Of a stretch of DNA of 64,000 nt, positions 1 through 64,000 are shown in pieces (positions within the stretch are counted from its first letter, which is position 1; each line of letters starts with the position of its first letter). The notes below the pieces were generated by a model. That model saw nothing but the letters and a program-made list of their open reading frames with translations, did not search any database and was not told the origin of the DNA. Source of the stretch: Octopus vulgaris (taxonomy: Eukaryota); assembly GCA_951406725.2 (NCBI GenBank), contig OX597832.1, positions 9,114,001-9,178,000 of the forward strand. Direction: 5' to 3'. The position numbers and the translations under genes were made by a program.

Positions 1-339
1 CAAATTTTCTACAGCGTTTACTTTGTAGAGCCATTATGACATCCAACAACCGGCCATAGATGACTTAACTGTGTAAATTCATTATCTCAGTATAAATGAA
101 CTAATTGTATAACATTATTTCTTAAAATGCTGTCAGGTTTGTGTCTTATACATCCTGTTCGTTGATATCTGTATAATTGCAAAACATATTGATTGTAATT
201 CACTTATTTTTTTCCATACCTCCTCTAATAGAATTTTTAATATTTTCTTCTTAAAATTGAGCATAGAATGTTTTCTAGTTGGAAATAATTATATTATGAA
301 ATCTACGTGCTGTCTGCAGTCGTGTTTATCATGTGTAGG

Positions 340-480
340 TTAATTTTATGATCCTCAATACAACGATGGTTGACTGTCAAACCAGAGCATTTGCATATGG
401 AAAGATAAAGGGATCCTGTCACTGACTATTCCTCTTCTAACGGTGATTTGATTAGTTTATATAATGCTGCCTTTTATCTG
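340..480 (-). mobile_element. Possible highly degenerate non-LTR retrotransposon RT relic
   Basis: Minus strand reads ITVRRGIV followed by a frameshifted GDPLS-like stretch, reminiscent of the RT motif RGIxQGDxLSP. No intact frame. Confidence 0.2.
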
Positions 481-2040
481 GAGTAGAAATGTTTTTTACG
501 ATCTGCTCATGACAGATATGGTGCAGCTACTTCTTATTCTTTGCTATTCATGTTTCTCAGATTACGGAATCAGGAACACTGTCATAAGGATTTCGATAGT
601 TAATTCATGACATGCTAAGAACGTTTTGGTTTTGTTGAGAGAAAATTTATGTTTTCATATATATGTATTAGATTTCTGAATAAAAGGTTATTTTCTTCCA
701 GTTGTTTATTCTCTGAGATACATTTGTGAGGATAATGTAGAATGCAAAAAAGTAGGTTAGAGTTAGGGTTCGCGTTTGGTTTATTGTTAGGGTAGTTATT
801 CCTGTCTAGGCTTTCTAAATACAAAAAAGAGATTCTGTGGATAACATTTAGGGATTATTGTTTTGCTAGTCTTGGTGTTTAAGATGGTTTTGCCGTTGGT
901 GAGCCACACGTGTTGTACATATTTCCTACAGTATCTTCTTGAATGTATTTGCCGCCACATAATTTCTCCCTCTTAAATAATTTTAACGAGATCAGAAGGA
1001 TATACTGTGATGCATTTCAATTATTCTATTTTTATTTTTTTATTCCGCTTGGCCAATTCTTGTTTTGTCATTTACTTCCTCGTTTGTTTACATGATGGGT
1101 TCTTAGTTTCTTTAAAGTTTTTCGTTCGTGTTCATTGCATCAATGCACTTTCCATTTCCCGGAATCATACGATTTGTTTCCGTTGGTTTATATGTGACAT
1201 ATATTTTCATCTGGTTTCTGATAAAATATCTTCAAGTTATCTTTTCTTTTAAAATCATTTTGTCAAATTCTTAACTGCAGACACATTGCGACTATGCAAA
1301 GAATTTGTTTCAGTGGTTCATTCATTCAAATATTATTTTTCTGCTTAACATTTCTCTAAAATTTGTTTAAGTCTTGTTTTACCTTTGATGTTTTTGATTT
1401 ATATCTGTAATGAGAATAATTGTCAATAGCATTCTGTCAACCAAAGATCAGCCACTACAACATGCGGTATATCACGTGAGATCTATCAAGTATAATCCTG
1501 ATCTACCATATGTGATCTCTCCATTGTGAAGGTCACCACGCTTTCAACAGTTTTCTCTCTGCATGATGTCTATGGCAAAAATATTTTGTGGATTACGCTC
1601 AAAACAGAGGACGAGCACTTCCGCTTTCGGCCAAGCTCGTATCGACTCCTTTAAATTCCACTTGGAAAGGAATATCACAGTAGAGAGTTAATTACTGTAC
1701 TTCTGGTAAATATGTTGAACAGCTGATTGGAGTGAGGATGACTTGAGTGAATTGAGCATACCTAGTCTGATACGTGTAGGACGGATAGAATATGTAGGAG
1801 AGGGCCTATCCTGCAATGGTGCTTTTTTAGATCTTGATGTTCAGGTATAGTGGTTTCTTAGTTACCCCTGGGTGTTAGTCCATTCTACTTTGGAAATTCA
1901 TTATGATTGTCCTGTTAATGATTATTATTTAATGTTTACATTTTCTAATGTATTTCCATTCTGTCTTTATATTGACATACAATCATTTTTGAGGCCGTTG
2001 TAGCTGTTAAAGTTTATTATCATTATGGTTGATTTTGGCA

Positions 2041-2200
2041 TGGCCGGTGAGCCACGAAAATCGTTAGTACGTCAAACAAAATGCTTAGCGGTATTTTTTA
2101 TTTCGTCCCTCCTTATGTTCTGAGTTTAACTTCCGCCGATGTCGACTTCATATTTAACCTATTGGGGGTTGATACAATAACTATGTGTTAGACACTAGGG
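2041..2200 (+). mobile_element. Degenerate tRNA-derived SINE (family A)
   Basis: Matches family A head and body (aaatgcttagcggtattt...ttctgagtt..ttccgccga.gtcgactt..ggggttgata). Confidence 0.6.
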
Positions 2201-4845
2201 TCACTAGAATTAGTGTTGTTGTTATTTTATATTATCATCTGCAATATTTTATACATTTGCTTTTCTTCCCAAAAGAACCGAAAACACTGTTTCTCATGAT
2301 TTTATTAAACCAGTTTATATATTTTGGATTTCCTTCACACGGGATTTTAAGATTTCAGAGAGTCTCTGTATAAATGATATTTCATTGACGCTAAAGAAGA
2401 AAACGATGATTTAATGCTGTCGTCACTGTTGCTAATCTTGTTATATATTTTTTACCGACTGCAGACTTGCCAACGTTTCCTTGAGCGTCGAACGTTTGAG
2501 CTTTGAAGATTAGTTGACAGGCTCTGTTCTTCCATTTCCCCTTTGATCCGCGTCAATGTTGACGTATCTTTTACATACATCCCCGTCAGATATTCTGCTT
2601 CTTTTCTATTGTGTTCTGTAACAAGATTGTCTTGTTTGTGTAGCTAGAATAAGTATTTATGCTCTAAGTTCATATTTTTTCAGGAAAAATTCTACGCTTA
2701 AAATATAGTTTTCTTTGTATTTTCAATTTGTATTGATGAGTCAGAATTTCAAACAAACTACTGCTTTATCTCTTATAGCGATTCTTTACGTTTCAATGTA
2801 TGACATCTTTTGATAATTTGTGCACTTACTGCCACAAACATTCATGCAGATGTACCCAAATATGTACGCACACGACCGAAGCTCATGTCTGTATACACTC
2901 ATAGAAGGTTATACGTATATGTGTATGTGCGTATATATGTATTGGCCCATGGACTGTGAAGATGCATTCGGAAATTTGCATGGTGATTAACTACTGGACA
3001 CAGCCTTGGACAGAAATATTACAGGTGCTGGCAATATGCTCAGGCATGAACAACAGTACCCCGAATACACATATCTGTCATTGATTTAAAATAATGATAC
3101 ATATGTATCATTATTACAGTAGAGTACTCCATTAGTGTAATGATCAGACGCTAATTGTAGAAACAACATCTAGGGATCAATGTCAATGGGATGAGTCTCC
3201 TTCAGTTTTAATGCCCGAGAATTTTTAACCAATTAACTTCAACAGCGATATATCTTTGCTTCTCTTGTTTTGTGAAATATATTACAATTTTTACATTTAT
3301 GGACGGAGTATAGTTTTATCCGTTGACCTGGGCGAGATCACCTATCATGTTTTTCATTAATCAATAGTCAGGCATGTTGCTGAAGTGATCATTGTGGGTT
3401 TTATGTAAATTATTCTCAATTCCTTACTATGGAATTAATTTTGTTGTCTGTATATGAAATGATTTTTCGCTATTTGCTTTTGAATTATATAGCTAAAATA
3501 GTTTATGCGATTGTCAGAGTTTTATTGGATATTCTTACGCTGAAGTATAGTAATATATTGCCTTCTTAGCTCGTATATATTGTTCATTTTTGTTACGTAT
3601 AAAAACAAATATAGAGGGGCCATATTCGTGCAACTTAAATTTGGCATTATGTTGCTTAGACGTTATTTAAATTGTGCTTTGTGTCACATATTTTGATGTA
3701 ATATTTGGTATGCGTCTTTTTTTATGATACTCACTTATTCACCCACAATATTGTTAAATTTATTAGTTTCAAGGAACTCTTTCTCTCCTTCTCACACACA
3801 AGACCACAGCTTGCTAAACATGGACGTTATAGATATTAGCGAGAGTAGGATTTTTCTAACACAGACACTTTCGAATATTCTCAGCAGTAATTATTTGTGT
3901 ACATGAAGCTGGCCGGTCAGGATCTCTCGATCTACAGAATATATTTTAGAGCCCATCTGACAAATAAAAAACATCATGAGTGACATCCAAAATAGCTTCG
4001 TGTCCCGAAACTCATTCATAATAGGGAAATGTATGATGTTTGTCGTTTGCACAAAGAATACTTAAAACTTGCAAACCGGCTTGGACAGTTTCAACTGTCT
4101 GAACAGATAATCGTTCCTGGATGCACCAGGGTGGATGTAAGGGAATTAGATTGAGCCTAGACCAGGTGGTATAACGATCAAGTAACTGTCAAGAAAGCAG
4201 AGTGCAAGGAAATATGGTTTCCACAATTTAAATTGGTCAGCTTCAAATACACAAATATGTGTTACATTGCAGTTTTACATAGAGTGCACAATCAGACCTT
4301 CTGTCACTAGAAACTAAACATATCGATAACGTTGCTAAAATACTACACTGACAAGATTAACATCTAAGTTAGGCAGCAATTGATGTGCTTGGGAATCATC
4401 AATAAAAGGTATTATGGTGGTAAGTACAGCAAAATCTTTAGCATTTAGTTAAGAAATAGAAACAACGTAAAGTAGATTTGATTTAAAAAAAGTTTCAGTC
4501 GTGACTCTAAGAGCTGTTGTTTCACACAACTATATTGATTCAAGAATTTAGGCCAAATGGCCCAAATACCTCACCTTTTATTCTCAAATATTCTGCTCAA
4601 AAAACACTATTCCCTCCCCTCACCCAGTTCTTCATCTTTCAGAGCATCGTCTTACTTATGATATTTTCTTACCCACATGTATTTCCACAGATAAGTACAA
4701 CAAAATTTTAAAACAGAAAATTATCAGCACAGATATCATCAACGTCAGCGGGCTTGACCTTCATCCAAACAAAGAACATGCCTACATGCACCCATACATA
4801 CATAAATACATACATACATACATACATACATAAACACATGTTTAC

Positions 4846-4916
<71 letters not shown>

Positions 4917-4919
<3 letters not shown>

Positions 4920-5130
4920 TCGCCATGTTGATTCGTTAGTTACTGCACGCATTTTTTTCTCTCCTTCTTTCTGTGTTTTTTTTCCCTCTGTGTATCTTTC
5001 TGTTGAAGAGCGTAGGCTCGAAACGTTAAAGACTTGTTTTATTTATATTTCCTGAGCGCCATCCTAATACAATTGTTTGTTTGTTTTCCACCTGCCTTCG
5101 TCTTTTGTCTATTTTCATAAAGCTTCCCGT

Positions 5131-5132
<2 letters not shown>
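4917..5132 (+). mobile_element. Penelope-like pLTR cassette with minimal hammerhead motif, flanked by (TA)n on both sides
   Basis: TCTTT-CTGTTGA-A-GAGC-GTAG-GCTC-GAAA-CG-TT-AAAGA at 4995-5032; the downstream part is similar to the cassettes at 18160, 26860 and 41180. Confidence 0.65.
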
Positions 5133-5180
<48 letters not shown>

Positions 5181-5227
5181 TGTATACACCCACACCCACA
5201 CACACACATACATATATATACATATAT

Positions 5228-5378
5228 ATATTATATATTTACACATACACATACACACACTATGCCAACGCTATAAGTTTGCATAATCTTTGTTTCAGAA
5301 AATATTATATATTTACACATACACATACACACACTATGCCAACGCTATAAGTTTGCATAAACTTTGTTTCAGAAAATA
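5228..5378. repeat. ~74-bp tandem duplication at the edge of a maT-like relic
   Basis: Two near-identical copies of atatttacacatacacatacacacactatgccaacgctataagtttgcataa.ctttgtttcagaaaata. Confidence 0.85.
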
Positions 5379-5379
5379 A

Positions 5380-5670
5380 CAATGGCAGATGTTTAGCTTA
5401 TTCAAGAAACAATGAGGCACCTGTCATCGTCGCTATAAAGGCTAAGCATAGTGATTTACAAATATTTCGATTTTTGAAATCGCCAGGTCTTTCAACTACA
5501 AAGTTCGTAAGTTGGCATACAAAATTTCCTGGAATAGTCATGGTTTTAGGGTTTGTCATTAACGAGGGACATGTGATGCCTCGTTATTTCTTTCCGCAAA
5601 GCCTTAGAGTTAACACTGACACTTATATTGAGGACCTGGAAACAGTTTTTAATCCATGGGTAGACACAGA
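5380..5670 (+). mobile_element. Tc1/mariner (maT/DD37D-like) transposase fragment
   Basis: ORF 5474-5746 VMVLGFVINEGHVMPRYFFPQSLRVNTDTYIEDLETVFNPWV resembles maT-type transposases and the element at 18450-19720. Confidence 0.7.
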
Positions 5671-7482
5671 CTTATGTTTCTCTGTTAAGCAACTATATGT
5701 TATATTTCAGTATAGTAAATATATACTTAAAATATCCGCATTCTGACAATATGGAGATATATTTTCTTACACTATACAAATGCATATAACGTTTCAACTT
5801 GTTTTTATGGATTAAACAACGAAAAATCCCTGACTTCGAAATGTATGATGAATCTTGTGAATACTGCCCTCCTTACATTCACCAATTACCAACAAATATA
5901 AATACACAATCAAATATACACATACTTACATATACACATACTCACAATTATTTTTGCGCACTGAACGTTCTTAGTTTATTTTTATTGAACACGCACCAAT
6001 ATTTCCACAGCATACATGGAAGAATTCTTTACATTTCGAAGACCTTTGACATTTGATAAGGTGTTTATTTTGGGTTATTATATTAGAAACTATGTGTTAT
6101 CTTTGATGACAGGGAGACGCTGAATTGTACATATACACATACAGACACACTCACGCACAATTATGTATATACATGTACACACACACACACGTGTGCATAC
6201 ACATGCACATACGAACACACACACAGCAGAGTGCATAAATATATAGATGCGTCTGAAAGTGTGAAACTGTATACATACATAATGTATATAATGCTAATAT
6301 GAGAAGGCTTCCAATATACTATTCCTAAGATGTTACTATAAAGAATCTATGCAACTTCCGACAACTACAGTCTTTCATAAATATATATCTTTGGATCGAT
6401 GCCATATTTTATGGTGCAAATCTGAATCACACATTGACAAGTGGCTTTTTATTATCTGTTATTTATTGCTTTTCATTACAGCCTTGTTTTCTTATCGGAT
6501 TCATTCATTCTTGGATTTGATGGGTCATTCTGACAGATTTTGTCCGTTCCTTACAAAATTCTTCAAAACGAATGTTGTTAATACACTTGAATATATTTAT
6601 TTCTCCATGCGTATATTTCTATCGGGAATAAAATATCAGCTTTTGTTTTTCTCCGAATCTCTGACGCTTATATCTGTGAAAGGTATCATTGTATGAATAT
6701 CCTATTGTTTATTCTTCTTCGTACTACAGGAGACAGAAGGATATTTTTCGGTGTTTTTTTTTTAAAGCTGGTATTGTTATTTGGATTACAATATTGTTGC
6801 GAAAATGTCATATTTGAAAGCATCCAAAAAACACAAGCAACACAACATCAACTATTCTCTTCCTAGTTCTCTTGACAAACACACAAGCACACACACACAC
6901 ACACCACACACACACGCACACACACACACACACATACACCCACACACTCACTCACTCAAATACACAGACAAGCACTAACATATAGATATTGAGAAACCCA
7001 CTGTATTTGAGGTTATTTTTATGGAAATTTTTATCTCATATCCACACTCTCACGTTTTGTTCTGAAAATTAATTGTACTTAATCCACTAACAATTATTTA
7101 TCAACACCCAAAGCACATTTTTTTCATTGTTTGAGGATAAATAATGAGTATATTTTTTATCAAAAGTCTTGTTTATTTAATGTTAACATAAAGCTCTAGC
7201 TTCGCACGGAAGCCTCTGGTAAACTGTAAATTGTTAATGGGTTTTGTGGAAGCTACAAATATTAAAATATATATTCCTGTATACATATATGTACATATAT
7301 ATGAACATAAGAAAATTTAGACGTTCGGATTTTCGTCTTAATTAGAAAGAAATTTTCTCTATGTTACTTTTATGCATACATGTGCGCGTATATGTGTAAT
7401 GTATGTGCGCAGATGTGTGGAATATGTGTGCGCGCGCATGTTTGTACCTGTGTGTGTGCGTGCGTGTACTCACTTTCTCTTT

Positions 7483-7697
7483 ACTCTCTTTTACTTGTTT
7501 CAGTCATTTGACTGCGGCCATGCTGGAGCACCGTCTTTACACGAGCAAATAGAACCCGGGACTTATTCTCTGTAAGCCCAGTACTTATTCTATCGGTCTC
7601 TTTTGCCAAACCACTAAGTAACGAGGACATAAACACACCAGCATCGGTTGTCAAGCGATGTTGGGGGGACAAAAACAGACACACAAACACACACACG

Positions 7698-7734
<37 letters not shown>

Positions 7735-7897
7735 GACGGGCTTCTTTCAGTTTTCCGTCTACCAAATCCACTCACAAGGCTTTGGTCGGCCCGAGGCTAC
7801 AGTAGAAGGCACTTGCCCAAGGTGCCACGCAGTGGGACTGAACCCGGAACCATGTGGTTGGTAAACAAGCTACTTACCACACACCCACTCCTGCGCC
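7483..7897 (-). mobile_element. tRNA-derived SINE (family B) with internal (TA)n
   Basis: Minus strand: GGCGCAGGAGTGG..GTGGTAAG (A box), GGTTCAGTCCC (B box), CACCTTGGGCAAGTG, body, (TA)n, tail ACTGAAACAAGTAAAAGAG. Paralogues at 26570 and 41040. Confidence 0.85.
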
Positions 7898-8127
7898 ATT
7901 GTGCGTGCGTGTGTGTGTGCGTAAACTTTTATGGATATTATGCACGCATACACTCACAGGCACCTCTCAGTCAAACGCATATCAGAGTGGATATGAAGAC
8001 GCATGTGTACGTATGGAAGATATACGCTTTCAGGTAGCAAACTACAATATCCTATTCAGAGTAAAATAGATGAGCTGCATCTAAGAGATGAGAGCCGATG
8101 ATGAGAAGGAGCAAGGAAAAAAGTCAA

Positions 8128-8168
<41 letters not shown>

Positions 8169-8299
8169 AAATTACATCTAATATAGGATAAATTTTTTCG
8201 AAAACAATTCTATCAATGGGTAGCATTTTAAAAAATACTTTTAAAAGTTAAATTTATAAACAACTTATAAACAGGTGCAAAAGCAAAAAATAGGGCAAA

Positions 8300-8490
8300 A
8301 CAATTTTTTTTTGCCCTTGTTTATAAGTTGTATATATTTATATATATATGAAAAAATAAGTCAAGATAGAAAATGCTAAAATAATTTTATAAAGAACATT
8401 TCAGTACCGGTTTCAGTCATTTTGAGACCTTTTCAACTGTAACGATTAAATAATTAAATTTAGAAAAATTGAAAGAACAGTTTTTTTAAA
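8300..8490 (-). mobile_element. 3' pLTR of the Penelope-like element with variant minimal hammerhead
   Basis: Minus 8439-8402: CAG-TTGAAAA-GGTC-TCAAAAT-GACT-GAAA-CCGG-TA-CTG; lies downstream of the GIY-YIG region; homologous to 11790-11940 and 12050-12185. Confidence 0.6.
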
Positions 8491-8814
8491 AGAATATTTG
8501 TATAGTGTTCAAATATAAATGGCATTTTCCTTGTTTCTGCCTTTCTCTGTCTATCTTGTTTACAGTTGTGGGTTCGGGGTCGTTGTGAATTCTTGATAGG
8601 GAAGAGGAAGAAGAAGAAGGATGATGAGGAGAAGGGGGGGGGGTTGGGAGTGCCCTGATTGTCGTATTTTGAATGGTCAGTGGCGGGTAGCAGTTGGTGT
8701 TCAATTCATGAGAATATTTCTATTGAAAGGTTTGTTTATAGAATTTGCGTAGGTGTTATATTAAAAAGCATTAGTGATAAGGTTAAGAAGTAGAAATGGG
8801 AGCAGAAGAAAAAA

Positions 8815-8837
8815 TAGAAGAAGAAGAAGAAGAAGAA

Positions 8838-8878
<41 letters not shown>

Positions 8879-8919
8879 CGATGTTGCTGATGATGAAGAA
8901 GAAGAAGAAGACGAAGAAG

Positions 8920-8950
<31 letters not shown>

Positions 8951-8954
8951 CGAC

Positions 8955-8987
<33 letters not shown>

Positions 8988-9010
8988 GAAGATGAAGAAG
9001 AAGAAGAAAG
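8815..9010. repeat. Compound (GAA)n/(GAT)n microsatellite
   Basis: Directly visible; produces the poly-D/E, poly-M and poly-H pseudo-ORFs. Confidence 0.95.
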
Positions 9011-9129
9011 AGAAGGGAGATTATGAATGAGTGGAAGTTTTGAGGTGTTGTATGACTTAAAATTGGCACGTTATGGGTTATAGCTGTGATTGCGGCTGAT
9101 TTGTAATGGATTCTTAGGAATGTAATATT

Positions 9130-10351
9130 TGCGTGTGTATTTGTGTTTTTCTAAAGCCGAGGTGTATATATCGTTTGTCGTAGAGTCGTTCGGAAGGGGC
9201 CTGCTTTTGTAATAAAGATAGTTTCTTTACTTACTCGTTGGCTCGAGGTTGTATCGTCCCTGAATTGGTAGAGGGGGAAATCCTGAAGCCTGGTGTTTTG
9301 TTGTTGGTGCAAGTATCTATGCGTTGGCTGAATGCTATTTTCCTGTTTAGGGGAATTTTTATCTGGGATCTGTGCAGGACCATTCTTTTTCGCAAACTAT
9401 TTTTTGTTTGGCCTATGTATTGCTCTTGACACCCAGAGGAGGCTAGTGTGTGTATCAGGTTCTGCGAAGCACATTTGAAGTTTCTTTTCACACCGTTGTC
9501 CCTGTTTGAAGGTGAACTCTGATCTCTCAATTAGATAATTGCATATCCCGCAATTGGGTCTTCCACAATTTTTTACTGTCGGCTTCTGTGTTGAAGAGCG
9601 TATTCGGGCTTGTGTTAGGAGACTTTTCATAGATTTAGACTGTCTCTTGCTGTTTTATGATCGTTTGTGTTTGGATAATTGTGTTCATTCTGTGGTCTTT
9701 ATTTAGCAGGGGTATGTTTTGGAGGATGGTGTCGAAGGCTTCATTGTTGAGAGGGTTGTGTGTGGAGATGTAGGGTAAGGCTTTTCGTCGTAAATATTTC
9801 TTTGATTTGGGATGTCTGAGTTCCTGGATGTTGAGTTGAAAGGCACGTTGAATGCATATGTCAATAAGTGAAGGTGGGTAGTTCCTGGTGATGAGGGTAT
9901 CTTTTAGTTCTTGTAGTCGTGTGTCTCTGGTGTTTGCATTAGAAACTATATTACAACCCTTTTTGCTAGATTGAAGGGGATATTCATTGTAGTGTGTCTG
10001 GGGTGGCATGAATTGAATGGAAGATATTGCTTAGAATCTGTAGGCTTATAGTATATATCTGTTTCTATTACATTATTAGATTTCTTAATGAGGATATCGA
10101 GGAAGGGGAGTTGATGCTGGTTATATTCCATCGTGAATTGGATGTTTACGTCCAGTCCATTTAATATTGCTTCGAATTCTTTGAGTTTCTCTATATTTTC
10201 ATGCCAAAGAATGAAATAGTCATCTAGATACCTCTTCAAGTTGGGTTCTATGTAGAGGGAGAAAGTGCTGCCATATCTTTCTAGAACCTTACGATACAGA
10301 CTGATTTCTAGATATCCCATGACTAGGTTGGCAATAGAGGGGGCCATTCGC
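9130..10351 (-). mobile_element. Penelope-like retroelement (Neptune-type): frameshifted RT + GIY-YIG endonuclease, 5'-truncated
   Basis: ORF pieces give RMAPSIANLVMG, KRYLDD, LPFLDI, IYYKPT (PLE RT), RNYPP, linker CGRPNCGIC (CxxxxCxxC typical of Neptune), and QYIGQTKNSLRKRM (GIY-YIG). Several frameshifts; ends at the (TA)n tract at ~10353. Confidence 0.92.
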
Positions 10352-10404
<53 letters not shown>

Positions 10405-10522
10405 TACTTGGAGAAGAGAAATAGAGAAATAACGCGTGCGTTCGGTCATATAATAATATAAATAAATATATGCATATATACATACATATATGTACATACT
10501 TACATATACATGTATATATACA

Positions 10523-10581
<59 letters not shown>

Positions 10582-10586
<5 letters not shown>

Positions 10587-11157
10587 TACAGGACACCACA
10601 AATAAACGTAGAACACAACGAGCAACGAAACATAAAATCAAACAAGGAAACGGACTTTTTTTTTTAAACAACGAAAAAACAGAGTACAGGACAAACAATA
10701 CAAGGAAAATTCCACTTCATCAGCTGCCCCTGATGCGTGTTTCGAAGGTAAGGGCAGAACACGGCCAGGCCGAAGCAGTCCTTCCTGCAAAAGGAATTAA
10801 GTAAAATTCTTTTGCAGAGTGGTAAAACAAGTGAAAAGAACAGGACGTAAATGCAATACAAATGAAGAAAAAACAGCAGAAAAAACAGTACAAATAAAGA
10901 AACAGGACAGGGAACCAACAATAATGGCTTTTTTTGCCTAGACGGTGGAAAAATTACTTACATCTACATGTATATATATACATGCATATATATATATGAG
11001 TACAGGGCACCACAAATAAACGTAGACCACAACGAGAAACGAAACATAAAATCAAACAAGGAAACGGACATATTTTTAACAACGAAAAAACAAGGAAACG
11101 GACTTTTTTTAAAACAACGAAAAAACAGAGTACAGGACAAACAATACAAGGAAAAAC
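10582..11157 (-). repeat. Partial direct duplication of a probable PLE-associated repeat between (TA)n tracts
   Basis: gagtacagg.caccacaaataaacgtaga.cacaacgag...acaggacaaacaatacaaggaaaa occurs at ~10584-10710 and ~10998-11156. Confidence 0.7.
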
Positions 11158-11158
11158 C

Positions 11159-11203
<45 letters not shown>

Positions 11204-11789
11204 TATATTACATGTATTTGTTTGTACTTGTATATAGGCATGTACCAACGTTTGTACGTTTATTGTATATATGTATATATAGGGATTTTGCTATATGTAT
11301 GTATAAGTAAATCTATACGTTCTTATGATGCGGGTTGTAAGCGAATGGTTTAAACGGATATAAAATGTAAATTTATTAATTCAATTAATTATGTACGCTG
11401 GGCATACATATTTTTCGATTATAGATAATATGATTTTAAAACGTAACTATAGTTTTAACTTCAAACAATCGGGTATCGAAAATACCGTTAGTTGAACGGA
11501 CCAATGAAACAAAACCAATTTCAATTGTTGTAGCTATCAATATAATTGTACATTTATACATATAACTCTATCGTTTGTTTCACTCTCAAACAAAACTGTC
11601 CGTCGAACGAGATCGTGAGATTCTGGGTAAGAGTTTTTGTGATATCTTTGCTATGGAGTGGTGAAACCATTGTTTTTGGAATTTTATGAAAACGCAAAGA
11701 TTTGGATTTCCGACACTTTTGCATAACGGCAGCCATATACGTGTGTGTGTATAGAAGTTTGAAAAGTAATACACGAATTGATACGTATA

Positions 11790-11940
11790 AAGATAATAAG
11801 ATAAGATAGAAAATGGTAAATTAGAGTTATCATGAAGAACACTTCAGTACCTGCTTCAGCATTTTCGCCTTTGCCAACTGACAATAAAGTAAGAATAACA
11901 ATTAAATTGTGGAAAAATTTAATGAAATGCTACTTTGGAA
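11790..11940 (-). mobile_element. Solo pLTR fragment (same family as 8300-8490)
   Basis: aagatagaaaatg.taaa...gaacac/ttttcagtacc shared with 8360-8410; degenerate hammerhead at 11845-11880. Confidence 0.55.
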
Positions 11941-12049
11941 ATGTTTCTATGCTCTTGAAGTAGGCAGGACATTTTCCTAATTTTTCTGTCTGATTGTCTA
12001 TTTTCTTTTTATGAAGGCTCCGTATGTAGTAGCATATGTGATAAAACAC

Positions 12050-12185
12050 TTAATATATTTGTTAAATTGCTTTTCTTAATTAATTCTTCGTCGAAAAATT
12101 CGAAAAGATAATGTCGGTACTGAAATGCTACACTCCATAACATTATTTTAGCATTTTCTATATTGTCTCATTTTGTTCATATACA
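12050..12185 (+). mobile_element. Solo pLTR fragment, inverted relative to 11790-11940
   Basis: cggtactgaaatg...attattttagcattttctat is the reverse complement of 8365-8410. Confidence 0.55.
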
Positions 12186-12202
12186 TGTATATATGTATAT
12201 AA

Positions 12203-12290
<88 letters not shown>

Positions 12291-12491
12291 TTATATAAGT
12301 AGTTGAATGAATTATCCTAGTATGGATAATTCGGTTAACTGATACCCGGGTAGCAAATTCACGTCAGAAAAACGGTTGGAGCTACATGCCAAGGGCAGAG
12401 ATCACGTGCTTTCGTGTGAAAATTTGTGTGTTTTTTTAATACAAATAAATGAAAGAATGGAGTTGAACGACGATTTAACAAAATTCTTTTA

Positions 12492-12567
12492 TTCTCGACA
12501 TATGTTTCGAAGACTGCATATTCCTAATTTCGAAGGGGTGCATTATGCCGCCTTCTCATCAGGAAAG
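12492..12567 (-). ncRNA. Type I hammerhead ribozyme motif with intact catalytic core
   Basis: Minus strand: CUUUC-CUGAUGA-GAAGGCGGCAUA-(23 nt)-UAUGCAGUCUUC-GAAA-CAUAUG-UC-GAGAA. Helix II pairs 11 of 12 positions, helix III is the palindrome ACAUAUGU, the cleavage triplet is GUC, and AAUAAA follows. Confidence 0.75.
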
Positions 12568-12644
12568 ACAAGGAACTTATGTCAGCATCATGATGAACCA
12601 AAACTGTTAGATGACTGCCCACACGGAGTCCATAGCGATAATTA

Positions 12645-13447
12645 TCGCTAATCAAAAGTAATTACTTCCTTCACTCAGTTATACATGTTCCCCCCCCATC
12701 AAATTATTACCATCAAATTATTCTCCGTTAGAAACAATGCATCGGTCTCCGTGCGTTTTCTAGTGTTCGAAGGCGTCCTGGAACTCTTGAGAAGCAACGC
12801 TTTTTTACGCATCAGCCATTTTTGTCTTCACCTCTCCCACTTCTGCATAATAACTTCCATTATGACCTTATTTCATTCGGATCAATAAACAAAAGTCGCT
12901 GGCCTAAGATCGGGTGATTAGGGAGAGTGGGTAGCCAAAGCCATGTCGGTTTTGGTCAAAAATATTCCACACATCCATGAGCAAGCAAGGCACACGTTTT
13001 GCTGCCCCTCTTTTCATTTGTAATTCTTCATTCAAAATCCGTTGCCAGAAGCTTCAGTTCACACCTGCGATATCAACAATTCTATCAACTTTTTGGCGAT
13101 TGCTCTCTAAGTTCAGCTCATGAATTTCCGTAATGTTTTCATTCCTTTGCAAGTTCGAGAGCTGTTCGTGAACGACATTCGTCTTCAAGCGACAAGTGAT
13201 ATTCCTAAAGCGTGAAATTACCCCATAAAGTTCTGTTTAGCTCATGGCAGCGTCCTTGCAAGAAGTTTGAAACATGACAAATTTAAGACAAAGACGCAGC
13301 ATATGGTTGTACCACTACACCTGACGACGCCGATCAGGATACTGATGACTCAAGGATGCATTAAGAGGCTTGTAACGGCGTAAGACTGAACTACGACGGG
13401 CCTGTCCCGCAGATAACGTTTCCGGTTACTTCTTGTTCCCCCCTCAC
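12645..13447 (-). mobile_element. Degenerate mariner (DD34D-type) transposon
   Basis: Minus strand ~12935-12890 reads HSP*SPDL(A)PSDF, the mariner YSPDLAPSDF motif, with a frameshift; internally deleted. Confidence 0.65.
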
Positions 13448-14656
13448 AACAATTTAAGTGCATATAGATTTGAAATTCAGTGAAATGCAAGATAATAAAT
13501 GTGCATCGTTCTAATTTTTGCAGGTTACCTTAATTCTTCCATGATTCCGTACCTTAGAGCAATGTGGCTCACATGCGTTTTGTGCCAGTGAGCAAAATGT
13601 TATGGTTTGCACATCGTGCCTTTTAAATGAATATGTATTGGCATTATCACCTATTTAGGAAAATGGCGAGTCGAGTAGATAAATAGATATGTAGGTAGAG
13701 AGAGAGAATACATAAGTAGTTAGGTAGATAGGAACGTAGGTAATACGGGCAGACGCGTACACACAATTACACGTTCATACAGAGAGACAGACACACACAT
13801 ACACACACAAGGAGACGGACACACATGAACATATATATACACACTCACTCATATATACACACATTCACCATACAAAACAGACGCACGTACATAATAACAC
13901 AAACTCATATATGTAGACACAGTCAAACAGACGAACGCAAAGAAGCAGTTATACATAAATACACACATATTCATACGTCCACAGAGCACTCAGGCATGCA
14001 CACACAAATACATAAATACGCAGAATGCATACATACATACGTATATACACGCATGCATACACACATACATACATATATACATTCATATATATTTACAAAC
14101 ATTTTTTGCATGCAGGCACGCACGTATTCAGCAGAATTGAAAACAGACAAAAGGAACGAAGCTCTGATAACGGACAGAGTGAACATATTTTAACAAGGTT
14201 GCAAAATCATCGAAAAGTTTAGGAAGACATATAAACAAAAACAAAAAAAACAATAGTACAAGAGTGGAAATTGAACCGGTGAGTGTGTTAGGTTTTAAGG
14301 CCGTATGACATTCTAGACAGAATAAAATTTAATTCAATACACGAATCCACATAGAGTATCTTGCAAGTCTTCCATACCAACTCTTAGGGTTAATTCGCAA
14401 GCACCTCCAGGTATCATCTTTAGATAGAGCGAAACTGTGAATCAGTCTTTGTCAAAGTTCTAGTACAAATCAGACGATTGCATGTACGTGACAGAGAGAA
14501 GCCTACAAAAGACTTATAGCTTCATCATATTGTTGCCTATCATCAACATCTTCATCGTCGTCATCATGATGATGATCATCATTACCATTAATAATATTAT
14601 TATTATAATTACTATAATCATTATCATCATCATTATTTTCATCATTATCATCATCA

Positions 14657-14709
<53 letters not shown>

Positions 14710-14721
14710 TTTTTTATTATT

Positions 14722-15283
14722 GAATAAGAGAGCAGTGCATGCCATCAAAGTGACACTGGGCTAATATATACGAAGCCCAGTATATCCATCATGACTACCC
14801 TTCTGATAAGGTTTCACTGTGCACATGGAACGCAACCATATGTACGCGACATGGTGATCTCATATCAAGATAAACAGCACATGAACTTGCAGGTGAGGCC
14901 CAGTTAGAATTATTTTCTTCTGGTCGAGTAACCCATCCCGTTCAAAAGCTCCCTGAATAAGGGTTGTTTAAGGATGTTGAACGAAACACTCATGTTTCCA
15001 GGGGTGAATTATTCAAGCCCAATAGAATCCTTCTGAACACATAGCTATGATGATCCCCCACTACTTCTGTTCGTGATCAGAGATGGACATATCGTCAGTC
15101 ACTAAGGGACATGGTCAACTGGTTAAGGTTAAGCAACTGTCAAGCAAATCTGTGGTATTGAGCAGAATATTTGCTGTAGCCCATCTTTTTATACCAAGGC
15201 AAAACAATGTACATGATAACACTTACAATCAGTGAAGATCAGAAGCCATGAGAGCCACTGCCTGGTGCTACATCAGGACATTT
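14722..15283 (-). mobile_element. (TAA)n-embedded ~540-bp non-coding element, copy 1 (full length)
   Basis: Aligns end to end with copies at 29156, 33527 and 58879; (ATT)n on both sides. Confidence 0.9.
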
Positions 15284-15301
15284 ATTATTATTATTATTAT
15301 A

Positions 15302-15369
<68 letters not shown>

Positions 15370-15374
15370 TATTA

Positions 15375-15436
<62 letters not shown>

Positions 15437-15671
15437 GAGTGAGAGAGCAGTTCATGCCATCAAAGTGACACTGGGGTAAAATATACGAAGCCCAATATAC
15501 CCATCATGACTACCCGTCTGATAAGGGTACACCAGGCACATGCATCACAACCATATGTGCATGACATTGTGATCTTATATCAAGATAAACAGCGCATGAC
15601 CTTGCAGGTGGTGCCCAGTTAGAATTTTCTTCAGGTTGAGTAGCCCATCCCGCTCAAAAGGTCCCTGAATA
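15437..15671 (-). mobile_element. (TAA)n-embedded element, copy 2 (5'-truncated)
   Basis: Retains only the ctctctcactc(AAT)n end; stops at gtccctgaata. Confidence 0.9.
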
Positions 15672-15674
15672 TTA

Positions 15675-15786
<112 letters not shown>

Positions 15787-15914
15787 GGCAGTTAGCTAGC
15801 AGAAACGTTGACACGCCTTACAAAATGCTTAGCGTCATCAAATTGTTATCGATCATCAACATCTTCATCAGCATCATCAATATCATCACTATTAGTATCA
15901 TTTTAATATTCGTA

Positions 15915-16215
15915 TAAACACAACAAATCCTAACATCGGGCTATAACAGGTAACCTTAGATGACAAGAACCCTCCAAATTATCCTATATGTCCCTTATAA
16001 CACTGTTTTTTTGGCCGCTGCACTGGACTGGGCTTTATACCTATTTCCCGTAACTATCTGCCAAGATATTTAGGGATAGTTCCTAATGCACCTATAACTA
16101 CAGGGATATATATTGTACCCGCACTTCCCATAGTCTCTGTTATTCAGTTGCTAATTGCCATTTTTCTATACCTTTCGTATTGATTTTCTTCAACATTTGG
16201 GACTGTAAAGTGAAT
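15915..16215 (-). mobile_element. R4/Dong-type LINE 3' fragment (RLE C-terminus)
   Basis: Minus strand: QRLWEVRVQY/IPVVIGALGTIPK...QKTVL*GT.RI, the typical C-terminus of R4-clade ORFs. Confidence 0.7.
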
Positions 16216-16232
16216 TATCTGTCACTACTACA

Positions 16233-16283
<51 letters not shown>

Positions 16284-16579
16284 GCTACTACTACTTCATT
16301 CGTCGGATAAGATGCCGCATATTATTGCTTCCGTTTCATTACGTTCGGTACGAGTTAAACATTGCATCTCAGTACGAGCTAAACATTGCGTCTAATTCTT
16401 TCACGATCGGTAAAATTAAGTACTAGTCAAGAATCGTAGTCAATATAACGGGCTAACTCTATACTGTAAGATTGCCCCGCATCAAAATTTGGGGATACTA
16501 TAAGACGGCAGGCTTGCAGTATTTTTAGCGTGTCTGACAAAATAGCGAGCGGCATTTCTTCATATTCTAACCTCAAATA

Positions 16580-16798
16580 GCTATTTCTATCTCTTTACTA
16601 CCCACAAGGGGCTAAACACAGAAGGGACAAACAAGGATTACATCGACCTCAGTGCGTAACTGGTACTTATTTAATTGACCCCAAAAGGATGAAAGGCAAA
16701 GTCGACCTCGGTGGCATTTAAACTCAGAACGTAGCGGCAGCCGAAATACCTTTAGGCATTCCGGCCGGCGTGCTAACGATTCTGCCAGCTCGTCGCCT
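16580..16798 (-). mobile_element. tRNA-derived SINE (family A, Meta-domain-like)
   Basis: Head GGCGACGAGCTGGCAGAATCGTTAG, B box GAGTTTAAAT, body GCCTTTCATCCTTTTGGGGTC..TAAGTACCAG similar to the MetaSINE domain, tail GAAATAG. Older copies flank it (16300-16560, 16940-17165). Confidence 0.85.
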
Positions 16799-17923
16799 GT
16801 TGCCAATACTGCTTACTCTACTTTGCTTCACGACTGGGGTAAAAGAAATAAATATAAGGTCTATTCTGGCGTCAATGGCATCGGCTAGTTCCTCCCTTCG
16901 TTATTTCAGGCCTATAGCCAATATTTGAAATCAATATTATTAAAGGTCGACCAGCTATCAGAATCTTTAGAATCCTGAAGAAAATGCTCAGCCGCATTTC
17001 TTGTGACTACCTACGACCTCAGCTCAGATACCTCTGAGAGAGATTGTGCCACTTATCACTTCGTGGTCGATATAAGAAAGTACCTGCTTCAGCATTGATA
17101 CGTATCGAATAATAGACTTATCCCCCCCTCACCCAATTACTGGCCTCGTATAAAAATTTGTAGCAATAATATCTTTTAACGAAGTAGTTGACTTTTTGAA
17201 ACCTAGTTGTTTTGAGATGTTAATAATTTTGACTGTCAGAGTCAGTGATAAACAGCTTTAGCAAACATTTTAGGAAAATTAAAATAAATATAATAACACG
17301 GTAAAATAGTATTCTACGTCGGGGGAAAGTAATGTAAACTGTCGTGAACAATTTGTTAGTAAATACAGTCAGGAATTTCTCTAAAAATAAAACGAAAATG
17401 ATGCAAAATGAAAATATAAGTTATGAGATTCTCACCAATTAAAGTAGTAGAAATTTCAGCACAGAGACCTCCAGATAGATTATTCGACACTGTTTATATA
17501 ATCAGTTAATTTCTACTCGCATCTCAGACTCGTCCAACATTAAACGGGTTATTATCAAAAACATTCCACTTTTGAAGTATGATGTAGCTTATAATATTTA
17601 TTAAATATTACGTTGCAAGTTAACAAGAGACAAACTAAAAACTAAAGCATCATCGCGCTGAGGATATAGAGCAAAAAATAATTGCTGCTGCGTTCAGACT
17701 AGCGCATACATAAACAGTTGTAAGAATATATGTGTATGTGTGTGTGTGGCCACGTGTGTGTGTACATATATATATATATATAGAGAGAGAGAAGAATATA
17801 AATGATGTATACGTACATACAGGGTTTGTGCACTGATATATATACACTATTGCTGACAAATACACATGTAATTCTATGCATAAATATATATATATATTTC
17901 TCTCGATGCACACACACACGCGA

Positions 17924-18011
<88 letters not shown>

Positions 18012-18159
18012 GTATATCTGTGCAAATATATATAGGGATATACATGCATAAATATATATGCTTATAAGCATATATATGTGTATATATATATATGCATGTA
18101 CACACGTTTGTATGCATGCATGCATGTATGCATACTCTCTCTCTCTCATGTGCGCACAC

Positions 18160-18340
18160 ATGACCGCTGAAATCTACACGTTTTTTTCATTCTTTCTCTG
18201 TTTATTTTCCCTTATTACTTTCTGTTGAAGAGCGTAGGTTCGAAATATAAACGACATTTTCAGTTTCCCCGAGCGTCAAATCAATACACTTGCTCGTTGT
18301 TCATACACATATTTTCGTCTTTTTTTCCGTAAATTTCAGC

Positions 18341-18341
<1 letters not shown>
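18160..18341 (+). mobile_element. pLTR-like cassette with minimal hammerhead variant
   Basis: CTGTTGA-A-GAGC-GTAG-GTTC-GAAA-TA-TA at 18222-18249; homologous to 4917-5132; abuts (TA)n(TG)n. Confidence 0.6.
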
Positions 18342-18402
<61 letters not shown>

Positions 18403-18449
18403 TATGTATGTATGTATGTATGTATGTATGTATGTATGTATGTATGTAT

Positions 18450-19720
18450 AACGAGGGTTCGGTGAATAAATTGACTAATTTGCGCAAATATATAAATAAC
18501 GTTGAACATTTCATATGTACCAGAATTGCATAAACATATCTTGAAATACTGAAGGGTAAATTTATTAAATAATATTGCCATTGGTTTCAACCGCAGCTTC
18601 CAGACGACTTCCGAATCAACTGTAAATTTTCTGGACACCCACCATGTTTCTGTTGGTGAATGCTGCTGTAATCCTTGTGTTCAATTCATATTTGGTGTTA
18701 CAAGGAGATTTGTTGGTCATTCGCTCAACTGCGCTTCACATAAAATAATCAAGGAGTTTGCAGTGTGGGGAGTTAGGTGGTCATATGTTAGGGGTGACGT
18801 GGTCACAGAAATTGTCTAACAGCTAACTGGGTCCTCTTGCTTCTGTGACATGGTGCAGTGTCCTGTTGCTAGACATAGGCTCTTCCAACAACCACCCTCT
18901 TGGTCCAGGGCAATTCTGTCTTCGTCAGACACTTGATGTAGGCCTCCGTGTTGAGTGTGAGGCCGAGTGGGAAGATGAATGGAGGCATAACGTCGCCATC
19001 ACTAGTGATGATGATTGAATGTTGGGTTTTTGTCACTCTCGATAGATTTTTGGGGTGATACAGCAAGGTAATGGTTGTTCTGTGTGTTCACCAACTGATC
19101 CAGGCAAATTTTTTATCGTCTCAGAATAACCAAAGCACGTTCGGCTTGAGGGAAGCTTGGATTTGCTGAAAAGCTTCGTAGTGTGATATTTTCTTCCGTC
19201 CTTGATGGATTTGGATACAAATTGGCCCTTTCTTATCTTCTATGAGGAATACAGAATGCATATGTGCACTGATACGAAACTAAGAATCTCCAATGTCCTT
19301 GCTGATGGACCTGTTTTACATGGAGGGATCGTTATCAAGCATGGCCTGGATCTCACCAACAGATTCAGGAGGTTTTTCTTATCAGAACGATCAGAGTAAG
19401 ATTTCTGAGGTGCCGTACATTTGTAATCAGTATTAGACTCAATCAGCACTTTCCGAATTCGTTACGATGTCGTCAGTTTGACACCTAGACACTCTGAAAT
19501 GTTCGTATTGGAGCTTCCGGCGCGAATTTTAAGGACAAGAGAATGACATCTCCAAATTTCTGCCATAGTGAATTGAGTCATGGTGTTTTCTCACATACGG
19601 TGCCCAACTGACCCTAGTATACTGTGTAGTCGACGAAACCGAAAAACGGACAATGCACAGACGCAAAAGTAGGAATATAAAATGGTGACGATTTACCCAT
19701 TGCAAACTGTGTGTACGTGT
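18450..19720 (-). mobile_element. Near full-length decayed maT (DD37D-like) Tc1/mariner transposon
   Basis: Minus-strand motifs in order: LWLF*DDKKF, SDGDVMPPFIFPLGLTLNTEAYIKCL, QQDTAPCH, PPNSPHCKLLDY; degenerate inverted ends; ~1.27 kb. Confidence 0.8.
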
Positions 19721-19763
19721 ATCTATATATGTATTTAAATATATACATGTGTGCGTGTGTGTG

Positions 19764-21532
19764 ATCATCATCATCGTCATCATCATCGTCGTCGTTTATC
19801 GTCCGCTTTCCGCGCTGGCATGGGTTGGACGATTTAACTGAGGACTGGCGAAACAGATGGCTGCATCCGTCTCCAATCTGATCTAGCAGAGTTTCTACAG
19901 CTGGATGCCCTTGCTAACGCCAACTACTCCGAGAGTGTAGTGGGTGTTTTTACGTGCCACCAGCACGCGGGCCAGTCAAGCCGTGCTGGCAACGGCCATT
20001 CTCAAAAGGTGTTTTTTACGTGCCACCTGCTCAGGAGACAGTCCAGCACGGAAGCCAGCCAGCTTACGTGGAAACGCTCACGCTCAAATAGTGCTCTAGC
20101 GCTCCGCTAGCACGGATGCCAGTGATCGAATTTTATTTCGATTTCGATTTCACTTAGTTCAACAGGTCTTCAGAAGCTGAGTTTAGTGTCCAATGAAGGA
20201 AAGGTAAGTGGGCTGGTTACACCCCTGGCAAAAGCCACAGATAATTGTCTCACTTGGCTTGCTGGGTCTTCTCACGCACAGTATATTTTCAAAGGTCTCG
20301 GTCACTAATCATTGCCTCGGCGAGGCCTAATTTTCGAAGGTCGTGCTTCATCACCTCATCCCAGGTCTGCCTGAGTCTACTTCTTCCACAGGTTCCCTCA
20401 AACGCTAGGGTGTGGACTTTTTCACACAGCTATCCTCATCCATTCTCGCCACATAACCATGCCAGCGCAGTCGTCTCTCTTGCACACCACATCTGATGCT
20501 TCTTAATTCCAACTTTTCTCTCAAGGTAGTTTCACTCTGTTGTGTATGCACACTGACATTCCACATCCAGCGGAGTATACTGGCTTCATTCCTTGCGATC
20601 TTACGCATGTGCTCAGCAGTCACGGTCCATGTTTCACTGCCATGCAGCATGGCTGTTCGTACACATACATCATACAGTCTACCTTTCACTCTGAGCGACA
20701 GGCCATTTGCCACCAGCAGAGGTAAGAGCTCTCTGAACTTTGCCCAGGCTATTCTTATCCTAGCAGCTACACTTTCAGCACACCCTCCCCCGCTACTGAC
20801 TTGGTCATCTAGCTAACGGAAGCTATCAACTACTTCTAGTTTTTCTCCCTGGAATGTGGCGGAAGTGGTTCTCGGCACATTTTAAGTGTTTATTGCTGTT
20901 GAGCATCTGCCACATGCAGAAACTATCTTCCCAGTTAACCTTCATTTGATATTGCTGCATGGGTCCATAACTTACACTGGGTACATCTTATAGAGTTTCT
21001 ACCTACGCCTTTTCTGCAGATCGAGCAGGGCCATCTACCTGAAGGGTGTTTTGGTTTGTCTGCCTTCCTACTAATTAGGACTTTGGTTTTAGCTAGATTG
21101 ACTCTAAGGCCCTTTGATTCTAATCCTTGCTTCCACATCTGAAACTCCTATAGTTCTGATATTGACTCAGCAATTAGATCAAGGTCAGCAGCATAGTCTT
21201 GAATTCCTCTGTTATTGCCTGGGGGACTATGATAAATAGGGGCGGGGGCTGAGGACTGAACCTTGTTAGACCGCTACCTCTACCCGGAATTCGTCACTGT
21301 ACTCGTTGCCAACACTCGCCTTACTGACAGCGTCCTTGTAGATGGCTTGAACAACTCTCACTAAACATTCATCTATCCCTATTTTCCTCATTGACCCCCA
21401 GATAAGGGATCAGGAGACCCTGTCAAATGCTTTCTCCATGTCAACGAAAGCCAGGTTTAGCTTTGGCTAGGTATTTCTCGTGCAGCAATTTTACAAGAAA
21501 TATAGCATCTGTGAGGCTTTTCCTTGGCACTG

Positions 21533-21535
<3 letters not shown>
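19764..21535 (-). mobile_element. RTE-clade LINE, 5'-truncated, pseudogenised
   Basis: LAFVDMEKAFDRV, QGSVLSP, YAADL, WKQGLESKGLRVNLAKTKV, KGRLYDVCVRTAMLHGSETW, RLRWHGYV; 3'UTR and (GAT)n tail at 19764-19795. Confidence 0.9.
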
Positions 21536-21599
<64 letters not shown>

Positions 21600-22889
21600 A
21601 ACTTAGTTTGATTTGAAAACCCCACTAGAATTGGAGAAAGCGCTAATGGTCTAAGTGATATAATATATATATATATATAAAATGTAATATACAAATAAAT
21701 ATCTGTAAATATAAACCATCCGATTTTCTGAGTACCTCATTTCTTCTGATACATAATAACTGTACATCATCCCCAAACCTTCCAATATATGTATATATAT
21801 ATATATATATATACCTATATATATTGCTGTATTTCAAAGGGCCAGCCTTGTCAGACTCTGTGTCACGGTCAATTTCCCCGAGAACTACGTTAAGGACACA
21901 CTTATCTTTGGAGTGCTCAGTGACTTGCACGTCAATTTCACGTGCAGGTTGTTCCGTTGATCGCATTTACTGGAAACATTGTCGTCGTAACCTATGTATT
22001 GCCACGTTATAGTACATACAAACATACACACGCACACGCGCACCCACACGCACACACACACGCACATACACACACAAACACATATACAGGTGTTTATATG
22101 CTTCTATACAGAAGCATACCATCGAAATCTATCCCATGACTTTGTTATGGAAACGGGCTCTAAAGAATTTGGCTTCTGAAAATTAGAACATTTGTTTACT
22201 ACGAATAGGGAGAAGTATTTTCAGAATCGTATCTAGTAATTTTAGCCTTCGGTTTTTTAAATTCGTCTTCGTGAAGTTTTCTTCATATTCTAATTTAAAC
22301 GAGTATCTAAAGCTTGGGCCCGGAATATTATATTGTATTATTTTATTCGGAGCTTAGACATCTGCAGTGTCACATTATATTTTATATACTTTTTAGATGT
22401 TATAAATTTTCCGATAAATCCTAGAATACTGTGACTAATGGAAATACCTTTAATTTATAAATAATACCTTATTACTAGCGTGAAGTCGTTAACGAGTCAG
22501 CATTTCAGTTGACGAAATTGTTTAGGGAATGTAAAGAATAAACGCCCACATGATGAATTAGAGTTATCTGTACCGGATGTTCCATTACTTGTCAAGCCAG
22601 ATCTCTCTTGATGTATTTGATTATAATTTAATCAGAAGGCCAAAAGATATCAGACGGTAACAGCAAGCGCAGATTTAGACTTGTTCTTAATTTATCGATG
22701 CAAGAACATGGACTTTCGATGTAAGGAAATTGATTTTTCTTTTCTATGCTCTGTAAATTTTCCCATCCTATTGTCATTCAGGAAGTATTTAACAATAAAA
22801 AATCGTTCGTAAGAATATGCATTTAGATATTAAAATATTAAAATCTGCCCTTCGGATAACGATATCAGTGTTTAATATCCGTTCCATAT

Positions 22890-23320
22890 TTTGGCACAAG
22901 GCCAGCAATTACTAGGATAGGGGTAGGTTGATTGGGTTGACACAATATCCAAATGGAATATATTTTATACGCCCTCGAAAGTATAAAATGCAAAGTCGTT
23001 CTCGGCGGAATGTGACCTCATATCGTAAGCACGGACGAAATGCCGCTAAGCATTTTGCTTGCCCTGCTAGTGATTCCGTCATCTTTCCGCCTTGTCAAAC
23101 TTTAACATTAATACGCTCTGTAAGGAACGAACTTTTAAAATCGTTTGCACCATTAACGGCATTTCGTCTGCCTTTACGTTCTGAGTTCAAATGTCGCCGA
23201 GGTCGATTTTGCTTTTCATCCTTTTCCTGTTCGATAAAACGTGTACAGGTTGAGCACTGACGTCGTCGAAATCGACTTGTTTCCTTCTCAGAGCATGCTG
23301 CCTTGTACTAACGTTCGAAA
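22890..23320. mobile_element. Two divergent head-to-head family A SINE copies (22890-23092 minus, 23140-23320 plus)
   Basis: Both match family A head and body. Confidence 0.7.
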
Positions 23321-23692
23321 TATAATGATGGTAGAAAATAATGAATATGACTGTGCACCCATAAAAGCATTAAAAGCAAGGCATTGCTGAATGAGTCTTT
23401 ACATATTTATGGCTGAACTTTCTGAATTACTCATGAGAGAGAACTGCACACTCTCTCTTACTTATTTCTTTGTGCTAACAATATTTGCCTAATTGCCTTC
23501 AAGTATCAATGTATATTCTTCAAAGATAAATTTACACTGATTATTGTTAGTGCTAGATAACAACAATGAGCTTACTCTAAGATATTCCTGCCAAACTGCT
23601 CATTTATCTTTCACTTTGGTTATCATTAGCTAAAGGAAATCCGTACCAGGTATTCGCAACATGTCTCTGCTTTCATATTTATTTCTTCTGGA

Positions 23693-23905
23693 AGGTGACG
23701 ATGTATCAGAATTGTTAGAACGGAGGGCAACATGCCTCCTGGTATTTCGTCCGTCTGTACGTCTTGAGCTGAAATTCCATCGCAGTCGTCTGTAACAGTT
23801 ATCTGTTCGGGGTTGATAAAATAACTACCAGTTGACCACTGGGTTCGATAGAATCGACTTACAACCTCCCCTGAAACTGCTGGCCTTGTGCTGAAATTTG
23901 AAATC
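23693..23905 (+). mobile_element. Older family A SINE
   Basis: ggtatttcgtccgtc...ttcggggttgataaaataactaccag...gctggccttgtgctgaaatttgaaa. Confidence 0.7.
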
Positions 23906-25537
23906 GATACTACTTTATTCCCACTACCAGTCTCAGAATTCTTTTAAAAGAGTCATTGGACACTGATTTCCCCACTGATTGAAATGTGATAAAAAAAATA
24001 AAGAGTTTCGATTCGTTACTTGATTCTCTTTAACAGATGTTGTACGCAAATATATTTATAATTTTGTTGCTAAATTTAATTAATCATTGATTAGCTCTTC
24101 TGGAGCTCTTGTGCGTACGTAGTTGACATTTGATAAACTAGTACGCTGTGGCACATAATGTGTACTGAAGTGGAAGAAATGATTAATTTCTTCAACACTA
24201 TACTTCATATATGTTGCCATGGATGCTGCGCATATTTCGTATTTACTAATTGGCCATGTATGGAAAACGAAGACAATTGACATTTGAGAAATTGAGTGCA
24301 AGGTAAAAAAAAATAAAGGAAACATATAGAAAATCAGATGTGCAGTACTAAGTGACATTGTCAGTATTTTAAGAAGGAATGAATATAAATCAAATGAGGA
24401 GTTTCTATGTTATGACACTTGTTAGAATTTCTATAAATTATAATGTCAGAGGAGATTGAATTAATAGACTGAAGAACACTATAGGCGAATATGTTCGTGA
24501 ATGCTGATATATTTCAAGTAGAATAATGTGTTACCAGCAATTACCATGTAATGACAATGGATGCGAAAACGTTAAGTGTTCTAACTTATAACATTTTCAC
24601 CGATGGAAATATATTCTCTTTCGTATTTCACTAAAAATAATATTTTATATATTTGTTTCCTAGTTTTATATGCTAGGAATGCATTAACGATATCTTATTA
24701 CAACCAGCAATAATATTTGACATCGTTCTTCAATGCCTTTCCTTTCAAAAATCAACCAAGTGATAAAAATAAAGTAAGAGAAAAATAAACAATACGAAAA
24801 TTAATTATATAATTTCAGAGTTTGCTATTTCATCTTTTATAATTCTTTCATTTTAAAAGATCTGTGTAATACTGGAAGAGGAGAAAATCTGAATTTGATG
24901 TTTTCAGTTAATTTCTTTTTTTACACATTTATATGCAATCGCAGCATTCCTATAAAAGACCCAATAACTTAATCAACTAATTAGCCATAAAAATATAAAC
25001 TTTATTGAAATGAGTTCCTGGGTGAATTGTCAAATTACAGAAATATGTGACTTTACCCAGCTTTTCACATTATAACAAATACGATAATCTTTATTAATAG
25101 ACTTACTGCAAGCTGTGTACTAATATTTCCCAGAATGAATTAAAGAATGAGACATATAACTAAATACTAGGAGTAAACCAAATTTAGATAAAGTAAAAAC
25201 AGACAATACCATCAACATTTTAAAGAAATTGTTCAAAAGTACGATGTGTAGTAAATTAAATACTTCTTTCGAATAAAACGATAAAATGCATTTTAGATTA
25301 ATGGCAAAAGCCGATCATGATAAAATGAATTAACGATGCACTTTATATTATTTCCCTTTCCTGAATATACCTCACACACGAGATCCGGCTTGCATTTGAT
25401 TCGAAAGATCAACGAAGAGATTAGTTTAAAAACAAAAAAAGGGAAGAATTGTGCCCCATTCTTGATAATGTTGGCCAATATTTTTCGCATCACACGAACA
25501 CACACACACACACGAACACACACACACACACACACAC

Positions 25538-25593
<56 letters not shown>

Positions 25594-26762
25594 CTCGGAT
25601 ACTTTATATATAGATATAGATATGTTTGTGTGCGTGTCTCAGTATGATTATGGAAATTGTGACATAAATACGCACGTATGCTAATATAGAGCAATTGAAT
25701 TATTTTGACATAAAATTATATTAATATATTTTTAATAAAATGAATACAGAATGAAAGAAATACAGAGGCGGACTTCGAAGAACAGTTAACTGTTTACCGT
25801 ATTTTTCTGCAAAATTTCATACTTAGAATCAACAAACCAGATCACATGAAGAATTGTGGATATCATTGAGGTGATGTGATGCTCAGATACATAAGAGATT
25901 TGCGCGAGAGTTGTGAGAGAGATGGAGAGAATTCCCACTATGTGATTTATTAATATATTTCACTAGACTCATGGTAGGTAACCTTTTACATGCCAGTTTC
26001 AAAAGATTCAATCAAATTGTAAACTACCACAGAACTTGCATCGATTCAAATCTTGAGGTATAAGAAGCTTCACCTCTGCACTACCAACTCCAAGGAAACC
26101 AACGGCAATATACCAAATACTGACTAGCGACTTGAAGAAAACAACGCTGACGGTACTGTAACAATGAACTCTGCCTTATCGCCTACATTCATTTCTGTTT
26201 ATAGTACAAGAAACAGGCATTGGCTCTGGCGCCATTATTACAAATCGACCAACATCAACTACAGATAATGAACCGGAACTTAACTCTACCAGCCGCGCAA
26301 CTCCGTACACCGCCAAAAGAACTATTCTTCTTTTGTCTGTAAAAAATATAAAACCATAATCGTGAAAGAATATCTATGGAAACCAAGTGGTTAGTGAGAA
26401 GAGATAAATTTGTCAAATTTCCGGAACATCAAAGACAAAATGTTCTGATTATTGAAAGCAATAAAGTGTATTGTGTGTTTTTCAGAATCATTTCGTCGAA
26501 CGCGTAAAATGAGTCACATGACATTAGAAGGCTTAACAATATGATAGTAATTCTTTTACCCTCTTTTATTTTTTTACTTGTTTCAGTCATTTCACTGTGG
26601 CCATGCTGAAGCAACAACTTTAGTCTAGAGAATCGATCCCAGGACTTCTTTGTATCGATATCTTTTGCAGAACTGCTAAGTTACGCGAACGTAAACACAC
26701 CACCATCGGTTGTCAAGCGATGTTGGGGGGATAAAGACAGACACACAAACATATACACACAC

Positions 26763-26858
<96 letters not shown>

Positions 26859-26859
26859 G

Positions 26860-27750
<891 letters not shown>

Positions 27751-29000
27751 TTATATATACATATATACGGCGGGATTCTTTCAGTTCCGTCTACCAAATT
27801 CACTCACAAGCCTTTGGTCGGCCCGAGGTTATAGTAGAAGACACTTGCCCAAGGTGCCACGCAGTGTGACTGAACACGGAACCACGTGGTTGGTGAGCAT
27901 GTTACTTACCACACAGCCACTCCTACGCCTAAATCAGTCAGTATTTTAGATCTACGATAAATTGTAGGAAAAATAAGTGATAGTTAATTTTTATGTCACT
28001 TACATTCTCATGCCTGTAGACTATATAGATATCTTTGCTGTGTGATAGCGTGACATTTCTTAGCTTAGCAAGAGTGACCTTGGATGGATTGATGTTTGGT
28101 GGAACGACGTCATTGTTGTCACTGAGAAAAAGACCAGCATGGTGAAGTAATTTTTTTCTTCTTCATTTTCTAACACATTGTTTCTAGGATCATGAAAGCT
28201 GCTTGAAAGTGTGGAGGAGATTTAGATGCTATTTCGTGAAAGTAAATCGACGTTTCACAGAATCCCTGGAAGAAATGTTTTGGATAAAGCAGATCTTTAT
28301 AAAGATTATAAATTGATTGCGGATTTGCAATGACAGAGGAAGGAGAAAACATAAGAAGGGAAAAAAGATGCGAATTAAGAGAGAGATACGGAGATAGGAG
28401 ATTAATTGTTAGAAAGCGCAGAGAAGAAAGGCAGAAAAGACTAACAGAAAAAAGTGCTATAGAGGAATATAGAGAAAGACGCATTGCTAAAGAAGTAGAA
28501 GTGATAGGACTGAGAGGTAGAAAGACAGAGTGGATAACATAAAGATGGGAAGAGAAAAGAAGGGGAGGAAAAAAACCGGATGAAATGAGGCGGAATCAAA
28601 ATGAAGCCAATTTTCAATTGAAGAAGGATTTCTGCAAACGAATAACGTTAATGACGGTGTCAAGCGGTGATTATGCAGTCCACCAACAATTTTTTTTTTA
28701 GGAATGCGATTGAATGGATGCAAACACATTTAACACATGGAACATTACAAAATTGTAATTGATTAAAATAGGAGGTGATTAAAATATTTCTAATGCTGGC
28801 AAGTATTATTCTCTTCATACTTCACGTCATATTTGAAGGACACTGCATATCGTGTATGTTTTCAAACATATGTTATCATACGAAACGTGCCGATAGGGAA
28901 CGATCGGACTAACATCGCTTTATGGGTGCGCAGGTGGATTACAGTGACACATTTCCGGGCTCTGCTTGCAATAAACACGCAGATTAAATGTAAATAATAA

Positions 29001-29076
<76 letters not shown>

Positions 29077-29122
29077 TAATAATAATAATAATGATAATGA
29101 TGATAATAATAATAATAACAAC

Positions 29123-29155
<33 letters not shown>

Positions 29156-29159
<4 letters not shown>

Positions 29160-29693
29160 GCCCTGATGCAGTACCAGGCAGTGGCTCTCATGGCTTCTGA
29201 TCTTAACTGATTGCAAGTGTTATCATGTACATTGTTTTGTCTTGGTATAAAAGATGAGCTACAGCAAATATTGAGCTTAATACCACAGATTTGCTTGTCA
29301 GTTGTTTGACTTTAACCAGTTGAGCATGTCCCTTAGTGGCTGACGATATGTGCATCTCTGATCACGAGCAGAAGTAGTGTTGAGAGGGATATTTTGGGGT
29401 TTGAATAATTCACCTCTGGAAACATGGGTGGTTCTTTCAACATCCTTAAACAACCCTTATTCAGCGACCTTTTGAGCGGGATGGGCTACTCAACCTGAAG
29501 AAAATTCTAACTGGGCCCCCACCTGCAAGGTCATATGCTGTTTATCCTGATATGAAATCACCATGTCGCGCACATATGGTTGTGATGCATGTGCCTGGTG
29601 TACCCTTATCAGACAGGTAGTCATGATGGGTATATTGGGCTTCGTATATTTTACCCCAGTATCACTTTGATGGCATGCACTGCTCTGTCACTC
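29156..29693 (+). mobile_element. (TAA)n-embedded element, copy 3 (both ends present)
   Basis: (TAA)n-AAATGCCCTGATGCAGTACCAGG...GCACTGCTCTGTCACTC-(AAT)n; small internal deletion. Confidence 0.9.
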
Positions 29694-29697
29694 AATG

Positions 29698-29757
<60 letters not shown>

Positions 29758-30480
29758 GTGATGATGATGATATTCGTGATTATGCTGAATGATAATATTT
29801 AGCTGCAGGCACATTCAGTCTTGTGGGTAGGAAAATATATAGCTTACACTCGACGAAATGGAGGACGTACTTAGCCTTTTTAAATTTTTTTTCATTACGC
29901 ATGGTCTTCTACAAAGGTGTGATATACTGATGCTTCTTCTCTCATAACACATGTCTGCCGGGCTGACTCTGTTCTTATAAGCAGTGTATACCTTAACACA
30001 GTCTGCCTCGATAACTTCAACGATACAATGGAAGTACGAACGTATTTCCTATTTCTATACTCGAGCTAAAAATTCGTATATGAACTTGGCAAAACACTTC
30101 ACTGCCTATAACTTCTACAATGTTACTGCTATTGTTATTTGTATCGCTTTCGCTTAGACTATCATTATTTATATCTTGCGAAATTGGTGTATTTAGCTAA
30201 TTGAATTTGCTCTGTTTATTTCTTTTGTCTACAGTCAATAAAAAATGTGAATTTGAGTATTTGTGGTGTTTTAAAATTTATAAGTTGTTGTTTTTTTTCA
30301 GTGATGGAAGAGAAAGAGAGAGAGAGACTAAAAGAATCTTAGCAAAATAAACTTAATACCTTATATTCTCTGTTTACCGTTTTGGTTTCCAAAAATATAC
30401 TTAACATAATTTCATCTGCTTGCATACTACGTTGAGAAGGAAGCGGTGATGGGCTTGAAGATAAAACAACAGAACATCAA

Positions 30481-30481
30481 A

Positions 30482-30552
<71 letters not shown>

Positions 30553-30596
30553 CACTACTACTACTACCACTACTATCACTACTGCTGCTGCTGCTG

Positions 30597-30656
<60 letters not shown>

Positions 30657-30672
30657 TATTATTATCATTATA

Positions 30673-30739
<67 letters not shown>

Positions 30740-30740
30740 G
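30481..30740. repeat. Compound (ACT)n/(GCT)n/(ATT)n microsatellite
   Basis: Directly visible. Confidence 0.95.
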
Positions 30741-31004
30741 TATTAGCCATTCAGTTACAGTGCTATAGAAAATGCGCATCCGTGTATTAGGAACTACTAA
30801 ATATTTCAACAGATGGAAAGAGGAGATAGGCTTTAAATCTAGTTTAGCACAGTTTTAGAAACAGTATTATTAGGGACAGCTAGTTTCTTAGCGTCTAGGG
30901 ATATTTGATGCAGCACGATATTAGGAAATGTTTCCAAAAGCCCAATCTATTCAGCGTATATAAAATATGTCATAATAATAATGATGATAATGATAATATA
31001 AAAT

Positions 31005-31378
31005 AGAAGGCAAACAACGTTGGATCATAAAAGTAGCATGCCCAGCTGGCAACAAGGTATGCGATAAGGACGATAGAAAAGTCGATAGATATAACAGGTT
31101 AACTTGGGAGGACAAGCAGTTGTCGGTGAAAAAGTAGTAGTAGTACCAATAATTTTCGGAGCCCTAGGAACAGTGAGTAAAAACCTTGAGAAGTACATGG
31201 AATAAATAGGAGCTGCAATAAGGGTGGAGCACTTGAAGAAAAGAGCATTGCTTGGAACCGCTCGAATACTCGATAAATAAGGTGCTCGAAAAATAAGGGG
31301 TGTTACCATAGTTCACTGGTAGTGAACAGTTGACACCGTAGTACATCTCCAACGTTAGAAGCTGTGCAAAGACAGTAA
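31005..31378 (+). mobile_element. R4/Dong-type LINE 3' end followed by (TAA)n
   Basis: WIIKVACPAGNKVCDKDDRKVDRY...VVVVPIIFGALGTVSKNLEKY...LKKRALLGTARIL, short 3'UTR, (TAA)n tail. Confidence 0.8.
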
Positions 31379-31466
<88 letters not shown>

Positions 31467-31497
31467 TTAATAATAATAATTCTCAAAATAATAATAA

Positions 31498-31812
31498 CTC
31501 TCAAAATACAAAGACCTGGAAATAGAGGTAACTAGAATGTGGAATCTGAAAACAGAAACAATTCCTATCATAGTAGGAGCATTAGGCATGATAAAAAAAT
31601 ATTCAGACAAATACATAACAAAAAGACCAGGACTTACAAACACATATAACATACAGAAAATTGCACTACTAGGCACTGCACACATCCTACGCAGAACACT
31701 TTCCATACAATAACCATCAGAGCATCACAACAAATCACAGCACATACCCAAGGCACACAGAGCTGCGCTCGGTAGTGAAGTGAAAGCACGCTATAAAAAT
31801 AAAACTACTGAA
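31498..31812 (+). mobile_element. R4/Dong-type LINE 3' end (second subfamily, well preserved) between (TAA)n tracts
   Basis: Open frame LSKYKDLEIEVTRMWNLKTETIPIIVGALGMIKKYSDKYITK.PGLTNTYNIQKIALLGTAHILRRTLSIQ*, then 3'UTR and (AAT)n. Confidence 0.85.
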
Positions 31813-32149
31813 TAATAATAATAATAATAGTAATGGGAAAGTAATAGATTGTCGGAAAGAACAAATACATGGTACCTTAGGCTGCTGACAGTAAGCCGGC
31901 GATCCATTCAATAATCCAGGATTTGCAACTAAACCGGAGATAAAAAATGAACTAATGATAATGATGATGGTGATGATCATAATAATCTCCACTGATATTT
32001 ATCTTGGGAATGATCCCCTTGAGCGAAACACTAGAGAAGTCAACGTTCGTGTTTGATTCGGCAGATGTACAATGCAAGAAAACCACTTGTTATTCATTTG
32101 ATAACTAGAACATGTTTACAAATAGAGAGGCAGGACAGTACGGTCTAGT

Positions 32150-32540
32150 TCAATCTCTGTAGATTTTCTTAGATAATATCAGGATGGAGTTTGGACTTTC
32201 AAAATGTGCTGTGATCGCGATAGGAATAGGGAAGCTGGTCAGAACAGAAGGTGTATGCATATCAAGTGGTGAGATGGTAAAATCGATTGGATCCGAATCC
32301 GGATATAAAAACCTGGAATTACTTGAGGCAAATGGAATTAAGCATAGTGTTATGAAGAAGACGATTAGGACGGAAAACCGGCGGTTACTGATCGAAATAT
32401 TAGATTTAAGGTTGAGTGCTCGACTCATAATATCGGCATTATACCGCGAACACTCGCAATGGTTCGGCATGAAGCCGGTATTCTGAAGTGGACAGAGGAT
32501 GAGTTAAAGGAATACGACAGTAAGACAAAAAAAGCTCTGT
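32150..32540 (+). mobile_element. R4/Dong-type RT thumb fragment
   Basis: ORF 32184-32486 MEFGLSKCAV...GKLV..EG...GYKNL.LLE matches the IGMEFGLDKCA...YKYLGILE segment of R4-clade RTs. Confidence 0.75.
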
Positions 32541-33526
32541 GGAGGAATATTAAAATTATTGAGATACCTATCCGAACGCAAGGAAAACTTGCTAGAGAAA
32601 TTTAAGGAATTTGAACTCAGAATGTAGCGACGGGTATTTCGTGCAGCGCACTAACGATTCTGACAGCTCACTAGCGATTCTGTCTTAACAGCAGCAGCAG
32701 CAACAACAACAACGATAATAATAATAATAATTCGTCACTTGTTAGAGAAGCTGTCGAGTGATTCTTTTGTCCCCCACTACTGAAGCGAACATCACCACGA
32801 CGGTCCCATATTTCTTCTCCTTGGACACATAGGTTTTGTTTTTCCACATTGGTTTTAGGCATTTTTCTATCTGTCGCTCTGATGCCTGCCCCATATTCCT
32901 ATTTTTCGCTCAAACTCTTTTATATAGAACTGTCCTCAAATTAATTTCTTACTGGAATTTCTTTGCTAGGAATGTTTAGATCCACTTGTCTGACACATTT
33001 CTCCGACATGCATTTTGCATTCATGAATTCATTTTCGACTTGATTTGCATTTCTTGATTTTATTGCATTTTTGTCAATTATGTTGACAATTATGGTGGTG
33101 TTGGACCTGCTGCTGGCACCAGCTATAGCGTGGAGGTGTCAGTGTTTTCGTTTGTATAGTTGGCTTTTGTATTTTTTGTTTTGTTTGGTTTCTACGATAG
33201 TGAAGGGGAGGACAGAAGGAAGGGAATCTCGTTTTCATGTTTCACGTGCGCTAATAGTCTTGTTGCTGCTGCTGCTACACCAAACACTGTCTTTCACGAC
33301 TTGGCTGTCCTCTCTTCCGGACAACCGGCTCTTCCATTCAGTAGACGGACAATTGTCTTTGGCTATTTTTGATTTTAGCAAAACAAATTAGGATCGCCTT
33401 AGCCCAGACACCGAAAAGAACTTGGAAAAGAACTAACCAGCTACCCAAGTTCCTGGTTTGTTTAACTCCGTAACAATAACAAATGTAAAATGTATGTGTA
33501 ACAGCAAAACTTAAGTAATAATAAAT

Positions 33527-34102
33527 AAATGACCTAACGCAGTACCAAGCAGTGGCTCTCACCGCCTTTGAGCTTAACTGACTGGAAGTATTATGTACAT
33601 ATTTTGGATTGGTACAAAAGATGGGCCACAGCAATTATTCTGCTCAATACCGCACGCTTACTTTTCACTTGCTTGACCTTCGCCAGGTAAAACTGTAACT
33701 TAGTGGCTGATGATATGTGCATTTCTGATCACGAACAGAAGTATCTGGGGATCATCACAGCCATGTGTTGAGAGGAATGCTTTGGTGTCTGGATAAGTCA
33801 CCACTGGAAATATAAGACTTTCATTCAATATCCTTAAACAGTCCTTATTCAGGAATCGTTCGAGCTACTCGATCTGAAGAAAATTCTAGCTGGGACCCAC
33901 CTGCAAGGTCATGTGTTGATTATCGTGATATGAGATCACCATGTGGCGAACATGTTTGTTATGCATGGGCCTGGTGTATCGCCATCTTGTTAAGCATATG
34001 CCTGGTGTATCGCCATCAGACGGGTGGTCATGATGGGTATTTTTGGCATTGTATATTTGTACCCTCAGTGTCTTTTTGATGGCATGCACTGCCCTCTCAG
34101 TC
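33527..34102 (+). mobile_element. (TAA)n-associated element, copy 4 (older, with a small internal duplication)
   Basis: Collinear with copy 3; cctggtgtatcgccatc duplicated at ~33970 and ~34001; short TAA runs at both ends. Confidence 0.85.
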
Positions 34103-34509
34103 AATAATAATAACTAGAAGAAGAAGAAAAAGAAGAAGATTGAGAAAAAGAAGGAAAAGACCACGATGATGCCGAACAAGAACAAACCGAATTTTCAGAA
34201 TTGAGAAATATTTTCATAGGCTTCATGCGACCCGCTCTTGAAGAATGAAGACATAACACGAGATTTCCATCAAGTTTACACGAAACATTTTTTTCTAATT
34301 CTTTCTCCTGTTTTTTTCTTGTTTTAACGAATTAAGAACAAGACAAACTTGTAAACAGATTTATTTTCGTAGTAATGTTTTCATCTTTCATTGCTATGAC
34401 CTTAGTACGATTTCATGTAAGAGGAAAGTATACTGTTAAAAGAAAATTTATGATCAAAATGAGAGTGTGTTTTATATTGCGGAACTACCACTTCTATATC
34501 GTCCTATTT

Positions 34510-34540
<31 letters not shown>

Positions 34541-34711
34541 AACAACTACTACTACGACTGCTGCTGCTACTGCTGATGTTGCTGCTACAGCTGCTGTTGC
34601 TGCTGCTGCTCCTCCTCTTCCTCCTCCAACTAGTACTACTACTACTACAACTACTACTACGACTGCTGCTGCTACTGCTGATGTTGCTGCTACTGCTGCT
34701 GTTGCTACTGC

Positions 34712-34773
<62 letters not shown>

Positions 34774-34875
34774 AAAACTAATAATAATAATAATAATAAT
34801 GATAATAATAATGATAATAATAATGATAATAATAATGATAATAATAATAATTATGATAATGATAATTATAATTGT
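34510..34875. repeat. Compound (CTA)n/(CTG)n/(AAT)n microsatellite with internal block duplication
   Basis: Block actacaacaactactactacgactgctgctgctactgctgatgttgctgctac occurs twice in near-identical form. Confidence 0.9.
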
Positions 34876-34981
34876 AACAATGAACCTGTTATTGGCCGTT
34901 ATATTTCGAAAAGGTTCCATTGAGTTGCAACTAAATATGTTTTGCCGTGCTTTAATTGTCACACTTAAGTAATATGCCACG

Positions 34982-35195
34982 GAGGCAGCGAGCTGGCAGA
35001 ATCGTTAGTGTGCTGGGCAAAGTGCTTAGAAGCATTTTGTCCGTCTTTACATTCTGAGTCCGAATTCCGCCGAGATCTAATTTGCCTTTTATCCTTTCGT
35101 GGTCGATACAATAAATACCAGCTGAACGTTGGTGTCGATGTATTCGAATGATCCAGGATCCCGAACTTGTTTGACTTGTACTAAATGTTTTAACC
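34982..35195 (+). mobile_element. Family A SINE
   Basis: gaggcagcgagctggcagaatcgttag...gcctttta tcctttcgtggtcgata. Confidence 0.8.
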
Positions 35196-36348
35196 AATAT
35201 TATATGACAGGAGTTTCCATACTCCTGCATTTCTCGTATAGTCATTATATTTGACCGCATTCAAGGACAGACAAAATTATTTCATGATTTGCCATTCTCT
35301 ATAAAGAAAATGGTATGAACACTCATGGCTTTGTGGTTAGGTTGTTGCACACCCGATTTCAAGAGCGTGGCTTGAATTTTTGAATCCGTTGGCGTGAGCA
35401 AAAATACCTCCTCACAAGTGGCATTTTGTTAAGTTCGATACCTTAAATGTAGTACAATGTGCACCTATCCAGGCTACTTTGATTTTAACGAGGAGGTAAC
35501 CAAATGAACAGCATACACATTTGATCTCTATAAACGAATCCTTTTCGTAGGATTCACAGCAAGAAATTGGACTTCCAATAAATTGTTCTTTAATCAGAAT
35601 AATTGACTATTTTTTTGAGACAAAGGATAATAATTGTCTTTCTTGCTGCCCTTAGAATATTTTCTCCACGCAAGTTGATAGGGACCTTTGGGATACAGTC
35701 ACTCAGTTGTACATTTTATATTGCATTTTGGTATTTAAAATGATTGAACCCAAGAAAAGAGATATGCTACAGATGCGAAAATTCATCCATATTTTCATTT
35801 CATGTTTGAAGAAGTTTGTCTGCTCTGAGTGCCAAAATTATCATTGCTGATTTTGTAATTATCGACAAGAATATTCTCAGTATCACTTAGAATTTTTTTT
35901 TTTCTGAAAATGTTTTGTTACTTTTTAATCATGTCGTCACTTTTGTAAAGTTGGTACACTCGTAATTTCTTCTGCTTCATATTCACAATATAGTATTTTT
36001 ATTTTGATTTTGATAGGTATTACTTTCCTGACTTGTCGCCATTACAAATTTAGACGAACGGATAGCAGAACAACAGATTAGAATAAATTGAAAATAGCTT
36101 TTGCACAAAAACAGTTCTATAATAAACATTAGCTTGTAAATTTGGACTACGTGACAAAAACATGTAAGCATATTAATCAAATATCTTGAAAAAAAAGGTG
36201 TTAATAGCCAATGCGTCGTCTGAAGGCGTTATAGAGTTAAAATGACATTAAGTTCAACCAAACCATAAAAACATAAAATGCTCAATTGAATTTTTCCACT
36301 TGACCCTCGCTCCTCCTCCTCCTCCTCTTACTACTACTACTACCACTA

Positions 36349-36397
<49 letters not shown>

Positions 36398-39300
36398 CGC
36401 TATGGCTGCTGCTTGTACTAACACATAATAATATGCGTATAATAATACTCCCTTCTATTAATACTCCAGGCACAGGGCAAGGAATTTGGTTGGAGGAATT
36501 AGTAGATTATATGGAGCCCAGTTATATAAGGATAAAAGACAAAGTTGACCGCGGTGGAATTTTAACTAAGGGCTCTCTCGCATCTTGTAGAAGGAGAATA
36601 ACTTTCATTATTATTGTTTGTATGTAACAAAACAAAGACAGAAACAAAACACTCTTGGTTTTGCAACACGTAGGCATGTGCCTTTTTCTCTCTCTATTTA
36701 TTCATTCTGAAATGCTTTCTAAGTCCATCCAATCCACAAAAGGAATCCGGGTGTTTGTCTTTCAGTCGAATGTTTTTTGGAGAGGAGAGACATAAGCTTT
36801 CGAACGATAGATTTGTTTGTAAAAGCTTCAATATTGCCAAGCATAGAACGAATGTACACACTACTTACTTTTTTATGGCTGTGCGATCTTTCAAATCCAG
36901 ACAATTTACTATTGTTTTCTTTCTCTTGTTTGACTAACGTTTAGCTTTTGTTGCCTGTAATTTTGTAACCTCTTTTCTCTTTATACATATATGGTACTAA
37001 CATTTACGTCTGTTTGTATTAGAGGGGAGTGTTTATTATGCTTTGTAGCACCATGATTGTAGTACTCCAACATTTGATGCAAGCATGATGAAACGTTGCT
37101 GGTAAAATGCTTAAATGCGCAAATAAATAGGCTGATGTTCAGTCGTTATTTCGTCTACTATGATCTCAACAACTTGGAGACAAATTATCCAAAGAGATAA
37201 CTTACTACAATACCCAAAATATTCATTTCACGTGAATTCAATATAACATTTCAAAATTATCGGGTGTTAGATGCATAAATAAATCAACTTTAATTCGTAC
37301 AATACATTGCCATTTTAATACCATTTTGGCATCGCCCAAACGATATTTCGTTATATTTTATGCAGTCAAATGTTACATAAAAATTTGATTTGAATTTACA
37401 AATTACAAAATATGTCGTACTAAACTGTCAGAGAATATGAAAAATAACTGCTGCACTGTAGTGGAATTTCTGTTATTTTATGGTTCTTCTATGTGGAATG
37501 TAGCAATGTATTTGAAACTATACCGGATGTCCCCCATATGTACATGCATTGTGCTGATTAAATTATGTCAGGGGAATAACTGTCGCAAGTAGACAAAGCG
37601 TTAAAAGAAGAAAATGTGATTTTGCTCGACACTGCTGGAGAGTTGATGAGGCACAACTTCATTTTGAAACAAGTTAGCTGTTCAAATGTTTATCGGACAC
37701 TTTGAGACTAGCTGTAATGATCTGTTATAATATAACAGTAAATGCCGTGAAGACATATCGTATGATATGGAAGATGAAGTTGGTAAAAGACGAGGGTCTT
37801 GTGAATCAGGACAGACACTTGATAATAATGATGATGAAGATGAAGATGATGATGATTTTGGTTGCAGTGGGGAAGGGAGTGATGATCATGATGAGTAATG
37901 CTTGTAAGCAATTTCAGTAAAGGATGTTTTGCCAAGACAGATCAAATTTTAATAGATATCGCGTATTAGTGACCTCATACTCGCTGAAAGAATCAAGAAG
38001 GAATTTATTGGTAAGTAAATATATTATATATAAATTTATACTATAAAATAAAAAGGCTCTCATATACGTTCTTTATTTGAAAAATCTGGAAATGTTTCCA
38101 GTATATCAATTTCGAAAATACAAGTCTAAGAAAATGAACATCGGGTTTTTCAAATTATCACAGCAACGAAGAGGGGTCATTTTGTTTTGACACGACATCT
38201 TCCAACCAATCAATTTATGTTGTGCCATATTACATTAAATATTCATGGACCACTGCAAACGTGATGATTAACATTAATGATTTACCTACTGACATTTCCA
38301 CACGTTATTTTCTTTCATAATTGTCATCCCTCTCCACCTTACTGCATTCCATTCATATGTCTCTCGTTGCTCTCAAGTACGCTTGCGTAGTTTTCTGACT
38401 CTGCATAATCGGCATCTAAATGTATCAAGATGTTACCAGCGCAAGGTTTTATCGAACATCTGCAATACCTATCATATTACATTCTAATACTCTAAGGTCA
38501 TTGCTGTATTCATAAGCAATATTTCGTTTCTCTCACCAATGCTGTTTCTGTAGAACCAGATGCACTGTTGGCTTTCTCTTCCTCGTTAACTTTCAGCAGG
38601 CGCTTGCCTTGGAGAAGTTTGATGGAAATAATTATGTTACATTCGACGTGTCTAGAATAGGAATCTTCTTTTAAAAGTGAGTGCTTAGGTTTTGGATTGA
38701 TAGTTTCCTTGTCAGAAGACACCCTGGCTTCGTGTATTCACTGACCCTTTTCTATCCTTCAAACGTTCAACTTCAGTGATTCCCTACAGACGGATTTTGT
38801 CGTATACGCTGCTCCTTCTATAAGTTCAATTTATTACCTCCCCCCACACACATCCAACAATACCCAGTTTTACACAGGTTGCGCAACGAATTATTGCATT
38901 CTAATGTTAGCAATCGATTCAACACCCATTTCTCAAATGCACACTGCCTTCTTAAGCTACAATCTCGAAAATGTACTTATATAGAGAATTGGTGTTTGGT
39001 TTCTTTCACCTGTATTCTAGCAAACACTCTTCATTTCATGGTCAGATGTTTGATACCACAAATTTGTTGGGAGTATATAAAACACTTTCACAAGCAAAAT
39101 GTTGTATTGCGTCACCTTCTGGGATTTTTCTTGTAGTGGTACATTGTAGTGGCGTCATATCGAATATCAGGGAAACGGACAACTCATCTGAGTAGCATTA
39201 AGTCGTTCTGAGAAAAGATCAGCCTCTGGCACTCAGGCTCTCTTTCTCTGTCTATCCTTATTATCTCTCTCTCTTTCTTTTTGTCTCTTCTTCTCTCCCG

Positions 39301-39984
39301 TTCTCTTTCTCACTCTTTTTCTCAGCATTTTCTACTGGCGTTAAAATGGTCTCTACTCGTTACAAATGATGGACATACCATCTGCAATAAAAATGTTTTG
39401 CGTTAATTATATAACAAAAGGAAAAAACCCAACACATTTATCTGACAAATCAATACATATATTTTCAATATTAAGCTCATTATTTTTCTGGAAATACTAA
39501 TCTGTAACGTTCTGTGTTGATATCACATTAACCACCACGTCAGTTTTTAAAATTATTTACTCACTCTTTCCTTATTAAAACACATATAGATACTTACCGA
39601 TCAAACAGTAAAGTAAATGAGTAATAACGATACGCGAAGCAACACTAACAGTTTTGTTGCTCGCAGTCATTCATGATCTTGTATCTGCATTTTCTCTGTA
39701 TTGCTTAAACATTTGTATCGTAATCTGTTTCGTCTATATTCAGTATAATTTTCTTAGCTTACCCTTTTACACATTCTCACGGTGTTTTGCATTCGCTAGG
39801 AGAATAAAGAGCAAACCAAACACGTTGTTGGAATCTTTAAAACACATCTTCCTCAGCCCATGTGATGTTGCTGTTGCAGTTGTTTAACTCCTTGTCACAC
39901 TCGATCACCCAGCACAAAAACATACCAACCGTGACTGCTAATGTTATTTATTTACCATTATTAGTTTATGTGATTTAAATGTCG

Positions 39985-40400
39985 TGAGCTGGCAGAATCG
40001 TTACCCTGCCGGGCAAAATGCTTGGCGTTCTTCGTCTGTATTTACGTCCTCAGCTAAAATTCCGCTGACGGCAACTTTCCCTTTCATCATTTCGGGATCG
40101 ATAACATAAGTAACAACAAAGTACTGATGTCAAAGTAATCGACTTATTCCCTCCCCTGAAATTGCTGGCCTTGTGCCAAAGTTTGCAATCATTATTGTAT
40201 GTTCTTAAGGCGGTAAACTAGAAGAACCATCGACGTACTAACGAACCGTCCAGCTCTTAACGCTCTGAGTCCAAATGTCACTGAGTTCGATTTTCCGTTT
40301 AATCCTTCGGAGATCGAAAACATATTTACCTCTTGTGCACTAAGGTCGCTGTAATCGACAATACCTCTCCGACAAAATGCTGACTTTCTGCCAAAATACG
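39985..40400 (+). mobile_element. Two older family A SINEs in tandem
   Basis: Heads at ~39985 and ~40208, each followed by the family body. Confidence 0.7.
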
Positions 40401-40720
40401 AAAGAATTCTTTCCTGTCCTCGTTTTTTATGAAGTTGGACTGCGGTATTAAGAGGAGACCGCAACTGTTTCTAGCCGTGATTTTTCCGATTATTATTGCA
40501 ATTTAAATATTGATTTGAAATTATGGTACAATGTCATCAATTTTTGGAGATGAATTAAGTCAATTATTTTCTGTTATTTATTTTTCCTAAGACGGTGAAA
40601 TGGGATTTCATGCGAAGTACAATAATTCAACTTTCAGCAAGTATATTAAATGCAAAGAAGTTTCGACGTGATCTCGTTTATAGTCGTAACTGCATTCGCG
40701 GCTGTGTCCTAGATATATAC

Positions 40721-40942
40721 CTATTTCTTTATTACCCACAAGGGGCTAAACACAGAGGGGACAAACAAGGACAGACATAGGTATTAAGTCGATTACATCG
40801 ACCCCAGTGCGTAACTGGTACTTAATTTATCGACCCCGAAAGGATGAAAGGCAAAGTCGACCTCGGCGGAATTTGAACTCACAACGTAACGCAGACGAAA
40901 TACCGCTAAGCATTTCGCCCGGCGTGCTAACGTTTCTGCCAG
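40721..40942 (-). mobile_element. Young family A SINE
   Basis: Near-identical to the units at 48274-48440. Confidence 0.9.
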
Positions 40943-41039
40943 ATATATACCATTTAACCGTTATCGTTTTAGTCATCAGAGTGCAATGATGTGGGAGCCC
41001 CGCCTTGAAGAGTTTCCAAGCGAATGAATAGAAAGCAGT

Positions 41040-41377
41040 ACTTAGTTCTCGTTTAGTACTTAGTCCATCATTCACTTTTGCTGAACCACTATGTTACGGG
41101 AACTGAAACGCAACAATTCCGGTTGTCAAGCGATGGTAGGGGACAAACGCAGAAGCACAGACACAAATGTAACCACATATAGATAGTTGGCGATATTTTC
41201 CTCGGTCTTCCTTTTCTTTTGGACTTTCATCTATCTCGTGTTTCTGAAGCAGAGCTTGCTCGAAACGTAAAACTACCTTTCTTTCCTTCCATGACCGTCT
41301 ACTAATACTTTGCGTGTACCACGTCCTCACATTGTTGTTTTTTCTTGTGTTTTTTCATCGTCTCTTTTGGATTATAT

Positions 41378-41454
<77 letters not shown>

Positions 41455-41590
41455 CGACGTGTTTCTCTCTATTTTCGTCTACCAAATCCCCAAACAAGGC
41501 TATGTTAAAGGAAAATTCTCGAAAGTGTCACACGGTTGTATTGAACTCAGAACCAGGTCGATGGGAAGCAAACTTCTTATCACACAACCA
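41040..41590 (-). mobile_element. Family B SINE interrupted by a hammerhead cassette (~41180-41375)
   Basis: SINE halves at ~41040-41170 and 41453-41590; the insert carries GTTT-CTGAAGC-A-GAGC-TT-GCTC-GAAA-CG-TA-AAAC at 41240-41273 (plus). Confidence 0.7.
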
Positions 41591-42182
41591 CGAATACCAT
41601 GCAAGCATGAATACTGCATAACGAAATATAGATCTGAAAATGTGTTTGCAGAAAATTGAAACGAAATGGGAGGGATGAATTTCCACCATTTCAGCATATT
41701 GTGGCAGAATTTCGAGGTCAGTTTTCTTAGAAAATGAAAAGAAAAAAAAAAACTGGGTATCTTTAAAAAAGGGAACACAACAATAAGCACTTGCATTTTT
41801 ATATTTTTTGACCTGTGACTCCAGGGATAACTAATCTGAATGAAAATAGAGATATAGATGCAATTTATTTAAGTTCCTACCAAGCATGCAGTTAAAATAC
41901 AAACATGGGATTCGGGTATTTATACAGCTCGAAAGTGTTGCATAAGGAAAGTTGCAATTAATCAGATGTAAGAATATTCTACAATTCAAATGAACGGTTA
42001 AAAACGGAAAAACACTCATAAAAGTTATGTAACCATGAAGTGATTTTTAGAAGAAGCAGATTACAAGTTCAAATAGAATAGTTTTATTTCATTTCTTTTA
42101 TTTTTGCTTCTGTAATATCATTTTAATTTTATTTTGTTTTTGTTTGCAAGCTTCCAAGCAAAACGAATATAAATCGATTTCT

Positions 42183-42197
42183 TATATATATTGTATG

Positions 42198-42248
<51 letters not shown>

Positions 42249-42262
42249 ATATATTTACACAC

Positions 42263-42293
<31 letters not shown>

Positions 42294-42296
42294 TTT

Positions 42297-42327
<31 letters not shown>

Positions 42328-42328
42328 C

Positions 42329-42390
<62 letters not shown>

Positions 42391-42477
42391 GCATATATAT
42401 ATATACATATACATATACATATATATACAAATATATATATATATACATATATATATACATATATAAATATATATATA

Positions 42478-42531
<54 letters not shown>

Positions 42532-42875
42532 TGTACTAATATGTGTGTGTGCACAAATATATAAATATATGTATACACAGACACACACATATATGTGTGT
42601 ATATGTGTATGTATGGATATATTTATGAGTGAGTCTATGTGCTTATACATAAATACATTTATACATACATGCACACACACGCACACGTATATTATTGTAT
42701 CTGGATATGTATATTTATTTATACATGTATACATTTACATATATATATATATATATGTGTGTGTGCATGCGTGTGTATGTATATACATACAATACACAGG
42801 TACGTGCATATGTATATAGATGTGTGTATCAATGTGCATGTGTGCACATACATATGCACATATTTATGTGTATGA
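42183..42875. repeat. Long degenerate (TA)/(CA)/(TG) low-complexity tract
   Basis: Directly visible; similar tracts at 50290-50940, 55330-55650, 56290-57160 and 62400-63000. Confidence 0.9.
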
Positions 42876-44402
42876 GTGGGTGTTTCTTTGTACATGTGTA
42901 TTCCTTTCTCTCATATTACTCATATCCACATGAGTTGAGTAAATGAATGACGATTTCAAATAAGCGGAAATCAAACGATCGGAATTCATAGCTTTATAGC
43001 TATGGGCGCACAATAGAGTTATTTAGTATGTATATGTGTGAAACGCATTCATACGCACACACATACGTACAGTTATACATGTGTGTATAGATGTGATCAT
43101 CTATCTTTGTATGCAAACGAGTTCGCATGCGTTACTGTGTGTGCATGTGTGTTTCTATGTGTATATTAGACTTGCATGGGTCAACATGCTTTGAAGTCGA
43201 AGATGGTTGTATTCGAAATAAGGAGAAATCCATCTCAGTCTAATAAATACTAAATGAAGTGGAATACAATCCGTTTCGGAATACAAAGTCTGAATTGATT
43301 ATTAGACCATTTGTAAATGTCTTCCTCCTTACGTTATCTATAATTCTTTGAATCAGTGAACAGAATGCATTGACACCACAGTTTAATGTTTCAATTTAAG
43401 AGTTGAAATAGATAACTTATTTTACTTATTATTATCGTTATATTGCTTTCCACTGACTGATTTCTAGCTCTATGTCAGCATGGATTTACATCTGATCGCA
43501 GTGTATTCGCAGAAATCTAATATTTCGGAAATGTACAATAAAAGGCGTTTTTGTAGTTAGTTTGTTTTCTTTTAAAGATTATGTTCATAGCTGCTGGCGC
43601 TGTTTAACTGCAGGCAATCTCTGATCGAGTAAAACCTATGATAAAAAGCTTCCCAGATATGATCGTCAGGTTCCATAGGTTGTATATGGAAATAGAAAAC
43701 CTAATCTTACATTTTTCTTTTTATTTCTGTAAAATAATAATGTATGTTGTGTTGTAATTTTACAAGAGTTTTAATGGCTATTTATAGCAGATAGAGGAAC
43801 TTTATAAAAGTTACCGTTCTGTGGCTAGAAACAAATAAAATAAAGATGGTATTATCTGTAAGTCACAAACATTTGTTACAGATGATTTCAAACGTGTTAT
43901 GTTTCATTCCGTGCTGAAATGAGTAAGTAAATAATGTTTTCGAAAAGTAATTTATATGGCCACCAGCGTTTGGAATATGTATAGTTAATGATACCTAATA
44001 CAGTATTTGACTAGTTTTCTGTATGGAAGACTTTATAATAAATGAATAAATGTAAGAGTGGAATCAAATATTATCCGATATCACCACTATGTGTACGTAA
44101 AGCTATCATTCGATAAATTTGTCGAACTTTATTATCAATACTTAAAACTTTCATATTTCATCGCCAACAAATAGTGAATACGTTCCCCTTCTTAATTGCT
44201 ATTAATGTTTAAATTCAACTCAACTGAAAATGAATACCAGCTGGAGCAGATTAAAATGAAACGGGATGATGTATCTAGTAGGAACCTGACAGTTTTGTAG
44301 TACCAGTAGTAGTAGTAGTAGTAGTAGTAGTACTAGTAGTAGTAGAAGCAGCAGCAGCAGTAGTATTAGAAGTAGTAGTAGTGGTGGTAGCAGTAGTAGT
44401 AT

Positions 44403-44457
<55 letters not shown>

Positions 44458-45029
44458 TGCAGCAGCAACAGCTCAGCAGTAGCAGTAGTTGTCGCAGGAG
44501 TAGTAGCAGCAGCAGTAGCAGTTGTATTAGTGACAGGCCTATGATGCAATTCTGCCATAGAAGGGAACCAAGATATCCGGGAGTACTCCTGCATACAGCA
44601 GTCACACACACACACACAGACGCACGCGCGCACATGCATACACAAACACATACACACACATGCTCGCCTGTGGGATTCTTATCTTGAAGGATGTGCATCA
44701 ATTTTCGTAATCTCCTTATAATCATGTCGACAATCCTCATAATGAATATGAGTTTAGTAATCTTTCAAAGAACGACTCCGTCTTCACTGGCCCCTTTGCA
44801 CCATCCGACACACCCCTTTCATTAAACGAATATGCTACCACGGTGATATAATCTAGTGCAACTTATTCACAACCAAACACTCAATCGTAGAATGTGAGAA
44901 AGTTACTTCTGTCGCCTCATGTCAAGAAGGTTGTTAGACAGGAAAATATATCAACCCTAAAATAATGACCACAAGAGGTAGCACCGATATACATTAGCCA
45001 TTTTTGGTATTCACGCATTCTCCCCCTCT

Positions 45030-45600
45030 CTCTGTGTCTATCTGCCTTTCTTCTCACTAGTAGCATACACTTCCAGATTCTGAAGACTGACGGTGAAATC
45101 TATTAACACAACTTTCTTCAACTTATTGAATCTTCCAATCTTTCTGGTATTATCTCATTTTTAAAAAAAAATCCACATATACTGGGAATTTACGCTTCGA
45201 TGTCAATCGCAGTTTTAGTGACAGCAAACTATTGTTTACTTTCTTCGATATAAGCAAGGGTTTCGGTTAGTGCTGGCACACGAAAGACCCAGGATGTCTG
45301 TCAAATTATGGGCTCATTCTACTACTCTCTATCTATCAAAAAGATAGCATTCTATCAGGTTGTGCTTCTGTCTTTTAATGAGATCTTTCTCAACTACAAA
45401 CATTTCAGGTTTGTCCTTGGATCTGTTTCTGAATGACATATTCCTCTATGACTGACCACACAATTTTTGGTTACCTACATACAAGCAAATATCTCTGTAG
45501 GAGATGCTACGTTCACCCTTTCACCACTTTATGAACGTGAGATATCGGGGGATAGTGTTCAGTGACTATATGAATAAAGACCTCCAATCCATCATTTGTA
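45030..45600 (+). mobile_element. Degenerate LINE RT fragment (CR1/Jockey group)
   Basis: LIESSNL, FDISKGFG*CWH (resembles LDISKAFDRVWH) and NKDLQSI occur in the expected order. Confidence 0.5.
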
Positions 45601-45829
45601 GTGGTGTATCTATATAATATTTTAACGGAAAAACAATACATCACAACATATTTGAAAAAACATATTTTCATACCTCATAGTCTACTAAATACGAAAAAAA
45701 TACGAAGCACCTATCAAGTCAATATCACCACGCCCCACAAAAGCGCGTCAATTGAAGTTCAATGTGAACACTACGCTGATTTGTTTCATCGATGCAAAAG
45801 AAATTGTCCACGCTGAATTTGTTACCCTT

Positions 45830-46328
45830 GGTTATGGTTAAGCTGTTAAGAAATTATTTTACTTGTCATTTCTAAAGCATTTGTGAGACACAGTGAAACT
45901 AACATGCCCCGGCCTGTGGCAAAATGGAGAGCTGTGGTTTCATGACAACAATGCACCTGCGCACTCCGCCTTGAGTGTGATACAGTTTTTGACAAGAAAC
46001 GACATGACTCCCCTTACCCCCCCTCCTTCCTATTGACTCGATGATGCTCCCTGCGAATTTTTTTTTTTATTCCCCCGAATGCAAAAAGGCCTTAAAGAAA
46101 AACGTCTTGCAGATGTGTAAGAGTTGAAGCAAAAATCTACTGAGGCATTAAAACGCATCACTTCTCAAGAGTTACTGAACTGCTTCGAACAGTGAGAAAA
46201 CGCGTCTGGATCGATGCATTTCTTCAAATAGAGAATAAGTTGAACGCAATGAAAGTATAAACATGTAAAACTAAGTGAATAAAATAAAATTGCAAAATTC
46301 TTATTTCTTTCCGATACGCCCTAGTATA
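45830..46328 (+). mobile_element. Mariner transposase 3' half
   Basis: WFHDNNAPAHSALSVIQFLTRNDMTPL..P...PCEFF.FPRMQKGLKEKR.ADV*ELKQ...CFEQ; ends with TIR-like ...cgccctagta. Confidence 0.8.
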
Positions 46329-47906
46329 TCTGAATCTGATGAATGCACAATGCTTGTCTAAGTTTTCCTGATCACGAAGAAGATCAATGACTGTTCTTAA
46401 TTAACGGAGTTTAAGAATTCTTCCAACAAAATCAATGTCTTCCCTGTTTTAATCAGACCAGGAAGGAGAGACACCATGCCAGAATAGATTCGAATAATCA
46501 TAAGAGGGTACAACTCAAGGAAATATATGTGAATATTCCAGGATAATTATCAGGAATATAAGAGATAGGTTTTCACCCTATAGATAGCTGCTGTTTGCAA
46601 GTAGCGGATACTAAGCCTTACAATAGTAAGTTCAATAAAATATAAGATCCGTGTAATTACAGATTTTGGCATTTTTCATTCATACCCAATTATCATTGTA
46701 CCGCTGCCCAGCTGTGTATGCACATCTTTTCTTGTATGATGTTTGGAAAAATTGTTGTCTGTCTCATGAAGTCAAGTCACTGGATATCAGTCAGATAGCT
46801 CTGTGTTGCTTAGCATTCTAGGCCTCAAGGATTCCTAATTAATTCAGTGTAAATCATAAATTGGGTTGGATCAAGTAGCAGGGATAATGCTTTTTCAGAA
46901 ATAACTTTTTACATGAGTGCATGATTTCCGACAGAAAGGAATCAGTGCGACTTTCTCAGACTGGTGGAAGTTTGCGAAGCGATAAACTCTTTAAATGATT
47001 CATAATCAATTAGAGTAGACCTTATTATTAATGAAGAGGTGAAATTGTTTGATAGACACACGATGCGATTTTGTGGGTGCTAGAAATAAGAAAAAAAATC
47101 CCATTTACATTAGTATCTTAAGCATTCACGGAGGACTCGAATTTTAAAGACATCCATTTATGGTCCGATGAGGACTAGTAAACTTGTACGAATGAAATCT
47201 ACATTACATATGTTTGTATTATTTATTAGTCCAGCGGAAACTAAATATCGTAAAATGTATACATTTTCGACATATAACTGTATAAACAGCGGGATTAAGA
47301 TCAATAAACACAAATTAGTACTTCTAGTTAAAACCCTATACTGGCAGATGAACGTATTCACTCCATGTATACTTTTATATAGTGTTTGATAATTAACATA
47401 TGGTGGTGCCGGGTTTAAAACGAAGAAAATTATAACAATATAATATATTTAAAAACGTTATAAAGTTTGGTTTGGAACAATAAACAGAAATTACATTGTT
47501 TGCTTTCTTGCCTGTTTCTCTTTCTGCAGTTCCTTATTTCAATTCTTATCCTAGTTGAATATTGCTTCTTCCATTTTAAATTGTCTCAGTAGGTTTCAGT
47601 CATATCTCCATGCGTTCTACTGTTGAAAACACTTGGAATGCGGAGATTAGAAAACGCTAAAATCAATGACATAGCAACAAGCCTGATTTTTTTATGTCAG
47701 GTGCGTCATGAAAGTCGAGGGATTCAAAAAAATTCATTCAGTCTTTATGGCTATAAATAACAGGCACTCTTTTATAAATCGGAGTGTAGTCTTCGATTAA
47801 AATCAGCGGCCCATGTTTCCTCAGAATTGTCAGTCTATTTAGGTGGAATAGCCAATTAACGACGGTCGTATAGGTGATTAGCATAATCTGATTCAACTAA
47901 CTTTAT

Positions 47907-48493
47907 GATTTCTTTATTGCCACAAGGGGCTACACAGAGAGGGGTCAAACAAGGACAGACAAACGGATTAAGTCGATTATATCGAACACAGTGCGTAACT
48001 GGTACTTAATTTATCGACCCCGAAAGGATGAAAGGCAAAGTCAACCTCGGCGGAATTTGAACTCAAAACGTAGCGGCTGGAGAAATACATATTTCTTTAC
48101 TACCCACAAGGGGCTAAACGCAGAGAGGACAAACAACGACAGACAAACGGAATTAAGTCGATTATATCGACCATAGTGCGTAACTGGTACTTATTTAATC
48201 AACCCAGAAAGGATGAAAAGCAAAGTCGACCTCGGCGGAATTTGAACTCAGAACGTAGCGTCTGACGAAATACCTATTTCTTTATTACCCACAAGGGGCT
48301 AAACATAGAGGGGACAAACAAGGACAGACATAGGTATTAAGTCGATTACATCGACACCAGTGCGTAACTGGTGCTTAATTTATCGACCCCAAAAGGATAA
48401 AAGGCAAAGTCGACCTCGGCGGAATTTGAACTCACAACGTAACCGCTAAGCATTTCGCCTGGCGCACTAACGTCTCTGCCAGCTGTCCGCCTT
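47907..48493 (-). mobile_element. Trimeric head-to-tail array of family A SINE
   Basis: Three ~185-bp units (47907-48088, 48089-48273, 48274-48441) and a single tRNA 5' half (48442-48493). Confidence 0.92.
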
Positions 48494-49659
48494 ATTCAAC
48501 TAACTTTAGTTAGAATTGGTCATGTCCTATATAAGTCAGAGAGTTTGGGTAGATATGACCCAAGCCTACTGAAGCGGATTAAAAGGGAAGAAGCAATATT
48601 CAACTAGGGTAAGAATTGAACTAGGGAGCTAAAGAAAGAGAAACAGGTAAAAAGCAAACAACGAAATTCTCTGTTTATTGTTCCAAATCAACCTTTATAA
48701 TGTTTTTAAATAATAATTGTATAATATATTTTGGAATTCAGACACCTTCCAATAAATATCTGACAAGTAATTTTAAGTATATTTATTCCAAATTTCACAA
48801 AACGGTTAAGAAAAGATTAAGAAACAATATATATATTTTTTTGTTTCTCGATGTGTGTACTTCTTCAAAACAATTTCAACAATTTCTTTCTTAAACAAAT
48901 ATAATTGATAAATGTATAAACAAATATATAAATAAATAAATACCATGGACAAATTAGAAAACGATATTTAACTGAAAGAAATATAGCAAGAAAATTAAAT
49001 AATAAGAAATAATTACAAAATACAATGAAATCGAGCTGAAATCAACTCAGTGACAAAGTTACATATGATGGACGATGCTGTAGGGAAAATAAGTTTCACC
49101 TTTCAATGAATTTAATATATATTAATAGTTAGAAAGAAAACAACGTAGCTTGCTTTTCTAATAAAGAAATTTGATATCATAAATCATGAAAATTACATTC
49201 ATCCACCTCCTTCCATTGTCCTGCTGCTACTTTCCACGTCGACTCCTTCATCGCCATATAATGTGCCAAATTCTAATTATCATTAAGAACAATAAAGAAA
49301 TTTAAAAAAAAAACTATGAAGGATTGTTGTAACAATGATGGAGACAATGTTTATGCTGATGTTGATGACGATGAAGATGATGATAATATTCAGGCGTGGG
49401 CAAGACAGCGTGTGTGCGTCTTTGGGAGGAATAATAATAGCACGAGCCTCGTGAGTTTGCAGTGTAAAAACGTAATGTAGCTCAGTAATCTGTCCTCCAT
49501 CAGCTACCACCATCATGCTAATATCATCATCATCATCATCACCACCACCACCACCACCACCACCACCACCACCACTAGCAACAACAACAACAACAACAAA
49601 TTTTAAAGCGTCATAATCATTAAAATAATATGAAAATTTGAAATAAATTTTTCAGTTTT

Positions 49660-49850
49660 ATTTTGGCACAGGACCAATAGTTTTCGAGTTGGAAAGAAGT
49701 CGATTACATCCAATCCGTTGCTTGAATGCGACTCATTTTATCGACCACGAAAGGATGAAAGGCAAAGTTGCTCTGAGAAATTAAACACCAACACAAAAGG
49801 CGCTAAGAATTTGATCCGGCCAGGCAATGGTCTTGCAGGATCGTCGCCTC
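49660..49850 (-). mobile_element. Older family A SINE
   Basis: tatcgaccacgaaaggatgaaaggcaaagt body plus a degenerate head. Confidence 0.7.
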
Positions 49851-50515
49851 AAGATTTGACATAATGAACACAAGCATATGTCTGTCTGTGTTTAAGTGAT
49901 CATGTTATATATGTATATACATACATACACACAGGCATACAAAAACACGCCCACATACATACATACATATAGGTATATGGATATATATTTCTCTATGTGC
50001 ACACTCCCATACACATATATAAACATCCACCAAGCAGATAAGTGTAAATGTGTGTGTGTACATGGATTTGTGTGCGCGTGTATTTAGATATATTCGTGGT
50101 TGGATGGACATATGTATGTATGCTGCATTCCGTACACATCTACGAAGTAACCGTAAACAGACATGTGTACGGAACTGTTGTGTCTGAAATGTAAGGTAGA
50201 ATTTGAACATTAGAATTACGTTGAAATATCATTTCCTATTGAAACCCTTTACTTAGTTGCTTATCTAAGCGAAACATATATATAATCCGTGTATATACAT
50301 GCTTACGCACATAAATACATACCTATAGGTATGTCATGCATACAAAATATATATATATATATGTGCATATATGGATATATATATATATATATGTATATAC
50401 ATACATATATATTTATGTGTGTGCGTATATATATATGCATATATATATGCATATATATATATATATATATACACATATACTTATGCATATGTGTATACAG
50501 ATATATACACGTATA

Positions 50516-50559
<44 letters not shown>

Positions 50560-50573
50560 TATATGTATTTATA

Positions 50574-50628
<55 letters not shown>

Positions 50629-50906
50629 ATGTATATACACATATATATGCACACACGATGACACTATATATATATGCATATATATATTATTTTGTCCAAG
50701 AAGACATACACTGTCTGTTTCTTGATCGCTATACACACACGCAAACACACACACATATATATAGGTATAAATATTGCCATGCCCGTGTGTGTATGTGTGT
50801 GTGTGTGTGCGTGTGTGTGTGCTTGCGTGTGGGCATGTTGCATGGATATAGTTGTGCGTCAGAGAGAGGGAGATAGTGTTTGCGTGTATGCATGTATATA
50901 TATTTA

Positions 50907-50945
<39 letters not shown>

Positions 50946-53149
50946 AATTCTGTCAGCTTGTCTGTTTATGTGTGAGTATATGTTTGCTTTTGATTAAATC
51001 GAATACTCAAAGAAAATAATAAAAAAAATATAAACAACAATAGAAACGTGTGTATGTGAAATTGATTTTTCGAATGTTATTGCATCTAAAATTGAAACGT
51101 AACGAATGGTTTGTTTACATGTTTATAAACAAGTAGAAAGAAACAAAAAAGAAATAAAATGAAGAATTTTACCAACGCATCATTTTTTCTGTCCTTTTTG
51201 CCACATGATTTAACATACTTTCAGTATAAACAGAAGCAAAGTCTGCCAATTCATGCATAAATTCTTCTTTAGAAACCGAGTTTGAAGAATTTTCACGTAC
51301 TAGTAATCATTACATCGAGGCTTTTATTTGTATAAATTCTTTGCCTATTGTATATTTCTGATGACACACTATATTCTTATACTGTTTTTGTTTTTCTTGT
51401 TTATTTGTTGCCATTTCAAAATTCTCTGAAAGAAGAGCGCTCAGATTAATGTTTTATTTTAATTTCTTTTTCGATTTGATTTTTCTACAACTTTCAATAT
51501 TTCACTAAATAATAACCTGATGTTATTTCTGTTGTTGTTTGTATGTTGCTTTAGTTGATGTCGTTGTTGATCAGTACTACGTTAGACGTGATGGACGAGA
51601 CATCTAGCCATAGCTATTGAATACGAGACAATTTTATCGTTTTTTTTTCTTGTTTGTTTGCTTTAAATCTGCATATATGTATCATCTATATTGTCCTTCG
51701 TTTGTGATGGGAAGCTGTACATTTGACAGATATTTGTGTACACGTTCTTGGGAATTGTGCAATAGTGTGCAGAATTCTTCTATGGGAAATTATAATACGA
51801 CGTTGCAGAATGTTCTTGAAATGACAGATTATTATTAAGTCGCTAACTTTGATATATTATCTTTTCTTGATAGGTTTAATACCAGTATTAAAATTGTAAG
51901 TATCTCATTAACAAGTATGGTAATGTGGCTATTGCAAGCATTGATGTTTTTCTTTGAATACATTCCAAAGCCGAATACTCTTATACATATAAAAATAATG
52001 ACAACACTACTGTTATGGTTTTTTTGTCTTTATTTTGTTTCCAAATTTTCAGCATATACTGTAAACGTTTTTGATATGAGTCCAGCTTCTCGACTAGGGT
52101 AATTTACAATTTTATCAAATGATAGGATTGGTTAGTGAGTAATTAATGAAAGCAACAAAGCAAATTGCCAACGAGATATAAGATCTATCAATGGGTAGAC
52201 TGACCTCTAAAATATTTTGTTGCCCGAGACACTTTCCGTTTCTTGTTTCCCAATTTCCAATAATTGAACATATCTCGAACTTTAATGGAAATTATGAATT
52301 AGTAACATCACTCGCCAAACTACAACTACTTACACTAAATCAATAACCACATTAATGAAGAAAAAAAATTAGTACCAACTCCATCATCACCGTCACTACT
52401 ATCACCATCATCAACTATAGGAAGATCATCAAGAAAACAACATAATCGATGAAGTTCGTAATGCAAACAAGAATAAAAACAATAACATTTCTAATTTATG
52501 ATTTCCAATGTCTTTAAATTTATGATGGAATAGCAAAATGTTTTGATTGTGTTTAAAAGCCTTATTAGCAAACTCGATATAGTGAACAAATAAAACTTCA
52601 TATACAAATATATATTGACATGGGAAATTTTACAGCGTACTACAGAAGATACACTTTGACACTGATTAGTAAGAAAATATTCCAAAATGTATAAAAGGTA
52701 AAACGCTTCTGTTATTTCCTTTGGTATTTCTTAAATTTTGAGGAAATGAGAAATAAGGTAAGGATAAATGATTAGTAGGAAAAATTATTATTTACTGATA
52801 TCGAAACAAGTACACTTATTACAAACACGCACACACGTAGACACATATTCACACATAAATGCACACATCTACGTACATACACGCACATACGTACACAGTC
52901 ATACACAAATGCACACACGCTTGACACAATAGCAAGTAAAGGAACTTATATACGCGCATGCACACGTAGCACGCACTCATACAGTCGTCTCAAATTTCGA
53001 AAGTCAGAAAAGACAAGCAATTCTACATTTCTCAGTAGAAGTAGGTATCTGAATGTTTGTTGTATAGTGAAACTGTGTGTCTCTTCCGGTAGAAAGTGTT
53101 TATAGCTTGCCATTATAAGTAGACCAGTAACCGGTCGACAGGGGAAGAG

Positions 53150-53830
53150 TCAGAAGTAGGAGTAGACTGTTTTGAGAGCCGTGTCTGTGCTAATATAGTA
53201 CTTATACTGTGATACTGATTTCACCTTATAACGATCCAGCCTTTTGAGGATAATAACACTGTAGGACTGGGGGTCGTACAGCGCCAGATAGAACCATTCT
53301 ATTGACGACTTCAGTATAAAAAAGCAAAGTGTTTTCGCTGCAGGTTTACAGGACATATAAGATCACACTGGAAAAATAGAATGGTAAGGAAATGGAATAA
53401 ACAAGAAAAAAAATAGTTTGTCAACAAGATAAGTTGTGACTACAACTAACATAATATTCGGGAATGTGAGAATTGAAAACACGAGTGTAAGGATGCTACT
53501 AGACACAGGATGTGATATTACAATCATAATCGAGAAATCAAGGGAACAAATGCTACTAGACACAGGATGTGATATTACAATCATAATCGAGAAATCAAGG
53601 GAACAGATGGGTAAAGCAAAATCATATATTTCAAACAAAATAGTGTGCGGTGTCATAGGAAGAAAATTATACTTCACTGGCGAACGTGTTTGTAATATAA
53701 TGCACATAGGTCGAACCGGAAAAGTGATTGCTTGAGTGTTGAAAAAAATCCAGGAACATATGGAGAAATTAAATTTGAGGGATACATCCATAAACACTTT
53801 CTGCAATAGCGTAAACAGACCAGTCAAACA
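53150..53830 (+). mobile_element. Gypsy-type LTR retrotransposon gag-protease relic
   Basis: AKCFRCRFTGHIRSHW (CCHC knuckle, last C mutated) at ~53323-53372, followed by the aspartic protease motif MLLDTGCDITII. Confidence 0.75.
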
Positions 53831-54404
53831 GTTCAAGCGCCCGTAATTCCTGTTGAAATTGATCTTACAATGAACATTAACAAGGCCCAGGAAAATTTCT
53901 TCGACGTGGTAGGTCTGACACTTGCGGAACCAGTTTTCTCCCATGGCCAAATTAATGTGGGAAGCTCAAGATTTGGCAATCCTAATCCTTTGTTTATTTA
54001 TGCCCCATAAGGAAATATCAAAAATGCTGTTTATCAAGAGTCTCTGCAAATTTAATAAGATTCACCAAATCATCAGATATTGATAATCTACATGTTATTT
54101 TATTTTAAAATCTATATTCAAATTTATTTGTATATCTACTGTAAAACTAATTGTCATTCATTGTAATTCTCTTTCAACACTAGCGCCTTTGAGAGCAATA
54201 TTCACTGGGAACGCACACAAGCTCTTTTCAGAGATATTTATATCAAACCACGACACTGAATGACCTTCATCATCCCATTGCAGCCTAATTTACTGTAATA
54301 ACAAATCATCAATCATCTTCTGTCATTCGGATTCAAAATGGCTGATGACGAGCATCACGTTTGAAACAAGACTACCAACAAATTTGAATGAAACTGGTTT
54401 GTTC

Positions 54405-54528
<124 letters not shown>

Positions 54529-55344
54529 TATATATGTATATATTCATACATACATACATACATACATAGATATACATATACATATAAAGGGATAGGAAAT
54601 AGAAGGACCAATTAATGTTCTTTAATGCATGATCAACTAAAAAGTACTCTATTCAGTGATAGATATATCTAATTTAATGTACAAAATAGATATATAAATG
54701 ATACTAATAATTACTTGCATAAGAAACACTGCCCTAGAAAGAACTTTATAACACGCCTTGTGTCTCCGAGCAATTTTAGGCTTTCCGTAAGTAATTTGTT
54801 AAGTTTATATCACAGGACGATGGTACAAGTGAAATCACAAGGAGCTAGGCACAAAATGTAGAAGGGTGGATAACATTGGTATCATATTTTGCATGGAACT
54901 TCTCATTTATTCCAATCCTATGCACACATGCTAAAAGCTCGTTTGGAAACACAGCACGTATTAAAATATCCTGCCTAGACCCGCAAATCCTATGAAAGAA
55001 ACTTTTAGTAGCTCGTGTATTTATACTGTGTACACTCAGAGATGTGTGTGCGTGTGTGCGTATTTGGGTGTATGAAGTAGAGACTCAACTTCAGGTTTTT
55101 TTTTGTTTATTACATCACAAATTTTCGCAAACCGATTTCTGGTTTCATTCAGATGTTGGGTATACACTCTGTTATCTATTCAAATGTACGCAATATCAAA
55201 CGAAAATAAGAGAACAAAGAATGTTTAATACCTTTCTGGTTTGGACAAACATGGATTTACACGGAGTTCAAAGTAAAGGTTAACTGTAATGTTGTCTCAT
55301 TCGAAGTAGCAACTTTTCAGTATATACATACAAACGCAAAGATA

Positions 55345-55407
<63 letters not shown>

Positions 55408-55576
55408 TTGTGTGTGTGTGTCAGTGTTTGTGTGTGTACGTACGTATATGTATAAATGCATATATATATATTTATACATATTTATATAGAGATATATCTA
55501 TATATCAATATATGTATATATATATAAGTATAAATATGTAAATATATATACACATACACACACACTTACACACACA

Positions 55577-55651
<75 letters not shown>

Positions 55652-56293
55652 GCATTGAATTTGACACGTAGGTACATAAGTAGCAAGCATTAAATGTGAG
55701 TATCAACGATATTTTCTAATGTGGCAAATGATGTCTGAGCTATCTTCATATTTACACCTTAGAAATATATATTGAACAATTCCAAATTTTATCTGTAAAT
55801 ATTTCATGTAATGAATACCATTAATTACAGTGCTTTCTCTCTCCCACTCTCTCTACGTACGTATAAAAATATATATATATATATTACATACTGAGTAAAG
55901 ATACATGTTCCAATATAAATTCTATGAAGAAAAAATCTGAAGAATATTTTAATGGATTACTTAGGAAAAACAAATTCTAAGGCGACATAAGCAATAACTT
56001 ATACCTAATGATGTTATCCTCTTATGAGGGTTATATTTGGTTTCTTCGAATCATAGGTTAAATGTGTGACCATTAAGGCAATAACTATATTGGTATTTCA
56101 ATCATCTATTTCATGTGTTATGTTACTAACTTCTATGCTCGACGTATCCTGTTTGGTATGATGTCATTACTAAAAATGCATAATAGTTTTCGATTGTACA
56201 AAATACATACAACATCCATACAAAAAGCTACCTATTAAAATGTGATAGGAAGGTATATATATAGATGTATATGTATCTTTGTATGCAGGCATG

Positions 56294-56344
<51 letters not shown>

Positions 56345-56816
56345 ATCTATGGGTGCGTATATATATATACATATACACAAGCATATGTATATATATATAT
56401 ATCTCTGTACACTCACTCTCACACACACACACAGAGACAAACACACGCACTCACAAAAACACATAAGCAGAATCCAGTGTTTGTAGATTTCACTTGGAAT
56501 TCGATATTTCACAGTTCAATGAAATACTGCAAAAATATGTATAATTTACAGAAGATTATCGCAACACGAAGTCCTTATAGGTATTGTGGAATATCAAACG
56601 AAAATGGAGCAAGCCAGCCTTGGGAATAGAATATATAATTATTACCCTTATGATATACGTTATATAAATGCGAATGTTGCAGTGGGGAGGCGCGATGTAG
56701 TTCTTTGAATCGCTTATGTGATTTTATTTGTTCCAAATTCTAGATGTATGACTTTGACAAATCTGACTTTAAGGGATATTCAGAGGATAATGGAATCCTA
56801 GGGTAGAGAAAGACGA

Positions 56817-56857
<41 letters not shown>

Positions 56858-56881
56858 AAAACACACACACACACACACACT

Positions 56882-56965
<84 letters not shown>

Positions 56966-57093
56966 AAGATATTCCTATAAATATAATATATATATATAGA
57001 TAGATAGAGAGAGAGAGAGATATGTATAGATATACATGTATACATATACATACATATATCTATATGTACGTAGACGCAAACGTGAATGTATAA

Positions 57094-57160
<67 letters not shown>

Positions 57161-57681
57161 TTACACAAACGTATTTATACATATTCATATGTATTTATGT
57201 GTATACTCGAAGCATATTACGGTATCGGCTTCTAGTAAATATATTTGGCACTGGTTTTGTACAAAGGAAGAGATGAGAAGAATTGTCACGATATGAAAAA
57301 TTTTTCTACTTTATGACCATCGCATAGTTGATTTATTCATTGCATATCTACCTATTTACCCATGCGGTAATACAAGAGATTTTAGAACAAAGGAAGCGGC
57401 ATATAGCTGAATCAAGTCAAGATATATTGAATATTATCACTTATATGCTATTTACATATAGATAGAGATTCATGCTGTAGTATTTAGCAGAGAAAAGGAA
57501 ACCCGGTTGAATGCTTGCTCAATTCGAGTTTAATGTAGAATGGTTTGTTGTATACTAACTATGAAAGGCAGAGTGGGTAGGGATGAAAGAGGTGGTGCCC
57601 TAAGGGACAAGATCACTTCCTTTTGTGTGGACCTGTATAGTTAAATGTGTAAAATCGAGTTCGAATTATTCGGATATACAA

Positions 57682-57713
<32 letters not shown>

Positions 57714-58136
57714 ATTTGTATGTGTGTATGTGTGTGTGTGTGTGCGTATTTATATAATTTATTGGACTTTTAACGTTGTGACAGACGATCGAAACAGCTG
57801 AGAAAGACTTAAGTGCTCTTAGTCTTCTTTCTGTAGTTTCCCTCATGGCTGTAGTTTCCCTCATATTTGTCAGGTTCTGCTGCAAATTCTGGGAGGGAGG
57901 AAGTTACTGCAGATATGTGCTGAGGTGTCTTTCTTTCTTTGGCAGTTTGCTTTCATGGCGAAAACGTTTATTTTGCTTGACTATTTTACTCATTGAAGTT
58001 TTATATTCGATTCTGTCCTCAGCTTTTCCCAAGTTTTCGCTTCATTGTCCTCCTAGGTTTGCATGCTCATGCATGTGTCGATAAATCTCATCTTTGGCAA
58101 TTTTCTGGATCTGCAACTTAGAGCCAACTCGCCATA

Positions 58137-58625
58137 TTACATCTGTTGAAGTTCGCTCTCACAGAATCTCCTGGAGATGTCTGCCTCTACTCCAGAACTG
58201 ATGGGTTCCTTTTCAATCTTGTACGCCTCGGACCAAAAACCAAGACCAAGTGAAATTTTATCAGTGACATTGTCTTCCCAGTTAGGTAATCCGTAAACCA
58301 CAGGTTGTTTACTTTCACCTTGCCTAGTATGTACTCCACACGCATCCTTCTTAAAAGTTTCGGTAATGGCAGTGTGCAAACAACAAATAGGTGAGGCGAC
58401 AGACCGTTCTCTTTTAATACTTACCTCTCCAAGCTTTTCTCTCCATGCTCTGAGTTCGGTTCTCCACGTTGTCAGGATATTATGGGAGATCTTAAGCAGT
58501 TTAAGGCATTCAATAATCCACGTATGTGGAACCATGTCATACGATTTCCTGTAGTCCACCCATGCCATCGCCACATACTTGCCATGGAGAGGTTTCTGTT
58601 CCCATCTGCTAGCTAAATTTTCATG
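58137..58625 (-). mobile_element. R4/Dong-type RT fragment adjoining (TAA)n
   Basis: WEQKPLHGKY and MAWVDYRKSYDMVPHTWIIECL...WRTEL...EVSIKR. Confidence 0.8.
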
Positions 58626-58628
58626 TGC

Positions 58629-58743
<115 letters not shown>

Positions 58744-58747
58744 GCTG

Positions 58748-58878
<131 letters not shown>

Positions 58879-59304
58879 GTGAGAGAGCAGTGCATGCCAT
58901 CAAAGTGACACTGGGTAAAATATACGAAGCCCAGTATACCCATCATGACTACCCGTCTGATAAGGGTACACTAGGCACATGCATCACAACCACATATGCG
59001 CGACATGGTGATCTCATATCAAGATAGACAGCGCATGACCTTACAGGTGGGGCCCAGTTATAATTTTCTTCAGGTCGAGTAACCCATCCCATTCGAAAGG
59101 TCCCTGAATAAGGGTTGTTTAAGGATGTTGAACGAGCCACCCATGTTTCCAAAGGTGAATTATTCAAACCCCAAAGAATACCTCTCAACACATAGCTATG
59201 TTGCTCCCCCACTACTTCTGCGCGTGATCAGAGATGCACATGTCGCCAGCCACTAAGGGACATGCTCAACTGGTTAAGGTCAAACAACTGACAAGCATCA
59301 GGGC

Positions 59305-59308
<4 letters not shown>
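58879..59308 (-). mobile_element. (TAA)n-embedded element, copy 5 (internal deletion, both ends intact)
   Basis: gtgagagagcagtgcatgcc...acaagca|tcagggcattt; deletion junction at GCA microhomology. Confidence 0.9.
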
Positions 59309-59382
<74 letters not shown>

Positions 59383-59407
59383 CATTATTATTATTACTAT
59401 TATTTTG

Positions 59408-59484
<77 letters not shown>

Positions 59485-59489
59485 TGCTG

Positions 59490-60015
59490 TTGCATGAAAG
59501 ACTAGGTCATGCTATTAAAATGATAATGCGATACAAACATGCGATGCCTAGTATGACGATCGTGACTATTCCTCTGATGAGGGTACATCTGGTAATTGCA
59601 CCAGAAACATGAGCGTGAAATGGTGATCTCACACATAAATAAATAGCGCATGACATTGCAGGTTGGGCCCACTTAGAATTTCCTTCATAACGGGTATCCT
59701 ATTCTTGGATCTAGGTTGTTTAACAATGTTGAACATGTTTCGATGTAGTGAAATATCCAAATCCCAAAGAATTCCTCTCAATACATGGGTATGATGCTCC
59801 CCCACTACTTCTGCTCGCGATTAGAGATGCGCATGTCATCAGCTACTAAGAGAGATGCTTAACTGGTTAAGGTAAAAAATAACTGATAAGCAAATCTGTG
59901 GTATTGAGCTGAATATTTGCTGTAGTCCATCTTTTATATTGAGACAAAACAATATACATGAGAGCAATTTCACTCAGTTAAGATCAGAAGCGACGAGATC
60001 CAGTGTCTGGTACTG

Positions 60016-60017
<2 letters not shown>
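59490..60017 (-). mobile_element. (TAA)n-embedded element, copy 6 (divergent)
   Basis: Collinear with copy 1 through cccactacttctgctc...aagatcagaagc...tggtactgca. Confidence 0.85.
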
Positions 60018-60088
<71 letters not shown>

Positions 60089-60092
60089 GCTG

Positions 60093-60143
<51 letters not shown>

Positions 60144-60147
60144 GCTG

Positions 60148-60222
<75 letters not shown>

Positions 60223-60654
60223 ACTGATATTATTATTTTCATTTTTTACTATTTATTATCGTTGATATTTCTCATGATCCGATATGATTTTGGCTAATTA
60301 TCTTGAACACTTTGTTGTTAGTACTCAGGTCCGGGTCTTCTCTGTTAGCATAAATAATTTGATAGAACACCGTTTTCGGATATTGTACAATATTTTAAAG
60401 AGTATCACACACTCCGGTGTGCTCCAGCGCTTTGTCAGTGTGGCGAGCGTGTTTACACATGTGTGAATGACGGAGGTAACACACAGTTAAAATAGGTTTT
60501 TTTCATTCGGAAAATACAAATAGATTTTAATGAGTATTACATACTCGGAAATGGTCCAACGCTTTGTCAATTATTTTAGGCTCCATTTGTTGTCTTTGTT
60601 CTCGATGTTTTCGGATAGATTTCAGAGCAGCAGTGTTTTATCGCTCTCGAATAT

Positions 60655-60949
<295 letters not shown>

Positions 60950-61319
60950 TCATTCAGGGGCCGAGCTGGAAAATGCCTTAGCACGCCGGGCTAAATGTAC
61001 TACTTACTCGAACATTCATCTATGTTTAAGCGTTTAAGCTTTTCATACACCCCTCGAATATGTGTGTATGTCTGTGTTTAAGCGTTTGTGTGAGTCTCAG
61101 TATGTGCGTGTGCGTGTGTGTGTAAGCATGTGTGTGCGTATTTGTATACACCGGCAGGTATGAATCGATATGTCGAATTAAATATTTTTTGAGAAAAAAC
61201 AGCAAAGGCGTGCATACCATCATAATTTAAGTAACATTCTAGATATAACACGTTAAAAATCATTGAAAACCTTAAACTGCATGATCTTTAAAGAGTGGAA
61301 CCAATAAATGTTAAGATTA

Positions 61320-61770
61320 GTAGCGACCTGGTACAATCGCTAGCAGGGCAGCCAAAATGCTTAACGGTATTTCGTCTGCTTAATCGTTTGTGTGAGGCTG
61401 GCGAGCTGGCAGAAACGTTAGCACACCGGGTGAAATGCGTAGCGGTATTTCGTCTGCCGTTACGTTCTGAGTTCAAATTCCGCCGAGGCTGACTTTGCCT
61501 TTCATCCTTTCGGGGTCGATTAAATAAGTACTAGTTACGCACTTAGGTCGATATAATCGACTTAATCCGTCTGTCTGTCTGTCCTTGTTTGTCCTCTCTG
61601 TGTTTAGCCCCTTGTGCGTAGTAAAGAAATAGATATAGGTATTTCGTCTGTTTTTCCGTTCTGATTCCAAATGCCACCAAGGTCGAATTTGTGTTTCATG
61701 TCCTCATCATCGATAAAATCAATACCGGTCACGTACTTGGGTTGATTTAATTGACTTACTTCCTCCCTAA
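61320..61770 (+). mobile_element. Young family A SINE (61395-61632) nested in an older family A copy
   Basis: Old head 61320-61380, complete young copy, then the old remainder starting ggtatttcgtctg at ~61638. Confidence 0.85.
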
Positions 61771-62441
61771 TGTCACAGACGTTTCACCTTTAGCAGAAAG
61801 ATTTGCTAATGCTAAGATTTCGGTATTATTATGCCGGTTAAACCGATTCATACTTGCTTTATTATACTCTCAAGATAATATTTTGCTCAAGATAATATTT
61901 AGGGACGCAATGAGTATTCCATAGTTCAGTTTATTGCTATACTGCGGTTCAACTGCTCACAGCCGCCTCCGTTACATGCAATCCATAAAAGTGAATACCA
62001 TAAAAAAAAAAGAAAATCACAGTAGCGCATAAAGAAAACTACAGCATCATAGACGTTCCCAAGACAACAAAATATTTTTTAAAAAAACACATAAGAATTG
62101 TGAAACAAAAAATATGCGCATAACATTTAACAAGATTTTATTCATAGATTTCTTTATGTATTTTTGAGCAGCTGGTGAAAAAGATTGGGTGAAAAATAGA
62201 TTTACGCTTGAAAATGTCACGTTAGAAGTTTCCATGTTGCGCAAGTTTTTGGGTAGGCTAACAGGTACATGACAGCAATAAACACAGCGTTGGGTTTACT
62301 TTTACTCTTTATTTGTCTATATTAATTTTATTTTATATCGATGTTTATCATGTAATACTGTGAATATTCACGACCATCATCATCACCATCTTTTGCATAT
62401 ATGCATATGTATATATATCTATATATCTATCTATCTATCTA

Positions 62442-62514
<73 letters not shown>

Positions 62515-62864
62515 CAAATATATATGTATGTATGTATGTTTATGTGTGTGTGGTGTGAGTGTTGTGTGTTTGTGTGAGCGCGCACCCTTGTATATATGCG
62601 TGTGTGCATTCGTACATATATATGTTTGTACGCTATATATATTGTACGCTATGTATATTTGCTTTTGGATAGTAAGGAAAAAATTGTGTGAGCACGTATG
62701 AATATAAAAAAATGTTAGCGTAAGAGTGTGTATACAATTTACATACACCATCGCATAGGCCCATATGTGCATACGCATACTTATACGTGGATACACGCAG
62801 GTATATGCATATATGTACAACTTGATATATGTATATATACTTACATACGTATATACATACATAC

Positions 62865-62926
<62 letters not shown>

Positions 62927-62935
62927 GTATATATG

Positions 62936-62985
<50 letters not shown>

Positions 62986-64000
62986 TGTGTATATATGAAT
63001 GTGAGTGCATATATATTTATTCACCGTCGTATCTTAGGATAGCATTCTTTATAATACGTGCACTTGGAGACAAATCATAATGCAGCAGGTGACGCAGATA
63101 GGTGAGTGTTAAATCGTCATAAAGCCACGAACATGAACATTAACTGTATTGTAATTTCAAATAATATCTTGTCTAGAATGTTTAAATATATGATAATCTT
63201 CGCAGCGAGGAACTACATATTTTATCCGATACATCATTTAAACGAGCTCATTACATAGAATATCAAGAAAGATCAGCTGCCCGTGTGTGGAAATTACCTG
63301 CTGTGATGTGTACCTTACATCATACAATCACAGAACTCTGCCAGTGAATGAGGACAACCACACAAAAGTAATGCGTGTTTGAGTGCATGATTCCTAGGCA
63401 GCCCATTTCTCATAAAATAGGCAGATTCATTGAATTTATGCAAATGCAGAGTATAGGAGTGTGTCCTCAAAACGTAACGGTTGTAATAAATATAAACGTA
63501 ATGTTTGTAACAAAGATTAAGTGTTTGCTGTGCTGTGAATTCTGATGAGAAATATTAATTGCTCCAGGTGTGACATGCATGGCCGCGCACAACTGTCTAC
63601 GGTTCGGTAGACTAATGACTTGAATTCCCAAGAAAGATCAATACTATGCAATATCATTTCTTCTAGGCCGGGTGATTTCACCTTCGTAGTACGTGAAACA
63701 TGTAGCACGGAACTCCGCGTCTGGAGAGACATATCGCGGTCCTCAAAGATCATACTTCACGAATTTACGCGATGAATCCGGCGTATAGTGAATGTTACAA
63801 ATTTCGTCTGACACCTATGCATCAAACCAGATATATATGAAGCGGGAGTTAATGATTATCTCAGAGGTTTTAGATGAAAGGGCAGAAAAGCCAAAAAAAC
63901 TGAGAGAGGCGACAAGCATCTCCAAAGATGCAAGAATAACCGCGCATGCAGAAATACATACACTTACATACATACATGCTTGCATGTGCAAAAAAAAAAA

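Follow-up and report, generated by a model that had tools for sequence, protein, structure and literature searches.

The window, by which we mean the whole stretch of 64,000 nucleotides analysed here, lies in the microsatellite-rich 2.8 Gb genome of Octopus vulgaris. Its minus strand carries a real hammerhead motif of type I, situated near the 3' end of a Penelope-like retroelement; it is a damaged copy of an RNA that probably cuts itself. The features of the locus are arranged as follows.

12179..12297, no strand assigned: (TA)n target microsatellite at the 3' end of the element (sequence, copy alignment)
12298..12642, minus strand: 5'-truncated Penelope-like copy with the end of the 3' UTR, the hammerhead, the unit end near 12443 and a ~150-nt tail equal to the next unit's start (BLAST boundaries against 30 genomic loci, tandem junction copies)
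12457..12471, minus strand: segment complementary, in tandem copies, to the next unit's start-codon region (pairing probability at least 0.67 in 12 of 15 junction copies, 6 from one array, with no two-sided covariation for this pairing)
12474..12496, minus strand: helix I 3' strand with its extension, pairing with 12571-12585 past an internal loop in the predicted fold (register differs among subfamilies, covariation not counted)
12493-12488, minus strand: AAUAAA (sequence)
12496-12493, minus strand: helix I 3' strand GAGA (sequence)
12499-12497, minus strand: GUC cleavage triplet, predicted cut between 12497 and 12496
12505-12498, minus strand: palindromic helix III ACAUAUGU (self-duplex -7.0 kcal/mol; identical helix III in other families)
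12508-12505, minus strand: 3' core GAAA (sequence)
12513-12509, minus strand: outer helix II 3' strand UCUUC (sequence)
12509..12555, minus strand: enlarged domain II, 47 nt in the window copy, with helix IIa GAAGG/UCUUC, helix IIb GCAU/AUGC, a bulge and a terminal hairpin
12521..12536, minus strand: inner "half-core" CCUUC-GAAA-UUA-GGAA, in intact copies a hairpin loop plus 3' arm, with GAAA solely in the youngest subfamily
12524-12521, minus strand: inner GGAA (sequence)
12527-12525, minus strand: inner UUA (sequence)
12531-12528, minus strand: inner GAAA (sequence)
12536-12532, minus strand: inner motif CCUUC (sequence)
12533..12537, minus strand: 7 nt lost here between short direct repeats, and with them the 5' arm of the terminal hairpin in domain II (copy alignment)
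12555-12551, minus strand: helix II 5' strand GAAGG (sequence)
12556..12562, minus strand: catalytic core 5' half CUGAUGA (near-invariant in alignment A1)
12563..12566, minus strand: helix I 5' strand UUUC, pairing with GAGA 12496-12493 and covarying among subfamilies
12643..12650, no strand assigned: 8-nt inverted duplication of the truncated 5' end (sequence; many copies have larger inverted 5' pieces)

Directly upstream of the hammerhead-bearing element lies a degenerate transposase fragment (12700-13200, minus strand), which we take to resemble mariner/Tc1. The broken remnant of a different Penelope-like element, with the RT C-terminus, linker and GIY-YIG, occupies 9150-10330 on the minus strand, and a possible decayed long-spacer hammerhead sits by it, near 10720-10800.

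Inspection of the minus strand located each element named by an earlier, sequence-only reading: all core nucleotides are there, with GUC at 12497-12499 and AAUAAA after it. That reading had drawn five pairs in helix I, of which four are present and the fifth is a C-A mismatch in the window copy. The motif has the CUGANGA / GAAA / UH core of a type I hammerhead, with helices I-III round it, helix I open and a G10.1-C11.1 pair. A bare core pattern is not above chance (15 window matches, a number reached in 11 of 100 shuffles), and a pairing-aware descriptor (core plus 4 bp in each of helices I and II) matches, in the 64 kb, solely the inner and outer folds of this locus and gives 0 matches in 200 two-base block shuffles of the window. 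The folding z-score of the 76-mer is -3.0. An internal loop is predicted in helix I, but a conserved partner for a loop I-loop II tertiary contact was not found by eye. Contigs from four runs guessed to be RNA cover the motif stretch and reveal neither ends nor strand, so they speak neither for nor against its expression.

The Rfam search that had been proposed as a check did not recognise the motif. The window gave no match at the gathering level, positions 11000-14000 gave none even at E<=10, and six loci drawn from several families gave 0 at the gathering level. When an intact relative is aligned to RF00163, it takes the outer fold (model positions 1-45, with 50 nt as an insert) and scores 19.9 bits, below the gathering threshold of 34. 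Because the long-arm form falls below this threshold, counts of hammerheads in genomes of this kind are probably too low by thousands.

Genome searches for copies were more productive. The best-scoring copies of the window repeat, from 2025 first-look candidates, share 92-95% identity and frequently occur as head-to-head pairs. Exact core patterns match 930 times with a helix II start of GAAGG and 1172 times with GAAGA, ~2,100 in total against 0 in controls, the two patterns using different anchors and both counts being lower bounds. The sequence-only reading had stated that no ORF explains the sequence; this holds locally, but longer copies run upstream into a family ORF ~575 nt upstream of the hammerhead. 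At one locus (L065) this is an 833-aa frame (P0001) with RT and, at its C terminus, GIY-YIG, and its RT region has 426 homologues among 3421 candidates. The frame and its homologues thus show the single ORF with RT and GIY-YIG endonuclease that defines EN+ Penelope-like elements, and a Pfam search of P0001, P0002, P0003 and the neighbouring RT fragment returned nothing above cut-off. Between P0001 residues of about 440 and 710 there is an Asn/Ser-rich low-complexity linker of ~270 aa, where Hydra has a zinc-finger linker. A premature TAA at residue 392 is common to 7 of 23 covering copies (L035, L038, L041, L044, L055, L062, L064), which suggests either that a defective master copy was mobilised in trans or that the position is a mutation hotspot.

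The units are about 3.5 kb long. Of 30 loci containing the element's 5' end, 15 have the hammerhead ~255 nt ahead of the AUG, and on C20 (23,330,000-23,355,000; L274-L281) an older subfamily forms a tandem array with units of about 3.2-3.5 kb; together these give the pLTR anatomy of Penelope-like elements, including partial tandem pLTRs, inverted 5'-truncated arrangement and an optional tail. The Penelope-type pLTR hammerhead suggested from the sequence is thereby borne out by the RT plus GIY-YIG ORF and by the tandem and inverted copies. Six units of the C20 array with an aligned hammerhead have in common two core or helix III substitutions, and for this reason the array was probably amplified at the DNA level. 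The alternative of a non-LTR retrozyme, built of non-coding tandem repeats of 150-450 bp, was rejected given the unit of about 3.5 kb with an ORF, and no such tandem occurs in the window.

By-eye comparison of motifs places the element closest to the Hydra clade. It has the DKT motif, an endonuclease lacking CCHH and with CxxC and CxH round E and N (P0001), and a preference for (TA)n insertion sites, while the RWK position reads RWL in the element DNA. Since the Hydra linker CxCX5C is missing (a single Cys lies between P0001 residues 311 and 792), we call the element closest to Hydra and not a member.

Extracted copies (153 of 156 entered the subfamily statistics, sampling being biased by the searches used) fall into subfamilies with mean internal identities of 0.97 (A), 0.93 (B), 0.87 (CD) and 0.84 (E), and from this highest internal identity subfamily A is likely the youngest. 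Covariation was assessed on 50 natural copies, namely the window copy and 49 drawn at random within groups, with an intact 5' core required. In these, 92.7% of the outer fold is paired and 20 cells are two-sided, and 0 of 500 shuffles did as well; slid controls are 32-48% paired. Pairing reaches 87% in helix I, 96% in helix II and 99% in helix III, with two-sided changes in I and II: helix I occurs as UUUC/GAGA, UUUC/GAAA and UUCC/GGAA among subfamilies, and the fifth helix II pair as A-U, G-U or G-C. Pairs changed on both sides are not clearly more numerous than in shuffles (6 against 4.2; 30 of 500), and the aligned copies are related, which inflates covariation tests. Core conservation is also partly built in, because the copies were found by core-anchored patterns. 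Nevertheless, the outer fold covaries between subfamilies and the inner fold does not, as read from these alignments, so that the search for copies and covariation that the earlier reading had called for came out in favour of the outer hammerhead, with thousands of copies. In intact groups the active outer fold is predicted at medians of 3.3-4.3 kcal/mol above the ensemble, and helix I occupancy in monomers is predicted to be low (medians 0.03-0.5).

The long helix II was rightly singled out. Domain II measures 53-59 nt across the subfamilies (54 nt in intact subfamily-A copies), and its stem-bulge-hairpin shape is kept through five of them despite a shift in hairpin register. The enlarged domain would thus appear to be a maintained arm, and such a long, folded domain II conserved across subfamilies is an unusual feature relative to published Hydra hammerheads. 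It is possible, although we favour the opposite view, that the arm has no job at all and is tolerated filler from local duplication, for which a short loop would serve equally. The sequence of domain II turns over fast (66-67% identity between A and E), slippage at the repeated motif is observed, and other hammerhead families in the genome have a short domain II. Filler would not readily account for a length of 53-59 nt and an arm shape that persist in five subfamilies, register shift included, or for arms of 58-66 nt in two sequence-distinct families.

These other families were found with a long-spacer pattern, which matches 571 times in the genome outside the main family (control 1). Among the 100 matches listed, most come from a second family, whose arm measures 58-59 nt. 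A minority of its loci have Hydra-type ORF fragments nearby, and none was found within 1.5 kb of 17 others. RNAalifold did not recover the hammerhead fold in this family. A hand-drawn fold is 79.5% paired (slid controls 27-46%) and is not above shuffles (51 of 500), so the inner structure of this family is unproven. A supposed tandem of it on C2 is actually a duplicated decayed copy. A third family has a 66-nt arm, with no ORF found in 4 of 4 loci. Both families (L192-L210, L212-L255) carry ACAUAUGU as helix III, and one may speculate that the common palindrome could allow heterodimers between families. Short-arm families with the identical helix III account for 322 matches (control 5); several are seen at L074-L101, where a Hydra-type ORF match is missing near most loci.

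The window copy itself departs from the family in its terminal hairpin. The 7-nt deletion is near-private to it by sequence comparison, as the junction pattern has 2 matches in the genome and the second is a different rearrangement, an unrelated slippage product. With the 5' arm removed, AUUAGGAA becomes free and in the prediction pairs with UUCCUGAU, giving a rod that buries the catalytic core, and the outer active fold is predicted 10.0 kcal/mol above the ensemble, compared with the 3.3-4.3 medians of intact groups. Because of the predicted rod and this cost, the window copy is probably dead, as far as folding models can tell. Of the 10 other subfamily copies shown, 2 (L002-minus and L037) likewise have the rod as their predicted fold of minimum energy. 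This raises the idea of an on/off autoinhibition in the young subfamilies, in which AUUAGGAA leaves its hairpin, pairs with UUCCUGAU and hides the core, delaying cleavage until an element protein or partner RNA refolds it; the anole hammerhead cut solely when protein was added (PMC11167929). However, the inner helix has a median probability of 0.07 in A1 and of 0.0005 in A2, the complement is missing from the oldest subfamilies, and in A2 the outer helix is strengthened by a G-C pair. As the rod is the minimum in some other young copies, autoinhibition keeps a slim chance.

The sequence-only reading had proposed two mutually exclusive folds and possibly a conformational switch; the inner and outer half-cores would then form alternative active hammerheads with two cut sites. 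The minimal descriptor does fit both folds, the inner GAAA-UUA is found at 595 genome matches in the young subfamily (99 of 100 of the GAAGG type among the matches listed), and minimal hammerheads without a real helix III occur in Penelope-like elements (PMC4209133). Against this, the inner motif owes its prominence in the window copy to the deletion; where the inner GAAA stands, older subfamilies have GGAAU, which serves as 3' arm to an AUUCC hairpin; covariation is absent from the inner fold (73% paired, with 478 of 500 shuffles as good); no duplex is predicted for the inner AAUU; and the inner active fold is predicted at +9.4 kcal/mol above the ensemble in the window copy and at a median of +11.3 in 66 subfamily-A copies. 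The favoured alternative in the prediction is the inactive rod and not a second ribozyme. The series of subfamilies suggests, from sequence, that the inner GAAA came about secondarily when the terminal hairpin shifted its register: a second GGAAU arm would have arisen downstream, the first then changing to GAAAU, and the hairpin was kept in its new register. A switch between two active folds is therefore very improbable and is not supported; its appearance reflects a lesion combined with a young substitution. The inner repeat also promotes slippage, as in one copy (L287:1440-1680) in which 23 nt between the helix II repeat motifs have been duplicated in tandem, so that three GAAA half-cores are present.

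Some Naiad elements carry a SECIS for a selenoprotein ORF, but the idea that the domain doubles as one (AUGA, 11-bp stem, AA ... GA) is effectively refuted: its spacing in subfamilies A and B fits what we take to be the SECIS consensus and it lies in the 3' UTR, but AA reads UU in older subfamilies, 30 loci have no common in-frame TGA (each occurs in a single copy), 0 of 7 Cys positions read TGA, and conserved in-frame UGA at Cys positions was not found. The Naiad precedent comes from PMC8557442. Also rejected was AAUAAA as a conserved poly(A) signal, most older copies reading AGUAAA.

We consider it likely, then, that the type I hammerhead of this locus belongs to the terminal repeat of a Penelope-like retroelement that is present in many copies and stands nearest to Hydra, that intact copies cut after GUC via the outer fold, as a dimer or with the element's protein, and that the window copy has been inactivated by its 7-nt deletion. 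Dimers via the palindromic helix III had been anticipated, and the predictions agree: ACAUAUGU gives 2 bp in a monomer, whereas two copies can join in an 8-bp duplex of -7.0 kcal/mol. Earlier work proposes dimer action via such palindromes (PMC4209133) and shows it for axolotl retrozymes (PMC7229834). In a tandem transcript, two copies would pair through ACAUAUGU and then cut, releasing unit RNAs of ~3.5 kb whose 5' end would lie about 255 nt before the AUG.

Cleavage-defined DNA ends were not seen. Relative to the cut, 95 of 208 copy 3' ends fall at +50..69, 80 at +200..219 and 0 at the cut itself, after 130 of 338 pieces had been dropped as matches to the (TA)n flank of the reference; nor is there an accumulation of 5' starts at the cut (2 of 54, both in a single locus). 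The excess of 3' ends past the cut matches the internal initiation of reverse transcription on uncut RNA, with a ribozyme that needs protein, reported in PMC11167929. Reverse transcription may thus proceed mostly on uncut RNA and begin internally at two points, some 55 and 205 nt beyond the cut, and cleavage would process tandem transcripts without setting the DNA ends.

The leader between cut and AUG (L263-L283 junctions; window 12457-12471 and 12300-12345, minus strand) is predicted to be highly structured, with a long-range helix of 10-13 bp over the AUG that encloses a hairpin and an inner helix of 12 bp. An AC-rich single-stranded linker of this predicted leader is where the longer of the two 3' ends of genomic copies falls. 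By analogy with PMC13725137, cleavage and translation might be linked. Tentatively, and with more doubt than confidence, the helix II arm of 54-66 nt could gate cleavage as an aptazyme-like binding site for the element's RT-endonuclease (or as a module for tertiary docking); cleavage would act on the structured leader whose helix holds the AUG, and the protein would switch the RNA between translation and reverse transcription; we regard this as rather unlikely.

By itself the window copy is an ordinary broken transposon fragment. What hammerheads do in Penelope-like elements becomes a testable question in this genome, because its subfamilies form a dated series in which compensatory variants occur naturally, and the window copy adds a natural loss-of-arm mutant.

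Among the literature covered, with most subscription papers outside it, no description of the long-arm form was found, and the accessible parts of PMC3088659 and bioRxiv 10.64898/2026.07.22.740005 do not describe such arms. The long domain II of Selaginella PLE-X1_sMoe and sTam hammerheads (53 nt in sMoe) and the "HHR_half_core" of eight Naiads, with core halves 35-50 nt apart, make the long arm less novel (PMC8557442). These cases differ in being plant endonuclease-less elements or unmodelled, and the portion seen of that paper contains no covariation analysis. The metazoan Penelope-like hammerheads of Cervera and De la Pena (2014; PMC4209133) likewise lie in pLTRs, have a short helix I, a helix II larger than usual and a small palindromic helix III, and belong to copies that are mostly solitary or in inverted pairs, with dimer action presumed. 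In that work helix II has 6-8 bp, whereas the octopus element has a multi-part arm, and its helix I extends past an internal loop, unlike the published ones.

In Anolis Poseidon PAc (Frangieh et al., 2024; PMC11167929), two 3' ends past the cut likewise define a tail and no genomic ends fall at the cut. The tail is ~150 nt in the octopus element and 30-40 in PAc, and the ORF starts ~255 nt after the cut in the former but inside stem II in the latter. The Hydra clade (Craig et al., 2021; PMC8557442) is the nearest comparison. Its elements share the C-terminal GIY-YIG with CxxC-E-N-CxH, DKT and (TA)n targets, and its hammerheads are likewise of type I, near the 3' end, with a palindromic helix III. 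The octopus element differs in its Asn-rich linker in place of CxCX5C, in RWL for RWK, in its unit of about 3.5 kb and in a domain II of 53-59 nt, compared with at most 24 nt in 26 published Hydra rows. The hammerhead listed for Hydra-1_Obim is a different sequence from that of the octopus element, although the RT motifs of the two are, by eye, very similar.

Follow-up and report, generated by a model that had tools for sequence, protein, structure and literature searches.

A trimeric SINE array on the minus strand of the window analysed here (the whole 64-kb stretch of DNA) was probably built by serial target-primed insertion, in which one copy after another entered a preferred site in the tRNA-like head of its own family and the later heads were lost by homology joining. 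What sets the array apart is the combination of a base-exact target in the element's own head, complete tails throughout and mixed lineages.

The trimer (48493-47907) consists of a single tRNA-like head (48493-48444) followed by three bodies, and a tandem repeat scan described it with a period of 185, 2.9 copies and 87% matches. The first-pass annotation had reported one head and three bodies joined at 48273 and 48088, and both junctions proved to be exact: on the minus strand, AAGAAATAG runs into GTATTTCGTC at 48273 and AAGAAATAT into GTATTTC at 48088. It had also held that the first unit is broken at the same head site; indeed, unit 1 lacks 13 nt relative to a monomer at 40.9 kb, and this loss begins at the head junction site. 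A 15-bp target site duplication (TSD) absent from that annotation encloses the whole trimer (48508-48494 and 47905-47891, an exact match). No inner TSD is visible in the trimer, unit 1 showing the 13-nt loss instead. The parts of the array are as follows.

48494-48508, minus strand: upstream 15-bp TSD copy of the outer, presumably first-inserted element; exact match to 47891-47905.
48444-48493, minus strand: tRNA-like head with an A-box-like motif plus the hairpin loop and its 5' arm; probably part of the oldest, outer element.
48274-48443, minus strand: body of unit 1 together with its tail, probably inserted last; 5' joint without 13 nt of the target site.
48089-48273, minus strand: unit 2, with the GTATTTC target site at its start and a complete tail; variant columns common with a copy at 61.4 kb.
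47907-48088, minus strand: unit 3, with the target site at its start and the outer TSD at its end; likely the body of the original monomer.
47891-47905, minus strand: downstream 15-bp TSD copy, an exact repeat.

AATAAA or AGTAAA lies 8 nt upstream of the junction TATTT in units 1 and 2 (48274-48300, minus strand) and in other young tails too, a layout that recalls the polyadenylation signal and terminator of mammalian T+ SINEs, with the A-tail absent. An inverted repeat of 163 bp (140/163 identical, 47446-47607 versus 48551-48712) lies asymmetrically around the trimer and is possibly an old foldback or inverted duplication that received the SINE.

The SINE family gave 22 profile matches within the 64 kb, a few of them overlapping. 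It is short, interspersed and multicopy, as expected of a tRNA-derived SINE, and TSDs of variable length (15, 11 and 13 bp) occur at three of the four young loci, with none longer than 5 bp at the fourth. We take the repeat to resemble an octopus SINE family; octopus tRNA-derived SINEs were reportedly described by Ohshima and Okada in 1994. Two tail types are present, one in the old copies and the other in six young bodies, namely units 1-3 and the copies at 16.7, 40.9 and 61.4 kb, which cluster in the tree (support 90/97, unstarred). Unit 1 groups with the unlinked 40.9-kb monomer (support 85/92, unstarred) and differs from it at 5/170 positions, against 23/170 from unit 2 and 18/168 from unit 3; units 2 and 3 differ from each other at 19/168. 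Unit 2 is closest to the 61.4-kb copy (16/171 differences, with variant columns in common). Units 2 and 3 stand 8-9% from the nearest of the six young copies, and the trimer head 10% from the monomer. Judged by these sequence comparisons, the trimer units derive from different lineages of one tRNA-derived SINE. The first-pass annotation had proposed unit divergence as a way of separating rolling-circle copying from serial insertion, and the outcome is one of mixed lineages: neighbouring units are not mutual closest copies, which argues against rolling-circle copying or local duplication. Neighbours in a SINE-derived satellite should be more alike than dispersed copies, and unit 1 is nearer to the dispersed 40.9-kb monomer. 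A dimeric or trimeric SINE family that amplifies as a single unit would be expected to show numerous dispersed multimers in a constant unit order; the window contains one trimer. Moreover, the head differs from that monomer at 4/39 positions and the body behind it at 5/170 (Fisher p 0.065, not significant), a hint that the trimer head and unit 1 differ in age, as would be expected from nesting. In another old family copy (32606-32672, minus strand), most of the head hairpin including the loop is gone, and the copy ends after the B box.

A nested insertion with its TSD is found at 61321-61802, where an old diverged copy is split at the head site by a complete young copy carrying its own head, with a 13-bp TSD. 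The old body at 61638-61802 has 65% identity to the young copy. The locus is composed of the following parts.

61321-61378, plus strand: head of the old diverged family member (profile positions 4-62, 33.0 bits), ending in the left TSD copy at 61366-61378.
61379-61396, plus strand: 18-nt extra piece resembling, by eye, the start of the young tail module; a possible template jump.
61397-61638, plus strand: complete young copy, its head intact, inserted in the old head.
61638-61802, plus strand: right TSD copy (61638-61650) and the rest of the old element with an old-type tail (profile positions 50-178, 52.8 bits).

This 13-bp TSD lies at the same site as the trimer junctions, and it requires a DNA target. 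The 61.4-kb locus is an insertion into DNA, preserved in place, at the junction site of the trimer.

Two further young copies lie outside the trimer and this nest.

40711-40951, minus strand: young monomer in non-family DNA, whose 11-bp TSD begins with GGTAT, as the head site does; used as reference in the contig and read alignments.
16581-16798, minus strand: young copy, antisense in another old family member near the B box, with CTATTT after its tail; no TSD longer than 5 bp was found.

The flanks of the 16.7-kb copy are an old head (16504-16561, plus strand, a weak match of 7.9 bits) and an old body (16836-16936, plus strand, 17.4 bits). Three of the six young tails are at the head site, one lies in antisense orientation close to the B box of an old copy, and two are in non-family DNA; unit 3 is one whose tail joins its TSD at a sequence different from the head site. 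GTAT follows 4/6 young tails against a background of 0.65%, and (G/C)TAT(A/T)T follows 5/6 against 0.32%, two of the six being, in both counts, junctions picked by the first-pass annotation. A random junction would fall at a head site with a p of 1e-4 to 5e-4 (assuming some 13 heads over 128,000 strand positions; the profile gives 14). One of the four junctions outside the earlier choice is at the head site, about 4e-4 to 2e-3 by arithmetic. Because the other three tails lie elsewhere, the head site is a preferred target and not an exclusive or strictly specific one. R2-, R4- and Tx1-type non-LTR elements have nearly all their copies at one target sequence, and the present family, with 3/6 young tails at the head site, does not behave in this way. 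Of the suggestion that the SINE inserts site-specifically into its own head, the site preference holds, given the mixed units, the clustered contig joints described below and the TSD at 61.4 kb, but strict specificity does not.

Public data beyond the window were surveyed in 4 of 24 listed runs, aligned to the 40.9-kb monomer at 80% likeness; 325,640 and 91,636 contigs aligned to the family reference in two runs. The joints considered are 15 listed of 474, and their counts refer to contigs, which are not copies, in assemblies that favour repeated junctions over unique flanks. Five of the 15 lead from tail plus GTAT to 40881-40891, with the alignment resuming just beyond the head site (84 contigs in X6, from organism C, and 55 in X11, from organism A); in these tail-to-site joints as listed, the sequence between the joined parts is unspecified. 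Old-type tails lead back to 40881-40889 in three joints (31 contigs in X6, 0 in X11), a tail meets a full head in two (27 and 12 contigs), one places a head after position 40813 (5 contigs), and four others are single-contig skips. A tail end joined to any other internal position was found in none of the 15 listed of 474. In X11, 241 contigs continue past tail plus GTAT as head sequence (agreement 0.76), and a further joint table has a new head directly after the site in 2 of 12 listed rows (373 in all); a head directly after the site is the 5' joint expected of full-length nesting. The first-pass annotation had looked to the position of tail-to-head junctions across the genome, and those in public contigs do cluster at the head site among the 15 listed joints of 474. 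The head-site junction recurs in two coded organisms. Little weight is given to two raw-read runs, in which only 24 and 229 reads aligned with one junction read each, and none to runs X15-X20, which contain small shares of the words. Pattern scans for further copies gave 0 and 0 matches in metagenome contigs, 0 in viral contigs and 0 and 1 in prokaryote genomes, the lone prokaryote match (L001, 20 bases, in a rumen bacterial genome) being taken as chance.

Some additional features were seen in the same runs. At 40942, the consensus 5' flank of the family in X6 and X11 is A/T-rich with TTAA before the head, and such a flank is a possible second part of the target signature. In X22, 23 and 47 reads at 40717 and 40775 contain a short tandem unit that combines the head target site with just the tail module of young copies and includes a C variant (CTATTT) resembling the 16.7-kb copy; within the tail module, the starting points of this unit and of the 18-nt piece at 61379-61396 almost coincide.

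The head contains A-box-like and B-box-like motifs, judged by eye against the consensus. ARAGORN found 0 tRNA genes over the 64-kb window, and an Rfam scan of 46500-49500 at E up to 5 gave no tRNA match near the trimer; its two matches were at chance level, none lay inside the trimer and none was a ribozyme, although an undescribed ribozyme would escape such a scan. The head hairpin noticed in the first-pass annotation does fold as RNA (-16.0 kcal/mol, z -3.9, 0/300 shuffles as good, in a 33-nt window hand-picked around the hairpin), but the whole 88-nt head is unremarkable (z -0.52). In an alignment of nine heads, the 12 predicted pairs are kept in most rows; a two-sided change affects only 1/12 of them and the covariation term is +0.4, so covariation gives the hairpin little support. 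The junction sits 1-2 nt 3' of the RNA hairpin loop. In a naive count with the A-box T as position 8, made outside any tRNA alignment, the loop takes tRNA positions 40-45 and the junction falls at 45/46; by this simple counting the loop belongs to an expanded variable region, and the label of anticodon-like loop, for which positions 32-38 would be expected, has to be dropped. The complementarity between the tail and TATTTC is present as described, but the junction hairpin that it would form is weak (RNA z -0.53 and -0.60). A tail-to-target hairpin was likewise rejected as a general feature of junctions (RNA z only -1.9 to 0.0 across five junctions), and so was a DNA hairpin as target signal, which was weak and inconsistent (z -3.4 to +0.3, seven heads, both strands).

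Other routes to the trimer have to be weighed against serial insertion. It is unlikely that a mixed multimer was inserted in one step, either by a reverse transcriptase jumping between SINE RNAs or by the copying of a whole multimeric master gene. The only visible TSD surrounds the whole trimer, as this would predict, and the 18-nt piece at 61379-61396 that resembles the tail module looks like a template jump. However, one-step insertion predicts equal ages, whereas the distances found are 3% between the unit 1 body and another copy, 8-9% for units 2 and 3 against their nearest young copies and 10% for the head against the monomer; internal T4 runs are present today in units 1-3, and a master multimer must itself first be built, in a manner that the 61.4-kb locus illustrates. 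We consider it rather improbable that a rare nested insertion was expanded at the DNA level by unequal recombination or by gene conversion acting on copies or on TSDs. Bivalve TSD-(SINE)n-TSD arrays with one full head, for which recombination between TSDs has been proposed (PMC11481361, in part), lend this route plausibility, and a similar proposal exists for Alu tandem arrays. Moreover, the short tandem reads of X22, with site and tail module only, indicate that arrays do expand at the DNA level somewhere. Against this, such duplication gives near-identical neighbours, whereas the trimer units differ at 11-14% and sort with different outside copies, and it explains neither the young copy with a TSD inside an old copy about 35% diverged nor the GGTAT that starts a TSD in unique DNA.

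The first-pass annotation had also offered a route through RNA that is cleaved in the loop of the hairpin and whose tail is then ligated to its head, the resulting circle or multimer being copied by rolling-circle reverse transcription. The position of the junction just beyond the loop speaks for it, as does the occurrence of the junction in contigs of X11, presumed to be an RNA run, but the junction is equally common in X6, presumed to be a DNA run. Near-identical units and no duplicated target would be expected, whereas the units are far from identical and the 13-bp TSD with an intact second head at 61.4 kb requires a DNA target. An intact second head right after the site, as at 61.4 kb and in the two contig rows mentioned above, is not readily given by a circle, and the loop is off the anticodon position by simple counting. 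Retrozyme-like circular-RNA retroelements carry a self-cleaving ribozyme in each unit and have circular monomer RNA in cells; the scan of 46500-49500 found no Rfam ribozyme here. Taken with these points, the RNA-circle route appears very improbable.

Under serial insertion, the build-up would run as follows. A monomer made of the head and unit 3 inserted first, a step shown by the 15-bp outer TSD. Unit 1 was probably the later of two further copies, which would then have entered GG/TATTTC immediately 3' of the hairpin loop. The 5' end of the newcomer cDNA may have annealed to the identical resident head, or a duplicated head may later have been deleted between repeats. In either case the outcome would be one head, bodies all beginning at the site and no visible inner TSD; without head loss, the newcomer would retain its head and the TSD would stay visible, as at 61.4 kb. 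The 13-nt loss of unit 1 would represent a 5' joint with loss of target at a short GCG repeat.

Three explanations may be considered for the choice of this site. The one we lean towards, at somewhat under even chances, is that the RNA 3' end picks it. A nested copy lies directly before TATTT, because the head target site contains this motif, and its transcript may end in head-site letters, which could base-pair with any sister head on its nicked strand. Pol III termination at TATTT has an efficiency of 42-50%, measured in mammals only (PMC8466645, in part), and base pairing between the 3' end of the RNA and the cleaved target has been proposed for several LINE clades (PMC6007223, in part). With TATTT directly after the nested tail, nested copies may therefore make RNA ending in the target sequence. 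The 61.4-kb copy carries the head-site flank with TATTT, and the first run of four or more T (T5) comes 13 nt beyond its young tail. On the other hand, some transcripts should already stop prematurely at the TATTT of the head itself, a difficulty for the terminator step. The second explanation, an endonuclease of the partner LINE preferring (G/C)TAT(T/A)T-like sites, one of which would occur by chance in the head, is a serious though lesser contender; since old-type tails also return to 40881-40889, plain endonuclease preference fits as well as RNA pairing. Accessibility created by the hairpin or by a Pol III factor would be a rather unlikely cause. Going one step further, we tentatively and with some doubt propose a self-homing SINE, in which nested RNA would end in the target and direct later copies to the identical position in other heads, a loop that would reinforce itself. 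Target specificity would then be inherited through the 3' flank, and no sequence-specific endonuclease would be needed.

A partner LINE sharing the SINE tail was not found within the 64-kb window: a short-word blast of the tail against the window returned only family copies and 11-12-mers, and the LINE-like fragments of the window do not share it. The window DNA is AT-rich, microsatellite-dense and eukaryote-like. Broken LINE-like pieces adjoin (AAT)n tracts at 31498-31810, 32163-32600 and 58140-58630, and the LINE-like 3' end near 31810 runs into AAT repeats with no match to the SINE tail. By their motifs we take these pieces to be Dong/R4-like, and broken frames at 20200-20900 and 9635-10716 (both minus strand), which have no Pfam match at E 0.1, to be presumably RTE-like and Penelope-like. 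As 0/5 translated LINE-like pieces matched Pfam at E 0.1, the Dong/R4-like, RTE-like and Penelope-like labels reflect motif resemblance only. Other repeats of the window include a 780-bp TA tract (26987-27767) and two local tandem duplications that are almost perfect (74 and 57 bp, at 5228-5378 and 53493-53609).

Comparison with known systems, as described in the available parts of the cited papers, helps to place the array. Rodent B2 and jerboa Dip SINEs form frequent head-to-tail multimers of one family, for which SINE-into-SINE integration has been named as a possible origin, and a TATTT terminator is found in Dip and Ves (PMC8466645). In contrast to these SINEs, whose presumed target is the A-rich tail and whose units are full length (PMC8466645), the target here is internal to the tRNA-like head, an A-tail is absent and the inner units are without their first ~50 nt. 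The TSD1-(SINE)n-TSD1 arrays of Scapharca broughtonii have one complete head, later units truncated in the head at a shared position and one outer TSD, but there the tails of the first and inner units are truncated, in the geometry of internal duplication (PMC11481361), whereas in the present trimer all tails are complete and the units differ in lineage. Squamate SINE-derived satellites also have tandem units from a part of a SINE and a longer terminal unit; they are attributed to duplication and homogenisation and reach up to 1000 units (PMC10702118), in contrast to three unhomogenised units and a nested insertion with a TSD. Zepp clusters of Coccomyxa contain retroelements nested inside earlier copies (PMC3446292), but Zepp is an autonomous LINE with about one cluster per chromosome (PMC3446292), and ours is a non-autonomous dispersed SINE with a base-exact site. 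The TSDs, of 11-15 bp, fall within or close to the 7-15 bp given for RTE, and in the account of RTE-related SINEs the RNA 3' end is likewise proposed to steer target choice (PMC6007223); the overlap there is 1-2 bases from a microsatellite tail (PMC6007223), compared with at least 5 bases matching the element's own head in the present case, where 2/3 TSDs start with G and a shared RTE tail was not found in the window. By analogy, the array seems to work like the insertion-built multimers of B2 and Dip and the nested Zepp clusters, and it looks like the one-head arrays of bivalves. In the literature covered, from which subscription journals are mostly absent, no title or abstract opening describes a SINE that inserts into its own head at one constant position. 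The available parts of PMC13282606, PMC4758252 and PMC3531059 contain no description of such arrays, and neither of two motifs is present in one supplement of PMC13282606.

Authors describing SINE multimers often leave open whether one copy was inserted into another or a multimeric template was copied (available part of PMC8466645). The question is decidable here, since the head target is fixed and old and young lineages can be distinguished. Such nests allow subfamilies to be dated relative to each other, and in repeat annotation they would be mistaken for satellites or new families. If endonuclease preference alone is at work, the array is a tidy but modest case. If the inherited 3' end of the RNA picks the site, the family would offer a natural, high-copy test of the extent to which RNA-target pairing directs target-primed reverse transcription, and a route for swapping heads, bodies and tails between SINE lineages. 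If the self-homing proposal is true, the element would hijack resident promoters and disable competitors.
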